A DNA stretch of 64,000 bases. Origin: Planctomycetota bacterium. GTDB lineage: Bacteria > Planctomycetota > SZUA-567 > H5-PLA8. The position numbers were made by a program, and so were the translations under genes. The stretch is taken from NCBI GenBank assembly GCA_038227875.1, contig JBBRPR010000005.1, forward strand, positions 171,247 to 235,246, in the 5' to 3' direction. Below the pieces are notes generated by a model. It did no database searches, was not told the origin of the DNA, and saw only the letters and a program-made list of their open reading frames with translations. Below, in pieces: positions 1 through 64,000 of this stretch (the stretch's first letter is position 1; each line of letters opens with the position of its first letter).

Positions 1-306
1 ACCGATGCCGATGGCAAGCCGATCGATTCGCTGGCGTTCCAGAACACCAAGCACGGCTTCGCCTGGTTCTACGATCGCAACATGCCCTACGCATTGGTCG
101 AGACTCCGTACGGCGGCGTGAAGGCCACGATCAACGACGTCGAGTCGGGAACGTTCGAAGTCGAATACTGGGATACGCGCAAAGGCACGATCATCGACCG
201 CCAGACGATCACGTCAGTTGAGAACAAGACGAAGGACGGCTTTAATCTGCCCATCGCGCTGCCGCTGTTCAAGGGTGACGTCGCGGTGAAGTTCACGAAA
301 AAGTAA
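1..306 (+). CDS. C-terminal part of a protein truncated by the window edge (beta-rich tail typical of some glycoside hydrolase-like proteins)
   Basis: Frame open from base 1 (TDADGKPIDSLAF...) to TAA at 306; tail motif 'YWDTRKG...LPLFKGDVAVK'. Confidence 0.6.
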   Translation, partial: TDADGKPIDSLAFQNTKHGFAWFYDRNMPYALVETPYGGVKATINDVESGTFEVEYWDTRKGTIIDRQTITSVENKTKDGFNLPIALPLFKGDVAVKFTKK

Positions 307-309
307 CTT

Positions 310-447
310 GGTACCACAGATGCGCGAACCCTTGAGCGTAGCGAAAGGGGTCGTTCATCCGTGCGGGACGCATGGCTTTGGTGGAGCTTCTCGCACGGAT
401 GAACGAATTTCTTCGCTTCGCTCAGAAATTCGCGCATCCGGGGCACC
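310..447. repeat. ~140-bp palindromic/cruciform intergenic element, copy 1 (MITE/REPIN-like)
   Basis: Ends GGTACCACAGATGCGCG...CGCGCATCCGGGGCACC, inner GTTCATCCGTGCG...CGCACGGATGAAC; homologous to 42752-42894. Confidence 0.85.
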
Positions 448-591
448 CTGACTCAGTCGAAAGATCCTGTACGCAAATCGATCAAACTTGAACGAATGAA
501 TTCCGACGGCGGGGTAGGTTCTCTCTCACAACTGCGACGGGCAAGTGCCCGCGCGGTTTTTCTGGAGAGGCCGATCCGAGGATTCATTCGC

Positions 592-1425
592 ATGTCGAAC
601 GCAACACTGGAACTCGCTTCAACCGAATTGAGCACCGCCGAGCTGGAGGCGTTCGATGAACGCGGCTACCACATTCATGGAAAACTCTTCAGCGACGCGG
701 AAGTCGAAGCGCTGCGCGAGGCGTGCGCGAAGATCTGCGTCGGCGAGTACGAAACGGGAGCGCCGCCGGATTGCGTGAACTGGCGGCCGGGCGACGACGC
801 GCTGGCGGTCCGCAAGTTCGACAACTGCTGGAAAGCCAACCGCACCATTGCGGCGGCAGTGCTCAGTAAGAAGCTCGGCCACATCGCCGGGCAGTTGATT
901 CACGCGCCGTCGATTCGCATGTGGCACGACCAGTTTCTCCACAAGCCGCCGCACGGCGGAAAAGTGGTGACGTGGCACCAGGACTGGGCCTACTGGCAGA
1001 TGATCGCCGAATGCAAAACCGTGACGTGCTGGATCGCGCTCGACGACGTCCGCCCCGATTCCGGACCGATGATTTTCCTGGAAGGCAGCCACAAGCTCGG
1101 CCTCTTCCCCCGCCCCGCCGAGATCAGCGGCGAAGACACGCTGATGCCCAACGCCCCGGAGCTCGAACGCCTGAAAGCCGTGCCCGTGATCATCCCTGCC
1201 GGCTGCGTCTCGTTCCATCTCGGCCTGACGATGCACGCCAGCGACCGCAACTTCAGCCCCGTCCCGCGCCGCGCGATGGTTTCGCACATCATGTCCGGAG
1301 AATGCACGTACAAGTCCGGCCAAGGGCACATGAATGAGGTGTTCATGAAACGCCTGCCGGACTGCCCGCGCGAAGGCGAGCGTTTTGGCGGGCCGCAGTT
1401 TCCGCTGATGTGGGAGCGGTTCTAA
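592..1425 (+). CDS. Phytanoyl-CoA dioxygenase (PhyH) family Fe(II)/2OG oxygenase
   Basis: WHQD (HxD) motif, 'TCWIALDD', distal His 'MHAS', and 'RRA'; start chosen at ATG 592. Confidence 0.85.
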   Translation: MSNATLELASTELSTAELEAFDERGYHIHGKLFSDAEVEALREACAKICVGEYETGAPPDCVNWRPGDDALAVRKFDNCWKANRTIAAAVLSKKLGHIAGQLIHAPSIRMWHDQFLHKPPHGGKVVTWHQDWAYWQMIAECKTVTCWIALDDVRPDSGPMIFLEGSHKLGLFPRPAEISGEDTLMPNAPELERLKAVPVIIPAGCVSFHLGLTMHASDRNFSPVPRRAMVSHIMSGECTYKSGQGHMNEVFMKRLPDCPREGERFGGPQFPLMWERF

Positions 1426-1427
1426 AT

Positions 1428-1497
1428 CTCACGCAAAGCCGCGAATCCCCATTCCCGGCCGTTGCCGTTCTTTGCGTCTTTGCGGCTTTGCGCGAGA
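1428..1497. repeat. Inverted-repeat element of ~9-mer units (CGCAAAGCC/CGCAAAGAC) between convergent genes
   Basis: CTCACGCAAAGCCGC...GCGGCTTTGCGCGAG; related copy at ~55998-56060. Confidence 0.7.
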
Positions 1498-1510
1498 CAA
1501 GCAGTTGCTG

Positions 1511-2449
1511 TTAGCGCGGGACGGGCACCTTCTCCAGCACTTCCTGAATGATATTCTGCGGGCGCAGGCCGCCGTACTTGGCTTTCGTGTCGAGCATGAT
1601 GCGGTGGGCGAGGACGGGGATGGCCAGGGCTCGGACGTCTTCGGGGAGGACGTGGTCGCGGCCGGACATGCGGGCGCGCGCTTGCGACGTGCGGTAGAGG
1701 GCGAGCGATCCGCGTGGCGAAATTCCGAGTCGCAGGCGCGGATCGTTGCGCGTGGCTTCGACGAGTTTCACCATGTATTCGGCGACGGCGCGGTCGACGC
1801 GGACTTCGCGCACGGACTGCAGCATGCCGATCACTTCCTGCGTGGTGATGACCGGCCCGAGTTTCTCGAATGGATGCGAATCGTTCTGGCTGAAAAGAAT
1901 CTCGATCTCGTGAGCAAAATCCGGATAGCCCAGGCTGACGCAGAGCGTAAAGCGGTCCAGCTGCGCTTCGGGGAGCGGGTAGGTGCCGTGGAATTCGATC
2001 GAATTCTGCGTCGCGATCACGAAGAACGGTTCGGGTAGTCCGCGCCGTTTGCCTTCGATCGTCACCTGCCGTTCACTCATGACTTCCAGGAGAGCTGACT
2101 GCGTTCGCGGCGAGGTGCGGTTGATTTCGTCGGCCAGCAGCACGTTGGCGAAGACCGGCCCTTCGCGGAATTCGAAGGTGCCATCCTTCGGATTGTAGAA
2201 GCTGCTGCCGGTGATGTCCGCCGGGAGCAGATCGGGCGTGAACTGTACGCGGCGGAAGACGCCTTCAATCGATCGCGCCAGCGATTTGGCCAGCGTGGTC
2301 TTGCCGGTTCCGGGTACGTCTTCCAGCAGCGTGTGGCCGCCGGCGAGCATCGACGTGAGCACCAGCCGGATGCCGTCGCTCTTGCCGCGGATGACGGTGG
2401 TGAGATTGTCTTCGATCTTCTTCAACGTCGCGGCAAATTGCGCGCTCAT
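1511..2449 (-). CDS. moxR: MoxR family AAA+ ATPase
   Basis: LLEDVPGTGKT Walker A, RVQFTPDLLPADITG, LLADEINR, YPLPEAQLDRF, GISPRG. Confidence 0.93.
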   Translation of the reverse strand: MSAQFAATLKKIEDNLTTVIRGKSDGIRLVLTSMLAGGHTLLEDVPGTGKTTLAKSLARSIEGVFRRVQFTPDLLPADITGSSFYNPKDGTFEFREGPVFANVLLADEINRTSPRTQSALLEVMSERQVTIEGKRRGLPEPFFVIATQNSIEFHGTYPLPEAQLDRFTLCVSLGYPDFAHEIEILFSQNDSHPFEKLGPVITTQEVIGMLQSVREVRVDRAVAEYMVKLVEATRNDPRLRLGISPRGSLALYRTSQARARMSGRDHVLPEDVRALAIPVLAHRIMLDTKAKYGGLRPQNIIQEVLEKVPVPR

Positions 2450-2525
2450 CAGTCGGCCCCTGTGCCCTGCGTGTTATACGGACAAGGTGATGAGAGAGTT
2501 CTATCCGGAACGGAAGAATGGACTA

Positions 2526-2657
2526 ATGCGGATTTCGGATTGCGGATTGCGGATTAGACTGGAAGACGCCAATCGGAATCTATTGCCTGAATTGGAATCG
2601 TACGTCGTTCGAATCGCGTCCCGACCTAATCCGCAATCCGAAATCCGCAATGCCGTT
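2526..2657. repeat. Inverted pair of heptamer (GGATTGC/GGATTTC) tandem repeats
   Basis: TGCGGATTTCGGATTGCGGATTGCGGATTAG at 2527-2557 and its reverse complement CTAATCCGCAATCCGAAATCCGCAATGCC at 2626-2654. Confidence 0.85.
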
Positions 2658-3592
2658 TACGCGGTGAGCGTCGAGCTGAATTCGCCGACGAACTTCTGGC
2701 GCAGCGGAGCCTTGCCGGCGGCGTATTCGGAGGGGCTGATGCCGGTTTTCTGGCGGAAGACGCGGCTGAAGTGATGGGAGTCGGCGAAGTTGAGGCGGTT
2801 GGCGACGTCCTTGATCGCCAGGCCTTGCACGAGCAGTTTCTGCGCTTCAAACACGCGGCGTTCGCGGACGTAGGCCATCGGCGATGTGCCCACGGCGTTG
2901 CGGAAAATGTCGACCAGCCGCCGTTCGCTGCAGCGCGCGACGTTGGCCAGATCCTTGACCGACAGATCGCTCTCGAGATGCGCGACAACGTAATCCAGCA
3001 CGCACGCAATCTGTTCGGGCAGCCCTTTGCCGTACGGAACTTGAAGTGCGGAGTGGCCGCCTGGACCGATGGAATTGATGTCGGGAATTTCCTGCGCGGT
3101 TTTCAGCGCGAGCATCCGGGCAAAGCTGATGCCCAAGATCGTCAGCTGCGCGCGCGCCGCTACGATGGCGTCGACGGTTTTGCGGCCCAGTTCATACTGA
3201 ATGGCGCGGAAGTTCGCCGCCAGTTCCGGGCGGAACGGACCGCTGGCGCAGGGCGCTGATGCGCTGAGATCCAACTGCGGGCCGAGATTCCACGGCCAGG
3301 CCAGTTCACCGGAATTCGCGGGACTCGTTGTACCGAAGAAACAATAGTAGTAGCCCAGCGGACGCGACGGGTTGAGCTCCGCCGACGCAGTGCGACCCGC
3401 GGGTAGCGCAAACAGATCGCCGCGGCGCACGGGAAATTTCCATTCGCCCACCTGCCACACGCCCTGACCACTGGCCACGTAAATCAACCCCGCGTGCTGT
3501 TGAACGTCGCGCGGTGGGCGTTGCGTGGAGAGGTCGCACTGAAAATAACCCGATGTCAGTGGTTCAGTCGATTCGAAAAGCATCGTCCCCAT
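2657..3592 (-). CDS. AraC family transcriptional regulator
   Basis: N-terminal cupin-like region; C-terminal double HTH 'IKDVANRLNFADSHHFSRVFRQKTGISPSEY'. Confidence 0.92.
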   Translation of the reverse strand: MGTMLFESTEPLTSGYFQCDLSTQRPPRDVQQHAGLIYVASGQGVWQVGEWKFPVRRGDLFALPAGRTASAELNPSRPLGYYYCFFGTTSPANSGELAWPWNLGPQLDLSASAPCASGPFRPELAANFRAIQYELGRKTVDAIVAARAQLTILGISFARMLALKTAQEIPDINSIGPGGHSALQVPYGKGLPEQIACVLDYVVAHLESDLSVKDLANVARCSERRLVDIFRNAVGTSPMAYVRERRVFEAQKLLVQGLAIKDVANRLNFADSHHFSRVFRQKTGISPSEYAAGKAPLRQKFVGEFSSTLTA

Positions 3593-3911
3593 CCTTCTTT
3601 TTCCGGCCTTCAATTCCGGCCGCAACGATACCGTTTCCGATCTTAATTCCGCTGTGCTGTGGAGAGGACGGGGACAATCCCGATTTAGTGCAACAATCCG
3701 TCAACTCGCATCACATAACTGATTCACCCAATGTGCACGAAGTGAAAATGCGCGCTGTAGAGGTGTCTTATTGGGCAGCCCGGCAGTTTTTGGCTGAGTT
3801 CGAGGACTACTGATCAGTCCACTCCTTGGGGCAAATTTACCCCAAGGTCTGTTCGCCACCGAGGCTGCGGCGCTTATACTCAAGTGCGTGGTTCACGGAG
3901 GCGCCCGGCCG

Positions 3912-4835
3912 ATGCACGTCACGTTTCGCAGTCCGATTGTCATAGTGCTGACCGCCGCGGTGGCGATTGCCGCGTTTGCGGTCAGCCGGATGAAGCCGGT
4001 CACATCGCCAATCGCAACGCCGGTGGGTCCGGAAGCGGAAAGCGCCGACATGAGTCCCAAGGTTCTCGCCAAGCTGCTGGAGACCGGCGAAAACGCGGAA
4101 TGGCGTGACGACTGGAATTCGGCGGAGGAACAGTACAAGCAGGCGGTGACGCTTTTTCCGCGGCACGCCACGGCCTGGGCTCATTATGGCGAATTCCAAC
4201 GCTTCTACCGACACAACGACGATGAAGCGACGCGCGCTTTTCAACGCACCCTTGAAGCATCCATCCCCGATCCCACGTCCGCCGCTTACGCGTGGCGGGG
4301 ACTGGGTGAAATCGCTGCAAAACAAGGCGATACCGACAAAGCGCTCGAGTTGATGAACAAAAGCCTGAAGGCCGGAAAACTCTCCGACACGCATCGCTCG
4401 CTGTCGCATCTGTATGGCCGCCTGGGCATGAATGACGAAGCCGCGAAGCACGCAAAGCTCGCAGCGGAAATCGACCCCGACGACCCGATCGCGTTGCTGC
4501 TCTATGCCGCGCATCTGGAACGCTCCGGCCATCACGAGGAAGCGCAGCGGACGTTCAAGAAAGCCATTACGCTCGGCGGCTGCGATGCCGAAGGGCAACA
4601 CAACAAGCCGGTGCACTGCTGCGTCTTTTACAATTCCGCCGGCTACTACGCCGTGCGCGGCGATACGCCCGGTGCGCTGAAGATGCTCGAAGCGTTTTTC
4701 GAAACGCCCAATCATCGCCACCTGCCGCGCGAGCACATCCTCGACGATCCGGATTTCGTGGAGCTCAAGAAGGATCCGGAATTCCTCAAGCTGCTCGACC
4801 GCTATCTGCCGTCAGTCCCGGCGGCAACAAAATAG
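3912..4835 (+). CDS. Tetratricopeptide repeat protein with N-terminal signal/anchor
   Basis: Hydrophobic N-terminus, TPR-like repeats, C-terminal 'DPDFVELKKDPEFLKLL' end-of-TPR motif. Confidence 0.8.
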   Translation: MHVTFRSPIVIVLTAAVAIAAFAVSRMKPVTSPIATPVGPEAESADMSPKVLAKLLETGENAEWRDDWNSAEEQYKQAVTLFPRHATAWAHYGEFQRFYRHNDDEATRAFQRTLEASIPDPTSAAYAWRGLGEIAAKQGDTDKALELMNKSLKAGKLSDTHRSLSHLYGRLGMNDEAAKHAKLAAEIDPDDPIALLLYAAHLERSGHHEEAQRTFKKAITLGGCDAEGQHNKPVHCCVFYNSAGYYAVRGDTPGALKMLEAFFETPNHRHLPREHILDDPDFVELKKDPEFLKLLDRYLPSVPAATK

Positions 4836-4845
4836 GTTCAGCGGT

Positions 4846-5385
4846 CTACTCCTTTTTCTCCCGAATGTGGGCGATGGGCTCGCTGAGGTAAGCCCCGGAG
4901 TGCAACTCAGAGGGCGAAAAGGTCTGTTCCTTCACCACGCTGGTAATGCGAATTCCCTGGGTACCGTCGAGGACAACTCCTTTGAGTTCCACGCGGCCAA
5001 CATGCGAGCCCGTGCCGACGGAGGCGAGAATTTCTTTCAACCGGGTCGCTACCTCGCCCTCAGCGATCAATTTTTGGCCGTTGAACGTACCGTGCACAGA
5101 CCAGTGGAAATGCCCATTTCCATCGTTCACTTTGACCCGACACTTGTCCTGTTCCCATACAAAATGGCACACATAATTCTTGACGTCTTTGAACTGAGCG
5201 TCCCGTTCGCCAATGACGCCCACAAAGGTCTGTTCTTTTCCCTCGCTGGCAGCCGGGCTCGCTGCCGGCTTGGCGGACTGGGTGGCCGTAAGTGACTCGC
5301 TTTTGGTTTTGGAATCGTCGGCCGCCATCACATGGGCCGCGCTCAGCGATAGGCACATCAAACAGGCAAGACGGGAATAGATCAT
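4846..5385 (-). CDS. Hypothetical secreted protein
   Basis: GGAGG SD upstream; Sec-type signal peptide (…AHVMA/ADD); less GC-biased codon usage. Confidence 0.65.
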   Translation of the reverse strand: MIYSRLACLMCLSLSAAHVMAADDSKTKSESLTATQSAKPAASPAASEGKEQTFVGVIGERDAQFKDVKNYVCHFVWEQDKCRVKVNDGNGHFHWSVHGTFNGQKLIAEGEVATRLKEILASVGTGSHVGRVELKGVVLDGTQGIRITSVVKEQTFSPSELHSGAYLSEPIAHIREKKE

Positions 5386-5566
5386 CGGAACCTCCAGGAG
5401 TCGCCTGTGTGACGAAGGAATAGGAATTTCGTTTCAAGATATCCAGAATCAATTGTGGCGTGAGTGCATTGCACATCGCGGATTAACCGTCCGTTTCAAG
5501 CTTTCAGCGCGTCGCGATACGTGGTAGACACAACCACATCCAACATTTGAATCGGGGGAAAATCTC

Positions 5567-6535
5567 ATGCATTACACGCGTCTGGGCCGCACTGCACTCA
5601 AGGTCAGCCGTCTGTGTCTGGGCACCATGAATTTCGGCCCGCAAACCAGCGAGCCTGATAGCCACGCGATCATGGACCGCGCGCTGGAGCTGGGCATCAA
5701 CTTCTTCGACACCGCCAATGTCTACGGTGGCAAGAAGGGCGAAGGGATCACCGAACAGATTGTCGGAAACTGGTTCGCGAAAGGGGGCGGACGCCGCGAG
5801 AAGACCATCCTCGCCACGAAAGTGTACGGCGACATGGGCGACTGGCCGAATTCCTCGCGCTTGTCGGCGCTGCATATCCGCCGCGCCTGCGAGGACAGCC
5901 TGAAGCGATTGAAGACCGACTACATTGACCTCTACCAGATGCATCACATCTGGCGCGAAGCGCCGTGGGAGGAAGTGTGGCAGGCGATGAACCTGCTCGT
6001 TCAGCAGGGCAAGGTGCTCTACGTCGGCTCCTCGAATTTCGCGGGCTGGCACATCGCTCAGGCCAACGAGCAGGCCAAGAGCCGCCATTTCCTCGGGCTG
6101 GTCTCCGAGCAGAGTCTCTACAATCTGAACGCGCGCACGATTGAACTCGAAGTCATCCCCGCCTGCGAAACCTACGGCCTGGGGCTGATCCCGTGGAGCC
6201 CGCTGGCCGGCGGCCTGCTCGGCGGCGTCTTGCAGAAGGCGAAGGAAGGCCGCCGCGCCAATCCGAACATGCAGAACAACGTCGAGAAAAACCGCGTCAA
6301 GCTGGAAGCCTGGGAGAAGCTCTGCGCGGACCTCGGCCACCATCCCGCCGACGTCGGTATCGCATGGCTGCTGCACAACAAGGTCGTGACCGCCCCGATC
6401 ATCGGACCGCGCACGATGGACCAACTTAACGGCTCGATCAAGGCCGTCGAAATCAAGCTCACCGAAGAGACGCTGAAGAAGCTCGACGAAATCTTCCCCG
6501 GCCACAAACCAGCGCCGGAAGGATACGCGTGGTAA
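5567..6535 (+). CDS. Aldo/keto reductase
   Basis: LCLGTMNFG, FFDTANVYG, SLKRLKTDYIDLYQMH, WSPLAGGLL. Confidence 0.95.
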   Translation: MHYTRLGRTALKVSRLCLGTMNFGPQTSEPDSHAIMDRALELGINFFDTANVYGGKKGEGITEQIVGNWFAKGGGRREKTILATKVYGDMGDWPNSSRLSALHIRRACEDSLKRLKTDYIDLYQMHHIWREAPWEEVWQAMNLLVQQGKVLYVGSSNFAGWHIAQANEQAKSRHFLGLVSEQSLYNLNARTIELEVIPACETYGLGLIPWSPLAGGLLGGVLQKAKEGRRANPNMQNNVEKNRVKLEAWEKLCADLGHHPADVGIAWLLHNKVVTAPIIGPRTMDQLNGSIKAVEIKLTEETLKKLDEIFPGHKPAPEGYAW

Positions 6536-6547
6536 CGGGCGGACAGA

Positions 6548-6689
6548 GGGCATCGGGGATCAGGCATCGGGCATCGGTCAGTGGGCATGCCCGGCACCTA
6601 ACGCCTGTGACCCGCTGCCGTTGCGGAGTTTACTGTATGGCATGGGATCATTCGCGTCGACCGATGCCTGATGCCCGATTTCCGATCCC
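6548..6689. repeat. Inverted pair of heptamer (GGCATCG) tandem repeats
   Basis: GGCATCGGGGATCAGGCATCGGGCATCGGTC ... GACCGATGCCTGATGCCCGATTTCCGATCCC. Confidence 0.8.
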
Positions 6690-6704
6690 ATCAGTTCGGC
6701 CTCC

Positions 6705-7583
6705 ATGGATTCCCTGAAACGCGGACGACTGCTCATCCTCGCTGCTGCCGTGTGCTGGAGCGGTGGCGGGGCGGCGGTGAAACTGGCGGCGCCGCTGGAT
6801 GCGTGGCAGATCGCCTCGATCCGGTCGCTTTTTGCCGGCCTGTTTCTGGCGGTGATTTTCCAGCCGTGGCGCATGCGGGTCTGGCTGCCGGGATGGAAAG
6901 TGCTGCTGCTGGCGCTGATCAACGCCGGCATGCTCATTCTGTTCATCACCGCCAATACGCACACGACCTCCGCCAATGCCATCTTTCTGCAGGACACCGC
7001 GCCGGTGTGGGTCTCACTTTTCTCGCCGTGGCTGCTGAACGAAAAATTCCGCATGAAAGACCTGCGCAGCCTGCTGATCTGCGCGGTGGGCATGTCGCTA
7101 TTTTTTCTCGATCAACTCACGCCCGGCCAATGGATCGGAAACATTCTGGCCCTGGCTTCCGGCGTATTCTTTGCGCTGGTCCTGATCGGCCTGCGCTGGG
7201 GCCGCCGGAAATCCGCGGACGTCCCGGACGGCGATCGGCAACTCAGCGACAGCGAACAGCTTCTCCTGTGGGGAAATCTGTTCTGCTTTCTCCTCTGCAT
7301 TCCCATGATGCAAAGCGCGCCGCACGCGCTGGGCACCGTGGGCTTGCAGCCGCTGCTGATCGTTGCGGGAATGGGCGTATTTCAATTGGGACTCGGCTAC
7401 CTGTTGATGTCGAAAGGCATCGTCGAAGTTCCCGCGACGGAAGCCGGCTTGCTGGCGCTGCTGGAACCGGTGCTCAATCCCGTCTGGGCGCTGCTGTTCG
7501 CTCACGAAATGCCCGGCCGCTGGGCGCTCATTGGCGGCGCAATTATCCTCGGCGATCTCGCCTGGCAGTCGGTGGCGGGGTGA
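6705..7583 (+). CDS. EamA/DMT family transporter
   Basis: About ten hydrophobic segments in two repeats; 'LLEPVLNPVW' motif. Confidence 0.9.
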   Translation: MDSLKRGRLLILAAAVCWSGGGAAVKLAAPLDAWQIASIRSLFAGLFLAVIFQPWRMRVWLPGWKVLLLALINAGMLILFITANTHTTSANAIFLQDTAPVWVSLFSPWLLNEKFRMKDLRSLLICAVGMSLFFLDQLTPGQWIGNILALASGVFFALVLIGLRWGRRKSADVPDGDRQLSDSEQLLLWGNLFCFLLCIPMMQSAPHALGTVGLQPLLIVAGMGVFQLGLGYLLMSKGIVEVPATEAGLLALLEPVLNPVWALLFAHEMPGRWALIGGAIILGDLAWQSVAG

Positions 7584-7599
7584 CGAACGGCCGGCATCG

Positions 7600-9117
7600 T
7601 CACTTCTGCCCGGCATCGAAGAGCGCCTTCACCTCTTCGGGCGCGAGCGCGCGGTTGTAGATGCGGACTTCACCGAGGAGGCCGCGGTACCAGCCGTAAG
7701 CCGTGCCACCCAGCGATTGACCGGGATGGGTCGTCTTGCTGCCCGTGACGCCGTCCTTGGCGAAATTTCCATTAATGTAAAGCGTCGGCTTGTTGTTGTC
7801 GTAAGTCAACACGACGAGGACCCAATCCGATATGGCCACGTTGTGGACGAGGACCGAAGGCAAATAACCGTCTCCATGCTCCATGACGCTGATGCCGTTG
7901 GTGCCAATGGACAATCCCACGCCGGCGTTTTCCGGCCCCCAGTACGTGCCGCCCTGAGTTGGAAAAATGGCATACCGCTGGGATTGTATGCCTGCCGTGC
8001 CCATTGCGGATTCGGGGGTTTGGCCGCGTTCGGCGCTGGGCTTGGCCCAACACGTAATGGTGAAACTCCGGGTCACCGTGCGAAATGGCTCAGTCGGCAC
8101 GTTCACGGAATTCCCGTTGCCGTCGAACGACAATACGGACAGCGACTTGTCCGCCTGGCGTGTTGCGCCGGCGAGCGTGCCGCCGACATTGCGCCCGGAG
8201 CGGTCGGTGACGTCGTTTCCAACTTCGTCCCAGTTCCAGCTGGCGACCAATCCTTCTTTAAGGTTGTCCACCGTAACCGGCGGCGGCGGGGGCAGCGCTT
8301 TCAAGCGGGCGTCCGCATCGCGGCCGGCTTTGGTTGAGGCATTGGATGCAATGAACTTGCTGTACGCGCTGCGCAACTGGCGCGGCGAAAGCTTGTTTTC
8401 CTTTTCCTGCGCGATGAGTTCCTGAAGGTGGCTCTGCGCCAGTTCTTCGCGGATGTCGCCCGTATCGCCGGACATGAAACCCATCGGTGTATTGGGCGAC
8501 GCTGGCGGGGGGGCCGGAGCCGCGGATTTGGTATCCGCCGCAGCACCCGCGGGGGCCGGCACCGGTTCGGGCGCGCTCACGGGCTTGGGCAGTGGTGCCG
8601 GAGCCCGCGGCGAAATGGTGTCGAGACTTGCCATTTTTGTCGCGGTGTTTCGTTCCACACTGACCGCCGCGGATGTCGACGTCGAACGCATCGCGATCGT
8701 TGGCGTTTGAGATTGAGAGTGCGCGGCCGCCGATTCCCTGGTCGTGTCTGGCGCGCTCGACACTGAGGGTGTCGGTTTTTCTTTGCCTGAGAACAGCGAC
8801 GCGACGAAGACGAGCAACCCCACGGCGCCGAGTCCCGCGACCACTTTGATCGTCATGCCGGGCGGGGCAGCGGCTTCGCCGGGACGCTGGGGGGCTTTCT
8901 GCGATTTCATGCGTGTCGCCGACGTGGTCCGCGTCGGGGGCATCAGCGGATTGGAGCCCACTTTGGCCTCGGGGCTCAGCACCGGTACGTTGAGATTGGA
9001 ACCTTTCGCGCGATGCTTTGGGCAGAGCTTCAGCCGCTCGTCGCCGGGATCCAGCCCGCGCGGCAGGTCTCCGTCGGCAATACGCACACCACAGGTTTCA
9101 CAGTAATAGAGATTCAC
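7600..9117 (-). CDS. Zinc-ribbon / TM / Pro-rich linker / LamG (concanavalin-like) domain protein
   Basis: N-terminal CETC...CPKH, one TM, C-terminal 'SFTITCWAK...LYING...GEVRIYNRAL'; start approximate. Confidence 0.8.
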   Translation of the reverse strand: MNLYYCETCGVRIADGDLPRGLDPGDERLKLCPKHRAKGSNLNVPVLSPEAKVGSNPLMPPTRTTSATRMKSQKAPQRPGEAAAPPGMTIKVVAGLGAVGLLVFVASLFSGKEKPTPSVSSAPDTTRESAAAHSQSQTPTIAMRSTSTSAAVSVERNTATKMASLDTISPRAPAPLPKPVSAPEPVPAPAGAAADTKSAAPAPPPASPNTPMGFMSGDTGDIREELAQSHLQELIAQEKENKLSPRQLRSAYSKFIASNASTKAGRDADARLKALPPPPPVTVDNLKEGLVASWNWDEVGNDVTDRSGRNVGGTLAGATRQADKSLSVLSFDGNGNSVNVPTEPFRTVTRSFTITCWAKPSAERGQTPESAMGTAGIQSQRYAIFPTQGGTYWGPENAGVGLSIGTNGISVMEHGDGYLPSVLVHNVAISDWVLVVLTYDNNKPTLYINGNFAKDGVTGSKTTHPGQSLGGTAYGWYRGLLGEVRIYNRALAPEEVKALFDAGQK

Positions 9118-9209
9118 GAGCGTGATTATAACCCGATTTCGAACCGGAGTGGCAATATTCCAACGCCACAACTCAGCAGTTTGCGCAATTCGGCGCAGTG
9201 CACATGAGC

Positions 9210-10631
9210 CTACCGCACGGTCGCCAGCAACGCCGTGATGCGGTCGACGGTGGTCTTCACCCCACCCTGCTGCTTCAGGAATTCATTGCGGCCCCGTTCG
9301 GCCATCGCGTTGGCGGACGCACGGTTCTTCACCAGATTTTCCAGTGCCGCGTAAAGCGTCTCGCGGGTTACCTGCACCGAACCGTTGCAGGCGCGCAGCA
9401 GGTCCATCGCTTCGTTGAAGTTGTGCATGTGCGGACCGTGGACGATGGGCAAGCCCATGCCGCAGGGTTCCATCACGTTCTGGCCGCCGTGCGGTATCAG
9501 CGAGCCGCCGACAAAAGCGATGTCGGAGATCGCGTACATGTTGCCCAGCTCGCCGACCGTATCGATCAGCAGCACCCACGCGTTGCGCTGCGTCTTGTCG
9601 AGCTCCGCCAGGCACGCTTCGATGCCGCGTTCACGAATTTGCGAAAAACAGATCGCGCGCAGACCGGCCGTCTGGATTTCGCCGAGCACTTCCTTCGTCC
9701 GCTCCGGATGGCGCGGGACGAGGATCAGTCGCAGATTCGCTTCGCGGCTTTCGCGCAGGCGCATGTAGGCGCGGATCAATTCGCCTTCTTCCGTACGGTG
9801 CGTGCTGCCGCCGATCAGGACCACGGCATCGAGCGGAATGCCGTAGGTGCCGCGCCGATTTTCGCGCTCATCGCGCTGCGGCATGCGGGTCTTGATCGCG
9901 TCGTACTTGATGTTGCCGCAGACTTCGATGCGCTTGGAATCGACGCCCAGTTCTTTGAGACGTTTGGCGTATTCGTCGCTCTGCGCCAGCCAGCGCCGCA
10001 CGCGTAAAAACGCGCCGCCCGCCAGGAACCAGAAGCGCCGGTAGCGCCGGGCGGAGCGTTCCGTGACGCGCGCGTTGGCGACGATGATCGGAATGCCGCG
10101 CGCCACGGCCTCGGCGGTCATGTTCGGCCACACTTCCAGTTCCATCAACACGATCACGTCGGGATGGATGCGGTCGAGGAAGCGCTTTACCGAGAATGAA
10201 AAATCGTGCGGATAGTAGACCACGTTCTCGCCGCCGAACCGTTTGCGCGCGACTTCCTGGCCGGTGACGGTCGTGGTGCTGACGACGACGTCCAGGTTCG
10301 GCTGCGCTTCGCGGAGCTGTTTCACCAGCGGCTCGGCGGCCTGCGCTTCACCGACGGAGACGGCGTGAATCCAGACGCGCTGCCGGTTCTGGCTGCGGGT
10401 GATGACGTTGCCGAGCTTGGCCGACAATCCTGCGGAGAGTTTGCGCTTGATCAGCTTGCGGTAGAGAAAGTAAGGAATCAGCGCGAGTGCGGCGGAGAAA
10501 TACAGCAGGTCCAGCAGGCGCGAAGCCCCGCCCGTGCGCGGAATGCCGCCGGGGTCGCCCGTGCCACCCCCCGCCGGCTCGGAAATCTCCCCGGTAAGTC
10601 GAGCGCTCTGTTTGGACGATGAACTTGGCAC
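9210..10631 (-). CDS. waaA: 3-deoxy-D-manno-octulosonic acid (Kdo) transferase
   Basis: WIHAVSVGE, ELEVWPN, GNIKYD, GSTH, LVPRHPER, FVGGSLIPHGGQN; start approximate. Confidence 0.95.
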   Translation of the reverse strand: MPSSSSKQSARLTGEISEPAGGGTGDPGGIPRTGGASRLLDLLYFSAALALIPYFLYRKLIKRKLSAGLSAKLGNVITRSQNRQRVWIHAVSVGEAQAAEPLVKQLREAQPNLDVVVSTTTVTGQEVARKRFGGENVVYYPHDFSFSVKRFLDRIHPDVIVLMELEVWPNMTAEAVARGIPIIVANARVTERSARRYRRFWFLAGGAFLRVRRWLAQSDEYAKRLKELGVDSKRIEVCGNIKYDAIKTRMPQRDERENRRGTYGIPLDAVVLIGGSTHRTEEGELIRAYMRLRESREANLRLILVPRHPERTKEVLGEIQTAGLRAICFSQIRERGIEACLAELDKTQRNAWVLLIDTVGELGNMYAISDIAFVGGSLIPHGGQNVMEPCGMGLPIVHGPHMHNFNEAMDLLRACNGSVQVTRETLYAALENLVKNRASANAMAERGRNEFLKQQGGVKTTVDRITALLATVR

Positions 10632-10699
10632 CGTGCTTGTATTAAAAGGTTGTGGAGCTTGGCGCAAGTAATTCGTGTAGCAGGCTACCGCCTGTTTGC

Positions 10700-13006
10700 C
10701 TAGTCCCACCACAAATACAGCGAGTGGCTCTTCTTCAATTCATCGGCCAGCGCCTTCACGTCGCCGCAGCCCTGGTCCACCACGTCCGGGCAGAATTCAT
10801 AGAGTTTCTTCGCTAGTGCAGCGGGTTTCTTGAGTGCTGTCAGAAATCGCCCGGTGATGAAATCGTTACCCGCACCCAGGAGGATAAATGGCTGTTCGGT
10901 TTCGAGTTCCTTCAGGAATTCAATGATGCCTCCGGGGCCCACGTCGTAATTCTGTCCGTTGGTCTGCAGCGCGGCGATCACGGCGTAGCGATCGGCGGTT
11001 GGCGCCAGCATCAGCGCTGTGGCGTCAGTGGCATCGCGCTGAAAGAGATAACAGCCGTCGCCGATGAATTCGCGGTGAAGCTTTTCCAGTTCGACGGTGC
11101 GTGTTGAGCGCACATCGCATCGATAAAGTCCGGGCGCCGCTGCAACTGGGACGCAAGGATTCCCGCATCGTTCCGCCAGTTTCGCGACGGCCGCGTGAAA
11201 TTTTGCAGAGCTGCCAGCAGCGGAAAAATCAAGCTTCGGAGTTTCCGGCCCCCACTTCTTGTCGTTCTTTGCCAACCGTTTCGCGCGCTCCTCCCCCTCT
11301 TTCCGGCGGGCCACCGCCAGACGCGGCGTCTCCTTCACCTCAAGCTTTGCCCCATACTTGATCAATATCTCGCGAGCCTGTTTCCATTTCTCTGCTTTCA
11401 GCAATGGAGTTTCACCACTGTCATTCGGAATGTTTGGGTCTGCTTTGTGTTGCAACAGGAACTCCAGCACGGGAAGTCTCGGTGTTCTTATGGCGGTAAA
11501 GAGCGCCGTCTCTCCTGATTTTGCGTGCTGCGCGTTGATGTCAGCCCCATACCGCAATAACAACTCGGCCAGCGCGATATGTCCTTCTCCTGCACAAATC
11601 ATCAGCGGAGTACCATCGCGCGGATCCTGCGCGTTGATTTCGGCGCCCGCGTCGATCAGCAATTGAGCAAGCACCTGCACTTCCGCATCCGGCAACAATC
11701 TGGATTCATGCGTCGTTCCCGTTTGGGAATAAAACGCACGGCCTTTTGCATTCGGTGCCGGTGGACTGGAGTCATCCACTTGATATTCCCGGGTCGCTTT
11801 CGCAACCGTAGCGATAAGCAACCCCAAGGTCTTTCGATCGGTCTTTGTCAATTTCGGGCGATCAGCCAAAAACTTCCTAAGTAGCGGATTAGTTAGCTCG
11901 GAATTTCCCGTTTTTAACGCCGCCTGAAGTGGAAATGATTTGTGCTTATTTTTAGCATCAGGCTTCGCACCCGCAGCCAACAGCATGGTTACAACTGGAA
12001 TATGAATCGCATTTGTGGCGAGCAGTAGCGCTGTCGTTCCGTCGAGATCGGATTTCTCAGTGTCCGCGTGTGCTTCCAACAAATCTTTGACACATTCAAA
12101 ATGCCCCTTGCGCGCCGCCAACATCAGCGCCGTCAATCCGAGATGATCGGCGGCGTTGACCTGAGCACCGGCGTACAGCAATAATCGCAGCGCTTCCGGT
12201 TGATTGTACTCAGCGGCATTCATCAATGCCGTGCGCGCCAGGCGACAATTGACAAACCGTTCGCCGCCCAACGAGTAGCTCGAACGGGCGCGAGCCTGAT
12301 CATTATTGGCCGGGTCCGTGGTCGCATTCACGTTTGCACCCGCGGCGACAAGCAGTTTGATTGCCTCTGCATGCCCGTGGCGCGCGGCAAACATTAGCGC
12401 GGTCATGCCGCTCGGTACGCATTCGCAGTGGTCCGGATTGGAACATTTTTCCAGCACGGATTTCAAGGCGGCACAGTCGCCGGACTTTGCGGCCGCAATC
12501 AATTGCTCTGTCGCGGAAAAGGTCGTCTCTCTTTCCGCTTCGGTCAGAAGCGCCACGGCATCCGTGTGCCCACCCTCCTGCGCCCATTCTCGCGCGGTCC
12601 GATTGCTCCCGCCGTCGCGCAGGCGGACGTCGGCCCCGGCACCCAAGAGTTCACGCACAATCTCCGTATGACCATTCTTCGCGGCTTCCATCAGCGGCGT
12701 AATCTTGCTGCGATTGTCAGTGATAAAATTGGCCGTGGCGTTCACGTTCGCGCCCGCGGCAAGCAGCGCATTCACGAGATTCAACACGCCTTTTTTGCAA
12801 CAAGCCGTGACCAGCGGGGGGAAACCGGGCGGCTTATTGACGTCAGCGCCGGCCTTGATCAACAGCAACGCAATTGCTTCATGGCCCATGCCCACGGCGG
12901 TATTCAGCGGCAACAGAGGTGAATTGGGATTGACGTCTTCGCCTGCTTCAAGCGCACGCTTAACCGCGTCCACATCGCCGGCGTATTCCGCACCCGATAA
13001 ATTCAT
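10700..13006 (-). CDS. Ankyrin repeat protein with C-terminal DUF4253-like domain
   Basis: Many 'G.TALM.AA..GH' ankyrin repeats; C-terminal 'EFCPDVVDQG...LYLWWD'. Confidence 0.88.
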   Translation of the reverse strand: MNLSGAEYAGDVDAVKRALEAGEDVNPNSPLLPLNTAVGMGHEAIALLLIKAGADVNKPPGFPPLVTACCKKGVLNLVNALLAAGANVNATANFITDNRSKITPLMEAAKNGHTEIVRELLGAGADVRLRDGGSNRTAREWAQEGGHTDAVALLTEAERETTFSATEQLIAAAKSGDCAALKSVLEKCSNPDHCECVPSGMTALMFAARHGHAEAIKLLVAAGANVNATTDPANNDQARARSSYSLGGERFVNCRLARTALMNAAEYNQPEALRLLLYAGAQVNAADHLGLTALMLAARKGHFECVKDLLEAHADTEKSDLDGTTALLLATNAIHIPVVTMLLAAGAKPDAKNKHKSFPLQAALKTGNSELTNPLLRKFLADRPKLTKTDRKTLGLLIATVAKATREYQVDDSSPPAPNAKGRAFYSQTGTTHESRLLPDAEVQVLAQLLIDAGAEINAQDPRDGTPLMICAGEGHIALAELLLRYGADINAQHAKSGETALFTAIRTPRLPVLEFLLQHKADPNIPNDSGETPLLKAEKWKQAREILIKYGAKLEVKETPRLAVARRKEGEERAKRLAKNDKKWGPETPKLDFSAAGSSAKFHAAVAKLAERCGNPCVPVAAAPGLYRCDVRSTRTVELEKLHREFIGDGCYLFQRDATDATALMLAPTADRYAVIAALQTNGQNYDVGPGGIIEFLKELETEQPFILLGAGNDFITGRFLTALKKPAALAKKLYEFCPDVVDQGCGDVKALADELKKSHSLYLWWD

Positions 13007-13061
13007 GTGTGTTCCCTACTGAATACTGGCTGATATTACAATCAATAGTTTCTCAGACACC

Positions 13062-13082
13062 CCGGCAGGATGCCGGCGGTAC
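13062..13082 (-). repeat. Single REP-like hairpin
   Basis: Minus strand GTACCGCCGGCATCCTGCCGG just after the S8 stop codon (GTAC/GTAG-type leader plus hairpin). Confidence 0.45.
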
Positions 13083-13088
13083 GACGAC

Positions 13089-15980
13089 TCAGTTCTTCGC
13101 GTTTCCCGACTTCCCCGTGCTCTTGTAGAGCACGTTGAACGTTGCCTGGTAGATCGCGTCGGTTGTTTCCACGGTCACCGCGACCTGCCGGGAGCCGGTG
13201 CTCGCGGGGTCGCTGGCGGGGATCGCGGGTTTGCCGGTGGCGGGGTCGGCGGGCTGGTCGAAAATCGCGGCGAGGTTCAGCTTGTTGAAGGTCAGCTGAA
13301 TCTGGCCGCGCGTAAAATTGTGCTTCACGTTCAGCGACGTGGATTTGTAGCTCGCTTTGCGGTCCAGAATGATCGCGGGCGCGGGCTGGATGTTAGGCAG
13401 GATCACGTTGTTGATCGTGATCCGGACCGTCACGCCTTCGAATTTGCCATCGCGCAGGGCTTCGCGGGATTGCTGCGGAGTCATCACCAGATTGCGCGCG
13501 GTGAGCACCACCGACATGCGATCCTTCGATGCCTGCGGAAACTTCAAGCTCGCCTGCAGTTTCGTGGCGAAGGTCGACGGGTGCGGTTTGTCGACGATGA
13601 TCGTCACCGACGCGGTCGCCTGCTTGTTGTTGGTGTCCGTAATCGTGAGCGTCGCGATGAATGTGCCGATGGTCGTGTACGTGTGGCTCAAGCTGGGCAC
13701 GTTGCTGGTGTCGGTGTTGCCGTCGCCAAAATTCCAGATGTAACTGGTGATCGCGCCCGCGCTGCCCTGCGACGTGAAGGCGACGGTCAGCGGCGCAGTG
13801 CCTTCCGTCGGCGAGGCCTGGATGAGTGCCACCAGCGGCACGGGCTGGCGCGGCACGTTGACGCAGACGGCGAAGGGCTGCGAGCCGGACGGGATGCTCG
13901 TGGCTTTGATCACCACCGTCCAGACGCCGTCCATCGGTGAGTCGATAATGGTCTGCTCGATCGGGTCGACGGTGTTGGGTCCCGTGTTGGTCGCCAGCGC
14001 CAGCGGCGCGGCGGGGTTGATTGAGTACGGAAAATGAGTAACGCCGTTGGGATCGATCAGCGTCAGGTCCAGATCGTTGACCAGCGCTTTGGAAGCGGCG
14101 GGCGTTCCGGAAACGTCCATCCAGCAGAGCGTCGCTTTCAGTTGCGGCGTGCCGGAAAGGCTGAGCGTGAAGCTGGTGCTCTGACCGTTGGTCAGCGTAC
14201 CTTCGAAGAACGGACTGTTGGCCGCCGACGTCTGCAGCGCGATGGTGTTCACCGCGGCTTTGGCGTTGACGATGCCGAAGCCGTACATCACATCCGGGCC
14301 TTTGTTGCCCAGATCGGTGGCGGAATTGCAGAGCAGCGCTTTCATCAATGCGCCGCTGGGTTCGGAGCCGACGACGGCCTTGTAGGCCTGATCGACGAGC
14401 GCCGCGACACCGGTGACGACCGGCGTGGAGAACGACGTGCCGCTGGCAACTTGTGTGCTGTTGGTGCCGCTGTCGAGCGTCACGAATTCACCGAAGGCGA
14501 CGAGGTCGGGTTTGATGCGGCCGTCTTTCATCGGACCGAACTGGCTGAAGCCGGTGATGCCGTCGGACTGGGCGATCGGCGGGTTGTCGTCGCCGGCGCG
14601 CGCGCTGGAGCTGGTGGCGCCGACGCAGATCGTGTTCTTCGCGCCGACAAAAAAGTCGATGTGAGTGGTCGTCTGGCCGGGTTCTTCGTTGCCGGCAAAC
14701 ATACCCAGCAGGTTGCTGGACCGGATCGCGTTGTCCCAATCGGCGGAAATGGTCTGGTAGTCGCCGAACGTCGAAAGTCCGGTCGGCCCGTACGAATGGT
14801 TGGAGATGCGCGCGCCCTTCGAGCCGGCATCGACCACGTCGGCGCTGGAGAATGTCGCCGTGCCGGACGTAGGCACCGCGTACCCGAGCATCGTGACCGC
14901 GGGCGCAACGCCCTTGGCCGAGGGCTGCGTACTGCCGCTCGAACCAATCTGACCGGTGACGGCGGTGGCATGACTGACGTCTGCCGCCACCGATGAACCG
15001 GCGGTGATAAACGAAAGGCGGGAAATGAAGTCGAGATGCGAGGTCTGCTGCCCCAGTTCGCGAATCGCCACGCTGACGCCCGAACCGTTGAGACTGGGCG
15101 GCTTGTCGCGCACGTCGCTGATGTCCGATTCCAGATCCGTCGTCGCATCGCGCGAAGCGACCGGCGGCGGCGCGAATTCCACGAACGCGACGGCATCGAG
15201 CGCCGCAATGTCCATGGCCGCGTTGCGCGTCGCCACGATTTCAAAGCGCGGCCCAAGCACACTCGACGTCCACGCGTGAATCTGCGCGTCGGCCAGAGCA
15301 GGCGCCTGGCTGGCGGCCTGCTGGAGCGCATCGAGCGTCACGCTGCGATGTGTCAGCACCATGAAGCGCGTCTGCGTGCCATTCGGTTCTTGGGCGTACG
15401 CGGGCGTGTGGCCGGCGTAGATCTCCGGCTGCAGTTTGTCGCGCGGATCGATGCGGGCGACGGCGCGGACGAAGTCAAAATCCAGCGCGGCCTGGAAATC
15501 CGCCGGCGTCCCCCGCGCGTCCCACGCGTAACCGGCGACGTACGACAGCACTTCGATGCCGTGCGCGCGGAGTGTTTCGCGTTGCTGGGGAGTCGGGTGT
15601 TCGTAGAACTGGAGATACGCGGCTCTTGGCTCCTGGCTCTTGGCTTTTGGGAGCTCCGAGAACACTTGGCTGATCGCGGATCGGTCCGGGAGGAATGCGC
15701 GGGAGTTCAGTTCGACGACGTATTTGGAATCCACCTTCTTAATGGAGCTGACAAAGTCGCGGCGGGAGGCGTCGGAAAAGAATTCCCCATTTTCGCGCAC
15801 GGAATTCAGCGCGCCGCCCCAAAGCATCGGTTGAGGTGTGATATCTGTCGTTGCGGAAGTGTTATGCGGCGGGTTGGACGCGACGGTATTCTGGCCTGCA
15901 GGGTGTTGCCAAACCCAGAAACCAACAGCGATTAGAAGCAGGACGCCGAGGGAGATTCCCGCTTTGACGGTACGCGACAT
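13089..15980 (-). CDS. S8 (subtilisin-like) serine peptidase with PKD domain and uncharacterised C-terminal domain
   Basis: SHATAVTG, SNHSYG, AGNE, GRIKPDLVA, SGTSFSTP, NDLDL; PKD 'YIWNFGDG...HTY'; N-terminal hydrophobic anchor. Confidence 0.92.
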   Translation of the reverse strand: MSRTVKAGISLGVLLLIAVGFWVWQHPAGQNTVASNPPHNTSATTDITPQPMLWGGALNSVRENGEFFSDASRRDFVSSIKKVDSKYVVELNSRAFLPDRSAISQVFSELPKAKSQEPRAAYLQFYEHPTPQQRETLRAHGIEVLSYVAGYAWDARGTPADFQAALDFDFVRAVARIDPRDKLQPEIYAGHTPAYAQEPNGTQTRFMVLTHRSVTLDALQQAASQAPALADAQIHAWTSSVLGPRFEIVATRNAAMDIAALDAVAFVEFAPPPVASRDATTDLESDISDVRDKPPSLNGSGVSVAIRELGQQTSHLDFISRLSFITAGSSVAADVSHATAVTGQIGSSGSTQPSAKGVAPAVTMLGYAVPTSGTATFSSADVVDAGSKGARISNHSYGPTGLSTFGDYQTISADWDNAIRSSNLLGMFAGNEEPGQTTTHIDFFVGAKNTICVGATSSSARAGDDNPPIAQSDGITGFSQFGPMKDGRIKPDLVAFGEFVTLDSGTNSTQVASGTSFSTPVVTGVAALVDQAYKAVVGSEPSGALMKALLCNSATDLGNKGPDVMYGFGIVNAKAAVNTIALQTSAANSPFFEGTLTNGQSTSFTLSLSGTPQLKATLCWMDVSGTPAASKALVNDLDLTLIDPNGVTHFPYSINPAAPLALATNTGPNTVDPIEQTIIDSPMDGVWTVVIKATSIPSGSQPFAVCVNVPRQPVPLVALIQASPTEGTAPLTVAFTSQGSAGAITSYIWNFGDGNTDTSNVPSLSHTYTTIGTFIATLTITDTNNKQATASVTIIVDKPHPSTFATKLQASLKFPQASKDRMSVVLTARNLVMTPQQSREALRDGKFEGVTVRITINNVILPNIQPAPAIILDRKASYKSTSLNVKHNFTRGQIQLTFNKLNLAAIFDQPADPATGKPAIPASDPASTGSRQVAVTVETTDAIYQATFNVLYKSTGKSGNAKN

Positions 15981-16138
15981 GACTACTCCTGAAACTGTTA
16001 TTTCGCTGGGGGCATGAAGTTATGGAGCGCTCAAACGATAGGGATAGGGGCGCAGAAGTCAAGCGACCCGGGTTGAAGCGTTTCCGTAACCTTTGTGTTT
16101 GATAACCGTTAAAGGCTTACGAGGGTATCGGGTGAAAT

Positions 16139-16171
16139 AAAAAAAGCCGGGAACCTTGCGGTTCCCGGCTT
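16139..16171 (-). terminator. Intrinsic terminator
   Basis: Minus strand AAGCCGGGAACC-GCAA-GGTTCCCGGCTT followed by TTTTTATTT. Confidence 0.9.
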
Positions 16172-16280
16172 CTCTAAACGGCGTTGTCCGAACCTGTGGG
16201 GGGGAGAAAGTCCGTACGTCCGCCGTCTTCGAGACTTTTATCTGCGCTCTTTTTCGGGCCACTTGTCTTTCGTATTGATG
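16139..16280 (-). ncRNA. Candidate small RNA or attenuator/riboswitch leader (unassigned family)
   Basis: Lies between a near-consensus promoter and the terminator; internal hairpin GACGGCG...CGCCGTT with a C-rich loop. Confidence 0.5.
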
Positions 16281-16286
16281 GTTAAA

Positions 16287-16315
16287 CTTATACCACGCCT
16301 TTATTTGCGCGTCAA
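16287..16315 (-). promoter_or_regulatory. Sigma70-type promoter
   Basis: TTGACG-17 bp-TATAAG with extended -10 TG. Confidence 0.75.
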
Positions 16316-16459
16316 TCCGAAAACACGAATATTTCGCTAAATTATAACTAAATAACAGTTCAGTAGTTATATTCGTTTGGAGCACGATTTCGAGAAATAA
16401 TTTCTGATCTTCTTGAGAACTTTCTCTCCAAAAATCAATTGTTACATGCGCAGCGGCGA

Positions 16460-16493
16460 GCAGACCTTTGTGCCCAAAGGCACAAAGGTCTGC
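16460..16493. repeat. Perfect 15-bp inverted repeat upstream of glnD
   Basis: GCAGACCTTTGTGCC-CAAA-GGCACAAAGGTCTGC. Confidence 0.8.
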
Positions 16494-16633
16494 CTGAGGC
16501 TCAGGACTGCTCTCCGCACGGCTCCACGATTGTTTTCAGCGCTTCCGATTATTTGCCATTTCGTCACTCGACTTTCACTCTGAATCCTTCGACATTCGCT
16601 GCTCGAGTTACCAGCCAGGAGCGCCGTGCGACT

Positions 16634-19444
16634 TTGCCAGACTCTGTGAATTCCACTCTCTCGCCTGTCGAAGCACTCAACGAGTTCAGCGCGGAGATCA
16701 GCACCGCCATCGCGGCCGCCGGCGGTGGTCAGCTGGGCATGCCGTTTTGCAACACGCTCAAGACCATCTTCGCCAAGGCGCGCGTGAAGGCCGCGCTGAT
16801 CAATCGCGCAGTCGGCGGGCGGGCGTCGGGAGAGTTCCTGTCGGAATTCACCGACCGCGTCCTGACGCTGATCCTCGCCGCCGCCGCCAGGCGCGCGCAG
16901 ATTCCGCCCGATGCGTCGGGCCTGGCGCTGCTGGCGATGGGCAGTTACGGGCGCCGCGAACTGGCGCCGTTCTCCGACATCGATCTCTTGATTCTCCACC
17001 GCCCGGAGATGCCCTCCGAGAAGCTCGAGCCGTTTGCCGGCGATCTGCTCCGGCCGCTGTGGGATTCGGGCCTGAGCATCGGGCACGCCGTCCGCACGCC
17101 CGACGAATGTCTGCGCGTGATGGAAGATTCCGCCAGCGGCGCGAATGCCGTGGAGACCGCGACGTCCGTGCTGGAAGCGCGCTTCGTCGCCGGCGACCGC
17201 GAGTTCGGCGATGGGTTTACGCATCAGGATATTCCGGCGTTCTTCAAGCGGCGCGGTCGGGCGTTTGTCGACGCGAAATTTGAAGAGACGATCAACCGCT
17301 GGAAGGACGTCCCCGTTTACCGCACGCAGCCGAATTTGAAGGAGAGCCCCGGCGCGCTGCGCGACTTTCAGCTCGCCTTGTGGATCGACCGGGCCAGCCA
17401 GCTTTCCGGACATCTTCCGCGGCTCGACAACCGGCCGCTGGTCTCCGCGGCGGCGATCGACGAGGCTCGCGCCGGCTACGAAAAGCTGCTGACGTTCCGC
17501 GTCTCCCTCCATTCGATCTGCGGGCGCAAGCAGGACGTGCTCGATTACCAGATGCAGCAGTCCGTCGCCGAGGACCTTGCTTACGAGGGCGCCGAAGAGT
17601 TGCGATCCTCCGAGCGCTTGTTGCGCGACTACTTCAAAGCCGCGACGGCCGTCCACCGGCTGGCGCAGACGGTGACGCGCCGTTACCTGGAAGAACGCGC
17701 CGTGGCCACACGCGACATCGAACGCCTGCGCCGCCGGCCGATCGACGCCGACTTCACGCGCGTCGGCAGCTATCTTTACAGCTCGCACGCGGATGTCTTC
17801 GCCGGCCCCGGCTGGATCGAAGCGGCAATGCGCGCGTTTCTCCACGTCGCCCGCAACAATCTCTCGCTCAGCCAGGACGTGCAGGAACAGATCCGCTCGC
17901 GGCTGGGTTCGATGACCGACGAGATCCGCTCGTCGCCGCCGGCCGCGCAGCATTTCATGAACCTGTTGCGGATGCGCGTCTTCGTCGGCCGGACCTTGCG
18001 GGCGATGCGCGACACGGGCCTGCTCGCCGCGTACATGCCGGAGTTCGGCGAGATCGAAGGCCTGGTGCTCCACGACACGTACCACGATTTCTCCGTCGAC
18101 GAACACACCATCTGCGTCGTCGAAGCGGCCGATCGGCTCTATCAATCGGTGGAACCTGGCGATCAGTTCCGCCGCCGCATTCTTGAAACGCTGGCCCGGC
18201 CGCACGTGCTGCGGCTGGCGTGCTTGTTTCACGATCTGGGAAAATCGCGCGGCAACGCGGGGCACAGCGAACGCGGCGCGCTGATGGTGCCGCGCATCGG
18301 CGAACGGCTCGGCTTGAGCGCCGCGACAATTCGCACGCTCATTTTTCTCGTGCAGGATCACCTGACGCTTTCGAAGGTCAGCCAGCGCCGCGACCCCGGC
18401 GAAGGCGGACTGCTGACCGAACTGGCGAAGAAGATCGAAACGCAGGACCATCTCGATCTGCTCTTTCTGCTGACGTACTGCGATTCGATTTCCGTCGGCC
18501 ATGCCTCGTACCCGCACTGGAAGGACGCGCTGCTTTCGGAATTGTACATCGGTGTGTCGCAGCGCTTGTCCAACAGCGCTGCAAACCCGCTGCCGCTTCC
18601 ACCTCCTGCACCGGTTGCGGAAACCGCGGAGAACACCACGCCTCCGGCCATCGCCGACGATCCCGGCGCGCTCGAAGCGAAACTTTTGAAGTGGGCACAG
18701 GACGAAGCGACGCGCACGCTGGTGCTCGAACACTGCCACCGCGTGCCGCAGCGATACTTGGTGGAAGTCTCGTTCGAAGACGCGGTGTTCCCTCTCGAGA
18801 CGCTGATGCGCATGCGGGCCGGCAACATGGAGGCCGCCGCCGCCGTGCGCGGGACGGGCGAACTGGTCGACATGTGGGTCGTCTCCACCGACCGGCCGAA
18901 GCGATTTTCGCAGATCTGCGGCGCGTTCCTGGGCGCCGGCGTGAGCGTCATTTCCGCTCTGGCGTACACGCGCGATGACGGCGTGATCTTCGATCATTTC
19001 CGCGTCGCGCCGGGTTTGGAAGCGCCGTCGAGCCGCAGCGATTTCTGGGGGCGCGTCGAGCGCTCGGTGGAAGACACACTGCAGGGCAAGGGCGATTTCC
19101 TGGCGAAGATCGACGCCGCCCGCCGGCGCATTCCCCGCGCCGCGACAATCACGCGCCGCGTCGAACCGGAGATCCGCGTCGACAACAAGCTCTCTGAGCG
19201 CTTCACGGTCGTGGACGTGATCTGCGGCGATCGCATCGGGCTGCTCTACGGCCTGAGCCGCGCGCTGGCGGACCTGGGTTGCAGCATCCACTTCGCCAAA
19301 ATCGCGACGACGCAAGGCCTGGTGACGGACGTGTTTTACATCACCGAGGCCAACGGCACACAAGTCACCGACCCCGAGAAGATGCTGAACATCAAGCGGC
19401 TGCTGAAGGCCGTCGCGGCGGATTTTCAGGAAGCGCGGCGGTAA
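16634..19444 (+). CDS. glnD: [Protein-PII] uridylyltransferase / uridylyl-removing enzyme
   Basis: NT motif GSYGRRELAPFSDIDL, PNLKESPGALRD, HD domain YHDFSVDEH...FHDLGK, two C-terminal ACT domains; start approximate. Confidence 0.93.
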   Translation: MPDSVNSTLSPVEALNEFSAEISTAIAAAGGGQLGMPFCNTLKTIFAKARVKAALINRAVGGRASGEFLSEFTDRVLTLILAAAARRAQIPPDASGLALLAMGSYGRRELAPFSDIDLLILHRPEMPSEKLEPFAGDLLRPLWDSGLSIGHAVRTPDECLRVMEDSASGANAVETATSVLEARFVAGDREFGDGFTHQDIPAFFKRRGRAFVDAKFEETINRWKDVPVYRTQPNLKESPGALRDFQLALWIDRASQLSGHLPRLDNRPLVSAAAIDEARAGYEKLLTFRVSLHSICGRKQDVLDYQMQQSVAEDLAYEGAEELRSSERLLRDYFKAATAVHRLAQTVTRRYLEERAVATRDIERLRRRPIDADFTRVGSYLYSSHADVFAGPGWIEAAMRAFLHVARNNLSLSQDVQEQIRSRLGSMTDEIRSSPPAAQHFMNLLRMRVFVGRTLRAMRDTGLLAAYMPEFGEIEGLVLHDTYHDFSVDEHTICVVEAADRLYQSVEPGDQFRRRILETLARPHVLRLACLFHDLGKSRGNAGHSERGALMVPRIGERLGLSAATIRTLIFLVQDHLTLSKVSQRRDPGEGGLLTELAKKIETQDHLDLLFLLTYCDSISVGHASYPHWKDALLSELYIGVSQRLSNSAANPLPLPPPAPVAETAENTTPPAIADDPGALEAKLLKWAQDEATRTLVLEHCHRVPQRYLVEVSFEDAVFPLETLMRMRAGNMEAAAAVRGTGELVDMWVVSTDRPKRFSQICGAFLGAGVSVISALAYTRDDGVIFDHFRVAPGLEAPSSRSDFWGRVERSVEDTLQGKGDFLAKIDAARRRIPRAATITRRVEPEIRVDNKLSERFTVVDVICGDRIGLLYGLSRALADLGCSIHFAKIATTQGLVTDVFYITEANGTQVTDPEKMLNIKRLLKAVAADFQEARR

Positions 19445-19445
19445 G

Positions 19446-19465
19446 GGCATTGCGGATTGCGGATT
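19446..19465 (+). repeat. GGATTGC heptamer repeat directly after the glnD stop
   Basis: GGCATTGCGGATTGCGGATT. Confidence 0.7.
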
Positions 19466-19838
19466 GGGTGGGCATGGGGTGCTCCCGGTCGGGAATCGGT
19501 CTCCGTACGCGATGTTACGAAATGTTACATAATATTACGTGGATTGGGCCTCCTTATTAGGTGCACCTAGGGCCAGCGAGCCGTGCTCGATCGTTAAATT
19601 TCGCTCCGGCTATAAGCGGTCGGTCGGGGGCGTCATGCGTTTGCCAGTCCGGCATTGTTGTGCGGTCTCGATTGCGAGTTCTGGCCCTATTCGGCTAAAA
19701 GTGGTCGGTACTGTAACTAATGCCCACGCCCTGAGGGTGTTCAATTGGGGATTCTTTCTCGGACGAATGAGCTCGTGGCACGAAGTTGTTGTCGGGTAGC
19801 ACGCGGGAGGAAGGTAGGACCGGAGAAGCGTAGGACTG

Positions 19839-20486
19839 TTACGATGGCAGCGCGACGGGCATCGCCATCTGTTCACGCAACCGCTCAACCCATTGCGCCG
19901 GCCCGTTCGAATGACGCAGCGACCACTTGCGCTCACTGCGGATGTACTTGTAGGTGTCCTCGATTGGCCACTCATGGAGTACGGACTGATCGTTCCGGAA
20001 GATCAGCGTGCCGGTAACACGCATCTCCAGGATTCCGTCGTCGTCCATGCCGGTAAACTCGTACTTGAGCATCTCGCCATCGAACACGTAAAACTGGTCG
20101 TCTTCCACACACGTATCGTAAATCGGAATCGTCAGTGTGGGACGACCTCCCTGCGTCAGCGTCAGCACGCCGTTTCCATGCGTGGTCACCTCAATGTTCG
20201 CGCGCACAACTTCGTCGTCGGAAATCCTGACGACCTGTTCGCCCTCGTACCTGACGACGGACTCGGGATTGAAGGTCAGGTCCTCCAGCGATAATCCCTT
20301 TACCAGGAGAGGTCTTGAATACGAATATAAGGCGATTGGCGATTCCCGAGTTCGCGCTGGCGCAGAGCGAGGCTGATCGATCTTGAGAATTACTCTTGAA
20401 GAAAAGTATCCACGCGTTGCAGCGAACAACCCAACTGCGAAAAGCGCCAGTCCACTGAATATGAGGATCAAGGAGCGTTGCCGCAT
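19839..20486 (-). CDS. Hypothetical protein with N-terminal membrane anchor
   Basis: Open frame with a hydrophobic N-terminal helix; no motif recognised. Confidence 0.6.
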   Translation of the reverse strand: MRQRSLILIFSGLALFAVGLFAATRGYFSSRVILKIDQPRSAPARTRESPIALYSYSRPLLVKGLSLEDLTFNPESVVRYEGEQVVRISDDEVVRANIEVTTHGNGVLTLTQGGRPTLTIPIYDTCVEDDQFYVFDGEMLKYEFTGMDDDGILEMRVTGTLIFRNDQSVLHEWPIEDTYKYIRSERKWSLRHSNGPAQWVERLREQMAMPVALPS

Positions 20487-20716
20487 TCGATCGATCACCT
20501 TAAACGGGATTTACTTGCCACTCGGTGTATCGGCAATCCGCGGCGCGTTCTGGATCATGCGAGTTCAACGGTCCCGAGCAACTGTCGGAAAGCCGGCTGA
20601 AGACCGGCTAACCTTCCTTGCGCTATACACTACGGCCCATGGCACTCGACTTTCGGTGTTAAAAGTCGGTTAAACTACCCAGGCAACTCATCTGTGCTCA
20701 GTTCCCGGCAATCGCA

Positions 20717-21424
20717 TCATTCTTCAACAACCTGCTCCACAACTTCCCAATCTTCAGAATCGATGCGAAATTCATGTTGGGCTTTTTGAATTGATTCTTC
20801 AAGGCTCCTTGCCGACCAATGATCCAATGGCGCTTCCATCTTTCGAAGGTATCCCGATGCCGTATCGGCCGAGAAGTAAAAGCCATAAAAGAGCAAGTCT
20901 GTGGAGTAGTAGACGATTGCAATTTCACGAACTCTGAATTCTCGACTATTGGATCGGATTACATTGCCCGTTGGCTGGTGCTTCGACTTCATCCGCAGTC
21001 TGCGCAGCAGGACGGGCTTCAATTTCCGGAACTGTTCGAACGAATTAAAGAAAAGGTCAAAGGCTCTGGCGGAGTCGTGGTTCGCTTCTTCCAGGAGAAT
21101 GTTTTTCCAACCCGCCGTGGATTCGTATCTGCCATATTTGAGCGCGACAAAATCGTGGAACTGCCAGAATGGCGGACTTTCCACTTCGATCCAATCCGGG
21201 GAGCGAGAATCGATTTTATCTTCACCGGTGGAACCAATGTTCAGTCCACGATAGAACCCGTTGATAAATCCATTCAAGGTGAGAATACAGCGTCCGCCGA
21301 TGTGCATTCCTGGCCGCTTCTCAACCCGTTGGAGGTACTCGTACAGGCTGAACACTGGGATTTTCCTTGTTGGCCAGACGGCGGATTTACTTTCAGAGTG
21401 TACCTCGAATGATCTTGCAGTCAC
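20717..21424 (-). CDS. Hypothetical protein (AT-richer; 'RPGM..G' family look)
   Basis: 235-aa frame; 'YLQRVEKRPGMHIG...L.GFINGF...FHDFVA...GW...AFDLFF' pattern. Confidence 0.65.
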   Translation of the reverse strand: MTARSFEVHSESKSAVWPTRKIPVFSLYEYLQRVEKRPGMHIGGRCILTLNGFINGFYRGLNIGSTGEDKIDSRSPDWIEVESPPFWQFHDFVALKYGRYESTAGWKNILLEEANHDSARAFDLFFNSFEQFRKLKPVLLRRLRMKSKHQPTGNVIRSNSREFRVREIAIVYYSTDLLFYGFYFSADTASGYLRKMEAPLDHWSARSLEESIQKAQHEFRIDSEDWEVVEQVVEE

Positions 21425-21525
21425 GGCTTTTCCATTCGCCTAAACGCCGGGGGGCGTAGTCGCCGAGTAGGCCAAGGAGCGCAGAAAAATATAAAACACA
21501 AATCTGCCAATGGCTGCGCGATTCG

Positions 21526-21867
21526 TCACGGGCAAGCGATTTCCCAGGGTTGTCCCGCCGGGTCGAACAGGAAGGCTGATTTGCCGTCTTCCGATACTTT
21601 CACATCGACCCCTCTTTGCTTTGCGCGTTCGATGATCTGCGGCGTGTTGGGATCGGTGACGTGAAAGATCTGTGCCATCCCCCGGATGGGCGAATTCACG
21701 GTCTCGTCGGGTACAATGCACAGTTCGACGCCGGCCATCAGCGCCACGGTCCGCAGGACGACGCCCGATTCCTCCTGCGTCGTCAGCTTCAAACCAAAGA
21801 CGCCCGAAAGGAAATCAGCCAACTCCGCAGGCTTGGCCGTCGCGATACTGATGGTCATCTGGTTCAT
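21526..21867 (-). CDS. VOC/glyoxalase-like protein
   Basis: 'FLSGVFGL', 'FLFDPAGQPWEI'; ATGA overlap with the upstream gene. Confidence 0.75.
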   Translation of the reverse strand: MNQMTISIATAKPAELADFLSGVFGLKLTTQEESGVVLRTVALMAGVELCIVPDETVNSPIRGMAQIFHVTDPNTPQIIERAKQRGVDVKVSEDGKSAFLFDPAGQPWEIACP

Positions 21868-22307
21868 AGTTTCCAATCCCCCCAGCATCCTGAGACTCCG
21901 GACTTGGGCCGCATGTCGATGCCGTGTTCAATGTAACTTTTCAGGTTGAGCCGCAGCGAGCCCCAGGCCACCGCCACAGAAATGATGCCGTCGTCCGCCG
22001 GACAGTCGGTATCGGTGATCGTTACCTTGGTTCCGGCTCCGAACGGTTCGAGCGTGAACGTTACGTTCCAATAGGTCACCTCACGAAACGGATCGAAGGT
22101 GGTGAATGTAGCCTCGCTGCGGTTGGCCCCGGTGGGATTGCTGGTGGACCACACCAGCACAACTTTGCCGCCCAGCTTCGGATCCGTTTCCGCGGCCGGC
22201 GGCCACCAGGCCGACAGCTTTTCGGCCACGGTGAGCGCTTCAAAGACGACCTTGGGCGCGGCGGCGATCACGATCGAACATTTGACTGTTTTGGAGTTCG
22301 TGCTCAC
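21864..22307 (-). CDS. SRPBCC (AHSA1-like) domain protein
   Basis: 'IAAAPKVVFEALT...LSAWW', 'W..LRLNLKSYIE'. Confidence 0.85.
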   Translation of the reverse strand: MSTNSKTVKCSIVIAAAPKVVFEALTVAEKLSAWWPPAAETDPKLGGKVVLVWSTSNPTGANRSEATFTTFDPFREVTYWNVTFTLEPFGAGTKVTITDTDCPADDGIISVAVAWGSLRLNLKSYIEHGIDMRPKSGVSGCWGDWKL

Positions 22308-22384
22308 CGTTAACCTCTCCCGACGCGGCTATCCGCTCCCGACGCGGGAGACCTCAAGATCCCCTGCTCAATAACCCAATAGCT

Positions 22385-22819
22385 TCAAACGGTCTGCGCA
22401 AAAATCTGTTCCATGCGGTCGAGGCACCCGCCCCACCCTTCTTCGCAGGCATTGGCATTCTCTGTGATGTCGTGCGTCAGGACGATCTCTGTTTTTCCGC
22501 CGGCATCGAAGAATTCCACGGTCGCCGTCGTGCCGGGGCCGTCATCGCCCTCCCAATTGAACGTGAAGACCAGCTTGCGGGGCGAATCGATCTCAAGGTA
22601 CGTGCCGAAGACGCCGTTGGAACTCCCATCCTTGTCTTTGTGGCTCCAGCCATACGCGCCGCCGGAACGCAGGTCGCTGTTGACGGCGCAGCCGGGACCG
22701 CACCACCATTTGCGGATCAGATCCGGATCGGTCCACGCCTTGAACACCGCCTCGCGCGGCGCGGGGATGATCCGGCGCATCCGCAAAATAACTCTCTCTG
22801 TGGATTTGGGATTGCTCAT
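22385..22819 (-). CDS. SRPBCC (AHSA1-like) domain protein
   Basis: 'IPAPREAVFKAWTDPDLIRKWW', 'GWGGCLDRM'. Confidence 0.9.
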   Translation of the reverse strand: MSNPKSTERVILRMRRIIPAPREAVFKAWTDPDLIRKWWCGPGCAVNSDLRSGGAYGWSHKDKDGSSNGVFGTYLEIDSPRKLVFTFNWEGDDGPGTTATVEFFDAGGKTEIVLTHDITENANACEEGWGGCLDRMEQIFAQTV

Positions 22820-23172
22820 GGCATCCTTTCTTTGCTCTTCTTTTCGTCAGTCTGTTCGAAATAACGCGTCAAGGCATCGAACTTGTCGTCCCAGAAGGCG
22901 CGGTGCTTTTCAATCCACGCCGTGGCGTTGTCGAGCGGCTGCGGCTGAAATTTGCAGACGCGCATGCGTCCGGTCTTGGTGCGTTCAAGCAGTCCCGCGC
23001 GCTCCAGCACGCGTAGATGCCTGGAGACGGCCGGGCCGGAGATTGACAGTGGCTCCACCAGTTCGCCCACACAGCGTTCGCCCTGCGCGAGGCGTTCGAG
23101 GATGGCGCGGCGCGTAGGATCGCTCAGCGCCCCGAAGATCCGGTTGAGTTGTTCGTCATGACGTTTAACCAT
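22816..23172 (-). CDS. ArsR/SmtB family transcriptional regulator
   Basis: 'FGALSDPTRRAIL...AVSRHLRVLERAGL'. Confidence 0.93.
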   Translation of the reverse strand: MVKRHDEQLNRIFGALSDPTRRAILERLAQGERCVGELVEPLSISGPAVSRHLRVLERAGLLERTKTGRMRVCKFQPQPLDNATAWIEKHRAFWDDKFDALTRYFEQTDEKKSKERMP

Positions 23173-23209
23173 TTGGTTAGATATTACGCGCGGGAGACGG
23201 CGCAGTCAA
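23166..23209 (-). promoter_or_regulatory. Sigma70 promoter plus palindromic ArsR operator overlapping the start codon
   Basis: TTGACT-17-TAATAT, then TAACCAAATGGTTA, which contains the ATG. Confidence 0.75.
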
Positions 23210-23485
23210 CAACAAAGTCGTGACATCTTGAAGTTACCCGCGGTATGGCTAGTAGAGACCGACGGCCGGCAGCGTTTTCTGAGGTTAAGCGCTCAGGAAA
23301 CAGGTGGAGCAAGCATTGAGTCAACAACCAGACGGTGATTGTAGTCCTATGTCTGGCCTTGCTCGTCGCCCGCGAGCTGGTCCTTGCAGCGCACCAGCGA
23401 GCTCCACTCAATCCATTATTTTACTCGCTTACAGAACTTCCCCCGGGCATACTTCGTATCAATTCTATCTGATGGAGACACCCAA

Positions 23486-23668
23486 ATGATTCAAGGTATT
23501 GTGCTCTTAATCGGTCCCTTTCTATTGACTTATTTAAGCTATCGAAAATTTATGGAGGATGCACATATTCTGGTAAAGCTTTTGGGCTCTATCTTTGTCT
23601 ATTTCATAAGTTTTGTAGTCGTCTTATTTGCACTTATTGCGGTTGGCGCAATTTCGTTTCAACGCTAG
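23486..23668 (+). CDS. Small two-TM hypothetical protein
   Basis: GGAGA SD, 60 aa, two hydrophobic helices, AT-rich. Confidence 0.5.
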   Translation: MIQGIVLLIGPFLLTYLSYRKFMEDAHILVKLLGSIFVYFISFVVVLFALIAVGAISFQR

Positions 23669-24308
23669 GACTCTTCTTTTTTGAGCGAATGATCACCTCG
23701 GCCAGAAGGAGGTTGGGCAGGAAGCCCAACCAGGCCTCTGCAACATAAATATGAGAGGGATCCATCCAACCGGTTTGAGTCAAAATGATTTTCCACGTCC
23801 TCAGGGTGATTGCTGAAAAGGTCAACGCATAACTGCGAATCATAAAGTCACGATGCTCGTCAAATTTCCTGTCGATGGCAGATCTGAGTGCTTGAAGAGT
23901 AAATCCAAACCATAAACAATCGAGCAGTAGAAATGCAGACTTTCCAAGGAAGCCACCGTTGGCGTAAATGGCCATAATCAGCGCTGAAGGAAAATTGATA
24001 AGCAGGATATTCCACACGTATACATGACCCAGGAAGCGGTGAGCCTTGCGGTGGCGCTGCATAAAAAGTGTAGAGAATTGCGTGAGACCGGCAAAGAGTG
24101 CAAGAAATGCTGAAAACACATGCGTATAAAACGCCGATTTCCAAACTGGGTTTTGTAGATAATCCTGCTTGTAGGCAAGAAATTGAATATTGGTTTCGAA
24201 AGTAGAGTAGTTGAAAGACGTCCGCATCATGAGAAATATCGCTGCGCATAGCACAGTGTAAATGAATAGATTCTTTCCAAACCAGAAGATGGTTTCGCGC
24301 ATTAACAT
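23634..24308 (-). CDS. DUF2306-like membrane protein
   Basis: 'FYTHV...HRFLGHVYV...HRDFMIRSYALTFSAITLR'; strongly AT-rich. Confidence 0.8.
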   Translation of the reverse strand: MLMRETIFWFGKNLFIYTVLCAAIFLMMRTSFNYSTFETNIQFLAYKQDYLQNPVWKSAFYTHVFSAFLALFAGLTQFSTLFMQRHRKAHRFLGHVYVWNILLINFPSALIMAIYANGGFLGKSAFLLLDCLWFGFTLQALRSAIDRKFDEHRDFMIRSYALTFSAITLRTWKIILTQTGWMDPSHIYVAEAWLGFLPNLLLAEVIIRSKKKSPSVETKLRQPQ

Positions 24309-24431
24309 GAATCTATCCTAATTTGCTCAAGATGAAACTAATTCAATTAGATTCCAATCAAATTTGCGAATCGTTCTCTTCTATGAACCCTTCATTATAG
24401 GTCGTGGCCACATTCTTTTGCGTGAAATGGC

Positions 24432-25643
24432 TCACTCCGATTTCGGCTCCGGCGTGGTCGTCGCGGACAGGTACAGCATCAGCACGATCCCCGTGGACAT
24501 CAGTGCGGCGGCCACTCCGAAGGCGGTCTGGGTTCCGAAGACGGACCATAACCAGCCTACTGTGAAACTGCTGAATAAATCGCCCAGTCCGGTGACAACG
24601 GCCAGGGCTCCGTAGCCGCTTCCTCTTATTTCAGAGGGCAGGAGGTCGGCTGCGATCACATCTTCGACGGCTTCGTAAATTCCAATCGCAGTGCCTGCCA
24701 GCGCGAACATGATTCCCAGCCCGGCGTAGCTCTGGACTCCACAGGCGGCACAGAGCGCGGCGGAGACGGCAGCACTGTAACCCACCACGAGCAACAGTCG
24801 CTTGTTGAAGTGGTCGGAGATCCAGCCGCCACCGTACGACCACAGGGCGTAGAAGACGTTGTGAACGGCATAGAGCGCGACGGAGATCGTCGAGGCCTTT
24901 GCCAGGCCCACCTGTGGCATCAAGACCCCGACCGTGTAGAGGATGTACAGGCTCCGCGCGAAATCTCCGAGTCCGAAGATTCCCACGGCGGTGAGGAACG
25001 CTTTGAAATCGCGGCTGAAGCCGCTGAAGCTTTTCAGAAACGGCTTCTTCGCGGGCACGCGGTCTGGAGTTTCCTGAACCAGCCATGAAATGAGGAGCAC
25101 CGGCATCAACGCCGGGAGCACCGCGAAAAGAATAATCGTCCGGTGCGAAAAGCCGGCGCTCACTAAGGCAAGCGCCGCCAGCGGCGCGACAATCGCACCC
25201 GTGGTGTCCATCGCCCGTTCAAAGCCGAAGGCTCGACCCCGCGTCTGAGGCGTGACCGCTTCGGCCAGCAGCGCTTTTCGCGATGGCGTGCGAAGTCCCC
25301 TGGCAATCCAGGCCACGCCACGTCCCGCGAGAACCAGCGGCCATGTGACGGCGCTTGCAATCAGCACGGGCGATAAGGCCATAATGCCATAGCCGGTGGC
25401 GCAGAGAACCTTGCGCCGCGCAACTCGATCCGCCAGCCATCCACCATAGAGCTTGGCGAGGCTGGACAAACCATCGGCGACGCCTTCAATAGTTCCCAGC
25501 GCCGCGGCGGCCGTGCCCATGGAGGCCAGGAACGCAGGGAGCACCGCCGTGATCGTCTCGTGGCTGAGATCGCTGAAGAGCGAAGACAAGCCGATGCCGA
25601 TGACGGTGGCATTCATCCAGCGCTCTACCGACTTTCGTTCCAT
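24432..25643 (-). CDS. MFS transporter
   Basis: About 12 TM; 'GWLADRVARRK', 'RGRAFGFERAMDTTGA'. Confidence 0.92.
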   Translation of the reverse strand: MERKSVERWMNATVIGIGLSSLFSDLSHETITAVLPAFLASMGTAAAALGTIEGVADGLSSLAKLYGGWLADRVARRKVLCATGYGIMALSPVLIASAVTWPLVLAGRGVAWIARGLRTPSRKALLAEAVTPQTRGRAFGFERAMDTTGAIVAPLAALALVSAGFSHRTIILFAVLPALMPVLLISWLVQETPDRVPAKKPFLKSFSGFSRDFKAFLTAVGIFGLGDFARSLYILYTVGVLMPQVGLAKASTISVALYAVHNVFYALWSYGGGWISDHFNKRLLLVVGYSAAVSAALCAACGVQSYAGLGIMFALAGTAIGIYEAVEDVIAADLLPSEIRGSGYGALAVVTGLGDLFSSFTVGWLWSVFGTQTAFGVAAALMSTGIVLMLYLSATTTPEPKSE

Positions 25644-25738
25644 AGGCGCGTCCGGGATGGCTCGATCACTCGTTTACAGCCTACGCTCTTCGCTCCAGAT
25701 GCATACTCGCAGTCCGGGGAATCCACCCGGCCAGTCCC

Positions 25739-25900
25739 TCACGCTTTGGCCTGTCGCACGCGGTCGATCTCATCCTGCAATGAGCCGCAGCGATCCGACG
25801 CTTCAACTCACTCTTTCTTGACCGTCGTGTCGCGGGTGTAGACGACAAAATCCAGCCGGCCCGACGGGCGCAGCTGGCGTTGCGTTTCGGTCCAGCGAAA
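25739..25900 (-). pseudogene. Decayed duplicate of the 3' end of the SGNH hydrolase gene (28289-28460)
   Basis: Translates as 'TETQRQLRPSGRLDFVVYTRDTTVKK' then frameshifts to 'LQDEIDRVRQA*'; the intact gene reads 'TDTHRQTRSSGWLDFVGYTRDTAVKK...LQEEIDSLRRA'. Confidence 0.85.
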
Positions 25901-25926
25901 CCTGTGGTTAAGGACCGCGGCGTCGC

Positions 25927-27564
25927 TTAATGCGATCCGCTTTCCGGTTTGCTGGGAATCGAACTCAGCGGCACGGGCGTCTGGGTGTTGACTGGCACCG
26001 GCGTGTTTGCGGGCAGCAATTGCACGGCTTCCAACTGCGCCGAACGGAGAAAATCAATCGCGTCACCCAGTACGCGCGCAGTCTCCTGCGGAGCGTGGAA
26101 GCCCATCGAATTTTCCGCGGCGACAAAGTCCAGCCGCCACTGCCCGCGCCGGTGCAGCCGCGCCATGCGTTGCAACGCCGGATCTTCCTTCACGTGGGCG
26201 GCCCACAGGGCGTTGAGCGTTGCCGCGGATTTTTCAGTCAGCTTCCGCGCCTGCTCTTCGGCGCTCAACGCGGCATAGCTTTCGTCCTTGGCCAGTTCAG
26301 CGCGCGCCTTGGTCTGCGCTTCGTCCTGGTGCGCCTGGTTGAACGGCGCGCGGACGAGTTTGACGGTATCCAGAAAATCAATCAGCGACTGGCCGGCGCG
26401 CTGCAGCAGGTTGAAATTGCGATTCTGAATCGCGTTGACCCGCGACTGGATTTCCGATTCCGCGTACTGATGGCACTGCTGGCAGGCGTGATTGATGTTG
26501 GTCAGCGGCGAGCGGACCCAGTGATCGGAGACTTTCATCGCGCCTTCGCGGACGTAGGGCATGTGGCAATCGGCGCAAGCCACGCCGGACCGCGCGTGCA
26601 CGCCCTGGCTCCAGGTTTCAAACTCCGGATGCTGGGCCTTCAGCATCTCCGCGCCGCTCTCGGCGTGCACCCAGTCGTAAAAGGGATGGCCGTCGGGAAA
26701 TTTGTATTCGTCGTAAAACTTTTCGATTTCGTCGACCGTCAGGCCCTCGCCCCAGGGAAAGAGAGCCGGCACTTTCGGTCCGCAATAGTATTCCACGTGG
26801 CATTGAGCGCAGACAAACGAGCGCATTTCCTGGCGCGTCGCGTCGCGGTTGACGTCAAAATCCTTGACGCCCTGCTTCGCCTTCAAGGCCTTGATCCCCG
26901 CGATAAACGGCGGACGCTGCACCCGTAGTTTCATCGTTTCCGGATCGTGGCAATCGACGCACGAGACGGGGTGCGCGCCTTCCTTGGGCGTCATCACCTG
27001 CGTCATGCCGTCCGAGACCGGATTGACCGAACCGGTTTTCTCGATCTCCTTGTGCCCGTCGGCGTAGGTCATCTTGCAGAGTTTCTCGAAGCCGGCCGTC
27101 AGATCGCCGTCGCCCAGCCGCGAATAGGTCGGCACCACGGACGTGTGGCAGTTGAGACAGGAACCCGGTTGCGGCCGCTCTTTGACGCGCCGGGTACTTT
27201 CCTGGTCGCTGAGCATGTACGCATGCCCGCGGCGGTCGCGGTAATCCAGCGAGAAGGCGTAGCCGGCGAACATCCGGGTCAGGAAGGGATAGACCACGGC
27301 CTTTTCGTTGGGGCTGGAATCGCCGCCGCCAAACGTGGTCTTCGAGGACGTGATGGTCTTGGAATACTGATCGAATTCGCGCGGCCAGTTGACGCCCCAG
27401 GGCGCGGGATCGGTCGTCTGGTCTGTGACTTTGACCAGCCGCAGATAGGGGCTCTTCTCCTCCTGCTTATGCCTGACGATGGTCACCAGCAGCATCGCCA
27501 CCAGTCCCGTGGCGACAGCGGTCAGCAGAATGGCGAAAACAACAACGCGGCGCGAAATCATCAC
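25927..27564 (-). CDS. nrfA: Ammonia-forming cytochrome c nitrite reductase, catalytic subunit (CXXCH first-heme variant)
   Basis: Five heme motifs CLNCH, CVDCH, CAQCHVEYY, CADCH, CQQCH; KAQHPEFE; RGHAY; AENSMGFHAP. Confidence 0.95.
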   Translation of the reverse strand: MMISRRVVVFAILLTAVATGLVAMLLVTIVRHKQEEKSPYLRLVKVTDQTTDPAPWGVNWPREFDQYSKTITSSKTTFGGGDSSPNEKAVVYPFLTRMFAGYAFSLDYRDRRGHAYMLSDQESTRRVKERPQPGSCLNCHTSVVPTYSRLGDGDLTAGFEKLCKMTYADGHKEIEKTGSVNPVSDGMTQVMTPKEGAHPVSCVDCHDPETMKLRVQRPPFIAGIKALKAKQGVKDFDVNRDATRQEMRSFVCAQCHVEYYCGPKVPALFPWGEGLTVDEIEKFYDEYKFPDGHPFYDWVHAESGAEMLKAQHPEFETWSQGVHARSGVACADCHMPYVREGAMKVSDHWVRSPLTNINHACQQCHQYAESEIQSRVNAIQNRNFNLLQRAGQSLIDFLDTVKLVRAPFNQAHQDEAQTKARAELAKDESYAALSAEEQARKLTEKSAATLNALWAAHVKEDPALQRMARLHRRGQWRLDFVAAENSMGFHAPQETARVLGDAIDFLRSAQLEAVQLLPANTPVPVNTQTPVPLSSIPSKPESGSH

Positions 27565-27586
27565 GAATGGTCCTCAGTACACACGG

Positions 27587-28066
27587 CTAATGAGTGGGCG
27601 CGTGGCCCACGTTTCGATGACAGTGAATACACAACTGCGCTTCCCTGACGCCTCCAGCCGGCACGATGATGGAGTCGTGAACCAGCGTGTTGTGACAGCG
27701 CACGCAGTTTTCCTGCAGAATCTGCGCGTTGAGCGGCGTGATCATGATCGGCTCATGAAAGTCTTCGAGCGTAAAGGCCTTGGAATGGTTGTAGCCGTTG
27801 CGCGCCTTGGCGATCAGCTTGGGCACCAGTTCATGGGGCAGATGGCAGTCGACGCAGACGGCCACATGGTGATGGCCGGATTTCTTCCACGACGAGAACT
27901 CGTCATTCATGATGTGGCAATTGACGCAGGCCTTGGGATCGGTCGAGAAATACGAAAACCCTTCCGCGTACGCGAAGGTAAAGACCGATAGCCCGATCAG
28001 GATGCCAATCATTCCGATGAGCGTGTACACCGTTTTTCGACTTAGAGTAGTTATATTGGAACCCAT
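27587..28066 (-). CDS. nrfH: Cytochrome c nitrite reductase small subunit (NapC/NrfH family)
   Basis: N-terminal TM; four CxxCH motifs (CVNCHIM, CVDCH, CVRCH, CIHCH). Confidence 0.95.
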   Translation of the reverse strand: MGSNITTLSRKTVYTLIGMIGILIGLSVFTFAYAEGFSYFSTDPKACVNCHIMNDEFSSWKKSGHHHVAVCVDCHLPHELVPKLIAKARNGYNHSKAFTLEDFHEPIMITPLNAQILQENCVRCHNTLVHDSIIVPAGGVREAQLCIHCHRNVGHAPTH

Positions 28067-28288
28067 CTATCCACCTCAAAGAGCGCAGATCGTAATACAC
28101 AACGCGATTCCCACAAGGTCCAACCCAAAAAGGACGGAAGCAGGAGTTAACTCGATAATCTATACATTGATCCATTAGCGCACATACGCTCATCAAAGAC
28201 GCTGCTGTATTCGCGCTTTTCGTGGACGCGTGGCGGAATTTTGCGGAGACCTGGCACTCTCTCTTACACCACAGGCGTAAAGGATGGG

Positions 28289-29206
28289 CTACGGTCCTGT
28301 GTGGGCTCTGCGAAGACTGTCGATCTCTTCCTGCAACTTGGCCGCGGCCCGCGCCTCCGCTTCTCTCGAATTTTTTTTAACCGCCGTGTCGCGCGTGTAG
28401 CCGACAAAATCCAGCCAACCCGACGAGCGCGTCTGACGGTGCGTGTCGGTCAGTGTGAAAAGCCGATCGGCTTGCATCGCTTTCAGCTCCGCGTCCAGGT
28501 CCACATCCAGCAGCGGAACGCCCAGCGCTTTGAGAAACGCGCGGGCCATCAGCAGATGGCCGGCGGCGGAGGGATGGATGCCATCGCTGCAAAAACATAA
28601 GCGCGGATCCTTCTGGCGGCGCTGCTTCAGGTAATCGTTCAGCGGCGTATGCAGATCGGCCGCGGTGACACCGGGTTGTTTCAAGTTCATGATCCAGCGG
28701 CTGTACTCCTGCAGGACCTGATCGTATTTGCAAAACGGATTGATGTAGCTGAAGTCGGGAGCGTCATCGTTGAGCAGGCTTTTCTCGATGGGCAAGGCAT
28801 CAAATGGCGGCGGTGTCAGCAGGACCACCTGAGCGCCGGCCGACTGGGCGTCTCGCACCAGTTTGAGGATGCCGGTTTGAAACGCGTGGAAGCGCTCGGA
28901 GCTTTGCGGATGGTAGATACCGTCGTTCATTCCGTAGCAGGCCACCACCACCTCCGGCTTGATTGCACTGAGCGCGCGGGCCAGACGTTCATGCACGCAG
29001 GGCCGCGGGAACGGGTGAATCTTCTCTGACAATCCCGACGCGGTTTCGCTGGAGAGGCCGATGCTGATCAGGTCGAAATTCTGGGTGGGGAAGTTCCGGT
29101 TCAGATAGTACTCGATCATCGTGACGTACGCGCCATTCTGAGTGATGCTGTCGCCCAGGAACAGGATTCGTCTTCCCGCCAGCGTGGATTGGTTTTGCTG
29201 TGTCAT
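28289..29206 (-). CDS. SGNH/GDSL hydrolase
   Basis: FLGDSIT, CYGMND, DGIHP; start chosen at ATG 29206. Confidence 0.9.
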   Translation of the reverse strand: MTQQNQSTLAGRRILFLGDSITQNGAYVTMIEYYLNRNFPTQNFDLISIGLSSETASGLSEKIHPFPRPCVHERLARALSAIKPEVVVACYGMNDGIYHPQSSERFHAFQTGILKLVRDAQSAGAQVVLLTPPPFDALPIEKSLLNDDAPDFSYINPFCKYDQVLQEYSRWIMNLKQPGVTAADLHTPLNDYLKQRRQKDPRLCFCSDGIHPSAAGHLLMARAFLKALGVPLLDVDLDAELKAMQADRLFTLTDTHRQTRSSGWLDFVGYTRDTAVKKNSREAEARAAAKLQEEIDSLRRAHTGP

Positions 29207-29368
29207 TATGGATCGCGATCCCTTCCGTATGCGCGTCGTCGAGTTCATTCCGCAACGTGTAGTTGTGGTGGATTTCCGTGAGCGCTGATGATAAGGCGGC
29301 AATTGCAAAAAATACAACGCGACGGATTGAGCCACTCGCCAGCCACCACGGAAGGGGATCGTACGCGC

Positions 29369-31339
29369 ATGCAGACAGACAAGAAGTCCGCCACCTGGAT
29401 TTTTGATGAAGGCATTCGCGCGTACAGCATGTTCGAACCGCTTCATTTCGAACGCATGCGCGGCGGCGGCGGGGACAATCTCAAGAAAGTCTATGATTTC
29501 AAACGCACCCGCACCTTTATGGAAGACCTGGCCCGGCAGGGCTACAACCAGGTCTGGTTCAATTGGTGGAAAGGTTATGGTTTGAAGCATGAGCAGGAAT
29601 GCCAGGACCAGGTCGCGCGGTTGTTCCCACTCTGCAAGAAATTAGGTCTCCGTTCCGTCTGCTACCATTCGTTCGGTTCGCTCACGTTCGACACGTTGCT
29701 TCACGAAGAACCCGACGCGGTCAATTGGATCGCACGCACGCAGGCCGGACAACCGACCAGCTGCCAGGTTACCTTCCAGGCTTTCCGCTACCGGCCCTGC
29801 TTTTCATCTGACGGCTATTTAAGCTACATGGAAAAAGTGCTGGCGCGCGCCATCGATGCCGGCGCCGATGGAATTCACTTCGACAATATCGGCATGCAAG
29901 CGGAGCCGGAAGCCTGCCACTGCGAGCGCTGCACGCGTCTGTACCGCGAATACCTGCAGGAGCGCTTCGCGGGAAAGCTGGGCGAAGAGATTTTCGGGAT
30001 GTCGGACTTCACTCACGCCACCGTGCCGTGGTTCAACCAGCACAACCCGGCCGCCAAGTTCTGGCGCGCAATGGCTCCGCACCAGTGGTCGTGGATCGAT
30101 TTCAAATGCCATACGCTCGGCGGCGCATCGCAACGGCTGGCGAACTTCATTCATCAGCGCAATCCCAACGTGTACGTCGAAATGAATGCGTGCGAGGGCG
30201 ATGGCTTCGCCGCGGCATTCTGGCGCGGCAACGACGCCGATCAGATGTTTCCCAAGATCGAACTGGTCTGCGATGAGGCCAATGGCGAGGAGCGCGTCAA
30301 CGCCAAGGGCGCGATGCTCGGCCAGTACCGCGCCAAGAAATGGTGCCGCGCCTTCGGCTGCGCGCATTGGGGCACCGGGCGCGTGGCGGATTTCTGCGAA
30401 GACCTGGCGCTCTCGTCGGCGCCTCACGGATTCTGGACGCGCTACAAGGACTACCAGCTGCACGCCGAATCGCGCGCGACCGTCGCGGTGCTGCGCGAGC
30501 GCAACAGCCTCGCCTACAATCGGTGGAGTCCCTGGGAGGAAACGCTGGCCATCGAGCAGTATCTCGTCGAGCGGCACATTCCGTTCGATTTTGTACACAA
30601 CGGCCAGCTCGACGAGCTCGGTGACACGTACCGCTTGTTGATCGTGGCGGGCGCCGAAGTGATGTCCGATGAGGTCCGGGACGCGCTGGTCCGCTTCGTC
30701 AAGACCGGCGGCCGCCTGCTGCTCACGGGTGCCGCGGGCGTTTACGATCGGTACTATCGTGCCCGACGGCAGCGCGTAGGGCGCATCACGACGTTGAACG
30801 AGATGCAGAAGGCGCTCATGCCGCTGAATGCGTTTCATGAATTGATCGGCGCAGATCCGCTGGGCTCCGGCCAGTCCGTCATCAAGCGCAAGTTCGGCAA
30901 GGGCCAGGTCGCCTGGATTCGCGAAATGGATGTCGATCGTCTTCCGCGCACGCCCGATCACTGGGTCATCGGCGCGGACTGGTTCATGCTTCCCCGCAAT
31001 GCCGCCGAAATTGACGACGTCATGGCCTGGCTGGTCCCCGGCGGATTTGGCATCCGCGTGGACACGCATGGAAAACTCTACGTTCATGCCACCGCGAGAA
31101 AGGACACGGGCGAGTGGCTGATCCACCTGATCAACCATGAGCACAAGGACAAGAAGACCACGCGTGCCGAGCTGCGGGTAGAAGTGCCGGCCAAGCCGCG
31201 CGCCATCGTGTCCATCGCCCTCGACGACGCGGAGAAGAACTACGCGGAGCGCAGGGAGCGGGGGCAGTTGGCCGGGACGACGCTGACGATTCCGATTGAG
31301 AACATCCGCGCGCATCGAACGGTGATCTTGCGTTTCTGA
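29369..31339 (+). CDS. Putative glycoside hydrolase (TIM barrel plus beta-galactosidase trimerisation-like domain)
   Basis: 'ADGIHFDN', CHCERC cluster, 'HIPFDFV...FVKTGGRLLLTG', 'IHLIN'. Confidence 0.7.
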   Translation: MQTDKKSATWIFDEGIRAYSMFEPLHFERMRGGGGDNLKKVYDFKRTRTFMEDLARQGYNQVWFNWWKGYGLKHEQECQDQVARLFPLCKKLGLRSVCYHSFGSLTFDTLLHEEPDAVNWIARTQAGQPTSCQVTFQAFRYRPCFSSDGYLSYMEKVLARAIDAGADGIHFDNIGMQAEPEACHCERCTRLYREYLQERFAGKLGEEIFGMSDFTHATVPWFNQHNPAAKFWRAMAPHQWSWIDFKCHTLGGASQRLANFIHQRNPNVYVEMNACEGDGFAAAFWRGNDADQMFPKIELVCDEANGEERVNAKGAMLGQYRAKKWCRAFGCAHWGTGRVADFCEDLALSSAPHGFWTRYKDYQLHAESRATVAVLRERNSLAYNRWSPWEETLAIEQYLVERHIPFDFVHNGQLDELGDTYRLLIVAGAEVMSDEVRDALVRFVKTGGRLLLTGAAGVYDRYYRARRQRVGRITTLNEMQKALMPLNAFHELIGADPLGSGQSVIKRKFGKGQVAWIREMDVDRLPRTPDHWVIGADWFMLPRNAAEIDDVMAWLVPGGFGIRVDTHGKLYVHATARKDTGEWLIHLINHEHKDKKTTRAELRVEVPAKPRAIVSIALDDAEKNYAERRERGQLAGTTLTIPIENIRAHRTVILRF

Positions 31340-31396
31340 TGGGCTGGGAGCCCGGGAAACTGACTTGAATTCACGCGCGGTTCAGCTGACGTGAAT

Positions 31397-31684
31397 TCAT
31401 TTTTGGAAGGGTACTTGAGTCTTCGGGAAGTTGTCGAAATCCCGCTGCATCTTATTCCAATTCGGCAGCCAGAATAAAAAGAAAAAGGCCACACCAATCA
31501 CAAAACCGCCGACGCTCAAGAAAATCCAAACCGTGACAAACCGATTTGCCACGCGTCCGAGTTCTGTATTGGAATTGGGATTGGTTTTGCCGTCAATCCA
31601 TTCGCCGCAATGCTGACACTTGCTTGCGCTATCCGGAATTTGTCCAACGCAAAAGGGGCAGGATTTCAAGATAGGTCTCCGCAA
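31397..31684 (-). CDS. Small zinc-ribbon membrane protein
   Basis: CPFC...CQHCGE followed by one TM; AT-richer. Confidence 0.65.
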   Translation of the reverse strand: MRRPILKSCPFCVGQIPDSASKCQHCGEWIDGKTNPNSNTELGRVANRFVTVWIFLSVGGFVIGVAFFFLFWLPNWNKMQRDFDNFPKTQVPFQK

Positions 31685-31837
31685 TTTAGAAGGAATAATG
31701 CGCTCTGCTGCATGAACGCGCCGCGATTATCGAGGAGATAAATGCAGGAGTCAAGTTAGCGCCTTATGGCCTATCCATCACCCAGCATCTACGACCCATC
31801 AGTCGTCAGTCCCTCATTTCTTCAACCTTCGACATTC

Positions 31838-32539
31838 CTACACCGTCCGCGCCGGCAGCCGCATCTCCACCGCTTTCCCGTCGGCGCTGCGCTCGACGCG
31901 AAACGCGGCGGCTTCTTCCCATTCGACCAGCGCTTCGCTGAATACGCCGTCGACGTAGTGGATCGCCGCGCGATCGCTGGCAGCGTAACCGGGCTTCAGC
32001 GCGCCGCTGGCCACCATCTGTAAGTACGACTCGCGGCGATCTTTCTCATTGGAGTAGTGCGGGCAGAACGAGCCCGTCAACACGGCGAGACCGGCCAGCG
32101 GGTTGTATTCGCCGGGAATGAAGTCGGAGCTGCTGTGCTCGAACCAGCAATTGGCTCCCGCCGACGCGCCGGAGAGCACCAGGCCTGCTTTCCATGCTTT
32201 GACGAGAATGCGGTCGAGTTCCCATTCGCGCCAGAGTGCGATCAGGTTGCGCGTGTTGCCGCCACAAATGTAGACGGCGTCGAATTCAGCGACGTAGCCT
32301 TCCAGATCGCGCGTGGGGACCGAATAGAGCGACAGATAATTGGGGTGCGCGTTCAGCCGATGAAAAGCTTCCGAGAAATTCGCAATCGTCTCGCGGTTGT
32401 CGGCAGACGCGGTCGGGATCACGCAGATTTTGGGATAGCGCTTGCCGGTGGTTTTCAGGACTTCCATCAGCATGCGGTTGGGGCCGCCCTTGGGCCCGCA
32501 CGAACCGCCACCGCCGATGGCAAAGAGATGGGATGACAT
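31838..32539 (-). CDS. Peptidase E / S51 family
   Basis: IPTASAD, YICGGNT, GASAGA, FCPHY. Confidence 0.9.
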   Translation of the reverse strand: MSSHLFAIGGGGSCGPKGGPNRMLMEVLKTTGKRYPKICVIPTASADNRETIANFSEAFHRLNAHPNYLSLYSVPTRDLEGYVAEFDAVYICGGNTRNLIALWREWELDRILVKAWKAGLVLSGASAGANCWFEHSSSDFIPGEYNPLAGLAVLTGSFCPHYSNEKDRRESYLQMVASGALKPGYAASDRAAIHYVDGVFSEALVEWEEAAAFRVERSADGKAVEMRLPARTV

Positions 32540-32601
32540 CGATACGCCTCCGCAGGATTGAAGCGGAATCGTAACTCAGCGCGCGAAAAAACGCACGCGC
32601 A

Positions 32602-33297
32602 TCACGCCAATGCCGGCGTCTGCGGACGTGTGGTAAAGCGGCGGAAGAGCAGCCCCAGGCTGACGCCGAAGAACAGATGCGCCGTCAGGGTCACGATCAC
32701 GAACGTCGCGGCGATTTGGATGCCGAAATACGACGTGTACGGCGTGAAGAGCATCGCCAGTTCCAGGCCCACGGCCATGACCACCGCCCAGCCCCAGTTG
32801 CGTTTTGTGGCGCTGCCGACCATCGCGGCGTACATCATGCCGAAGGTGATGCCGTTGCTGAAGTGGTAGATCCAGCCCACGATCTGCGCGGAGAGCGAGT
32901 ACGTCGCCTGATCCACCGGCTGACCCAGAATCATCGCGCCAAAGCGGGGAAACACTTTATATAGCGGCAGAGACGGGATGAACCCGGTGATGCCCAATTC
33001 CTTCGAGAAGACAAATGGAATGCGAAAAGTGTCGTACGTGACAGCCGCCAGAAATCCCGCCAGCCCGCTCCACAGCAGCATGCGCCAGAGCCGCCCGTCT
33101 CCCTTTGAGTAGTCGAGCACGCCCATCGCCGCGAGCACGGTCAGCGCTGGAATCGAGACGTAAAACGTGAACGTCTGCATCGAACACAGGCCGTAAAATT
33201 CGGCCAGCAAACACCAGATCGACGACGCGGCGAGCACGAACACGAGGGCGCGGCCAGGGACGGTCCATTGGTAAACATCTCTGGCACGGGTACTCAT
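32602..33297 (-). CDS. Hypothetical multi-pass membrane protein
   Basis: About six TM; 'YHFSNGITFG', 'AHLFFG'. Confidence 0.75.
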   Translation of the reverse strand: MSTRARDVYQWTVPGRALVFVLAASSIWCLLAEFYGLCSMQTFTFYVSIPALTVLAAMGVLDYSKGDGRLWRMLLWSGLAGFLAAVTYDTFRIPFVFSKELGITGFIPSLPLYKVFPRFGAMILGQPVDQATYSLSAQIVGWIYHFSNGITFGMMYAAMVGSATKRNWGWAVVMAVGLELAMLFTPYTSYFGIQIAATFVIVTLTAHLFFGVSLGLLFRRFTTRPQTPALA

Positions 33298-33481
33298 CAG
33301 GTCTGCCTTTCGGTGAAACATTCAGGCCGGGCATTTTCTCAAACGGTGAAAGCATTGTCAGGTCACAAAAAAGAATGTCAAAAACGAGAATCTCGAATTT
33401 CCACGGCACTGAGTACAAAGTACCGCTTGCGAACAGATCGTAACGGGCTTAAAAACAAGTTACCGCTCGTATCGACTCCTG

Positions 33482-34495
33482 ATGGAAGTTCTCCAGCATA
33501 TGGACGCGACATTACTGATCGCCACTTCCGCGCCGCCGCGCACGCTTCCGGTCGTTCACGAGCAGGCCCAACGGCCGATGAACCCCGCCAGTCTCGCGTT
33601 GTTGCTCTCGCTGCTGATCCACATTCTGGCCGTGTCTCTCTGCGGCATGATTGCCATTTCGGCGCGACACGAATCGCTGCACGCGGGAATGCCGGCCGAA
33701 CCGCTGGCGGTCACGATCGTCTCGGATCTGCCCGAAAACTGCGACGCGCCCATGCCAGCGCTGGTGCTCGAGCCGCGGCCAGATCTGGCGGAACCGGCTC
33801 CGCTGGAAACACAACGGATCACCGAGATCGAACCGGTTCAGGCCGTCGTCGAAACGTCGGAACAGAACGGATTTCAAGACGATGCGGACGGCGGGACGCT
33901 CCCGGAAGTCGAGCAGGCGAAATCGGGTGGCGGTGGTGGAGATGACGCGGCGAGCTCGGAAGTCGGACACGTCCGACTGGCGCGTGAAGACTGGTCGCGC
34001 GTCATAATCAAAACCGTCGCGGCGGCGAACACGATCGGGATCGGCGCGGACAATTCGGGCGGCGCGCCGGGAACGTTGAACACGCCAGGTTCAGGCCGCG
34101 GATTGGGCAATGGCGCAGGGTCAGGCGCTCTCGGCAGCAGCGGAAGCGGCACAGGATCGGGCAGCGGCCGCGACGGGCAAGGCTCGGGAGCGGGCATGGG
34201 CACACACGCGCCGGCGGGTATCACGCGCAACGCGGAGCCGATTCATATCAGCGGCGGCGGCTACCCGTCAGACGCCAAGCGCGCCGGCCACGAAGGACTG
34301 GTGAAGGTCAACGTCGAAGTGCGCGCCGATGGCAGCGTGGGCGCGGTTCAGCTGGCGCTCTCCAGCGGCTACGATGAACTCGACCGCGCGGCGCTCTCCG
34401 CGGCGAAGGATTGGACTTTCCGCGCGGCGCTGGCTGATGGGCGCGCGGTGGACTCGCGGGTGATTGTGCCGTACCGGTATTCGCTGCAACGGTGA
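33482..34495 (+). CDS. TonB family energy transducer
   Basis: N-terminal TM 'SLLIH'; C-terminal 'YPSDAKRAGHEG.V.V...SSGYDELDRAAL...W.F'. Confidence 0.88.
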   Translation: MEVLQHMDATLLIATSAPPRTLPVVHEQAQRPMNPASLALLLSLLIHILAVSLCGMIAISARHESLHAGMPAEPLAVTIVSDLPENCDAPMPALVLEPRPDLAEPAPLETQRITEIEPVQAVVETSEQNGFQDDADGGTLPEVEQAKSGGGGGDDAASSEVGHVRLAREDWSRVIIKTVAAANTIGIGADNSGGAPGTLNTPGSGRGLGNGAGSGALGSSGSGTGSGSGRDGQGSGAGMGTHAPAGITRNAEPIHISGGGYPSDAKRAGHEGLVKVNVEVRADGSVGAVQLALSSGYDELDRAALSAAKDWTFRAALADGRAVDSRVIVPYRYSLQR

Positions 34496-34498
34496 AGA

Positions 34499-35167
34499 AT
34501 GGCAAAATCCGAAATCAGACGGTTACTTTTCGAAGAATGCGTTGGCCGGTTTTCGAGATACGAATTTAAGCTGAACAAGAAGAAGGATTGGTTTTTCAGG
34601 CGGACCGCACTCGGCATTAACATTTTCCAACTCGTCGTTAAAAACTACGGCCAACACTTTTCTATTGATCCACAGGTCGCTATTCGGATCGACGAAGTCG
34701 AAACGATCTTTCATCGAACGTCCGGTTTTGAGCCGAAGTATCAAAAGGATACGCCAACAATTGGTGATAGTGTACTGACGCTGAATCCATCAAAAGGTAT
34801 TGCAACCTTGCTTCAGCCGCGGATTAATTTGGAGAGCGAGAATCAAATTCCACGGGTTGTCGATGAACTCATGGAGTTGTTTGAATCGTTTTGTTTGCCG
34901 TACTATGGCAACTATGGAAGTCTCAATGCAATTGACCACTTGTTGAATAGTGAACCCATGGCGCCTTGTCCGCATCGTGGCATGACTTGGCTTCGCTGCT
35001 CAACCGGTGTGATTGTAGCTACGTTGGTGGCACGCCCCAATTTAACCGAGATCGCTACGATTTATCACGACAGACTCTCGGCATTTTGCAAAGGCTTCTA
35101 TCTGCCAAAGTATGAAGCGCTGATCGAAGATTTGAAACGCTACCCGACATCTTCCAAACGCGGCTAA
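34499..35167 (+). CDS. Hypothetical protein (AT-richer, DUF4304-like appearance)
   Basis: 222-aa frame starting 4 nt after the tonB stop. Confidence 0.65.
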   Translation: MAKSEIRRLLFEECVGRFSRYEFKLNKKKDWFFRRTALGINIFQLVVKNYGQHFSIDPQVAIRIDEVETIFHRTSGFEPKYQKDTPTIGDSVLTLNPSKGIATLLQPRINLESENQIPRVVDELMELFESFCLPYYGNYGSLNAIDHLLNSEPMAPCPHRGMTWLRCSTGVIVATLVARPNLTEIATIYHDRLSAFCKGFYLPKYEALIEDLKRYPTSSKRG

Positions 35168-35183
35168 CACTGCACGAGGAAGA

Positions 35184-36446
35184 TCACTTCCCGCCTTCCA
35201 TCGCAGCCAGCACCGTCTTGGCCACAGTTTCATGCCCAAACGCGCCGAGGTGACAGCCTTCGCACGTCGTCGTGCCGGGCAGATTGGCGAAGAGTTTCTC
35301 GCGGCCGTCCTTGGGCACCGCATCGAACGCGGCGTAGACATCGGCCACGCCCGCGTTTTTCGCGGCGGCGGCTTTGCGGCAGGCTTCGGCGATGGGGCGC
35401 GTCAGTTCCCACGCCGTCGGTTCGGGCGGGTCGGCCTTGGCGATGGCCGGCGCGGTCGGCATGATCATCACGTCGGCTTTTCCTTTGGTGGCGCGGCGCA
35501 CGCGTTCGACGGCGTCCTTTTGGATCTCCAGAAACTTTTCCGGCGTGACGCCGCCGGCGCGATCGTTGCCACCGTAGAAGATCACCACCAGGTCCGGTTC
35601 CGGCGCCTGCTTGACCCAGCGCGGAATGATGATCAGCCCCTGCAGCAGCTCCGTGCCGCCGATGGCCGGGTTCACGATTTTTGTGTCGCTACCGTACTTC
35701 TCTTTGATCATCTTCGTCAACAGGCCGTGCCAGATGACCTCCTTGTTGGCCCAGTGTTCGGGCGCACTGAGCGAATCGCCCATGGTCACGATCGTGAGCG
35801 GCTTCTTCTCTTTCAACTTCTGCTGCACGCGCGCGAGCGGGTTGCCCTTTGGCGTGTAGTCGGTGGTGTCGAGCTCGATCTTCGCTTCCAGCCGCACGTC
35901 GTCGATGGTGTAGGAATGGCCCGCGTAATCTTTCCAGAACCACCATTTCCCGAAACCGACCAGCGCGAGTTTCGACGGCAGGTTGCCAGTCTTGGGATCC
36001 AGCGGCTTGATCTCGCCGCGCGAGAGCGACGGAATCATCTCGCGCCAGGGAATCACGACCTTTTTCCATTCGGTGCTGTCGATGGGAAATGTGACCGTGT
36101 AGCGCGTCGTGTAATCCCAATTGTAAACGAACTGAAAGCTGCCGAGATGATCGGAGCCGTCGCCTTTCAGCCAGAACGAAATCCCCGCCGCGTTATCCCA
36201 CTCGGGTGTGGCTTTGAATGTATTGATTGGCGTCGCGTTAACGTTGAGGCAGTTGTCTTCGAACGTGAACTTCAGCGCCTTGCCGACTTTGCCGTCGACG
36301 AGCTCCACCGCGCCCTTCACCTTCTTATCGCCGTCGGTCGGCGCGGTGAAGCTGACGGCATCCATGGCATCGATCAGCGCGCCTTCTTCGCAACAAGCGT
36401 GAACGGCGCAGAGCGCGAGGGCGGCGAGGGTCAGGCGGCGGAGCAT
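35184..36446 (-). CDS. Secreted SGNH/GDSL hydrolase with N-terminal carbohydrate-binding-like domain
   Basis: Signal peptide; 'ISFWLKGDGS' CBM11/CIA30-like motif; TMGDSLS, GGND, 'CHL...GH'. Confidence 0.85.
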   Translation of the reverse strand: MLRRLTLAALALCAVHACCEEGALIDAMDAVSFTAPTDGDKKVKGAVELVDGKVGKALKFTFEDNCLNVNATPINTFKATPEWDNAAGISFWLKGDGSDHLGSFQFVYNWDYTTRYTVTFPIDSTEWKKVVIPWREMIPSLSRGEIKPLDPKTGNLPSKLALVGFGKWWFWKDYAGHSYTIDDVRLEAKIELDTTDYTPKGNPLARVQQKLKEKKPLTIVTMGDSLSAPEHWANKEVIWHGLLTKMIKEKYGSDTKIVNPAIGGTELLQGLIIIPRWVKQAPEPDLVVIFYGGNDRAGGVTPEKFLEIQKDAVERVRRATKGKADVMIMPTAPAIAKADPPEPTAWELTRPIAEACRKAAAAKNAGVADVYAAFDAVPKDGREKLFANLPGTTTCEGCHLGAFGHETVAKTVLAAMEGGK

Positions 36447-36640
36447 GGCGGTCTCCTTGGGAGTCATCCAAAGCGCGGGAAATTGTGCTGAGTGATGTAC
36501 ACCAGAAAAGAGAGGTGAGCGGGTGCCTCACTTCAAATTACACCGAACAAATATGCAAGCCTTTTGGAGTTAAGTCATTGCAGTGACGAGTTTACTTTTC
36601 ATACGCCAATCAATCATACTTCAACGCTATGTTTGCGGTC

Positions 36641-37372
36641 TCAACTCGTCGGGTGAGTCGCGTCGCACCGTTGGACTGTGTTCTTCAGTCGTTCACGCAA
36701 TGCTTCGACTTCGGCATCTGACATTTTTACGAACAGGCCGCGGGCCACCTTTTCGTCCAAGCCCGAATTCATAATATCGACCAGAATGGATTCCACTGAT
36801 ACCGGCGTCACGACAAGGGGTTGCGCGGTTTTGAAAGCGCAGAGTCGCTGGCTATGCCGTTCGAAGAGTGTTTGAGGATCGGCGCCGGCCAGGGATTCTT
36901 GATATACATTTGGGGGGACATGAAACGATGGCGCCTTATTGGATGTAGAAAGCAATGAACCGTCGTGAAATTTCGAAAAACAAACCACATCCAATTCTGA
37001 AAAATGTTGATTTCGCGCGTAGAGGACGAGGACCACACATCTTCCATCGTGCCCAATCAATACCGAGAAACACTTCGTTACGTCGCTCAAATCCCCGTCG
37101 TTAGAGAAGTAGAATTGAAAGACCGCTCCAGCCGCGCGGCATTTCTCGAGAATCGGAGTTACTTCATTTCGGAGTGAATCATCCAGTTGAGTCTCTTCTA
37201 TTCGTTCAAGCTTGTCGAGTCGGGTGGTGGCTGTGTTTATTTTGAGCCGTACGCGAAGAATTTTTAAAAGTAGAGCGATTGAAAATTGAAAAAAACTATT
37301 TGGAAACATCCATCGCAGTTCCCGCACACTTAGTTTTACGTTGTCCATTTTATAATATGCAGGGCCGCTCAT
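36641..37372 (-). CDS. Hypothetical protein (AT-richer)
   Basis: Long open frame immediately downstream of the M55 gene. Confidence 0.6.
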   Translation of the reverse strand: MSGPAYYKMDNVKLSVRELRWMFPNSFFQFSIALLLKILRVRLKINTATTRLDKLERIEETQLDDSLRNEVTPILEKCRAAGAVFQFYFSNDGDLSDVTKCFSVLIGHDGRCVVLVLYARNQHFSELDVVCFSKFHDGSLLSTSNKAPSFHVPPNVYQESLAGADPQTLFERHSQRLCAFKTAQPLVVTPVSVESILVDIMNSGLDEKVARGLFVKMSDAEVEALRERLKNTVQRCDATHPTS

Positions 37373-37395
37373 GGCATTCTCCGCCGGCACTGCTT

Positions 37396-38217
37396 CTACA
37401 CGTACTTGATCACATCCATCATCCGCTTGGTCTTGTGCCGAATGGTATACGCATCGACACGCTCCGCGCCGTCGGCCGTCGCGGCGCCGTCAGCTTGGCT
37501 TTCCCACTTGTACGTCTTGTCGATCGTGAACGGCCCCTTCGGGCGGAACGGCTTGATCGTCGCGCATTTTTCCACGGCGCGGCGCGCGGCGGATTCGATC
37601 AGCGACTGCGCCTTCACCGGCGAAAGCGAGAGCGCACAATTCCGCGTCAGGCCCTTTTTCGTGGCGACGGTGAGCACATCCTTGCCGAGAAAATCCGTCG
37701 CTTCCGCGCATCCGGCTTCGTCGGACGTGACCAGAATTACCGGCACACCGAACTCGCCGGTGAAACCCGCATCGACGCCGATCTCGCCATACGGCCGTCC
37801 GTTGATCCGCAGCAAATGAACCGAAACCGACGAGTATGTGTGCGAAAGAATCCCACCCTGCACGCCGGCCATCGCGTGGTAGGCGAGGAAGATCATGCCG
37901 TCGAAACTTCTATCGAGCATGCAGAAGCGCCGCGGACGCGGAGCGCCGAGGATCACTTTGGCTTCCGGATGGAGCTGTTCGTAGAGCAGATTGTGGCCCA
38001 GACCGTGCGCGTCCTCAACGATCACCTCCCCCGCGCCTCCCGCCAGCGCGCCGCGCACGGCGGCGTTGACTTCAGCCGTGACAATGCGCTGCGCCTGCTG
38101 GAAGATCGGCGACGTCGCATCGAGCCCCGATTCCAGGCCGTCGCGCGGTTTCTGGACCGAACCGATCACACATGCCGCGCCTTCGAAGTCGACGGAGATA
38201 TAAATTTTTTTAGCCAC
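37396..38217 (-). CDS. M55 family D-aminopeptidase (DppA-like)
   Basis: YISVDFEG, DAHG, AYHAMAG, LSHT, YGE, TSD. Confidence 0.92.
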   Translation of the reverse strand: MAKKIYISVDFEGAACVIGSVQKPRDGLESGLDATSPIFQQAQRIVTAEVNAAVRGALAGGAGEVIVEDAHGLGHNLLYEQLHPEAKVILGAPRPRRFCMLDRSFDGMIFLAYHAMAGVQGGILSHTYSSVSVHLLRINGRPYGEIGVDAGFTGEFGVPVILVTSDEAGCAEATDFLGKDVLTVATKKGLTRNCALSLSPVKAQSLIESAARRAVEKCATIKPFRPKGPFTIDKTYKWESQADGAATADGAERVDAYTIRHKTKRMMDVIKYV

Positions 38218-38234
38218 GATGCCTCCGGGGGCTC

Positions 38235-38357
38235 AACGGATCATTTTTCATTTTCCATCGAACCGCCGGAATGGCAATGCGAGATACGAAAAGTCGCCTC
38301 GGCCGCTTGCGCAATGGAAATGGAAAATCAAAAATGGAATGTGGAAAATGATCCGTT
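38235..38357. repeat. Inverted pair of heptamer (TGGAAAA-like) repeats
   Basis: AACGGATCATTTTTCATTTTCCAT ... ATGGAAATGGAAAATCAAAAATGGAATGTGGAAAATGATCCGTT. Confidence 0.75.
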
Positions 38358-39630
38358 ACTCGTAGCGCAGCGCTTCGATCGGATCCAGCAGACCCGCTTT
38401 CCATGCCGGATACGTGCCGAAGGCGACGCCGTCGAGCAGCGAGACGCCCAGCGCGACAACCATGCTCCACCAGGCCAGTGCGACCTGCCAGCCGGTGTTG
38501 GCATGAACGGCGTAGGTGAAAATCACGCCGACCAGGCAACCGGCCAGGCCGCCGAGCAGGCAGATGCTCAAGGATTCGAAGAGGAACTGGCGGAGGATGT
38601 CGCCCTGCGTCGCGCCGACGGCGCGGCGGATACCAATCTCGCGGCGGCGTTCGGTGACATTGGCAAGCATGATGTTCATGATCCCGATGCCGCCGACGAC
38701 CAGTGAAATTCCGGCCGAGCAACCCATCACGTAATTGAAGATGCGCTGCGATTCCTCCTGCTGCGCGACCAGTTCCAGCGCGATCTTGACGTTGTAGTCG
38801 CGCTCTTCCGGCGGAATGTTTTCCATGCGGTGCGCGTACTCGTAGAAGCGCTGAATGTACGCGGCCGCGCCTTTCAGATCTTCCGGTGAACGCGCGGTGA
38901 AGACCACCTGCGTCACTTCATCCGACAACGGCGGCAGCGTCGTGCGCGCCAGCGCCGCGGCCAGCGGAATGTAGGCGCGGCGGTTGAGCGATGAGATGTC
39001 GTAGTCGACCTTGTCCTTCGCGTTCGACGCCAGCTCTTTACTTTGAAGTACGCCGACGATCTCGTACGGCTCCTGATCGATCACCAAGGTGGCGCCCAGC
39101 GGCGATTTCTGTGGAAAGTATTCGCGGCGCACGTCGTCTTCAATCACGCAGACGCGCCGCGCATCGGTTTCGTCGGCTGGCACGATCCAGCGCCCTTCGC
39201 GCAGCCGGAATTGCATCACGGGAAGATACGCCGGCGTGGTGCCGATCACTTCCATCGAGACTTGCGCTTCGTTGAGCCGCACGGCCGCGTCAATGCGGCG
39301 CAGCGGCGCGTAATTTCCGATCAGCGGACAGGATTCGGCGGCTTCCTTCGCTTCGCGCAGGGTCAAACCTTCAGAATGCAACCGCGCGCGCTTTTTCTGA
39401 TCGCGTTCCTTGTTGCCAGTGCGCCAGTCGATCCCGTTGACCATGATGTTGTTGGCGCCGAGCGCTGCCAACTGCTTGAGCACTTCCTTGTGCGCGCCTT
39501 CGCTGACCGCGATCACCGCGACCACCGACGCGACGCCAAAGATAATTCCGAGCATCGACAACGCCGCTCGAAACTTATGGACCGTAAGGCCCTTCATGCC
39601 GATCCGCGCGGCGTTGCTCCATTCGACCAT
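38356..39630 (-). CDS. MacB/FtsX-like ABC transporter permease
   Basis: 'LSMLGIIFGVASV', 'GGIGIMNIMLANVTERRREIGIRRAVGA', 'DPIEALRYE'. Confidence 0.93.
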   Translation of the reverse strand: MVEWSNAARIGMKGLTVHKFRAALSMLGIIFGVASVVAVIAVSEGAHKEVLKQLAALGANNIMVNGIDWRTGNKERDQKKRARLHSEGLTLREAKEAAESCPLIGNYAPLRRIDAAVRLNEAQVSMEVIGTTPAYLPVMQFRLREGRWIVPADETDARRVCVIEDDVRREYFPQKSPLGATLVIDQEPYEIVGVLQSKELASNAKDKVDYDISSLNRRAYIPLAAALARTTLPPLSDEVTQVVFTARSPEDLKGAAAYIQRFYEYAHRMENIPPEERDYNVKIALELVAQQEESQRIFNYVMGCSAGISLVVGGIGIMNIMLANVTERRREIGIRRAVGATQGDILRQFLFESLSICLLGGLAGCLVGVIFTYAVHANTGWQVALAWWSMVVALGVSLLDGVAFGTYPAWKAGLLDPIEALRYE

Positions 39631-39761
39631 GGTACTTTTGTACTCGCAGGCCCAGGCTTTAACAACAAAAGGGATGCTTCATTTAACCTGCACGGCCGCA
39701 TTTCAGTCACTTCACAAATTTCTTTCATGCTGTCTGGAAACGAGTGTGGTAAGAATCTTCC

Positions 39762-40415
39762 ATGCATCTGGTCTTCGAACAACTCCGCATCGGCGGGGAT
39801 CGGAATTTCGGGTACCTGCTCGGCGACCGGGAAGCGGGCGTCGCAGTCGCGATCGATCCGGCGTTTTCTCCCGCGATGGTCGTGCAACGCGCCACCGATC
39901 AGCATTTAAAGATCTCCCACATCATCAACACGCACGGACACGACGATCACATCAACGGCAACGTGGAAGCGGTGAAGCTCACCGGCGCGCAAGTCGCGGC
40001 GCATCCCGACAGCCCGGCGATGCCCGACATCCGGCTCGAAGACAATCAGGAACTGGAAGTCGGCGGGCTGCGCTTGAAGTTTCTCTACACGCCCGGCCAC
40101 TGCCCCGATCATATCGTTATCTACGAACAGACGCAGCGCATCCTGATCAGCGGCGATCTGCTCTTCGTCGGCAAGGTCGGCGGCACCGGCAACAACATCG
40201 ACGCGCGACTGGAATGGAACAGCCTGCAGCGCGTCTTGACGGAAGTTCCCGACGCAGCGACCGTCTGGCCGGGGCATGATTATGGCGTGCGCCCGGTCTC
40301 CACGGTGGCCATGGAGCGGACGTCGAATCCGTTCCTCCGCTGCGCGGACTTGGCGGAGTTCATCCGCTTTAAAGACGACTGGAAAATTTACAAACAGAGG
40401 TACGGCGTGAAATAA
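39762..40415 (+). CDS. Metallo-beta-lactamase fold hydrolase (glyoxalase II-like)
   Basis: THGHDDH, TPGH, SGD, WPGHDY. Confidence 0.92.
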   Translation: MHLVFEQLRIGGDRNFGYLLGDREAGVAVAIDPAFSPAMVVQRATDQHLKISHIINTHGHDDHINGNVEAVKLTGAQVAAHPDSPAMPDIRLEDNQELEVGGLRLKFLYTPGHCPDHIVIYEQTQRILISGDLLFVGKVGGTGNNIDARLEWNSLQRVLTEVPDAATVWPGHDYGVRPVSTVAMERTSNPFLRCADLAEFIRFKDDWKIYKQRYGVK

Positions 40416-40434
40416 CCCGCGGGGGCTTACCTAT

Positions 40435-42711
40435 ATGGACGTGCAGCTCGTCAGTTCGCGTATCGATTCCGTGACGGCGTACCGCAAGGGCGCGCGCATT
40501 GTCCGCGTGGGTGAAGTGAAGGCCGAAGGCGGCGCGTTTCCCACGCAGATTCGGTTGGTTAACCTGCCTCTGGCGCTGGACGACAGCACCTTAAAGGTGC
40601 GACTGACCGGCGTGAATTCCAGCGGTATTCCCATCGCCAGCGACCTGCGCGTATCGTTGGAAGCTCCGCCCGCCGATCCGGAACTGCCTCCCGCCGAAGA
40701 CCCGGCGCTCCGCGCGGCGCGCATCGAATGCCTGAAAATCGCCGACCGCGTCGAACAAAACCGCATCGAATTGGCGCGGCTGGATCGGATTTCGATTCCG
40801 CGCCGCCACGTCGACAGCGAGACCAAGTCGCTGCCGCCGGTGCCCACCGAATCGCGCCTGAAGTTGCTGGACCTGCGCAAGGAACGCCTGGAGGCGCTGC
40901 TGAAAGAGAAGGATTGGCTCCAGCTGATGCAGATGGACGCCGAGCGCAAGTTGCAGGACATCCAGTCGCGCCTCGCGCGCGAATCGTCGGCGCGGCAGAC
41001 GAAAGATCATGAGCTGCGCAAAACCGTGACGATCAGCCTGCGCTCCAGCGGCGCGGCCGGTGCCACGGCCGAATCTGCGCAACTCGCGCTCGAATACCTC
41101 GTGCCCGGCGCGCGTTGGGCTCCGGCGTACACGTTCCGCTTCGCCAAAGATTACAGCACCACGGAACTCTCGATGCGCGCGCTCGTCTGCCAGAAAACCG
41201 GCGAAGACTGGGCCGGCGCGAAGCTGGTGCTCTCCACCGCCAACGCGCAAGCGTGGACGGAGCTGCCCGAACTCAACAGCCTGCGCATCGGCCGGAAGCA
41301 AGACCACGCCCCGCGCCGCGGCTGGCGTCCGCCACCGACAGGCGTGGAAGAATTGTATGGCGACTACGACCGCTACGCGCGCGAACAATTGCGCGCGGCG
41401 AAGACGGCCATCCACATGACAGGTCCGGCGAGTGGCGGTGTTCCAGCCCCGATGCAAAAGAAAGAGGTCGTCAGCGAAACCGTAGGCGAGTTCGTTCTCG
41501 ACGATTCGGAAAAGATTCGCGGCCTCGACGCTCAAAGTCCGTATGCCGCAGCAGCACTTCCTGCGCCGCCGGTGCTTCAATCGTTAATGGCGTCCGACTT
41601 ATCCTTGGCTGCATCCGAAGGTAAAATTGAATCGTCGCGGCGAACAATTTCCGCCGGTTCGCCAGCTCCCATGTCGAAATCCCGAGCGCGCGCCGCTCCG
41701 GCTGCTGCGCCCCCTTCACCTCCGGGGAGCAGTCCGAAGGCGAGCGAAACGCGGCTCGATTTTGGCGGCGGTGGCGGGATGACCAACGACGATGAGGTCG
41801 GCGAACTTCGACCCAAAGACCAGCTGCTGAATTTCGGGCGTCTGCGCATGCCGGCCCCCGATGCCAGCGGACGCGGCAAGCTCGAGCTGATCCAGGAAGA
41901 CGCGCTCTACGCTGAGATTCTGGCGCAGGCGAAAGTCGAATTTACGCTCAACATCAAGGCGGCGGTCTTTCAATCGATCCAGCGGGCCCGCGCCGTCGAA
42001 CAGTTCTCGCCGCCGCACCGCTGCCGTTTTCCAGAGAGCGTCGACGGCTTCGATTACGCCTACGCCGCGCCCACGCCCACGCCCGTCGACATTCCCTCCG
42101 ACGGCGAGTTCCATTCGATTCCGCTGGTGAACGAAAACGCGGAGTCGCGATCATCGTTCACCTGCGTGCCGCGCGAGTCGCTCGACGTCTACCGCTTCGT
42201 CGAAATCACCAACCCGCTCAGCGCGCCCCTGCTGGACGGACCGGCCGACATCCACGTTGGCGGCGATTTCCTGATGACCTCGCCGCTCACCACCGTCCCG
42301 CCCAGCGGCCGAATCCGCCTCGGCCTGGGCGTCGAGCAGGCGATCAAGGTCGCGCGCAACACCACCTACGCCGAAGAGGCCGCCGGCCTGATCGGCGGTT
42401 CGCTCGACTTGAAGCACGAGATCAAGATCGACGTGATCAGCCACCTGCCTCAACCCGCGACCATCGAAATCCGCGAACGCATCCCGATTCTCAAAGAGGA
42501 AGAGGACCAGGCGAAGCTGACCGTCACCTCCGTGACGCCCGACTGGCAGGAGTTGAAGCCCGAACTGCTCGGCCCCGAGGAGCAGAATCTGAAAGGCGCG
42601 TACCGCTGGACGATCCAGGCCGCACCCGGAAAATCGCAGCAACTGCGCGCCACGTATGTCGTGCAGATCTCCGCGAAGAATGAAATCAGCGGCGGAAACC
42701 GGCGGGAGTGA
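40435..42711 (+). CDS. DUF4140/DUF4139 domain protein
   Basis: 'IDSVTAYRKGA.I.R', coiled coil, 'YLVPGARWAPAY', 'Q.TGEDW....L.LSTA', 'DIPSDG'. Confidence 0.85.
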   Translation: MDVQLVSSRIDSVTAYRKGARIVRVGEVKAEGGAFPTQIRLVNLPLALDDSTLKVRLTGVNSSGIPIASDLRVSLEAPPADPELPPAEDPALRAARIECLKIADRVEQNRIELARLDRISIPRRHVDSETKSLPPVPTESRLKLLDLRKERLEALLKEKDWLQLMQMDAERKLQDIQSRLARESSARQTKDHELRKTVTISLRSSGAAGATAESAQLALEYLVPGARWAPAYTFRFAKDYSTTELSMRALVCQKTGEDWAGAKLVLSTANAQAWTELPELNSLRIGRKQDHAPRRGWRPPPTGVEELYGDYDRYAREQLRAAKTAIHMTGPASGGVPAPMQKKEVVSETVGEFVLDDSEKIRGLDAQSPYAAAALPAPPVLQSLMASDLSLAASEGKIESSRRTISAGSPAPMSKSRARAAPAAAPPSPPGSSPKASETRLDFGGGGGMTNDDEVGELRPKDQLLNFGRLRMPAPDASGRGKLELIQEDALYAEILAQAKVEFTLNIKAAVFQSIQRARAVEQFSPPHRCRFPESVDGFDYAYAAPTPTPVDIPSDGEFHSIPLVNENAESRSSFTCVPRESLDVYRFVEITNPLSAPLLDGPADIHVGGDFLMTSPLTTVPPSGRIRLGLGVEQAIKVARNTTYAEEAAGLIGGSLDLKHEIKIDVISHLPQPATIEIRERIPILKEEEDQAKLTVTSVTPDWQELKPELLGPEEQNLKGAYRWTIQAAPGKSQQLRATYVVQISAKNEISGGNRRE

Positions 42712-42751
42712 GGGAATGTCGAGGACGAACGCGGAAGTAGGCGAGCGATAA

Positions 42752-42894
42752 TGGTGCCACGGATGCGCGGCCGCTTGAGCGTAGCGAAAGGCGCCGTTCA
42801 TCCGTGCGAGGCGCCTTGACGAGGGCAGAGCGCACCGCACGGATGAACAAAATTCCGTCGCTACGCTCAGGAATTTCGCGCATCCGTGGCACCA
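42752..42894. repeat. ~140-bp palindromic/cruciform intergenic element, copy 2
   Basis: TGGTGCCACGGATGCGCG...CGCGCATCCGTGGCACCA; homologous to 310-447. Confidence 0.88.
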
Positions 42895-42937
42895 GTCATC
42901 ACTCTTCTCATAGTTTGGAAAATTTGGAGTATCACCC

Positions 42938-44500
42938 ATGGCCACTCGCACCTTATTGAACGCACCGGTCGTCGAAGTCACCCTGCTCGAGGACCGCGCG
43001 CACGTCATCCGGCGCGGAGTGGTCACCGTGGCGGCGGGAGCTTCCAAGCTGATCGTCTCGGACGTCTCGCCGGTGCTCGCGGATCGGACGTTGAGCGCCG
43101 TGGTACTGCAACAGAGCGGTGCGCGCATCAATGATGTGCGCGTGCGGCGGCAACGCGTGGTGCTGCAGCAGGATCTGCCCACGGAGGTGCAGGTGCTGCG
43201 CATTGAATGCGAAGCGCTGGTCCGCGAGATTGCGCGGCTGGAAGACGGTCAGAAACTCCTGAAGGAACAGTTGCAGCTCACCGACGCGGCAGTGGTGCTG
43301 ACGCTGAGCGAATTTGGCGAGGACACGGCATGGAACAAGGCGCCCGAGGAACTCTGGCGCAATCACCTGCAGGCGTTTTCGGGCACCGAACGTGGACTGC
43401 GCGACAAGCTGCTGGAGAACCGGCAGGCTTTTGTTGACGCCACCGGCAAGCGCGACAATCTGCAGCGGCGCATTGCGGCACTGAACAATCCGCAGTTGCG
43501 CAATTCCGCGACGGTGGAAGCGGATCTTTACGCGGCAGCGGCCGGCGATGTGGAGGTCCAAGTCGAGTACACCGTCCCCGGCGCGTGCTGGCGGCCGCAG
43601 CACACGGCGCGCTTGATTCAGAACGTCGACCGCACGGAGAAGGTGCTCTTTCAGTGCAACGCCAGCGTCTGGCAGAATACCGGCGAAGACTGGCGCGACG
43701 CGTCGCTGAATTTCTCCACACAGCGCCCGTCGCTCGGCACCGAACCGCCGAAACTGCAGACGGAACTGCTCAATGTCCAGCGCCGCGCGGCTCAAGTCGT
43801 CGTGGAAGCGCGGGAGCAGGAAATCGTGCAGGCCGGACTCGGCGCAGGAAAGAAAACCTTCGCGCCGGAAGTTCCCGGCATCGACGACGGCGGCGAAGCC
43901 CTGAAGCTGCGCGCCTCGCACAAGGCCACGATTCCCTCCGACGGCCGCCCGTGGCGCGTGGAACTCTTCGCCTTCGAGGCACCGGCGCAGACGGAATGGG
44001 TGCTCTACCCGGAGCTCGTCGACGCCTCAATTCTGAAAAGCACGCAGACCAACACCGCGCGCTTTCCGGTCCTCGCCGGCCCGGTCGAGCTGATTCGCGG
44101 CAGCGGTTTCGTGGGGCGGACGTCGCTGCTCTACATCGCGCCCAACGAGAAGTTTGCCTTGAGCTGGGGGCCCGACAGCGAAGTCCGCGTCCACCGCGAA
44201 CACCGCGCGCTGGACGAAGACAAGTCGCTGCTGAGCGCCTGGATCACGCGCGAACACCGCGTCACGCTGCGCTTAAGCAACATCGGCGCGGATAACAAAT
44301 TGATCGCCGTAACCGAGCGCGTACCGGTCTCCGAGATCGAAAAAGTCCAGATCCAGTTCGACGCCAAAAACACCAGCGAACAAAAATCACCCGACGGCGA
44401 AGGCTTCATAAAATGGAGTGTCGCGCTCCCCGCCTTCGGCCACGCGACGCTGAACCTGCGCTACACGCTGCGCCGGCATAAGGATGTGGCAGGGGTGTAG
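42938..44500 (+). CDS. DUF4140/DUF4139 (MuiA-like) domain protein
   Basis: 'EVTLLEDRA.V.R', 'YTVPGACWRP', 'QNTGEDW', 'TIPSDG', 'ERVPVSE'. Confidence 0.87.
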   Translation: MATRTLLNAPVVEVTLLEDRAHVIRRGVVTVAAGASKLIVSDVSPVLADRTLSAVVLQQSGARINDVRVRRQRVVLQQDLPTEVQVLRIECEALVREIARLEDGQKLLKEQLQLTDAAVVLTLSEFGEDTAWNKAPEELWRNHLQAFSGTERGLRDKLLENRQAFVDATGKRDNLQRRIAALNNPQLRNSATVEADLYAAAAGDVEVQVEYTVPGACWRPQHTARLIQNVDRTEKVLFQCNASVWQNTGEDWRDASLNFSTQRPSLGTEPPKLQTELLNVQRRAAQVVVEAREQEIVQAGLGAGKKTFAPEVPGIDDGGEALKLRASHKATIPSDGRPWRVELFAFEAPAQTEWVLYPELVDASILKSTQTNTARFPVLAGPVELIRGSGFVGRTSLLYIAPNEKFALSWGPDSEVRVHREHRALDEDKSLLSAWITREHRVTLRLSNIGADNKLIAVTERVPVSEIEKVQIQFDAKNTSEQKSPDGEGFIKWSVALPAFGHATLNLRYTLRRHKDVAGV

Positions 44501-44642
44501 TGCCGATCGTCAGCCGGCGCGGTCACCTCGGGAAGCAATCTTTTCCGAGTAGTCAACACGTGCCCCATTTCGCCCTGCTTTCGAATTGTATATATGTTAT
44601 TGGGCGTTAGCTTTTAGAAACTATTTCATTGAGGAGCATCGT

Positions 44643-45496
44643 ATGTCTGAAACGCCTGACTCACCGGAATCGATTGAATCCTCTGATGCTCCCGCGCCTG
44701 AAACACCAGAGAAACCGTCCAGCGACTTGCAGTTCGACCGCGCTGAAGTTCCGGTCGCCAAGCGATGCCGGATGTGCAACCAGCCGATCGGCGAAACGTT
44801 CTTCAGAATTGAAGGCAAGACAATCTGCGCACCGTGCCAGGAGAAAGTGAACGCGCAATTGACGGGCGGCTCAGGAACAGAGCGGTTTTTAAAGGCCTCG
44901 CTTTACGGCACCCTGGCGGCGGTGCTGGGCGCGGGAGTTTACTACGCCATCCTGGCCGCAACGGGCTACGAGCTGGCGCTGATCTCCATTGGCATCGGCA
45001 TCATCGTAGGGATGGCCGTTAAAAAAGGATGCGGGGGACGGGGCGGCTGGGTCTATCAGACACTGGCAATTTTCCTGACGTATTCGGCGATCGCATCCGC
45101 GTATGTGCCGATCGTCTTTGGTGAATTCATGAAACACCGCGCCGATAAACCCGCCGCCCACACGGCGACGAAAGCAACAGAAGTGAAACCAGCGGCGTCC
45201 GATGCCGAATCAGAAACTGAAGCCGAAACGCCAGAGCCGGCAACGACGGCCCCGAAGCCTCATATGAATATTTTCCTGCGCTCATCTTGCTGGCCGGATT
45301 TCTGTTCGCGCTGCCGATCATCGCGGGGTTTCATAGCATCATCGGCTTGTTTATCATCGGCGTCGGGTTGTACGAGGCGTGGAAGATCAACAAGCGTGTC
45401 GTGTTGAAAATCACCGGACCCTTTCCAGCCAGTGCCGCACTCGCACCAGCCGGACCTGCCCCGCGAATCTTGAAACGGGCTCAGACGGGTGGATGA
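44643..45496 (+). pseudogene. Zinc-ribbon membrane protein with apparent frameshift near 45277 (or a sequencing error)
   Basis: CRMC...CAPC plus TMs; after 'MNIFL' the hydrophobic TM sequence continues in another frame (LILLAGFLFALP...YEAWKINKR). Confidence 0.7.
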
Positions 45497-46550
45497 CATC
45501 TCCGCTCCGCGCGCCGACGTCACGGAATGTCCGTCGTGCCAGTCAGAACTGAGCGCGGGGGATTTGAGCTGCCCGCACTGTCACCAGTTGCTTCATGCCG
45601 ACACCTTGAAGCAGCTTGCCGCGGAGGCCGACAGCTTTACACAGGCCGGAGATCTCAGCCAGGCGCTGGTACGCTGGCGTAGCGCGCTGGAACTCCTTCC
45701 GCCCGAGTCGCGGCAGTACGCGGTCATCACCGACAAGATCGATGCGCTCAGCATGCAGCTCCAGAAATCCGGCACCATCACCAGCACGCCGCCGGCCGAC
45801 GGCAAACCCGCGCCCGCAAAATCCAAGCTCGGTCCACTCGGAGCACTCGGCGCGGCAGTGGTTTTCCTGCTCTCCAAAGCCAAATTTCTGTTGCTGGGCC
45901 TTTCCAAGGCCACCACGTTTCTGTCAATGTTGATGGCCTTTGGCGTGTACTGGCAGTTGTGGGGCTGGATGTTCGCGGCGGGCTTCGTGCTCTCGATCTA
46001 CGTCCACGAAATGGGCCATGTCGCGGCGCTGCGAAAATTCGGCATCGCCGCGTCGGCGCCGATGTTCATTCCCGGATTCGGCGCGCTGGTGCGGCTGAAA
46101 CAATATCCAGCCAATCCCGGCGAAGACGCGTACGTCGGCCTGGCCGGCCCCGTCTGGGGACTTGGCGCTGCCTGCATCACCGGCCTGCTTTTTCTGTGGA
46201 CCAACAACCCGCTCTTCGCCGCGGTGACGCACACCGGCGCGTTTCTCAACCTGTTAAATCTGACGCCACTGGGTCCGCTTGATGGCGGCCGCGGTTTCCG
46301 CGCGCTCTCCAAAGGCGAACGCTACGCCGCCACGATCGCGGTGTTCCTGGCCTGGTATCTGTCGGGCGCCGGCATCCTGATTCTGGTTCTGGTCATGGCC
46401 GGCGTGAGTACCTTTTCGCTCACCGCAAAGCCACCGGAGAAGGGCAGTCTTCCGGTGCTCGTGAAGTACATCATCCTGATTGCGGCCCTCGCGGCACTGC
46501 ACTACTGGTCTGCGGAAGTGACAACGCCAAGACCGGCGACGACACCATAA
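45489..46550 (+). CDS. Site-2 protease (M50) with N-terminal zinc ribbon and TPR-like helix
   Basis: CPSC...CPHC; HEMGH; LAGP; NLTPLGPLDGG. Confidence 0.9.
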   Translation: MDDISAPRADVTECPSCQSELSAGDLSCPHCHQLLHADTLKQLAAEADSFTQAGDLSQALVRWRSALELLPPESRQYAVITDKIDALSMQLQKSGTITSTPPADGKPAPAKSKLGPLGALGAAVVFLLSKAKFLLLGLSKATTFLSMLMAFGVYWQLWGWMFAAGFVLSIYVHEMGHVAALRKFGIAASAPMFIPGFGALVRLKQYPANPGEDAYVGLAGPVWGLGAACITGLLFLWTNNPLFAAVTHTGAFLNLLNLTPLGPLDGGRGFRALSKGERYAATIAVFLAWYLSGAGILILVLVMAGVSTFSLTAKPPEKGSLPVLVKYIILIAALAALHYWSAEVTTPRPATTP

Positions 46551-46578
46551 AGATATAGTGGGGTTGTCGTCAGTTTCG

Positions 46579-46612
46579 CCCTACCCCTGTGCAAATTTGC
46601 ACAGGGGTAGGG
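46579..46612. repeat. Perfect 34-bp palindrome
   Basis: CCCTACCCCTGTGCAAA|TTTGCACAGGGGTAGGG. Confidence 0.9.
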
Positions 46613-46699
46613 AGTGTTGCTTTTTTTCCACTGGCTACAGCGCACGTCGTGAGGTAACTCTACCTGTCACTACACGCCTCGGAGAGCTCACGACCCAAC

Positions 46700-47770
46700 A
46701 TGTCCTCGGAATTGCGCAAAGATCCGCTCTCGCAGCGGTGGGTGATCATCGCCGCGGAGCGCGCCAAGCGGCTCAGCGACTTTGACCTCGAGGCCGTCTC
46801 CGAAGCGCCCCAGTTCGATCCGTTCGTGACCGGAAACGAGGACAAAACCCCGCCGGAAATCTCCGCCTACCGCAGACCGGGCACGCCGCCCAACACGCCG
46901 GGCTGGCGCGTGCGCGTGATGCCAAACAAGTTTCCGGTGCTCGGCATCGAAGGCAGTCTCAACAGCCGCGGCGACGGCATTTACGACAAGATGCAGGGCA
47001 TCGGCGCGCATGAAGTCATCGTCGACACGCCGCGTTCGGTGCGCAGCATCAGCGCGCTCAACGACGAGAGCGTGCAGGACATGATCTGGATGTACCGCGA
47101 CCGCCTGATCGACCTGCGCAAGGACCGGCGCCTGAAGTACGGCATGATTTTCAAGAACGTCGGCGCGGCGGCCGGCGCGACGGTTTATCACTCGCACAGC
47201 CAGCTGATCGTGACGCCGATCGTGACGCAAACGGTCGTGCAGAAGCTCGAGTCCTGCGCGGAGTTCTTCAATTACCGCGGTCGCTGCCTGGTCTGCGACA
47301 TGGTCGCGCAGGAATTGGAGCAGGCCAGGCGCATCGTGCTGGATTCCGAATACTTCGTCGCCTTCGAACCGTATGCGCCGCGCACGCCGTTTGAGACGTG
47401 GATCGTGCCGAAATTTCACGAGTCGCATTTTGAGGACATCAAGCAACCCAGCTGCGAGGACCTGGCCTTCGTGCTGCGCCGCACCGTCGCGCTGCTGGAG
47501 AAGGGTCTCGGCGAGATCGCCTACAATTACATGGTCTTCACGGCGCCCTTCGACAGCGGGCCGCTGGCACATTTTAACTGGCATATTGAGATCATTCCGC
47601 GCATGACTAAGCAGGCGGGATTCGAATGGGGCACGGGTTTTTACATCAACCCGGTGCCGCCGGAGGACGCCGCGGAATTTTTGCGCGGTTTGAAGCTGAC
47701 TGAGACGCCGGGCGGAACGTTCGGCGGCAAACAACAGGCAGCGGATTTCGCAGGACCGGACGGGATCTGA
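46700..47770 (+). CDS. galT: GalT-family hexose-1-phosphate nucleotidyltransferase
   Basis: SELRKDP...WVIIA.ERAKR, PNKFP, GAHEVI, FKN.G..AGA...HSHSQ, GFEWGTG. Confidence 0.9.
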   Translation: MSSELRKDPLSQRWVIIAAERAKRLSDFDLEAVSEAPQFDPFVTGNEDKTPPEISAYRRPGTPPNTPGWRVRVMPNKFPVLGIEGSLNSRGDGIYDKMQGIGAHEVIVDTPRSVRSISALNDESVQDMIWMYRDRLIDLRKDRRLKYGMIFKNVGAAAGATVYHSHSQLIVTPIVTQTVVQKLESCAEFFNYRGRCLVCDMVAQELEQARRIVLDSEYFVAFEPYAPRTPFETWIVPKFHESHFEDIKQPSCEDLAFVLRRTVALLEKGLGEIAYNYMVFTAPFDSGPLAHFNWHIEIIPRMTKQAGFEWGTGFYINPVPPEDAAEFLRGLKLTETPGGTFGGKQQAADFAGPDGI

Positions 47771-47803
47771 AGGCCCGTTCCATCTCCGGCTCGCGGGTAA
47801 GCA

Positions 47804-49303
47804 ATGAATATCATTTACGTCTCTTCCGAAGTCGTGCCGTTTTCCAAAACCGGTGGCCTGGCCGATGTCGGCGGGGCGCTGCCCAACGAGATCGCCGCGC
47901 TGGGGCATACCGTCTCGGTCTTTACACCCTACTACCGCGGCGTGAAGAAACTCGAGCCGCGCGCGAAAATCGTCGCGGAAGGCGTGGTGCCCGTCGGCGG
48001 CGAACAGATTCCCTGGACGCTGCATGTGTCGTCGAAGGCGACGGGACCGGCGAAGGTCTACTTCATCGGCTGCGATCAGTACTTCGACCGCGAGTTCCTC
48101 TACGGCACGCCGCGCGGCGATTACGAAGACAGCTGCAGTCGCTTCGTCTTTTTCAGCCGCGCCAGCATCGCGGCGGCGGAGCACCTCAAGAAGCCCGTCG
48201 ACGTCTGGCACTGCCACGACTGGCAGACGGCACTGATCCCCGTGTACTTGAAGCATCAGCACCAGGACAATCCCTTTCACCAGGGCACGGCGACGGTCTT
48301 TACCGTTCACAATCTCGCCTACCAGGGCTTGTTCTGGCACTGGGACTATCCGCTGCTCAACCTCGCGTGGCAGCACTTCAATTGGCGCGAGCTGGAATTT
48401 CACGGCAAGATGAATTTGATGAAAGGCGCGCTGGTCGACGCCGATCTGCTCACCACCGTCTCGCCGACGTACGCGCAGGAAATCCAGACGGCGCAGTTCG
48501 GCTGCGGATTGGAAGGCGTGCTGCGAGACCGCTCGAGCGAACTGATCGGCATCGTCAACGGCATCGATACGATCGCCTGGAATCCCAGCCACGACGTGCT
48601 GCTGCCGGCCGAATACAGCGCCTCGAACATGCAGGGCAAGGCGACCTGCAAGGAAGTGCTGCGCCGCAAATTTAATCTCCCCGAGGATTCGTCGGCGGTG
48701 GTCGGCATGATCGGGCGGTTGTTCGAGCAGAAGGGCTTCGACCTGGTCGCGCAGAGCATCGAAGAACTGCTGCGTCGCGACATTCAGCTGATCATCCTCG
48801 GCACCGGCCGCGAGGAATACCAGAAGCTGCTGCAGCGCATGCAGCAATCCAACCCCAAGAAAATCGCGATTGCGTTCGCGTTCGACAACGGCCTGGCGCA
48901 CACGATCGAAGCCGGCTGCGACATTTTCCTGATGCCCAGCCGCTACGAACCCTGCGGCATGAACCAGCTCTATTCGCTCGCGTACGGCACGCCGCCGCTG
49001 GTGCGGCGCACCGGCGGACTGGCCGACACCGTCACCGACACCACGCCCGAGACGCTGGCGGCGGGCACGGCCACGGGCTTCATGTTCAACGAATTCACCG
49101 CCGCGGCGATGCTGGAGAGCCTCGACCGCGCGCTGAAGATCTTCTTCACCGATCAGCCCACCTGGCGGAAGATCCAGCTCACCGGCATGCGCGAGGACTG
49201 GTCGTGGAATTCCAGCGCGCGCAAGTACGCGCACGTCTTCGAGCTGGCGATACAAAAAGCGAAATCTCGCGTTGCTCCGGCGGCGGTATCCGGGAAAAAG
49301 TAG
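47804..49303 (+). CDS. glgA: Glycogen synthase
   Basis: KTGGLADV, HCHDWQT, FTVHNLAYQG, QKG, MPSRYEPCG. Confidence 0.96.
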   Translation: MNIIYVSSEVVPFSKTGGLADVGGALPNEIAALGHTVSVFTPYYRGVKKLEPRAKIVAEGVVPVGGEQIPWTLHVSSKATGPAKVYFIGCDQYFDREFLYGTPRGDYEDSCSRFVFFSRASIAAAEHLKKPVDVWHCHDWQTALIPVYLKHQHQDNPFHQGTATVFTVHNLAYQGLFWHWDYPLLNLAWQHFNWRELEFHGKMNLMKGALVDADLLTTVSPTYAQEIQTAQFGCGLEGVLRDRSSELIGIVNGIDTIAWNPSHDVLLPAEYSASNMQGKATCKEVLRRKFNLPEDSSAVVGMIGRLFEQKGFDLVAQSIEELLRRDIQLIILGTGREEYQKLLQRMQQSNPKKIAIAFAFDNGLAHTIEAGCDIFLMPSRYEPCGMNQLYSLAYGTPPLVRRTGGLADTVTDTTPETLAAGTATGFMFNEFTAAAMLESLDRALKIFFTDQPTWRKIQLTGMREDWSWNSSARKYAHVFELAIQKAKSRVAPAAVSGKK

Positions 49304-49338
49304 GGGCGCACTCCATCCATCCATGAGGAACCCGAGTT

Positions 49339-51507
49339 ATGCCTGGCCGTATCCGCTTCGTCTGCCTGCTGCACTCGCACCAACCCGTCGGTAATTTCGA
49401 TCACGTCATTGAAGAAGCCTACAAACTCAGCTACCTGCCCTACATCGAAGTCTTCGAACAGTTCCCCGAAATCCCGCTCACCAATCATTACTCCGGCTGC
49501 CTGCTGGAATGGCTGGAATCGCATCATCCCGAATATTTCGAGCGGCTGGCGAAGCACACGAAGAAGCCCGAGGACGCGCCGCACCGCGCGTGGGAAATGA
49601 TCGGCGGCGGATTTTACGAACCGATCATGACCATGCTGCCCGAACGCGACCGCATCGGGCAGATCACGCGCATGGCCAATTACATCGAGAAGCATTTTGG
49701 CGTGCGCCCGCGCGGGCTGTGGCTCCCCGAACGCGTCTGGGAACCGGCGCTGGTCAAGGACCTCGCCGATGCCGGCGTCGATTACCTGACGCTCGACGAT
49801 TCGCATTTCAAAGCCGCGGGCCTTGAGGACAGCGACCTCGTCGGCGGCTTCGTGACGGAAGACGAAGGCCGCATCGTCCGCGCGTACCCGGCCTCCGAGC
49901 GCCTGCGCTACCTGGTGCCGTATGCGACGGTGCCGGAGACCATCGATTACCTGCGCTCGATCATTCCCGCCGACGGCGAACGCGTGGTCTGCTACGCCGA
50001 CGACGGCGAGAAATTCGGCGTCTGGCCGCGCACCTTCGAGCACGTTTACACCAACGGCTGGCTGCGCGGTTTCCTCACCGGACTCCGCGACGCGCAGAAC
50101 GAAGGCTGGCTGGTCTGCTCGACGCTGGCCGACGCGTATGATGAAGTCGCGCCGGTGGGCAAAGTGTTTCTGCCCGAGAACAGCTACCGCGAGATGACCG
50201 AGTGGGCGCTGCCGGCCAAACGGCTCGCGACGTATGATCATGCCATGCACGAGATCAAGGCCGATCCGGTGTTGAGCGTCGATCCGCGCGTCGTCAATGT
50301 GCTCGGCCTGGTCAAGGGCGGCAACTGGCGCAGCTTCAAAGTCAAATATCCGGAAGGCAACCGGATGTACGCGAAGATGATGGAAGTGAGCGCCAAAGTC
50401 GAGCAGCTCTCTCCGCGCGCGAAGCTCGCCGAAAAAGCACGCACGCATCTCTACCGCGGGCAGTGCAACTGCCCGTACTGGCACGGCGTGTTTGGCGGGA
50501 TGTACCTGCCGCATCTCCGTAGCGCCGTCTACAGCGAGCTGATTAAGGCCGACAAGGTCGCCGACGAACTGCTGGATAATTCCTCGCTTAATCTGATTGA
50601 AGAGGATTTCGATTTTGACGGCGAAATCGAAGTGAAACTGGTCAACTCGCACCTCGCGCTCTACCTGCACCCGTACCGCGGCGGGCATCTCTACGAATTC
50701 GATCTGCGCGACATCGACTTCAACGCCGGCGACACGTTCTCGCGCCGCTTCGAGGCCTATCATGAGAAGGTCGCGCGCGCGGTCGTCGGCTCGATGGACA
50801 CGACGGCGAGCATCCACGACATGGTGATCGCCAAGGAAGCTGGTCTTGCGGATCTCTTGAAGTACGACACGTATTTGCGCGAGAGTCTCGTCGATCATTT
50901 CAGCGCGGTGCAACTGACGCCGCAGGATTTCTTTTCTGGCAATCCACCCAGCGATCCGGGATTCCGGCAAGGCGAGTACCATAGTATAGATTTAATCGGC
51001 CGCGGACTTAAGAAACGCGGCATGGTGGCGTATCTGGAACGTGAAGGCCCGGCGCTGGGTTCAACGCTGAAAGTCTTCAAGCAAATTACGCTCGGCCTCA
51101 AGGCGGCATACGAAGCCGAGTACACCGTCACCAACACCGGCAGCGCCGACGCCGATGGCTACTTCGCCGTCGAGATGAATTACAGCCTGCTGGCCGGCGA
51201 CGCGTTCGATCGCTACTATTATTACGAAGGCAAGGACAACGCCGGCAAGCTCGCCACGATCGAGGACTTCGGCACGCAGTCGTGGATCGGGCTGAAGGAC
51301 CACTGGCTCAACGTCGCGCTGGAACTGAAAACCACGGAGGCCGCGCAGGTGCTGGCCAGTCCCGTGCGCACCGTCTCGCAGTCGGAATCCGGCTTCGAAG
51401 CCGTCTACCAGAGTTCCGCGGTCGCATTGCAGTGGCCGTTGAAACTGAGCCCGGGCAAGTCGTTCACCGTGAAACTGCAGCAGGAGGCGCTCCGTGTCCG
51501 AGACTGA
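49339..51507 (+). CDS. GH57 alpha-amylase / 4-alpha-glucanotransferase
   Basis: HSHQP, WLPERVWEP, DDGEKFGVWP, YWHGVFGG.YLPHLR. Confidence 0.93.
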   Translation: MPGRIRFVCLLHSHQPVGNFDHVIEEAYKLSYLPYIEVFEQFPEIPLTNHYSGCLLEWLESHHPEYFERLAKHTKKPEDAPHRAWEMIGGGFYEPIMTMLPERDRIGQITRMANYIEKHFGVRPRGLWLPERVWEPALVKDLADAGVDYLTLDDSHFKAAGLEDSDLVGGFVTEDEGRIVRAYPASERLRYLVPYATVPETIDYLRSIIPADGERVVCYADDGEKFGVWPRTFEHVYTNGWLRGFLTGLRDAQNEGWLVCSTLADAYDEVAPVGKVFLPENSYREMTEWALPAKRLATYDHAMHEIKADPVLSVDPRVVNVLGLVKGGNWRSFKVKYPEGNRMYAKMMEVSAKVEQLSPRAKLAEKARTHLYRGQCNCPYWHGVFGGMYLPHLRSAVYSELIKADKVADELLDNSSLNLIEEDFDFDGEIEVKLVNSHLALYLHPYRGGHLYEFDLRDIDFNAGDTFSRRFEAYHEKVARAVVGSMDTTASIHDMVIAKEAGLADLLKYDTYLRESLVDHFSAVQLTPQDFFSGNPPSDPGFRQGEYHSIDLIGRGLKKRGMVAYLEREGPALGSTLKVFKQITLGLKAAYEAEYTVTNTGSADADGYFAVEMNYSLLAGDAFDRYYYYEGKDNAGKLATIEDFGTQSWIGLKDHWLNVALELKTTEAAQVLASPVRTVSQSESGFEAVYQSSAVALQWPLKLSPGKSFTVKLQQEALRVRD

Positions 51508-54100
51508 AGATCCGGTGCCGCGCATCCTCGTCGTCGAAGACGATGAGGTCCTGGCCAAGGAAGAGATGGCGCTGCTGACGGCCGGCGGATTTCAAATCCA
51601 CCGCGTGGTCAGCTGCAAGGAAGCGCTGGAACTGGTCGCGCGCGAATCGTTCGACCTCGTGCTGCTGAATCTCGATCAGGGCGGCGAGCCCAACGGGCTG
51701 GACATGTGCCGCCAGATCAAGGGCAACCCGTCGCTGGCGTGGATGCCGGTGATGTTCGCGACGCGCACGGTCAGCAAGGAAAGCGTCGACAAGATTCTTG
51801 GCGTCGGCGCGGACGAATTCGTCGGCAAGCCGTTCAATCCGGAAGAACTGCTCGTCCGCACGAAAGTGCTCGCACGCAAGGGCCGCGAAGAACGCTGGCT
51901 GGTCGAGCGCGCCCGCAAGCTCGCCGAGAAGATCGCCGAGCGCGACGACGAACTCGACGACCTGCGCCGCTTCGCGCAGGACATCGTCAGCTCGCTCTCC
52001 TCGGCGCTGCTGGTGCTCGACGCGGAAGAGACGATCCTCTTCGCCAACGCGCCGTTTCTCGGCGCGCTCCACGCCGACCGGCGCAGCGTCGTCGGCCGGA
52101 AACTGGCCGAGTTCGTCAACGATCTTCCCGATCCGCACAACGGCTTGAAGCGGCTGAGCCAGGCGATCCAGCACACCATCTCCACCGGACAAAGTTCCCG
52201 CCTGATGCGCTTCCGCGGGCTGCTCAAGTCGAGTCCCGAACGCATGTCGGACGTCACCGTCACCGCCATCGACTACGGTGGCGCGCGCCACGTGCTGGTC
52301 GTCGGCGAAGACGTGACCGAAGAGGCGATGGCCGAGATCGAAGTCGCCAAGGAACGCGCCAAGCTCCACGACGTGGTCAACGCCATGAACGCGGCGCTCT
52401 GTCTGATCGACCGCGACTGCAAGATTCTCTGGCAGAACCGCACGTTCGGGCTCTGGTTCGGCGATTCGTTCGGGCAGCCGGGCCTGCAGTCGTTCATCAC
52501 CAAGATGCGCAGCGATCCGGCGTGGATCGACCAGGTTTTCCAGCGCGGCCAGGTGCTGCAAATGGCGTGGTCGGTCTTCACGCCGCACGGACAGCGCCGC
52601 CATTTTTCGAACATCATCGCGCGCATCAAGGCGCCGTCGGAAGCCGACGCCAGCCAGGCACTGGTGCTGACGCAGGACGTCACCGATCAGGAAACGCGCG
52701 TCGAACAGCTCTCGCTGCTGCGCGAACTCTCGCAGTTCCTGCAGGGCACACTCGACGCCGAGCGCCTCAACCACGTAATCCTGATGTGCGTGACCACCGG
52801 GCACGCGCTGGGTTTCAACCGCGCGTTTCTCTTCATCCGCAACCGCGACCGCGGCTCGCTCGACGCGCAGATGGCCGTCGGCCCCGCCAGCCGCGAGGAC
52901 GCGTTCCGCATCTGGTCGGAACTCTCCGCGCAGGGCCGCACGCTCCACGATCTATTGCGCTCGCTGGAACACCTGCCGCGCAAGGAATCGATGACGCTCT
53001 ATCCGCTCATCCGCGACCTGAAATACCCGATGGACGATCCGTCGGAGATCATTGTCCGCACCGCGCTGGAAAAGAAGGAGCAGGTCGTCACCGATTCCGC
53101 TCACGACCCGCGCGTGACGCAGCGTTTCCGCGCGATGTTCGGCTGCCAGGAATTCGTGGCCGTGCCGATGATCGTGAAGGGCTCGGTCGTCGGCGTGATC
53201 CTCGCCGACAATCTGTACTCCGGCCGCGCCATCACCGACGATCACGTCAAGCTGCTGATGCTCTTCGGTTCGCAGGCCGCGCTGGCGATCGAGAACGCCG
53301 AAACGTACGCGGAGCTGCAGAAGAGCCTCGATCGGCTGCGGCAGGCGCAGAAGGAAATCGTCCATTCGGAAAAGCTGGCGACGATCGGCAAAATGGCCGC
53401 GCACGTCGCTCACGAAATCCGCAACCCGCTCTCGACCATCGGCGGATTCGCCCGCGCGATTTTGAAGCGCCCGGACAACGTCGACCGTGTCAACAAGAAC
53501 GCCAAGATCATCGCCGAAGAGTCGACGCGCCTCGAGAACATGCTCAAAGGCGTGATGGATTTCTCGCGCCCGTCCGCGCCCGTGCCCAAGCCCAACGACT
53601 TCAACGGCACCGTCGAGAAAGCCTTCCGCACGCAGGCCGAATTGCTCAGCCAGCGGAACATTCACGCCAGCATCGATCTCGATCCGTCGATTCCGGAAGT
53701 CACGTACGACGAGAACCAGATCATGCAGGTGATCCACAACATGATCCGCAATGCCGCCGACAGCATGCCGCAGGGCGGCGCCATAGCGCTGAAGACGACG
53801 CGCGAAGGCGAGCTGGTCTCGCTGCAGATCGCGGATTCCGGCAGCGGCATTCCGCCGCACATCATGGACCGACTCTTCGACCCGTTCTTCACCACCAAGC
53901 CCGACGGCACGGGCCTGGGGCTGGCGGTGAGCAAGAAGATCGTCGACGACCACGGCGGCCGCGTGGAAGTTCAGAGCACGATCGGCAAGGGCACGACCTT
54001 CAAAATCTTCCTGCCGACGGTCCCAGTGCAGATCACCGCGCACACCTCCGGACAGACGCTGCCGTGGGTGAGGGTCACGCCGCCGGTGAAGGAAGCGTGA
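51494..54100 (+). CDS. Hybrid sensor histidine kinase (atypical REC-PAS-PAS-GAF-HisKA-HATPase)
   Basis: VAHEIRNPL H-box, N-box, DSGSG, FDPFFTTK, GTGLGL; overlaps the GH57 stop. Confidence 0.92.
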   Translation: MSETEDPVPRILVVEDDEVLAKEEMALLTAGGFQIHRVVSCKEALELVARESFDLVLLNLDQGGEPNGLDMCRQIKGNPSLAWMPVMFATRTVSKESVDKILGVGADEFVGKPFNPEELLVRTKVLARKGREERWLVERARKLAEKIAERDDELDDLRRFAQDIVSSLSSALLVLDAEETILFANAPFLGALHADRRSVVGRKLAEFVNDLPDPHNGLKRLSQAIQHTISTGQSSRLMRFRGLLKSSPERMSDVTVTAIDYGGARHVLVVGEDVTEEAMAEIEVAKERAKLHDVVNAMNAALCLIDRDCKILWQNRTFGLWFGDSFGQPGLQSFITKMRSDPAWIDQVFQRGQVLQMAWSVFTPHGQRRHFSNIIARIKAPSEADASQALVLTQDVTDQETRVEQLSLLRELSQFLQGTLDAERLNHVILMCVTTGHALGFNRAFLFIRNRDRGSLDAQMAVGPASREDAFRIWSELSAQGRTLHDLLRSLEHLPRKESMTLYPLIRDLKYPMDDPSEIIVRTALEKKEQVVTDSAHDPRVTQRFRAMFGCQEFVAVPMIVKGSVVGVILADNLYSGRAITDDHVKLLMLFGSQAALAIENAETYAELQKSLDRLRQAQKEIVHSEKLATIGKMAAHVAHEIRNPLSTIGGFARAILKRPDNVDRVNKNAKIIAEESTRLENMLKGVMDFSRPSAPVPKPNDFNGTVEKAFRTQAELLSQRNIHASIDLDPSIPEVTYDENQIMQVIHNMIRNAADSMPQGGAIALKTTREGELVSLQIADSGSGIPPHIMDRLFDPFFTTKPDGTGLGLAVSKKIVDDHGGRVEVQSTIGKGTTFKIFLPTVPVQITAHTSGQTLPWVRVTPPVKEA

Positions 54101-54103
54101 GCG

Positions 54104-54142
54104 AACGGCATTGCGGATTTCGGATTGCGGATTGCGGATTAG
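54104..54142 (+). repeat. GGATTGC heptamer repeat after the kinase stop
   Basis: AACGGCATTGCGGATTTCGGATTGCGGATTGCGGATTAG, matching the reverse complement of 2626-2657 plus one extra unit. Confidence 0.85.
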
Positions 54143-54172
54143 AGTGGTGGACGTTTAACTAATCGAGAGCGC

Positions 54173-54358
54173 TCAGGACTTGGCGGCGCTGCGCTCGAGC
54201 ATCCAGCCGAGTGTGAAGAGGATGCCGCCGATACCGAGGAGCATCATTTCCTTGCCCATGCTCGACTCGTTGTCGATCAGCCCCATGCCGGCAAACAGCG
54301 CGGCGAGGACGATCATCAGCCCGACCAGCTCCATGATTTTTCCGGCCCAATAAGTCAT
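54173..54358 (-). CDS. Small two-TM membrane protein
   Basis: 61 aa, two hydrophobic helices, host-like codon usage. Confidence 0.7.
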   Translation of the reverse strand: MTYWAGKIMELVGLMIVLAALFAGMGLIDNESSMGKEMMLLGIGGILFTLGWMLERSAAKS

Positions 54359-54445
54359 GGAAGTTAATTTAAAGGTTTGAGTTCAATTCGGCAATCGCTG
54401 GTTTGGATGTTCGGACTCACCTCAAATGGAGCAAGGAGCGTCAAA

Positions 54446-54763
54446 ATGAATACGACTCCGTCGGCTTCCCTTCGAGTCATGGCAGAACATGCCAGTTCTG
54501 GCATTTGGGGTATTGGCCAAGTGGGCCCTTTCAGGCACGGGATGGTTTCACATTCGCGCCTAAAATTGCCCCAACTGTTATCAGCACGCTTTAATTCCTG
54601 GATCGAAATGTATGAGACCGGCACTGCTGACGTCGAGGAATTCAATAAGTGCGGTATTCAACTCGCACGAGATCTAAAAGTTTTTCTGGGACCCACCGTC
54701 TATATTGAATATCAAGGAGAGCGTCCCGACGGGGGCCTCGCAGAATCACAAATTATAGATTAG
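54446..54763 (+). CDS. Hypothetical protein (AT-richer)
   Basis: AAGGAG SD; 'LRVMAEHASSGIW...L..RF..W...G.QLA..LK' pattern. Confidence 0.6.
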   Translation: MNTTPSASLRVMAEHASSGIWGIGQVGPFRHGMVSHSRLKLPQLLSARFNSWIEMYETGTADVEEFNKCGIQLARDLKVFLGPTVYIEYQGERPDGGLAESQIID

Positions 54764-54967
54764 TTCAAATACCTCTAATCTTTGCCCTTCCAGCCGAATC
54801 AACCCCGCCACCGACACGCTGCGGCGCTGCAGTACGGTGCCGTGTCGCATTGAATACCATGAGACTTGGTGGGATGTTGTGCCAGCGCTGGTCATAGGAC
54901 TCATGCACTTTCAAGCAGCGAAGCGATTCGGACTAATCGTGCTACTGCTTTATACTTTCGTGCTACT

Positions 54968-55260
54968 TTATGGCAGGAATCGATCAATCTCAGCCAGCGC
55001 GACGGCATTCCCGTTGAGCCGCTCCGACGGCGCGTGCGCGCGGAATTCGTCGAGGCGCTCCACGAAGCGCCGCTCCGTCGGCGCGTCGATCTCGCCGAGT
55101 TCCGCCCACTCCCCCGCCCCGCTCTGCCGCAGGAAATGCGCGTTGATGTACTGCTTGTAGTTGCCTAGTCGTGGCGGTGCCGGAGCTTCTCAACCAGCGT
55201 CCAGACCCGCGCTGCATGTCCGCGGCCTTCACCGGCCATGCTGTAAAAGAGCTTTGCCAC
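54968..55260 (-). pseudogene. Internally deleted GT-B glycosyltransferase relic (MJ1255/VC2487-like)
   Basis: GGAG SD plus GTG start '[19 protein letters not shown]...RHD*', abutting out of frame the C-terminus 'GNYKQYINAHFLRQSGAG...NGNAVALAEIDRFLP*'. Confidence 0.75.
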
Positions 55261-55272
55261 GCCACTCCGATC

Positions 55273-55977
55273 TTAACACAGCGCGCAGGCGTTCTGCTGC
55301 GCCATGGAAGCTTCGAAGGCGCGAACGTCTGACGTTTTGCGGAATTCCGCGATGTACGAGTACCGGTAGCCGACCGACTCAATCGAAAGCGTTCCCGCTC
55401 CCGCGGCGGAGAGCGCGTGGAGGTGATCCATCAGATCGGGGCGGAATTTCACGTCGAAGAGATCCAGCCAGCGCACCAGCATCGCGCGGAAGACGGCGGG
55501 AAGATCGCGCTGGTCCCAGAAGTCGACGATGTAGAAACTGCCGCCAGGTTTCAGATTCTGCAGCGCGTTGGCGATCGCTTCGCGCCACGTCGGGATCATC
55601 GACAGACCGTACGAACAGAAAACAATGTCGAAGCGCCGGTTCAGGCCAAACGTGCCGTCGAAGGAAACCTGCTCGGCCAGATCCTGCTTTAGCGCGATGC
55701 GCTGGTATGCGGGGTTGGCGTCGATCTTCTCCGACGCGGTCTTGAGCATCTCGAGCGACGCGTCGATGCCGTAGAGCTGCGCGTCAGTACGCATGCGGGC
55801 AAGCATGAACAAATTCCGCGCGGTGCCGCACGCAATTTCGAGCACGCGGTCTTCCGGCTTGACGTTCATGCGGTGGAGCAACCGGTCGCGCCCAATCAAA
55901 TAATACTTCCGGCTGAAGTCGTAAAAATGCCGCTGGTAGCGGTACATCCGGTCCATCTTCTCCGTTTGTTGAAGCAT
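55273..55977 (-). CDS. btaB: SAM-dependent methyltransferase, betaine lipid (DGTS) synthesis
   Basis: 'MDRMYRYQRHFYDFSRKYYLIGRDRL', LEIACGTARN, SYGLSMIP; adjacent to btaA. Confidence 0.88.
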   Translation of the reverse strand: MLQQTEKMDRMYRYQRHFYDFSRKYYLIGRDRLLHRMNVKPEDRVLEIACGTARNLFMLARMRTDAQLYGIDASLEMLKTASEKIDANPAYQRIALKQDLAEQVSFDGTFGLNRRFDIVFCSYGLSMIPTWREAIANALQNLKPGGSFYIVDFWDQRDLPAVFRAMLVRWLDLFDVKFRPDLMDHLHALSAAGAGTLSIESVGYRYSYIAEFRKTSDVRAFEASMAQQNACALC

Positions 55978-55997
55978 CTCACTCCAGCTCCTGAAGT

Positions 55998-56060
55998 TCT
56001 TTGCTGTTCCTTTGCCGTTCTTTGCCGTTCTTTGCGTCTTAGCGGCTTTGCGTGAGAAAA
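55998..56060 (-). repeat. ~9-10-mer (CAAAG-core) tandem repeat between btaA and btaB
   Basis: Minus strand CTCACGCAAAGCCGCTAAGACGCAAAGAACGGCAAAGAACGGCAAAG; related to 1428-1497. Confidence 0.75.
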
Positions 56061-56072
56061 GTCACGCCGTCT

Positions 56073-57326
56073 TCACTCCGGTACATAGTAGAGGTGAAAT
56101 CCGCCGTAGATCGCCGAGCGGTCGAGCTTGTGGAGCTCCTTGGAACGTTCGTGCGCGTAAACGAAGTGTTTGCGCAGACTTTCCGGCAGCGCCGTCTCGA
56201 TTGGCGATTGGATCGCGCCGGTGCGGAAGATGATGCGCGTGCCGGGGCGGCCGGTGCGCGCGATTTCGCGCCAGAGTTCTTCGAGCTGCTCCCGCTCCAT
56301 CCAATCCTGGGCGTCGAGGAAGACGAAGCGGTCGAGGGAATGTTTCGATTGCTGCTTCAAAAACGCGGTGATCGGCGTAACCAGCGTGGTGACGCGGTCG
56401 ACGTTCTCCTTCATCGCCGTGTAGTGTTCGGCTTTCAGATAATCGGGAATGGCGAGGCGCTTGGAGCGGTCGTAGCCGCGCGACAGGGCCTGCCATGCGA
56501 AGTAGTTGTCATCGATGGGAAATTCGCACATCAGGCGCTTCAGGCGTTCGCGGTAGAGGCTGATGACGTCGCCGGTCATGTCCTTGCGCAGCGCTTCGAG
56601 CTGCCGGGGCGGAATACCGAGGCTGAAGAGAATCAGCGGCTGCTTGCCGATCGCCTGGACGATCCGGTTGTCGAGAAACGGCGCGACAGTCGCATTGAAA
56701 ATCTGTTCCTGTTCCTGCAGCGAGCCGGCGGCGAGGAGCTTCGACGGATCGCGGCGGAAGATCCGCGCGAGCTGGTGGCAAAAGCGAAGCAGGTAGCCGA
56801 GCTTCGCGTAGTTGTAGAAATTGTTGGCGAAGTAGTCGATGCGCGGGCCGGTCGTTTTCTTCCGCAGCCATGACCCGCCTTCCCAGAACACCCGCGAGGC
56901 GGCGTCGAGGTGGTGGCAGATGTATTCGTAGTAGTTGCTGAGGTTGGTGTCGGTATCGGCGCAGCCAAAGAAGTTGAAGAAGTCCGTATGCGTCGGCAGC
57001 GACTTTAACGCGGCGAGTTTCAACCGCGTCAGGTAAATGTGGCTGCGATTAATATCCACGGCGAAGATCGCGTCGGGGCGTTTCTGCAGATAGGTCACTG
57101 CATTGCAGCCGCCAGAGGCAATCGTCAGCACGCGGGATTTCGAGTTGAGATCCAGCGCCTCGAGATCGACGCGCGGGTCCTCCCAGATCTGGTTGTAAAC
57201 AAAACTGTCGAACCACACCGTGAACAACCGTTCCATCAAAGTGGTGCGCGATTTCAGGGAACTGGCGTGCACCGCTTCGCGTACCAGCACTGCTTCGTTG
57301 CTGATCACGGTGAATGGTTCCTCCAT
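56073..57326 (-). CDS. btaA: SAM:diacylglycerol 3-amino-3-carboxypropyl transferase (DUF3419)
   Basis: YNQIWEDPRVD, IASGGCN, NYFAWQA, LDAQDWM, DRSAIYGGFH. Confidence 0.92.
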   Translation of the reverse strand: MEEPFTVISNEAVLVREAVHASSLKSRTTLMERLFTVWFDSFVYNQIWEDPRVDLEALDLNSKSRVLTIASGGCNAVTYLQKRPDAIFAVDINRSHIYLTRLKLAALKSLPTHTDFFNFFGCADTDTNLSNYYEYICHHLDAASRVFWEGGSWLRKKTTGPRIDYFANNFYNYAKLGYLLRFCHQLARIFRRDPSKLLAAGSLQEQEQIFNATVAPFLDNRIVQAIGKQPLILFSLGIPPRQLEALRKDMTGDVISLYRERLKRLMCEFPIDDNYFAWQALSRGYDRSKRLAIPDYLKAEHYTAMKENVDRVTTLVTPITAFLKQQSKHSLDRFVFLDAQDWMEREQLEELWREIARTGRPGTRIIFRTGAIQSPIETALPESLRKHFVYAHERSKELHKLDRSAIYGGFHLYYVPE

Positions 57327-57447
57327 TTAGTGGTTGCGCGCGGTGTGTCTACTTCACGGGTTTTGCTTCTGAATCTTTAGGAGTTATCGTCTTCTCGTGT
57401 CGGAATCGGATGAAGCCTGTAATAAGGTTTCGTTAGGGAGAACGGAT

Positions 57448-57948
57448 ATGTCTCAGCAGGCTATACTTCGCGCGGCGACGGAAAAGGACGCGGCGGCGAT
57501 CAATGACATCTACAATTACTACGTCCGCGAGACGACCAGCACGTGGCAGACGGAACCGTCGACATTGCCGGAGCGAATTGCATGGTTGAAAAATCATGGA
57601 CCGCAGATGCCGGTCTTCGTGGCGGAGCTCGACGGCGTGGTCGTGGGCTGGGCGTCGCTCTCGCCGTTCCGGCCGCGCGAGGGCTGGCGCTTCACGGTGG
57701 AGAATTCCGTCTACATTCATCACGCGTACCAGCGCCGCGGCATCGGCGGACTGATGCTGGACCAACTGATCCGCTCGGGCACGGAGCTCGGCTTTCATTC
57801 CATCGTCGCGTCCATCGACGGCGAACAGGCCGGGAGCATCAAGATCCACGAGAAGTACGGCTTCGTTCCTGCCGGTGTGTTGAAGCAGGCCGGGTACAAG
57901 TTCGACCGCTGGCTCGATTCGATCTTCCTCCAGAAATTCCTGAAGTAA
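57448..57948 (+). CDS. GNAT N-acetyltransferase (phosphinothricin acetyltransferase/YncA-like)
   Basis: IYNYYV, TVENSVY, RRGIG, SIKIHEKYGF, GYKFDRWLD. Confidence 0.92.
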   Translation: MSQQAILRAATEKDAAAINDIYNYYVRETTSTWQTEPSTLPERIAWLKNHGPQMPVFVAELDGVVVGWASLSPFRPREGWRFTVENSVYIHHAYQRRGIGGLMLDQLIRSGTELGFHSIVASIDGEQAGSIKIHEKYGFVPAGVLKQAGYKFDRWLDSIFLQKFLK

Positions 57949-57979
57949 GCGCGCGGTGCTCCGGCTATAATCGGCCTCC

Positions 57980-58933
57980 GTGCCTACCGCGTCTCCGAAA
58001 TCACCCATCGCCCCGCCCACCGATCTCGACACGCTGTTGAGCGAAGCGTCCTTCGCCTGCGCGCACGCGGTTCGAACTCGCGTGGCCGGTCCGTGGGTTC
58101 CGACTGCGCACCGGACGCACTGCGACAAAATTTATATCATCCTGGAAGGCCAGGGCATCGCGCGGCTCAATGAGTTCGACTACCACATCGTTCCCGGAGA
58201 CGTCTTCCTGATTCCCGCCGGCACCATCCAGCAGGGCGATAGCGACCGCGACAATCCCCTTATTAAAGACTGGGTCCATTTCCACGCGTCGACCACGCAG
58301 ACGCTGCAGTTGATGAGCCTGTTTCCGCCGCCGTTGTGTCTGAAGGGCAAAAGTGCGGCCACCATCGGCGCGCTGATCCGCGAGCTGATCGTGGAATGGC
58401 AGGGCCACGCGCCGGCGCGTCAACTTGCGATCAAAAGTCTGCTGATGCGCGCGCTGCTGACGGCTTACCGCGCGCCGCAATCCGACTGGCGCAAACCCGA
58501 CGCGGTTCGTGCCGCGCCGCTCACACCGGTCGTGGAAGAGGGCGCGACGCACCGCCTTCCGGTCGACCGCATCCGCATGGTGCTGGCGCTGATGAACCGT
58601 TCGTACAGCGAGCCGCTGAGCCTGACGGAGCTGGCCAAGTGCGCGTGCCTGCACCCGACGTACTTCAACCAGGTCTTCAAACGCGTGGTCGGGATGCCAC
58701 CGATGAAGTTTCTCGAGCAGCAGCGGTTGCGCCGCGCGCAGGAACTGCTGGCCCAGAGCGCGCTGACCGTGGCGGAAATCGCGGAGCAGGTGGGTTATCA
58801 GGACCCCTATTATTTCAGCCGCGCGTTCAGCAAGCGTACGGGGCAGGCGCCCAGCGCCTATCGCGATGAAATCCAGAAAATCGTCAGTTCGCCGGGCGAA
58901 TCCCCTCGTAAAACTAAGAAAGTCCATCCCTAA
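57980..58933 (+). CDS. AraC family transcriptional regulator
   Basis: Cupin N-terminus; 'VAEIAEQVGYQDPYYFSRAFSKRTGQAPSAYR'. Confidence 0.92.
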   Translation: MPTASPKSPIAPPTDLDTLLSEASFACAHAVRTRVAGPWVPTAHRTHCDKIYIILEGQGIARLNEFDYHIVPGDVFLIPAGTIQQGDSDRDNPLIKDWVHFHASTTQTLQLMSLFPPPLCLKGKSAATIGALIRELIVEWQGHAPARQLAIKSLLMRALLTAYRAPQSDWRKPDAVRAAPLTPVVEEGATHRLPVDRIRMVLALMNRSYSEPLSLTELAKCACLHPTYFNQVFKRVVGMPPMKFLEQQRLRRAQELLAQSALTVAEIAEQVGYQDPYYFSRAFSKRTGQAPSAYRDEIQKIVSSPGESPRKTKKVHP

Positions 58934-59033
58934 ACATATACGGGTCCATGGCTACTTCAGGACTTACAGGCTATTTTATCACCATGAATTCCATGCGGGC
59001 GGATGCTCGCGCGACAAACCCGAGAGGAACATC

Positions 59034-60524
59034 ATGGCTGCGCGTAAATTGCTGAACGATGAACAGATGCGGTCCTTCCTGACCCACGGCTTCCTGGTGA
59101 TGAAGTCCGATCTGCCGCGCGAATTCCATCTTGAACTGCGCAAGCAGTGCGACACGGCTGTGGAGAAAGACCACGGCAATCCCGGCAACAATATTCTGCC
59201 GTATGTTCCCGACATCCAGAAAGTCTTCGATTGCCCGACCGTCAGCGGCGCGCTCACCAGCGTGCTGGGCGAGCGGTACTTCATGCACCCCCACCGCCAC
59301 ATGCACGCCAATACGCATTCCAAGGGCGGCGACTGGCACAAGGACAGTTACTGGGGCTACACCAACAAGACGCGCAACCACCGTCCGTGGTGGGTAATGA
59401 TCATGTACTACCCGCAGGACGTGCAGATCGAGAACGGCCCGACGGGCGTGCTGGCCGGCCGCCAGAATCACCAGGACCGCGTCGAACCGGTGGACGACGG
59501 CACGACGGCGGTGACTGGCGAAGCGGGCACGTGCTTCATGATCCAGTACGACATCTGGCACCGCGCCACGCCCAACACGTCGGGCATCAACCGCCAGATG
59601 CTGAAATTCGAATTCATGCGCCTGGAAGCGCCGGAAGCTCCCGCGTGGGATTGCCGCGAGACCGAGTGGCGTCCGTCGCTGGCGCTGCCGCCGTTCCGGC
59701 ACAACGGCATGTGGCGTCAGACCTGGAATTTCCTGAGCGGCAAGAAACGCCCGGCGGATCACACGTCCAAACTTCCCGCGCTCGATGGCAGTGCGGTCAT
59801 GCAGCTGATTGGCGGCGATGGTCCGGCGCGCGCGCAGGCTGCCGACACCTTGGAAGCCTGCGGCCCTGCCGCGGCGGACGCCGTGCGGCCGCTGACGCAG
59901 ATGCTCGGCGATCCGTACGAACCGGCCGCGATTAACGCCGCGTACGCGCTGGCGGCGATCGGCGCGCCCGCGATTCCGGCTCTGCGCGAGGCGATCCGCA
60001 CCGGTTCGCCGAATGCGGTGCGCAATGCCGGCTATGCCTTCGCGGCGATGGGCGGGGAAGCGATTCCCGCGCTGCTGGAACTGGTCAACGATGCATCCGT
60101 ACCTATCCGCTGCGCTGCGACGTTTGGCTTGAGCGAAATTCGCGAATGCGACGGCGACGTGATCGGTGCGCTGGCGCGCTTGACCAAGGACAGTGAAGCG
60201 CGCGTGCGGCTGCATGCCGTCGAAGCGCTGGGCATGAAATCCGGACAGGCGAAGAACGCGCTTCCCGCGCTGATCGACGCGCTGCGCGATGCGGACACCG
60301 ACACACGCTTCAACGCGGCTCTGGCCATGGCGCGCCTGGGACCCGCGGCGAGCGAAGCGGTGCCGGCGCTGGTCGCCGCGCTGGAAGATTCCGACCGCTA
60401 CGTGCGCGGCTACAGCGTCGAAGCGCTGCACCAGATCGGCACGCCGGAAGCTCTGCATGCCGCGATCCGCTTCCTGAAGACGGCGCGGTGGTGTACGTCG
60501 ACGGGGCCGAAGAGCGCGTTCTAG
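59034..60524 (+). CDS. PhyH-family dioxygenase fused to HEAT repeats
   Basis: WHKD, YYPQD, IWHRA; C-terminal 'A.PAL..AL.D....VR..A..AL' repeats. Confidence 0.87.
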   Translation: MAARKLLNDEQMRSFLTHGFLVMKSDLPREFHLELRKQCDTAVEKDHGNPGNNILPYVPDIQKVFDCPTVSGALTSVLGERYFMHPHRHMHANTHSKGGDWHKDSYWGYTNKTRNHRPWWVMIMYYPQDVQIENGPTGVLAGRQNHQDRVEPVDDGTTAVTGEAGTCFMIQYDIWHRATPNTSGINRQMLKFEFMRLEAPEAPAWDCRETEWRPSLALPPFRHNGMWRQTWNFLSGKKRPADHTSKLPALDGSAVMQLIGGDGPARAQAADTLEACGPAAADAVRPLTQMLGDPYEPAAINAAYALAAIGAPAIPALREAIRTGSPNAVRNAGYAFAAMGGEAIPALLELVNDASVPIRCAATFGLSEIRECDGDVIGALARLTKDSEARVRLHAVEALGMKSGQAKNALPALIDALRDADTDTRFNAALAMARLGPAASEAVPALVAALEDSDRYVRGYSVEALHQIGTPEALHAAIRFLKTARWCTSTGPKSAF

Positions 60525-60554
60525 GGAATGTCGAAGGGTGAATGTCGAATGTCG

Positions 60555-60588
60555 AAAAAGCGCGCCGCATATAGCGGCGCGTTTTTTT
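60555..60588. terminator. Bidirectional intrinsic terminator
   Basis: AAAAAG-CGCGCCGC-ATATA-GCGGCGCG-TTTTTTT between convergent genes. Confidence 0.85.
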
Positions 60589-60590
60589 GC

Positions 60591-63182
60591 TTACTTCTTG
60601 AACTTTCCCGACGTCCCGGCTTTGCCGGAATAGGTGGCGGCGACGATGGCCTGGTAGGTCACGCCGCTGAGTTGGATCGTGGCGGTCAGGGTCATGGGGA
60701 GCGCGGTGATCGTGGTTTGAGGGTTGATGCCCCAGGTGCTGGCCCAGGAGCCTTTCAGGAGTTTGGCGGTGAAGGGCACGTTGCCGCTGGCGAAGGACTT
60801 CGATTTGCCTTTGCCGGTCAGCTTGATTTTCAGCGCGACTGAGCCGTTGGCGGACTTGCCTTGACCGCGGGCGTTGAGCGTGAAGGACTGCGTCGCGCCG
60901 CCGACGTTCAGGAGCAAGGTCTGTCCGTTGGGATTGAAGCCGGCTTGAACGGCGGGAAGAATTCCAGTCAGCGCGACGGCGTCGTGGTTCGACGTCTTGA
61001 AGTTGGTGCTGCCTTGCAGTTTGGAGACCGTCATCGTCACAGTCGTTCCACCGGTGCCACCGCCTCCGGTGCCTGTGCCTGTGCCCGTGCCTGTACTGGT
61101 TGACGTGCCCGTTCCTGTCCCGGTACCAGTTCCCGTACCCGTTCCTGTGCCGGTCCCGGTTCCTGTTCCTGTCCCAGTACCGGTTCCTGTGCCTGTTCCT
61201 GTGCCTGTTCCCGTTCCAGTTCCAGTTCCAGTTCCGGTCCCTGTCCCCGTTCCAGTGCCGGTTCCGGTTCCGGTGCCTGTGCTGACGGGGTTGACCTGGA
61301 CACTCACGGTGCCGGTGGCGGTCAAGTTGCCGGGGTCGGAGACGGTGACTTTGGCGGAGAAGGTTCCGGTGCCGGCGTACGCGTGCGTCGGTGTTGCGCC
61401 GGTGCCGGTCAGCCCGTCGCCGAACGTCCAGGCGTAGGTCAGCGTGTCGCCATTCGGATCGGTCGCGGCGGCGATGAAATTCACGGTCTGCCCGACCTGC
61501 GCGGGATTGGGCGTGGCGACGGGCGCGGAGGTCAGGTTCGGCGCCTGATTGCCGGCGGCGGGCGGAATCACGAACAGCGTGATGCTCTGCCCGGGAAGAT
61601 TGCTCGTCGTGGTCAGAGCGCTGGCCGTCACGGTAAACGCGGAGAACGTGCCGATGGCGCTGGCGCCCGCGCTGGAGATCTGCCACGCCGAGGCGGTGCC
61701 TTTGGTGGTGAAGTTCGCGAGGTTCAGCGTCAAGCTCGCCGCGGCGGTCTGCTTGTTGATCACCATCACCGTCAGCGCGCCATCCGAGGAACGGATCGCG
61801 GCGAACGTGGAGAGATTGTCGGGATTGGTGACCGTCGCCTTGCAGCTCGTGTCTCCGAACGTGGACTTCGCGCCGTCGTAGTTGCGGTAGAGCTTCATCG
61901 CGTTGTAGCAGGGCGAGCCGGCCGCCGGCGTCGTCCAGCGCGTCGCCATGTCCAGACCTTCGCGGCCGAAGATGCCGAAAATATCGGCCTGCGCGGTCGC
62001 GCCGTTGATGTGGCCCTCGGCGCCCCAGTTGTATTCGGTGATGGCCGTCTGCGTGCCGGGGTAGTATGTGGCGACCCAGTTTTTCATGCGCGGAATCAAC
62101 ATCACCTTATCGTTGATCCACGACTGGTCGACGTAGGTCGGATCCCAGAGCTGCCGCGTCGACTTGTTGCGCAGCGTCTGCATCGCGGCGCTGGTGTCGT
62201 TGCTGAATTCGCCGCCTTGCGGGTAGCAGTGCAGGCTGAAAATGTCGAGCAACCGCTTACCGGTCGAAACGTTATTGGCGCTCATCTGCTGCAGCAGCCA
62301 GGGCATGTAATCCATGTTGCCGTGCGCGGCGCGATCGGGGAACGAGCTCCAGCCGTTGGCCGCACCGGAGACCTGATCGGCGCCGCTATAAAGGTAGCCG
62401 GTCCAGCCGTACTCTTCGGGTCCGACGCAGAGCGCATTGGCGTCGACGGATTTGATCATCGTGGCGTAGTCGATCATCTTGGTCTTAATTTCATCCATCG
62501 TCGGCCCAGCCGGGTGGACATCGACATGGGTGCTCTGCCAGATGCTGTGTTCGTTGTCGAGAATGTAATAGCGCACGCCGCCGGCCGTGGACGCGCCCCA
62601 CTTGCCGACGAGATGTTGCACGAAGCCTTTCTGAAACGTGGAATCGGCCGCGACGTTGGCGTCCAAAGGATTGTTGCCGGTGATCTGCTTTCCGGTGCTC
62701 TGCGAAATGCCGTTGCCGGCGTCGGGATACCAGGCCGAATCGTTGCCGGTCTGCGCTCCATATTTGGCGATGGAGAAGCTGGCGAGCTTGCTGCGTCCGG
62801 CCCCGAGTTTGGCGACGTAGCCGAGCATCGGCACCGTGATCATCGAATCGGCGCTCGCGCCTTTGCCGATCTGCACAAAGCTGTCGGCGGACGCGCCCGC
62901 CGTGGCGCTGCCTTCGTCGAGACTTTCGTAGTACCAATCCTGCGCGTGGTTGGCGGCGTTCTGCTGCCAGTTGTAGGTGGAGGTGGTGTTGCCGCCGTGG
63001 CGATGGACGGGGCAGTTTAAGTCGGTGAGCGTCGGGCTGTCCGGTGCGAAGGCGGTGCCGTAGATGCGCGGGTCGATGGGATGGCGGTTGGCGTTGGCGT
63101 CGATGGCGACGGTTTCGGCGCGCGCGGTGACTGCGCAGGCCAACGTGATGAGCGCAACCCACAGACGGATGAACTGCTTCAT
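60591..63182 (-). CDS. Secreted GH44 endoglucanase/xyloglucanase with PKD domain, (GT)n linker and uncharacterised C-terminal domain
   Basis: Signal peptide; R.GGN...[36 protein letters not shown] 'WTFGDG'. Confidence 0.92.
61065..61280 (-). repeat. Coding hexamer repeat encoding a (Gly-Thr)n linker
   Basis: GGNACN repeated with third-position variation. Confidence 0.95.
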
Positions 63183-63347
63183 CGCGCGCCCCCCTTCCTT
63201 TGCGTGCCCGATTTTGCAATGCGGATGCGATGTCCCGTTAGCGAGACATCTCATTAGTGGAACTTACCACCGATTGGGTTTGCGGGAAGGTGGGAAAAAA
63301 CTTCTTAAAGTGCACGAGGGCATGGGGGACGGCGGCTCTTGGCTCTT

Positions 63348-63447
63348 GGGCCTGTCGATTTGCGCGTGCTCCAACCCGCGAGGGGTGGGCCATCCCTCGC
63401 GGGCTTGAGGCACGCGGTTCGTTTTCGGCTAGTCGACCTAATGGCCC
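63348..63447. other. Long imperfect hairpin (~100 nt) upstream of the GH44 gene
   Basis: GGGCC..GTCGA..CGCGTGC..CCCGCGAGGG / CCCTCGCGGG..GCACGCG..TCGAC..GGCCC. Confidence 0.7.
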
Positions 63448-63453
63448 CCGCTT

Positions 63454-64000
63454 TTACCTTCTTCCGGCGACTCCGGCGTAGAAGGGTGCTTTATTGGGCG
63501 GTGGGACATTGGGTTTCTTGGGTGCGGTGGTGAATTTGGCTTCCTTGACCACGATGGGCGGCTCGGTCGTGTCCGGATTTGTCCGGTTTTGGCCGCTTTC
63601 TGATGTGGGCTCTGCGGCGGGCGTAGCGGGTTGGCCGGTCGTGTCCGCTTTTGTCCGGTTTTGGCCGGTTTCTGGAATGGATTCGGCGGGCATGTCCGCT
63701 TTTGGCCGGTCTTGTCCGCTTTCCGCGGTGAGTTCAGCGTTGGCCTGCATCGCGGCTGCTTTGCGCTTGAGCTTGTCGAAGTAGACGAACTCGCGCCACT
63801 TTTCGGCGCTCGCCTGGCGTTCTTGCTGCGCGATCAGTTTCATGCCCAAGACGATCGCTCGTTCGTGCGTTTTTTCGTCGTGGGAGTTGAGCATGTCGAA
63901 GGCTAAATTCATCGCATTTTGGGCGAAGTTGGCTTGTTCGACAGCGGCGATGGCCATCGCGGTCTGCGCCATCGAACGGGCGCCGTCGCGCTGGGTTTCG
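63454..64000 (-). CDS. Hypothetical protein, N-terminus outside the window
   Basis: Frame open to the edge; helical region followed by three (S/T)GQ(N/D)R.(K/N).D repeats. Confidence 0.6.
   Translation of the reverse strand, partial: ETQRDGARSMAQTAMAIAAVEQANFAQNAMNLAFDMLNSHDEKTHERAIVLGMKLIAQQERQASAEKWREFVYFDKLKRKAAAMQANAELTAESGQDRPKADMPAESIPETGQNRTKADTTGQPATPAAEPTSESGQNRTNPDTTEPPIVVKEAKFTTAPKKPNVPPPNKAPFYAGVAGRR

Follow-up and report, generated by a model that had tools for sequence, protein, structure and literature searches.

The T9SS was recognized largely through a C-terminal domain common to many unrelated proteins. This domain is a compact, seven-stranded Ig-like sandwich of about 70–100 residues, often preceded by PKD/Ig domains; PorU cleaves it, and the cargo is attached to anionic LPS. 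PorU and PorZ are parts of the machine that themselves carry C-terminal domains. GW, SLH, and CWB2 modules are non-covalent anchors of monoderm or S-layer-bearing bacteria; their folds and sequences are other than those of the domain described here, and they are not confined to the last residues of a protein. Carbohydrate-binding modules (CBMs) occupy varied positions in proteins, and a module that binds by avidity commonly occurs in tandem, which an export signal seldom does. Furthermore, the T9SS C-terminal domain is basic (PMC6851124). The basic terminal domain (BTD) of Fibrobacter succinogenes glycoside hydrolases has a pI above 9 and has long been discussed as a surface anchor, its mechanism being given as unknown (PMC6851124; PMC3079729). 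At least two proteins carry a TIGR04183 annotation that overlaps the BTD, and on this basis the BTD was proposed to be a T9SS export/attachment signal (PMC6851124).

The window, i.e., the whole stretch of 64,000 nucleotides analyzed in this work, harbors an S8 family peptidase gene and a GH44 glycoside hydrolase gene (Table 1). The sequence-only reading had claimed that the two products share the order catalytic domain, PKD, and tail; ORFs and Pfam matches gave the same order for both genes, which lie on the minus strand, and the tail limits it had proposed agree with those of the profile. The GH44 protein matches the NCBIfam EpsB-type GH44 model with E 2.2e-101, under the model's own cut-off, and neither tail had a Pfam match at E ≤ 1.

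Table 1. Features of the two enzyme genes, in positions of the window.
Feature	Position	Strand	Basis
S8 family peptidase gene, 963 aa	13089..15980	-	ORF; Pfam Peptidase_S8 E 4.2e-34
S8 protein, predicted hydrophobic export signal or signal anchor, residues 1-27	15900..15980	-	read from sequence; flagged by crude heuristic
Peptidase_S8 catalytic domain, residues 299-569	14274..15086	-	PF00082, profile positions 1-288 of 288
S8 protein, PKD, residues 720-795	13596..13823	-	PF18911 E 9.2e-15; PF00801 E 8.2e-12
S8 protein, basic C-terminal beta-sandwich tail, residues 803-963; divergent subfamily with inserted helix	13092..13574	-	profile match, hhalign, AlphaFold model, pI 10.16
GH44 glycoside hydrolase gene, 887 aa as listed; likely start M25 = 63182	60591..63254	-	ORF; Glyco_hydro_44 E 8.7e-70
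GH44 protein, probable Sec signal peptide, residues 25-46, ends ARA before ETV	63117..63182	-	read from sequence
GH44 catalytic region, residues 43-561	61572..63128	-	NF041873 residues 43-561; PF12891 (Glyco_hydro_44) residues 101-346
GH44 protein, PKD, residues 577-654	61293..61526	-	PF18911 E 6.5e-16
GH44 protein, Thr-Gly repeat linker, 80 residues, 658-737	61044..61283	-	read from translation
GH44 protein, basic C-terminal beta-sandwich tail, residues 738-887; typical family member	60594..61043	-	profile, AlphaFold, pI

The S8 tail and the GH44 tail are members of a single, previously undescribed family of domains about 145 residues long. Their pairwise BLASTP comparison was not significant (E 0.28, with 25% identity over 159 columns); thus, the likeness seen by eye is, on its own, not above chance. 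As a single query against the own genome, the S8 tail retrieved only itself, the next best match having an E of 0.035; the GH44 tail, used in the same way, retrieved 82 places at E ≤ 10 and scores highest of all sequences in the iterated profile (E 5.5e-46). A profile built on 94 paralogous tails, the S8 tail not being one of them, matched the S8 tail with a domain E of 3e-5 (profile positions 5–146; Z = 53,153 ORFs). The profile–profile comparison, named beforehand as one that could overturn the homology, was significant: when the 10 sequences of the S8-tail subfamily were aligned by hhalign with 100 other tails, the probability was 98.4% and the E 5.5e-15 over 133 columns, and the three stretches that had been paired by eye are the same ones paired in this alignment.

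The AlphaFold model of the GH44 tail is all-beta, with about 145 residues and 10–11 strands (pLDDT 97.1, pTM 0.89). An independent model of the S8 tail, built from its own 10-sequence alignment, had a pLDDT of 87.8; the strand order of the two models is identical, with one helix inserted in the S8 tail. The pI is 10.16 for the S8 tail and 10.63 for the GH44 tail, which has a net charge of +14. Hence, the tails are basic and beta-rich, as had been read from the letters, and the predicted lack of a TM helix agrees with an all-beta globular domain devoid of hydrophobic helices. Column analysis revealed that every strand alternates hydrophobic residues with K/S/T; the exposed strand positions are Lys, Ser, and Thr and are nearly devoid of acidic residues. 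Good conservation is seen at Gly, core hydrophobics, and two acidic positions, D22 (96%) and D58 (64%), the only acidic ones of this kind. A conserved aromatic platform or pocket is absent; the alignment of 101 tails does not contain any conserved stretch of 7–10 columns. The Lys-rich final strand has the consensus ...Y-S/T-A-K-x-G-K-S-G-x-A-K, followed by the stop, and the final residue is K or R in 123 out of 150 public representatives and in 67 out of 100 tails of the own genome.

The absence of a Pfam/NCBIfam match, which had been expected, held for the whole set: none of the 101 tails had a credible match in Pfam and NCBIfam. The most frequent Pfam match was Big_1 (3 of 101 tails, best E 0.0016), the other families being matched by one tail each, with a lowest E of 0.00055 (T2SSN). 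No CBM family of Pfam was matched by any of the 101 tails; a match to a known CBM or Ig family, which would have spoken against the proposal, did not occur. The search of PDB sequences with the tail profile gave a best E of 0.76, and Foldseek with the tail model retrieved no PDB structure at E ≤ 0.001 (TM up to 0.38). In the wide fold search with VIA, the best Z was 6.6, which lies inside the background described for the tool, and there was no clear PDB fold match; the top matches were archaellum FlaF/FlaG, a Sap S-layer domain, and other generic sandwiches. The structure of the T9SS C-terminal domain was absent among the 50 VIA matches listed and among those of Foldseek; a relationship may exist all the same. 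Full-text literature searches retrieved no description of the tail domain, though they did bring up the Fibrobacter BTD; the protein atlas returned solely unnamed clusters (score up to 0.91), and a word-indexed protein search returned one relative. Three matches of the GH44 tail in unrelated named genomes, of 13–37 residues each, were attributed to chance and discarded.

The profile search of the own genome (9.3 Mb) retrieved the tail domain in 107 of 53,153 six-frame ORFs, and the tail-bearing gene family represents 3.5% of the genome. The tail ends no more than 14 residues before the stop codon in 100 of the 107 ORFs; in the seven exceptions, the extra C-terminal domain, compared with the tail profile, gave an hhalign probability of 15% and an E of 0.0017. 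N-termini resembling signal peptides were flagged by a crude heuristic in 95 of the 107 carriers, and Pfam revealed a PKD domain in 83, usually just upstream of the tail, the usual order being PKD, flexible linker, and tail. The cargo is very varied and includes hydrolases, proteases, beta-propellers, beta-helices, and Ig/cadherin arrays; GH44, GH113, and CBM6-bearing proteins are among the carriers, and many others harbor no recognizable enzyme domain, being arrays of Ig, He_PIG, cadherin, NHL, Kelch, or PATR. The charge is asymmetric: the tails have a median pI of 10.16 (above 9 in 101 of 107) and a median net charge of +10, whereas the rest of each carrier is acidic (median pI 5.02, with 6 of 104 above 8).

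The same features were found beyond this genome. Public data contain 3057 cluster representatives with the tail domain; in a set of 150, only five of which are near-identical to proteins of the own genome, the tail is C-terminal in 148, as it is in 20 out of 21 cases from distant genomes. The pI exceeds 9 in 141 of the 150 tails and exceeds 8 in none of 120 bodies, and nine of the 150 representatives carry tandem double tails. The family is restricted to one lineage, being patchily distributed inside a single FtsZ-less phylum, and its copy number is expanded: related genomes carry between 1 and 95 or more copies, with 18 and 13 in two relatives that are assembled in 8 and 6 contigs, respectively. 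According to these data, the sequence-only reading was right in anticipating many hits, almost always C-terminal, on proteins with signal-peptide-like N-termini and varied catalytic or binding domains; internal or cytoplasmic homologs, which it had named as contrary evidence, did not turn up.

We then consider the genes that might serve these proteins. Among 3317 ORFs neighboring tail genes in the own genome, no dedicated partner gene was found, and 20 tail loci from distant genomes have no common neighbor. Of the clusters named by eye, ECF sigma factors, with 33 of the genome's 145, and AraC-type regulators, with 27 of 136, lie near tail genes where about 21 and about 20, respectively, would be expected; histidine kinases (22 of 203) and dioxygenase-like proteins (17 of 98) lie there too. 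The T9SS core-gene models (TIGR04189, TIGR03513, TIGR03517, and NF033710) did not retrieve SprA, GldM, GldL, or PorV at E ≤ 0.001 from this genome, which is 88% complete, the named controls being silent for three of the four models. The PEP-CTERM model TIGR02595 matched nothing in the genome at E ≤ 0.01, and the control genomes were silent too. TIGR04183/PF18962 gave one marginal match genome-wide (25.9 bits), internal to a 2259-aa protein and not C-terminal. One conserved low-copy member of the family, here referred to as the L087-type protein, has a non-basic variant of the tail domain and tracks the presence of the tail in 40 out of 41 related genomes; the atlas leads point to a beta-propeller and not to an enzyme, and no PDB sequence was matched. 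As a partner, this protein was rejected, since outside the family and order it gave only weak partial matches, in 5 of the 22 distant genomes that carry the tail as well as in 31 that lack it.

The tail probably keeps or sorts exported proteins at the cell surface by an undescribed route. The reading that we prefer, tentatively, is that of a surface-retention or sorting tag, with an inferred mechanism. About 100 otherwise acidic multidomain proteins would first be exported by Sec; the polycationic tail would then keep its acidic passenger attached to the anionic exterior of the producing cell, a predicted binding whose target may be lipopolysaccharide or an acidic exopolysaccharide and which would be electrostatic and multivalent. 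As an anchor for surface display, the tail would act non-covalently and without the help of a dedicated linked gene. A self-sufficient binder of this kind fits the lack of a linked partner in the neighborhoods searched, and a substrate-specific module is disfavored because the passengers are too diverse. The strong positive charge and the occasional tandem copies are explained by the predicted direct binding to an anionic surface no less well than by a machine that recognizes the tail, and the double tails (9/150) count for a binding module. The Fibrobacter BTD, long discussed as a surface anchor, is a precedent for this reading; since a later proposal made it a T9SS export/attachment signal rather than a simple anchor, the same features fit an export signal too. 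Strict C-terminal placement is not needed by a simple binding module, and the conserved final K/R might rather be what a machine recognizes; both observations count against the anchor.

The tail might instead be an export and attachment signal that a dedicated, as yet undescribed outer-membrane translocon or attachment complex would recognize in the periplasm, the tail then being removed or retained, much as in the T9SS but in a lineage with no recognizable T9SS. This would account for a cargo logic that is that of the T9SS (Sec signal, diverse passengers, PKD/Ig, and a basic C-terminal beta-sandwich), for genes that, like T9SS cargo, are dispersed without a linked partner, for the highly variable copy number, and for the conservation of the terminal motif and the final residue; the BTD of Fibrobacter was likewise reinterpreted as a T9SS signal (PMC6851124). 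The L087-type protein, in tracking the tail among related genomes, recalls PorU/PorZ, but beyond the family and order its presence no longer goes with that of the tail. Moreover, no candidate machine was found, the four T9SS proteins searched for (in an 88%-complete genome, with largely silent controls) included, tandem tails are unusual for a signal, and about 145 residues exceed typical T9SS C-terminal domains. We regard this explanation as rather doubtful. A fuller version, in which the tail would be the cargo tag of an undescribed outer-membrane secretion/attachment system of FtsZ-less (probably Planctomycetota) bacteria, that is, an independently evolved T9SS analogue for about 100 large folded proteins per cell, with the L087-type protein as a surface component in the family where the cargo expanded, appears unlikely.

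We consider similarly unlikely a CBM-like module that would bind environmental anionic polymers or surfaces (pectin, sulfated/uronic polysaccharides, humics, clay, DNA) and bring enzymes to their substrate instead of the cell. The polycationic tail, its presence on GH44, GH113, and CBM6-bearing proteins, proteases, and beta-helix proteins, the existence of tandem copies, and a beta-sandwich fold, as in many CBMs, are consistent with it; however, the tail is almost never internal or N-terminal, many carriers have no recognizable enzyme domain, and neither a conserved aromatic platform or pocket nor a Pfam CBM match was observed. It seems improbable that the tail is an ordinary Ig-like end-cap, purely structural and without a part in sorting or anchoring, whose C-terminal position came about by accident as a PKD-plus-tail cassette was shuffled within a growing family of paralogs. 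The PKD domain of 83 out of 107 carriers suggests that PKD and tail spread as a cassette, and the structural matches are generic sandwiches alone (Z up to 6.6); against this, the charge asymmetry is kept in 141 of 150 public representatives, with just the five near-identical ones noted above, the terminal motif is conserved, the C-terminal rule is kept in distant families (20/21), and the family occupies 3.5% of the genome. The tail had been proposed to be the recognition or attachment domain of an undescribed system; the shared C-terminal domain on diverse exported enzymes stands, and the system itself did not emerge as a conserved neighbor or a co-occurring machine.

In PVC-type bacteria with large secretomes, it is poorly understood how enzymes and adhesins that are large and folded reach or cross the outer membrane, and the tail represents a T9SS-like signature (about 100 genes, with a sharp charge asymmetry) in a lineage where T9SS genes were not found. 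Its HMM is a ready means to define the probable surface proteome of uncultured soil/sediment bacteria; furthermore, the tail is a compact, confidently folded domain suitable for binding and structural work and a possible display tag for these organisms.

Regarding the known systems, the PEP-CTERM/exosortase signal has a C-terminal PEP motif, a transmembrane helix, and a basic stub, whereas the tail is all-beta and globular, with no hydrophobic helix. PPC (PF04151), which occurs on secreted peptidases including those of family S8, resembles the tail as a C-terminal beta-sandwich, but it matches none of the 101 tails, and to our knowledge it does not occur in about 100 copies on non-peptidase proteins. 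GW, SLH, and CWB2 modules did not match the tails in Pfam; they resemble them in being basic and sometimes tandem, and they keep exported enzymes attached to an anionic polymer of the envelope, as is proposed for the tail. The T9SS C-terminal domain of type A (TIGR04183/Por_Secre_tail; Bacteroidota, Fibrobacterota) shares with the tail the extreme C-terminal beta-sandwich on many unrelated Sec-exported proteins, the dispersed genes, and the highly variable cargo numbers. It differs in its hosts, which belong to the FCB group, whereas those of the tail are FtsZ-less and probably Planctomycetota; in its model TIGR04183/PF18962, which has no match in the 101 tails (Pfam and NCBIfam, E ≤ 0.1); and in its size, about 70–100 residues versus about 145 residues and 10–11 strands in the tail model, as the sequence-only reading had anticipated. 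The BTD/FPm-1 of F. succinogenes differs from the tail in that the tails have no TIGR04183 match and the four T9SS models retrieved no gene from the 88%-complete genome; like the tail, it is a lineage-specific paralogous basic C-terminal module on many secreted enzymes, and the pI above 9 that distinguishes it is shared by 101 of the 107 tails.

The S8 peptidase and the GH44 glycoside hydrolase of the window each harbor one catalytic and one PKD domain recognized by Pfam and NCBIfam, and their last 150-170 residues have no match in either database at E<=1. The sequence-only reading had claimed that these basic C-terminal domains of about 150 residues (hereafter, tails) represent one shared domain. 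A direct BLASTP comparison of the two tails was not significant (E 0.28); used as a query against the entire genome, the S8 tail retrieved only itself, and the GH44 tail matched 82 places at E<=10. The source genome (9.34 Mb, 176 contigs, 59.6% G+C) was translated into stop-to-stop ORFs, of which 53,153 were 80 aa or longer; over these, phmmer and hmmsearch were iterated starting from the GH44 tail; the set grew from 39 to 94, 104 and 107 ORFs and was stable thereafter. The profile of the 94-ORF round, from which the S8 protein was absent, matched the S8 tail over positions 5-146 (domain E 3e-5, Z = 53,153). Moreover, an alignment of the S8 tail with nine relatives from seven related genomes was compared through hhalign with that of 100 other tails from the source genome (probability 98.4%, E 5.5e-15, 133 columns). 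The profile match and this independent test confirm that the two tails are related, and the non-significant profile-profile alignment that would have spoken against the sequence-only reading was not obtained; hhalign also pairs the same three stretches previously aligned by eye. The S8 tail belongs to a subfamily that has diverged and acquired a helical insertion (TPQQSREALRDG).

As for the two proteins themselves (see the table), the S8 peptidase seems to carry a Glu in place of the catalytic Asp, judging by a motif search only, which gave canonical motifs for the His (H337), the oxyanion Asn (N394) and the Ser (GTSFSTP, S516). The GH44 protein has a putative classical signal peptide after M25, ending in ARA. 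At the position of its linker, other proteins of the tail family harbor bacterial TSP3 (Asp-rich) repeats. The regulator-like and dioxygenase-like families adjoining GH44 have 136 and 98 members genome-wide, respectively, according to our own profiles.

Location of the genes and regions discussed in the text (C-numbers are contigs of the source genome, G000)
Feature	Location	Strand	Description
S8 peptidase gene	window 13089..15980	minus	963 aa
S8 residue E308	window 15057-15059		V-A-I-R-E-L-G at the catalytic Asp motif position, usually D-S/T-G
Gene downstream of S8 gene	window 10700-13006	minus	768-aa ankyrin-repeat protein (by eye)
GH44 glycoside hydrolase gene	window 60591..63254	minus	likely start M25 at 63182
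GH44 linker	window 61044-61283		80 residues, almost pure Thr-Gly repeat, between PKD domain and tail
GH44-adjoining genes	window 57980-60524	plus	AraC-type regulator; dioxygenase-like protein with HEAT-like repeats (by eye)
Three tail-bearing genes	G000:C90:2973-11661	one strand	head to tail; 590, 984 and 1243 aa
Tail-gene pair	C51, 33067-38986		convergent
Tail-gene pair	C15, 51990-61111		
T9SS C-terminal domain model match	G000:C31:64867-65019		internal, marginal
L087	G000:C51:7485-10841		
L088 (L087 type)	G000:C124:5940-9245		
L086 (L087 type)	G000:C20:110099-113404		
L101 (L087 type)	G000:C28:41170-43755		

The 107 ORFs together account for 3.5% of the genome, and in 100 of them the tail ends no more than 14 residues before the stop codon. 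In the other seven it is followed by an additional beta-rich, basic domain of 169-201 residues, which may be a very divergent second tail copy (hhalign against the tail profile: probability 15%, E 0.0017). Scanning the complete set of 107 with Pfam (45 + 49 + 13) revealed, among the carriers, glycoside hydrolases and peptidases (two GH44, GH113, S8 peptidases, trypsin, C1 and C10 peptidases), other enzymes (glucose/sorbosone dehydrogenase, a chlorophyllase-like esterase), binding modules (CBM6/35, LamG, CAP), NHL and Kelch propellers, right-handed beta-helices, and repeat arrays (PATR, cadherin, He_PIG, Big, DUF11). A PKD domain, typically directly upstream of the tail, is present in 83 carriers (39 + 39 + 5), and a signal-like N-terminus in 95, according to a crude heuristic based on a start codon and a hydrophobic segment; several of the remaining 12 are contig-end fragments. 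The genome-wide search thus returned the many C-terminal tails, on varied and apparently exported proteins, that had been anticipated.

The tails are both basic and beta-rich, as had been claimed from the sequence. The AlphaFold2 model of the GH44 tail, built on a 101-tail alignment, is all-beta and very confident (pLDDT 97.1, pTM 0.89), with ten to eleven strands, several of which span 10-14 residues; that of the S8 tail, built on its own 10-sequence alignment only, reproduces the order of the strands and adds the helix (pLDDT 87.8, pTM 0.81). In every strand, hydrophobic core positions alternate with Lys, Ser or Thr at the exposed ones; hardly any residue is acidic save D22 (96%) and D58 (64%, part of the motif F-T-L-D-x-K-G), and the consensus of the end is ...Y-S/T-A-K-x-G-K-S-G-x-A-K. 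In the source genome the median pI of the tails is 10.16 (above 9 in 101/107) and their median net charge +10; the median pI of the remainder of the same proteins is 5.02 (above 8 in 6/104).

The search for known relatives gave no credible match: among 101 tails, the commonest Pfam match was Big_1 (three tails, best E 0.0016), the remaining Pfam families were each confined to one tail (lowest E 0.00055, T2SSN), and no NCBIfam family matched more than two. The best E-value of the tail profile against PDB sequences was 0.76; Foldseek with the confident model gave no PDB match at E<=0.001 (TM up to 0.38), and the exhaustive fold search with VIA reached at best Z 6.6, inside the background range quoted for VIA, with generic sandwiches (archaellum FlaF/FlaG, Sap S-layer domain, PmoB). 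Full-text literature searches, the 2025 copy of Pfam and NCBIfam 20.0 yielded no description of the domain. That the tail is a real, new domain family is strongly supported.

Its distribution extends well beyond the source genome, the tail profile matching 3057 of 1.84 billion cluster representatives at E<=0.001 (477 at E<=1e-30). Among the best 150 of these, only five are near-identical to source-genome proteins; the last tail copy ends within 15 residues of the C-terminus in 148, two tandem copies occur in nine, the final residue is K or R in 123, the tail pI exceeds 9 in 141, and the body pI exceeds 8 in 0/120. Among 41 related genomes, the tail is present in 14/16 of the home family, in 2/2 of another family from this order and in 0/23 others, with one to at least 95 copies per carrier genome, 95 being the scoring cap. 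An even sample of the phylum yielded 29 positive genomes out of 301, 22 of which lie outside the home family; these are spread over seven further families and for the most part have 1-10 copies (no more than 13 candidates scored per genome). In 20 loci fetched from distant genomes, the tail stands at the very end of 20 of 21 carrier ORFs; the expectation of an always C-terminal position therefore holds with very few exceptions. As for the class itself, a search for FtsZ (TIGR00065) came back empty in 39 of 41 genomes, five single-contig ones included; of the two matches, the only one above the model cut-off is a contig-end fragment from a genome 74% complete and 5% contaminated. This result points to Planctomycetota as the phylum, as do the taxa given by the protein atlas. 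The source genome gave only three partial matches to DUF1559; therefore, the organism does not belong among the typical Planctomycetia.

The claim that the tail serves sorting or anchoring is partly supported, by its C-terminal position on diverse exported carriers; neither a machine nor a strongly enriched neighbor gene was found. SprA, GldM, GldL and PorV have no homologue at E<=0.001 in the source genome (88% complete; control genomes were mostly silent in the same search), and PEP-CTERM gave no match there. The T9SS C-terminal domain model gave a single marginal match (25.9 bits, E 8e-5), inside a 2259-aa protein whose C-terminus is likewise a basic tail; this match probably reflects a general similarity of Ig-like domains. 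The 3317 ORFs located no more than 6 kb from a tail gene show strong enrichment of no family; they include 33 of the 145 ECF sigma factors of the genome (about 21 expected) and 27 of the 136 AraC-type regulators (about 20 expected). One promising candidate was the L087 type, a conserved 1100-aa protein with 1-3 copies per genome, composed of a signal anchor, a region of about 690 residues that the protein atlas links to beta-propellers, a PKD domain, a non-basic tail variant (pI 4.3-9.5) and an extra basic end domain of about 170 aa finishing in ...W-K-L-R. In 40 of 41 relatives, its N-terminal 680 residues and the tail are either both present or both absent, and the one that deviates is a single-tail genome; all related genomes with at least 11 tails have orthologues (49-55% identity), which were not found in G002, G007 and G010. 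The link fails across the phylum, where only weak partial matches turned up in five of the 22 tail-positive distant genomes and similar ones in 31 tail-negative genomes. The L087 type is thus a lead, as a candidate partner for the expanded family only.

The tail family bears the hallmarks of a tag for sorting or anchoring. A conserved, folded, polycationic module at the extreme C-terminus of about 100 acidic proteins that are exported is most simply read as a surface tag. We tentatively propose that it acts by direct electrostatic retention, the polycationic tail keeping the acidic exported protein on the anionic outer surface of its producer by charge. This possibility is favored because charge asymmetry, tandem copies and the absence of a linked gene would all follow from it. 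Its main rival, a T9SS-like export and attachment signal serving an unknown machine, would also fit the C-terminal position on diverse exported carriers and appears less likely. A CBM-like module, putatively binding environmental polyanions, would also be polycationic and is rather unlikely; a purely structural end-cap, with which the structural matches to generic sandwiches would agree, seems quite improbable for a domain so consistently basic.

A comparable case is that of Fibrobacter succinogenes, where dozens of hydrolases are described as bearing a lineage-specific basic terminal domain with a pI above 9 (PMC3079729). As presented in PMC6851124, this domain was first discussed as an anchor and later proposed to be a T9SS signal, because of its overlap with TIGR04183 in at least two proteins and because its peptides are missing from the mature proteins. 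As a precedent, then, that account cuts both ways, toward an anchor and toward a T9SS-like signal.
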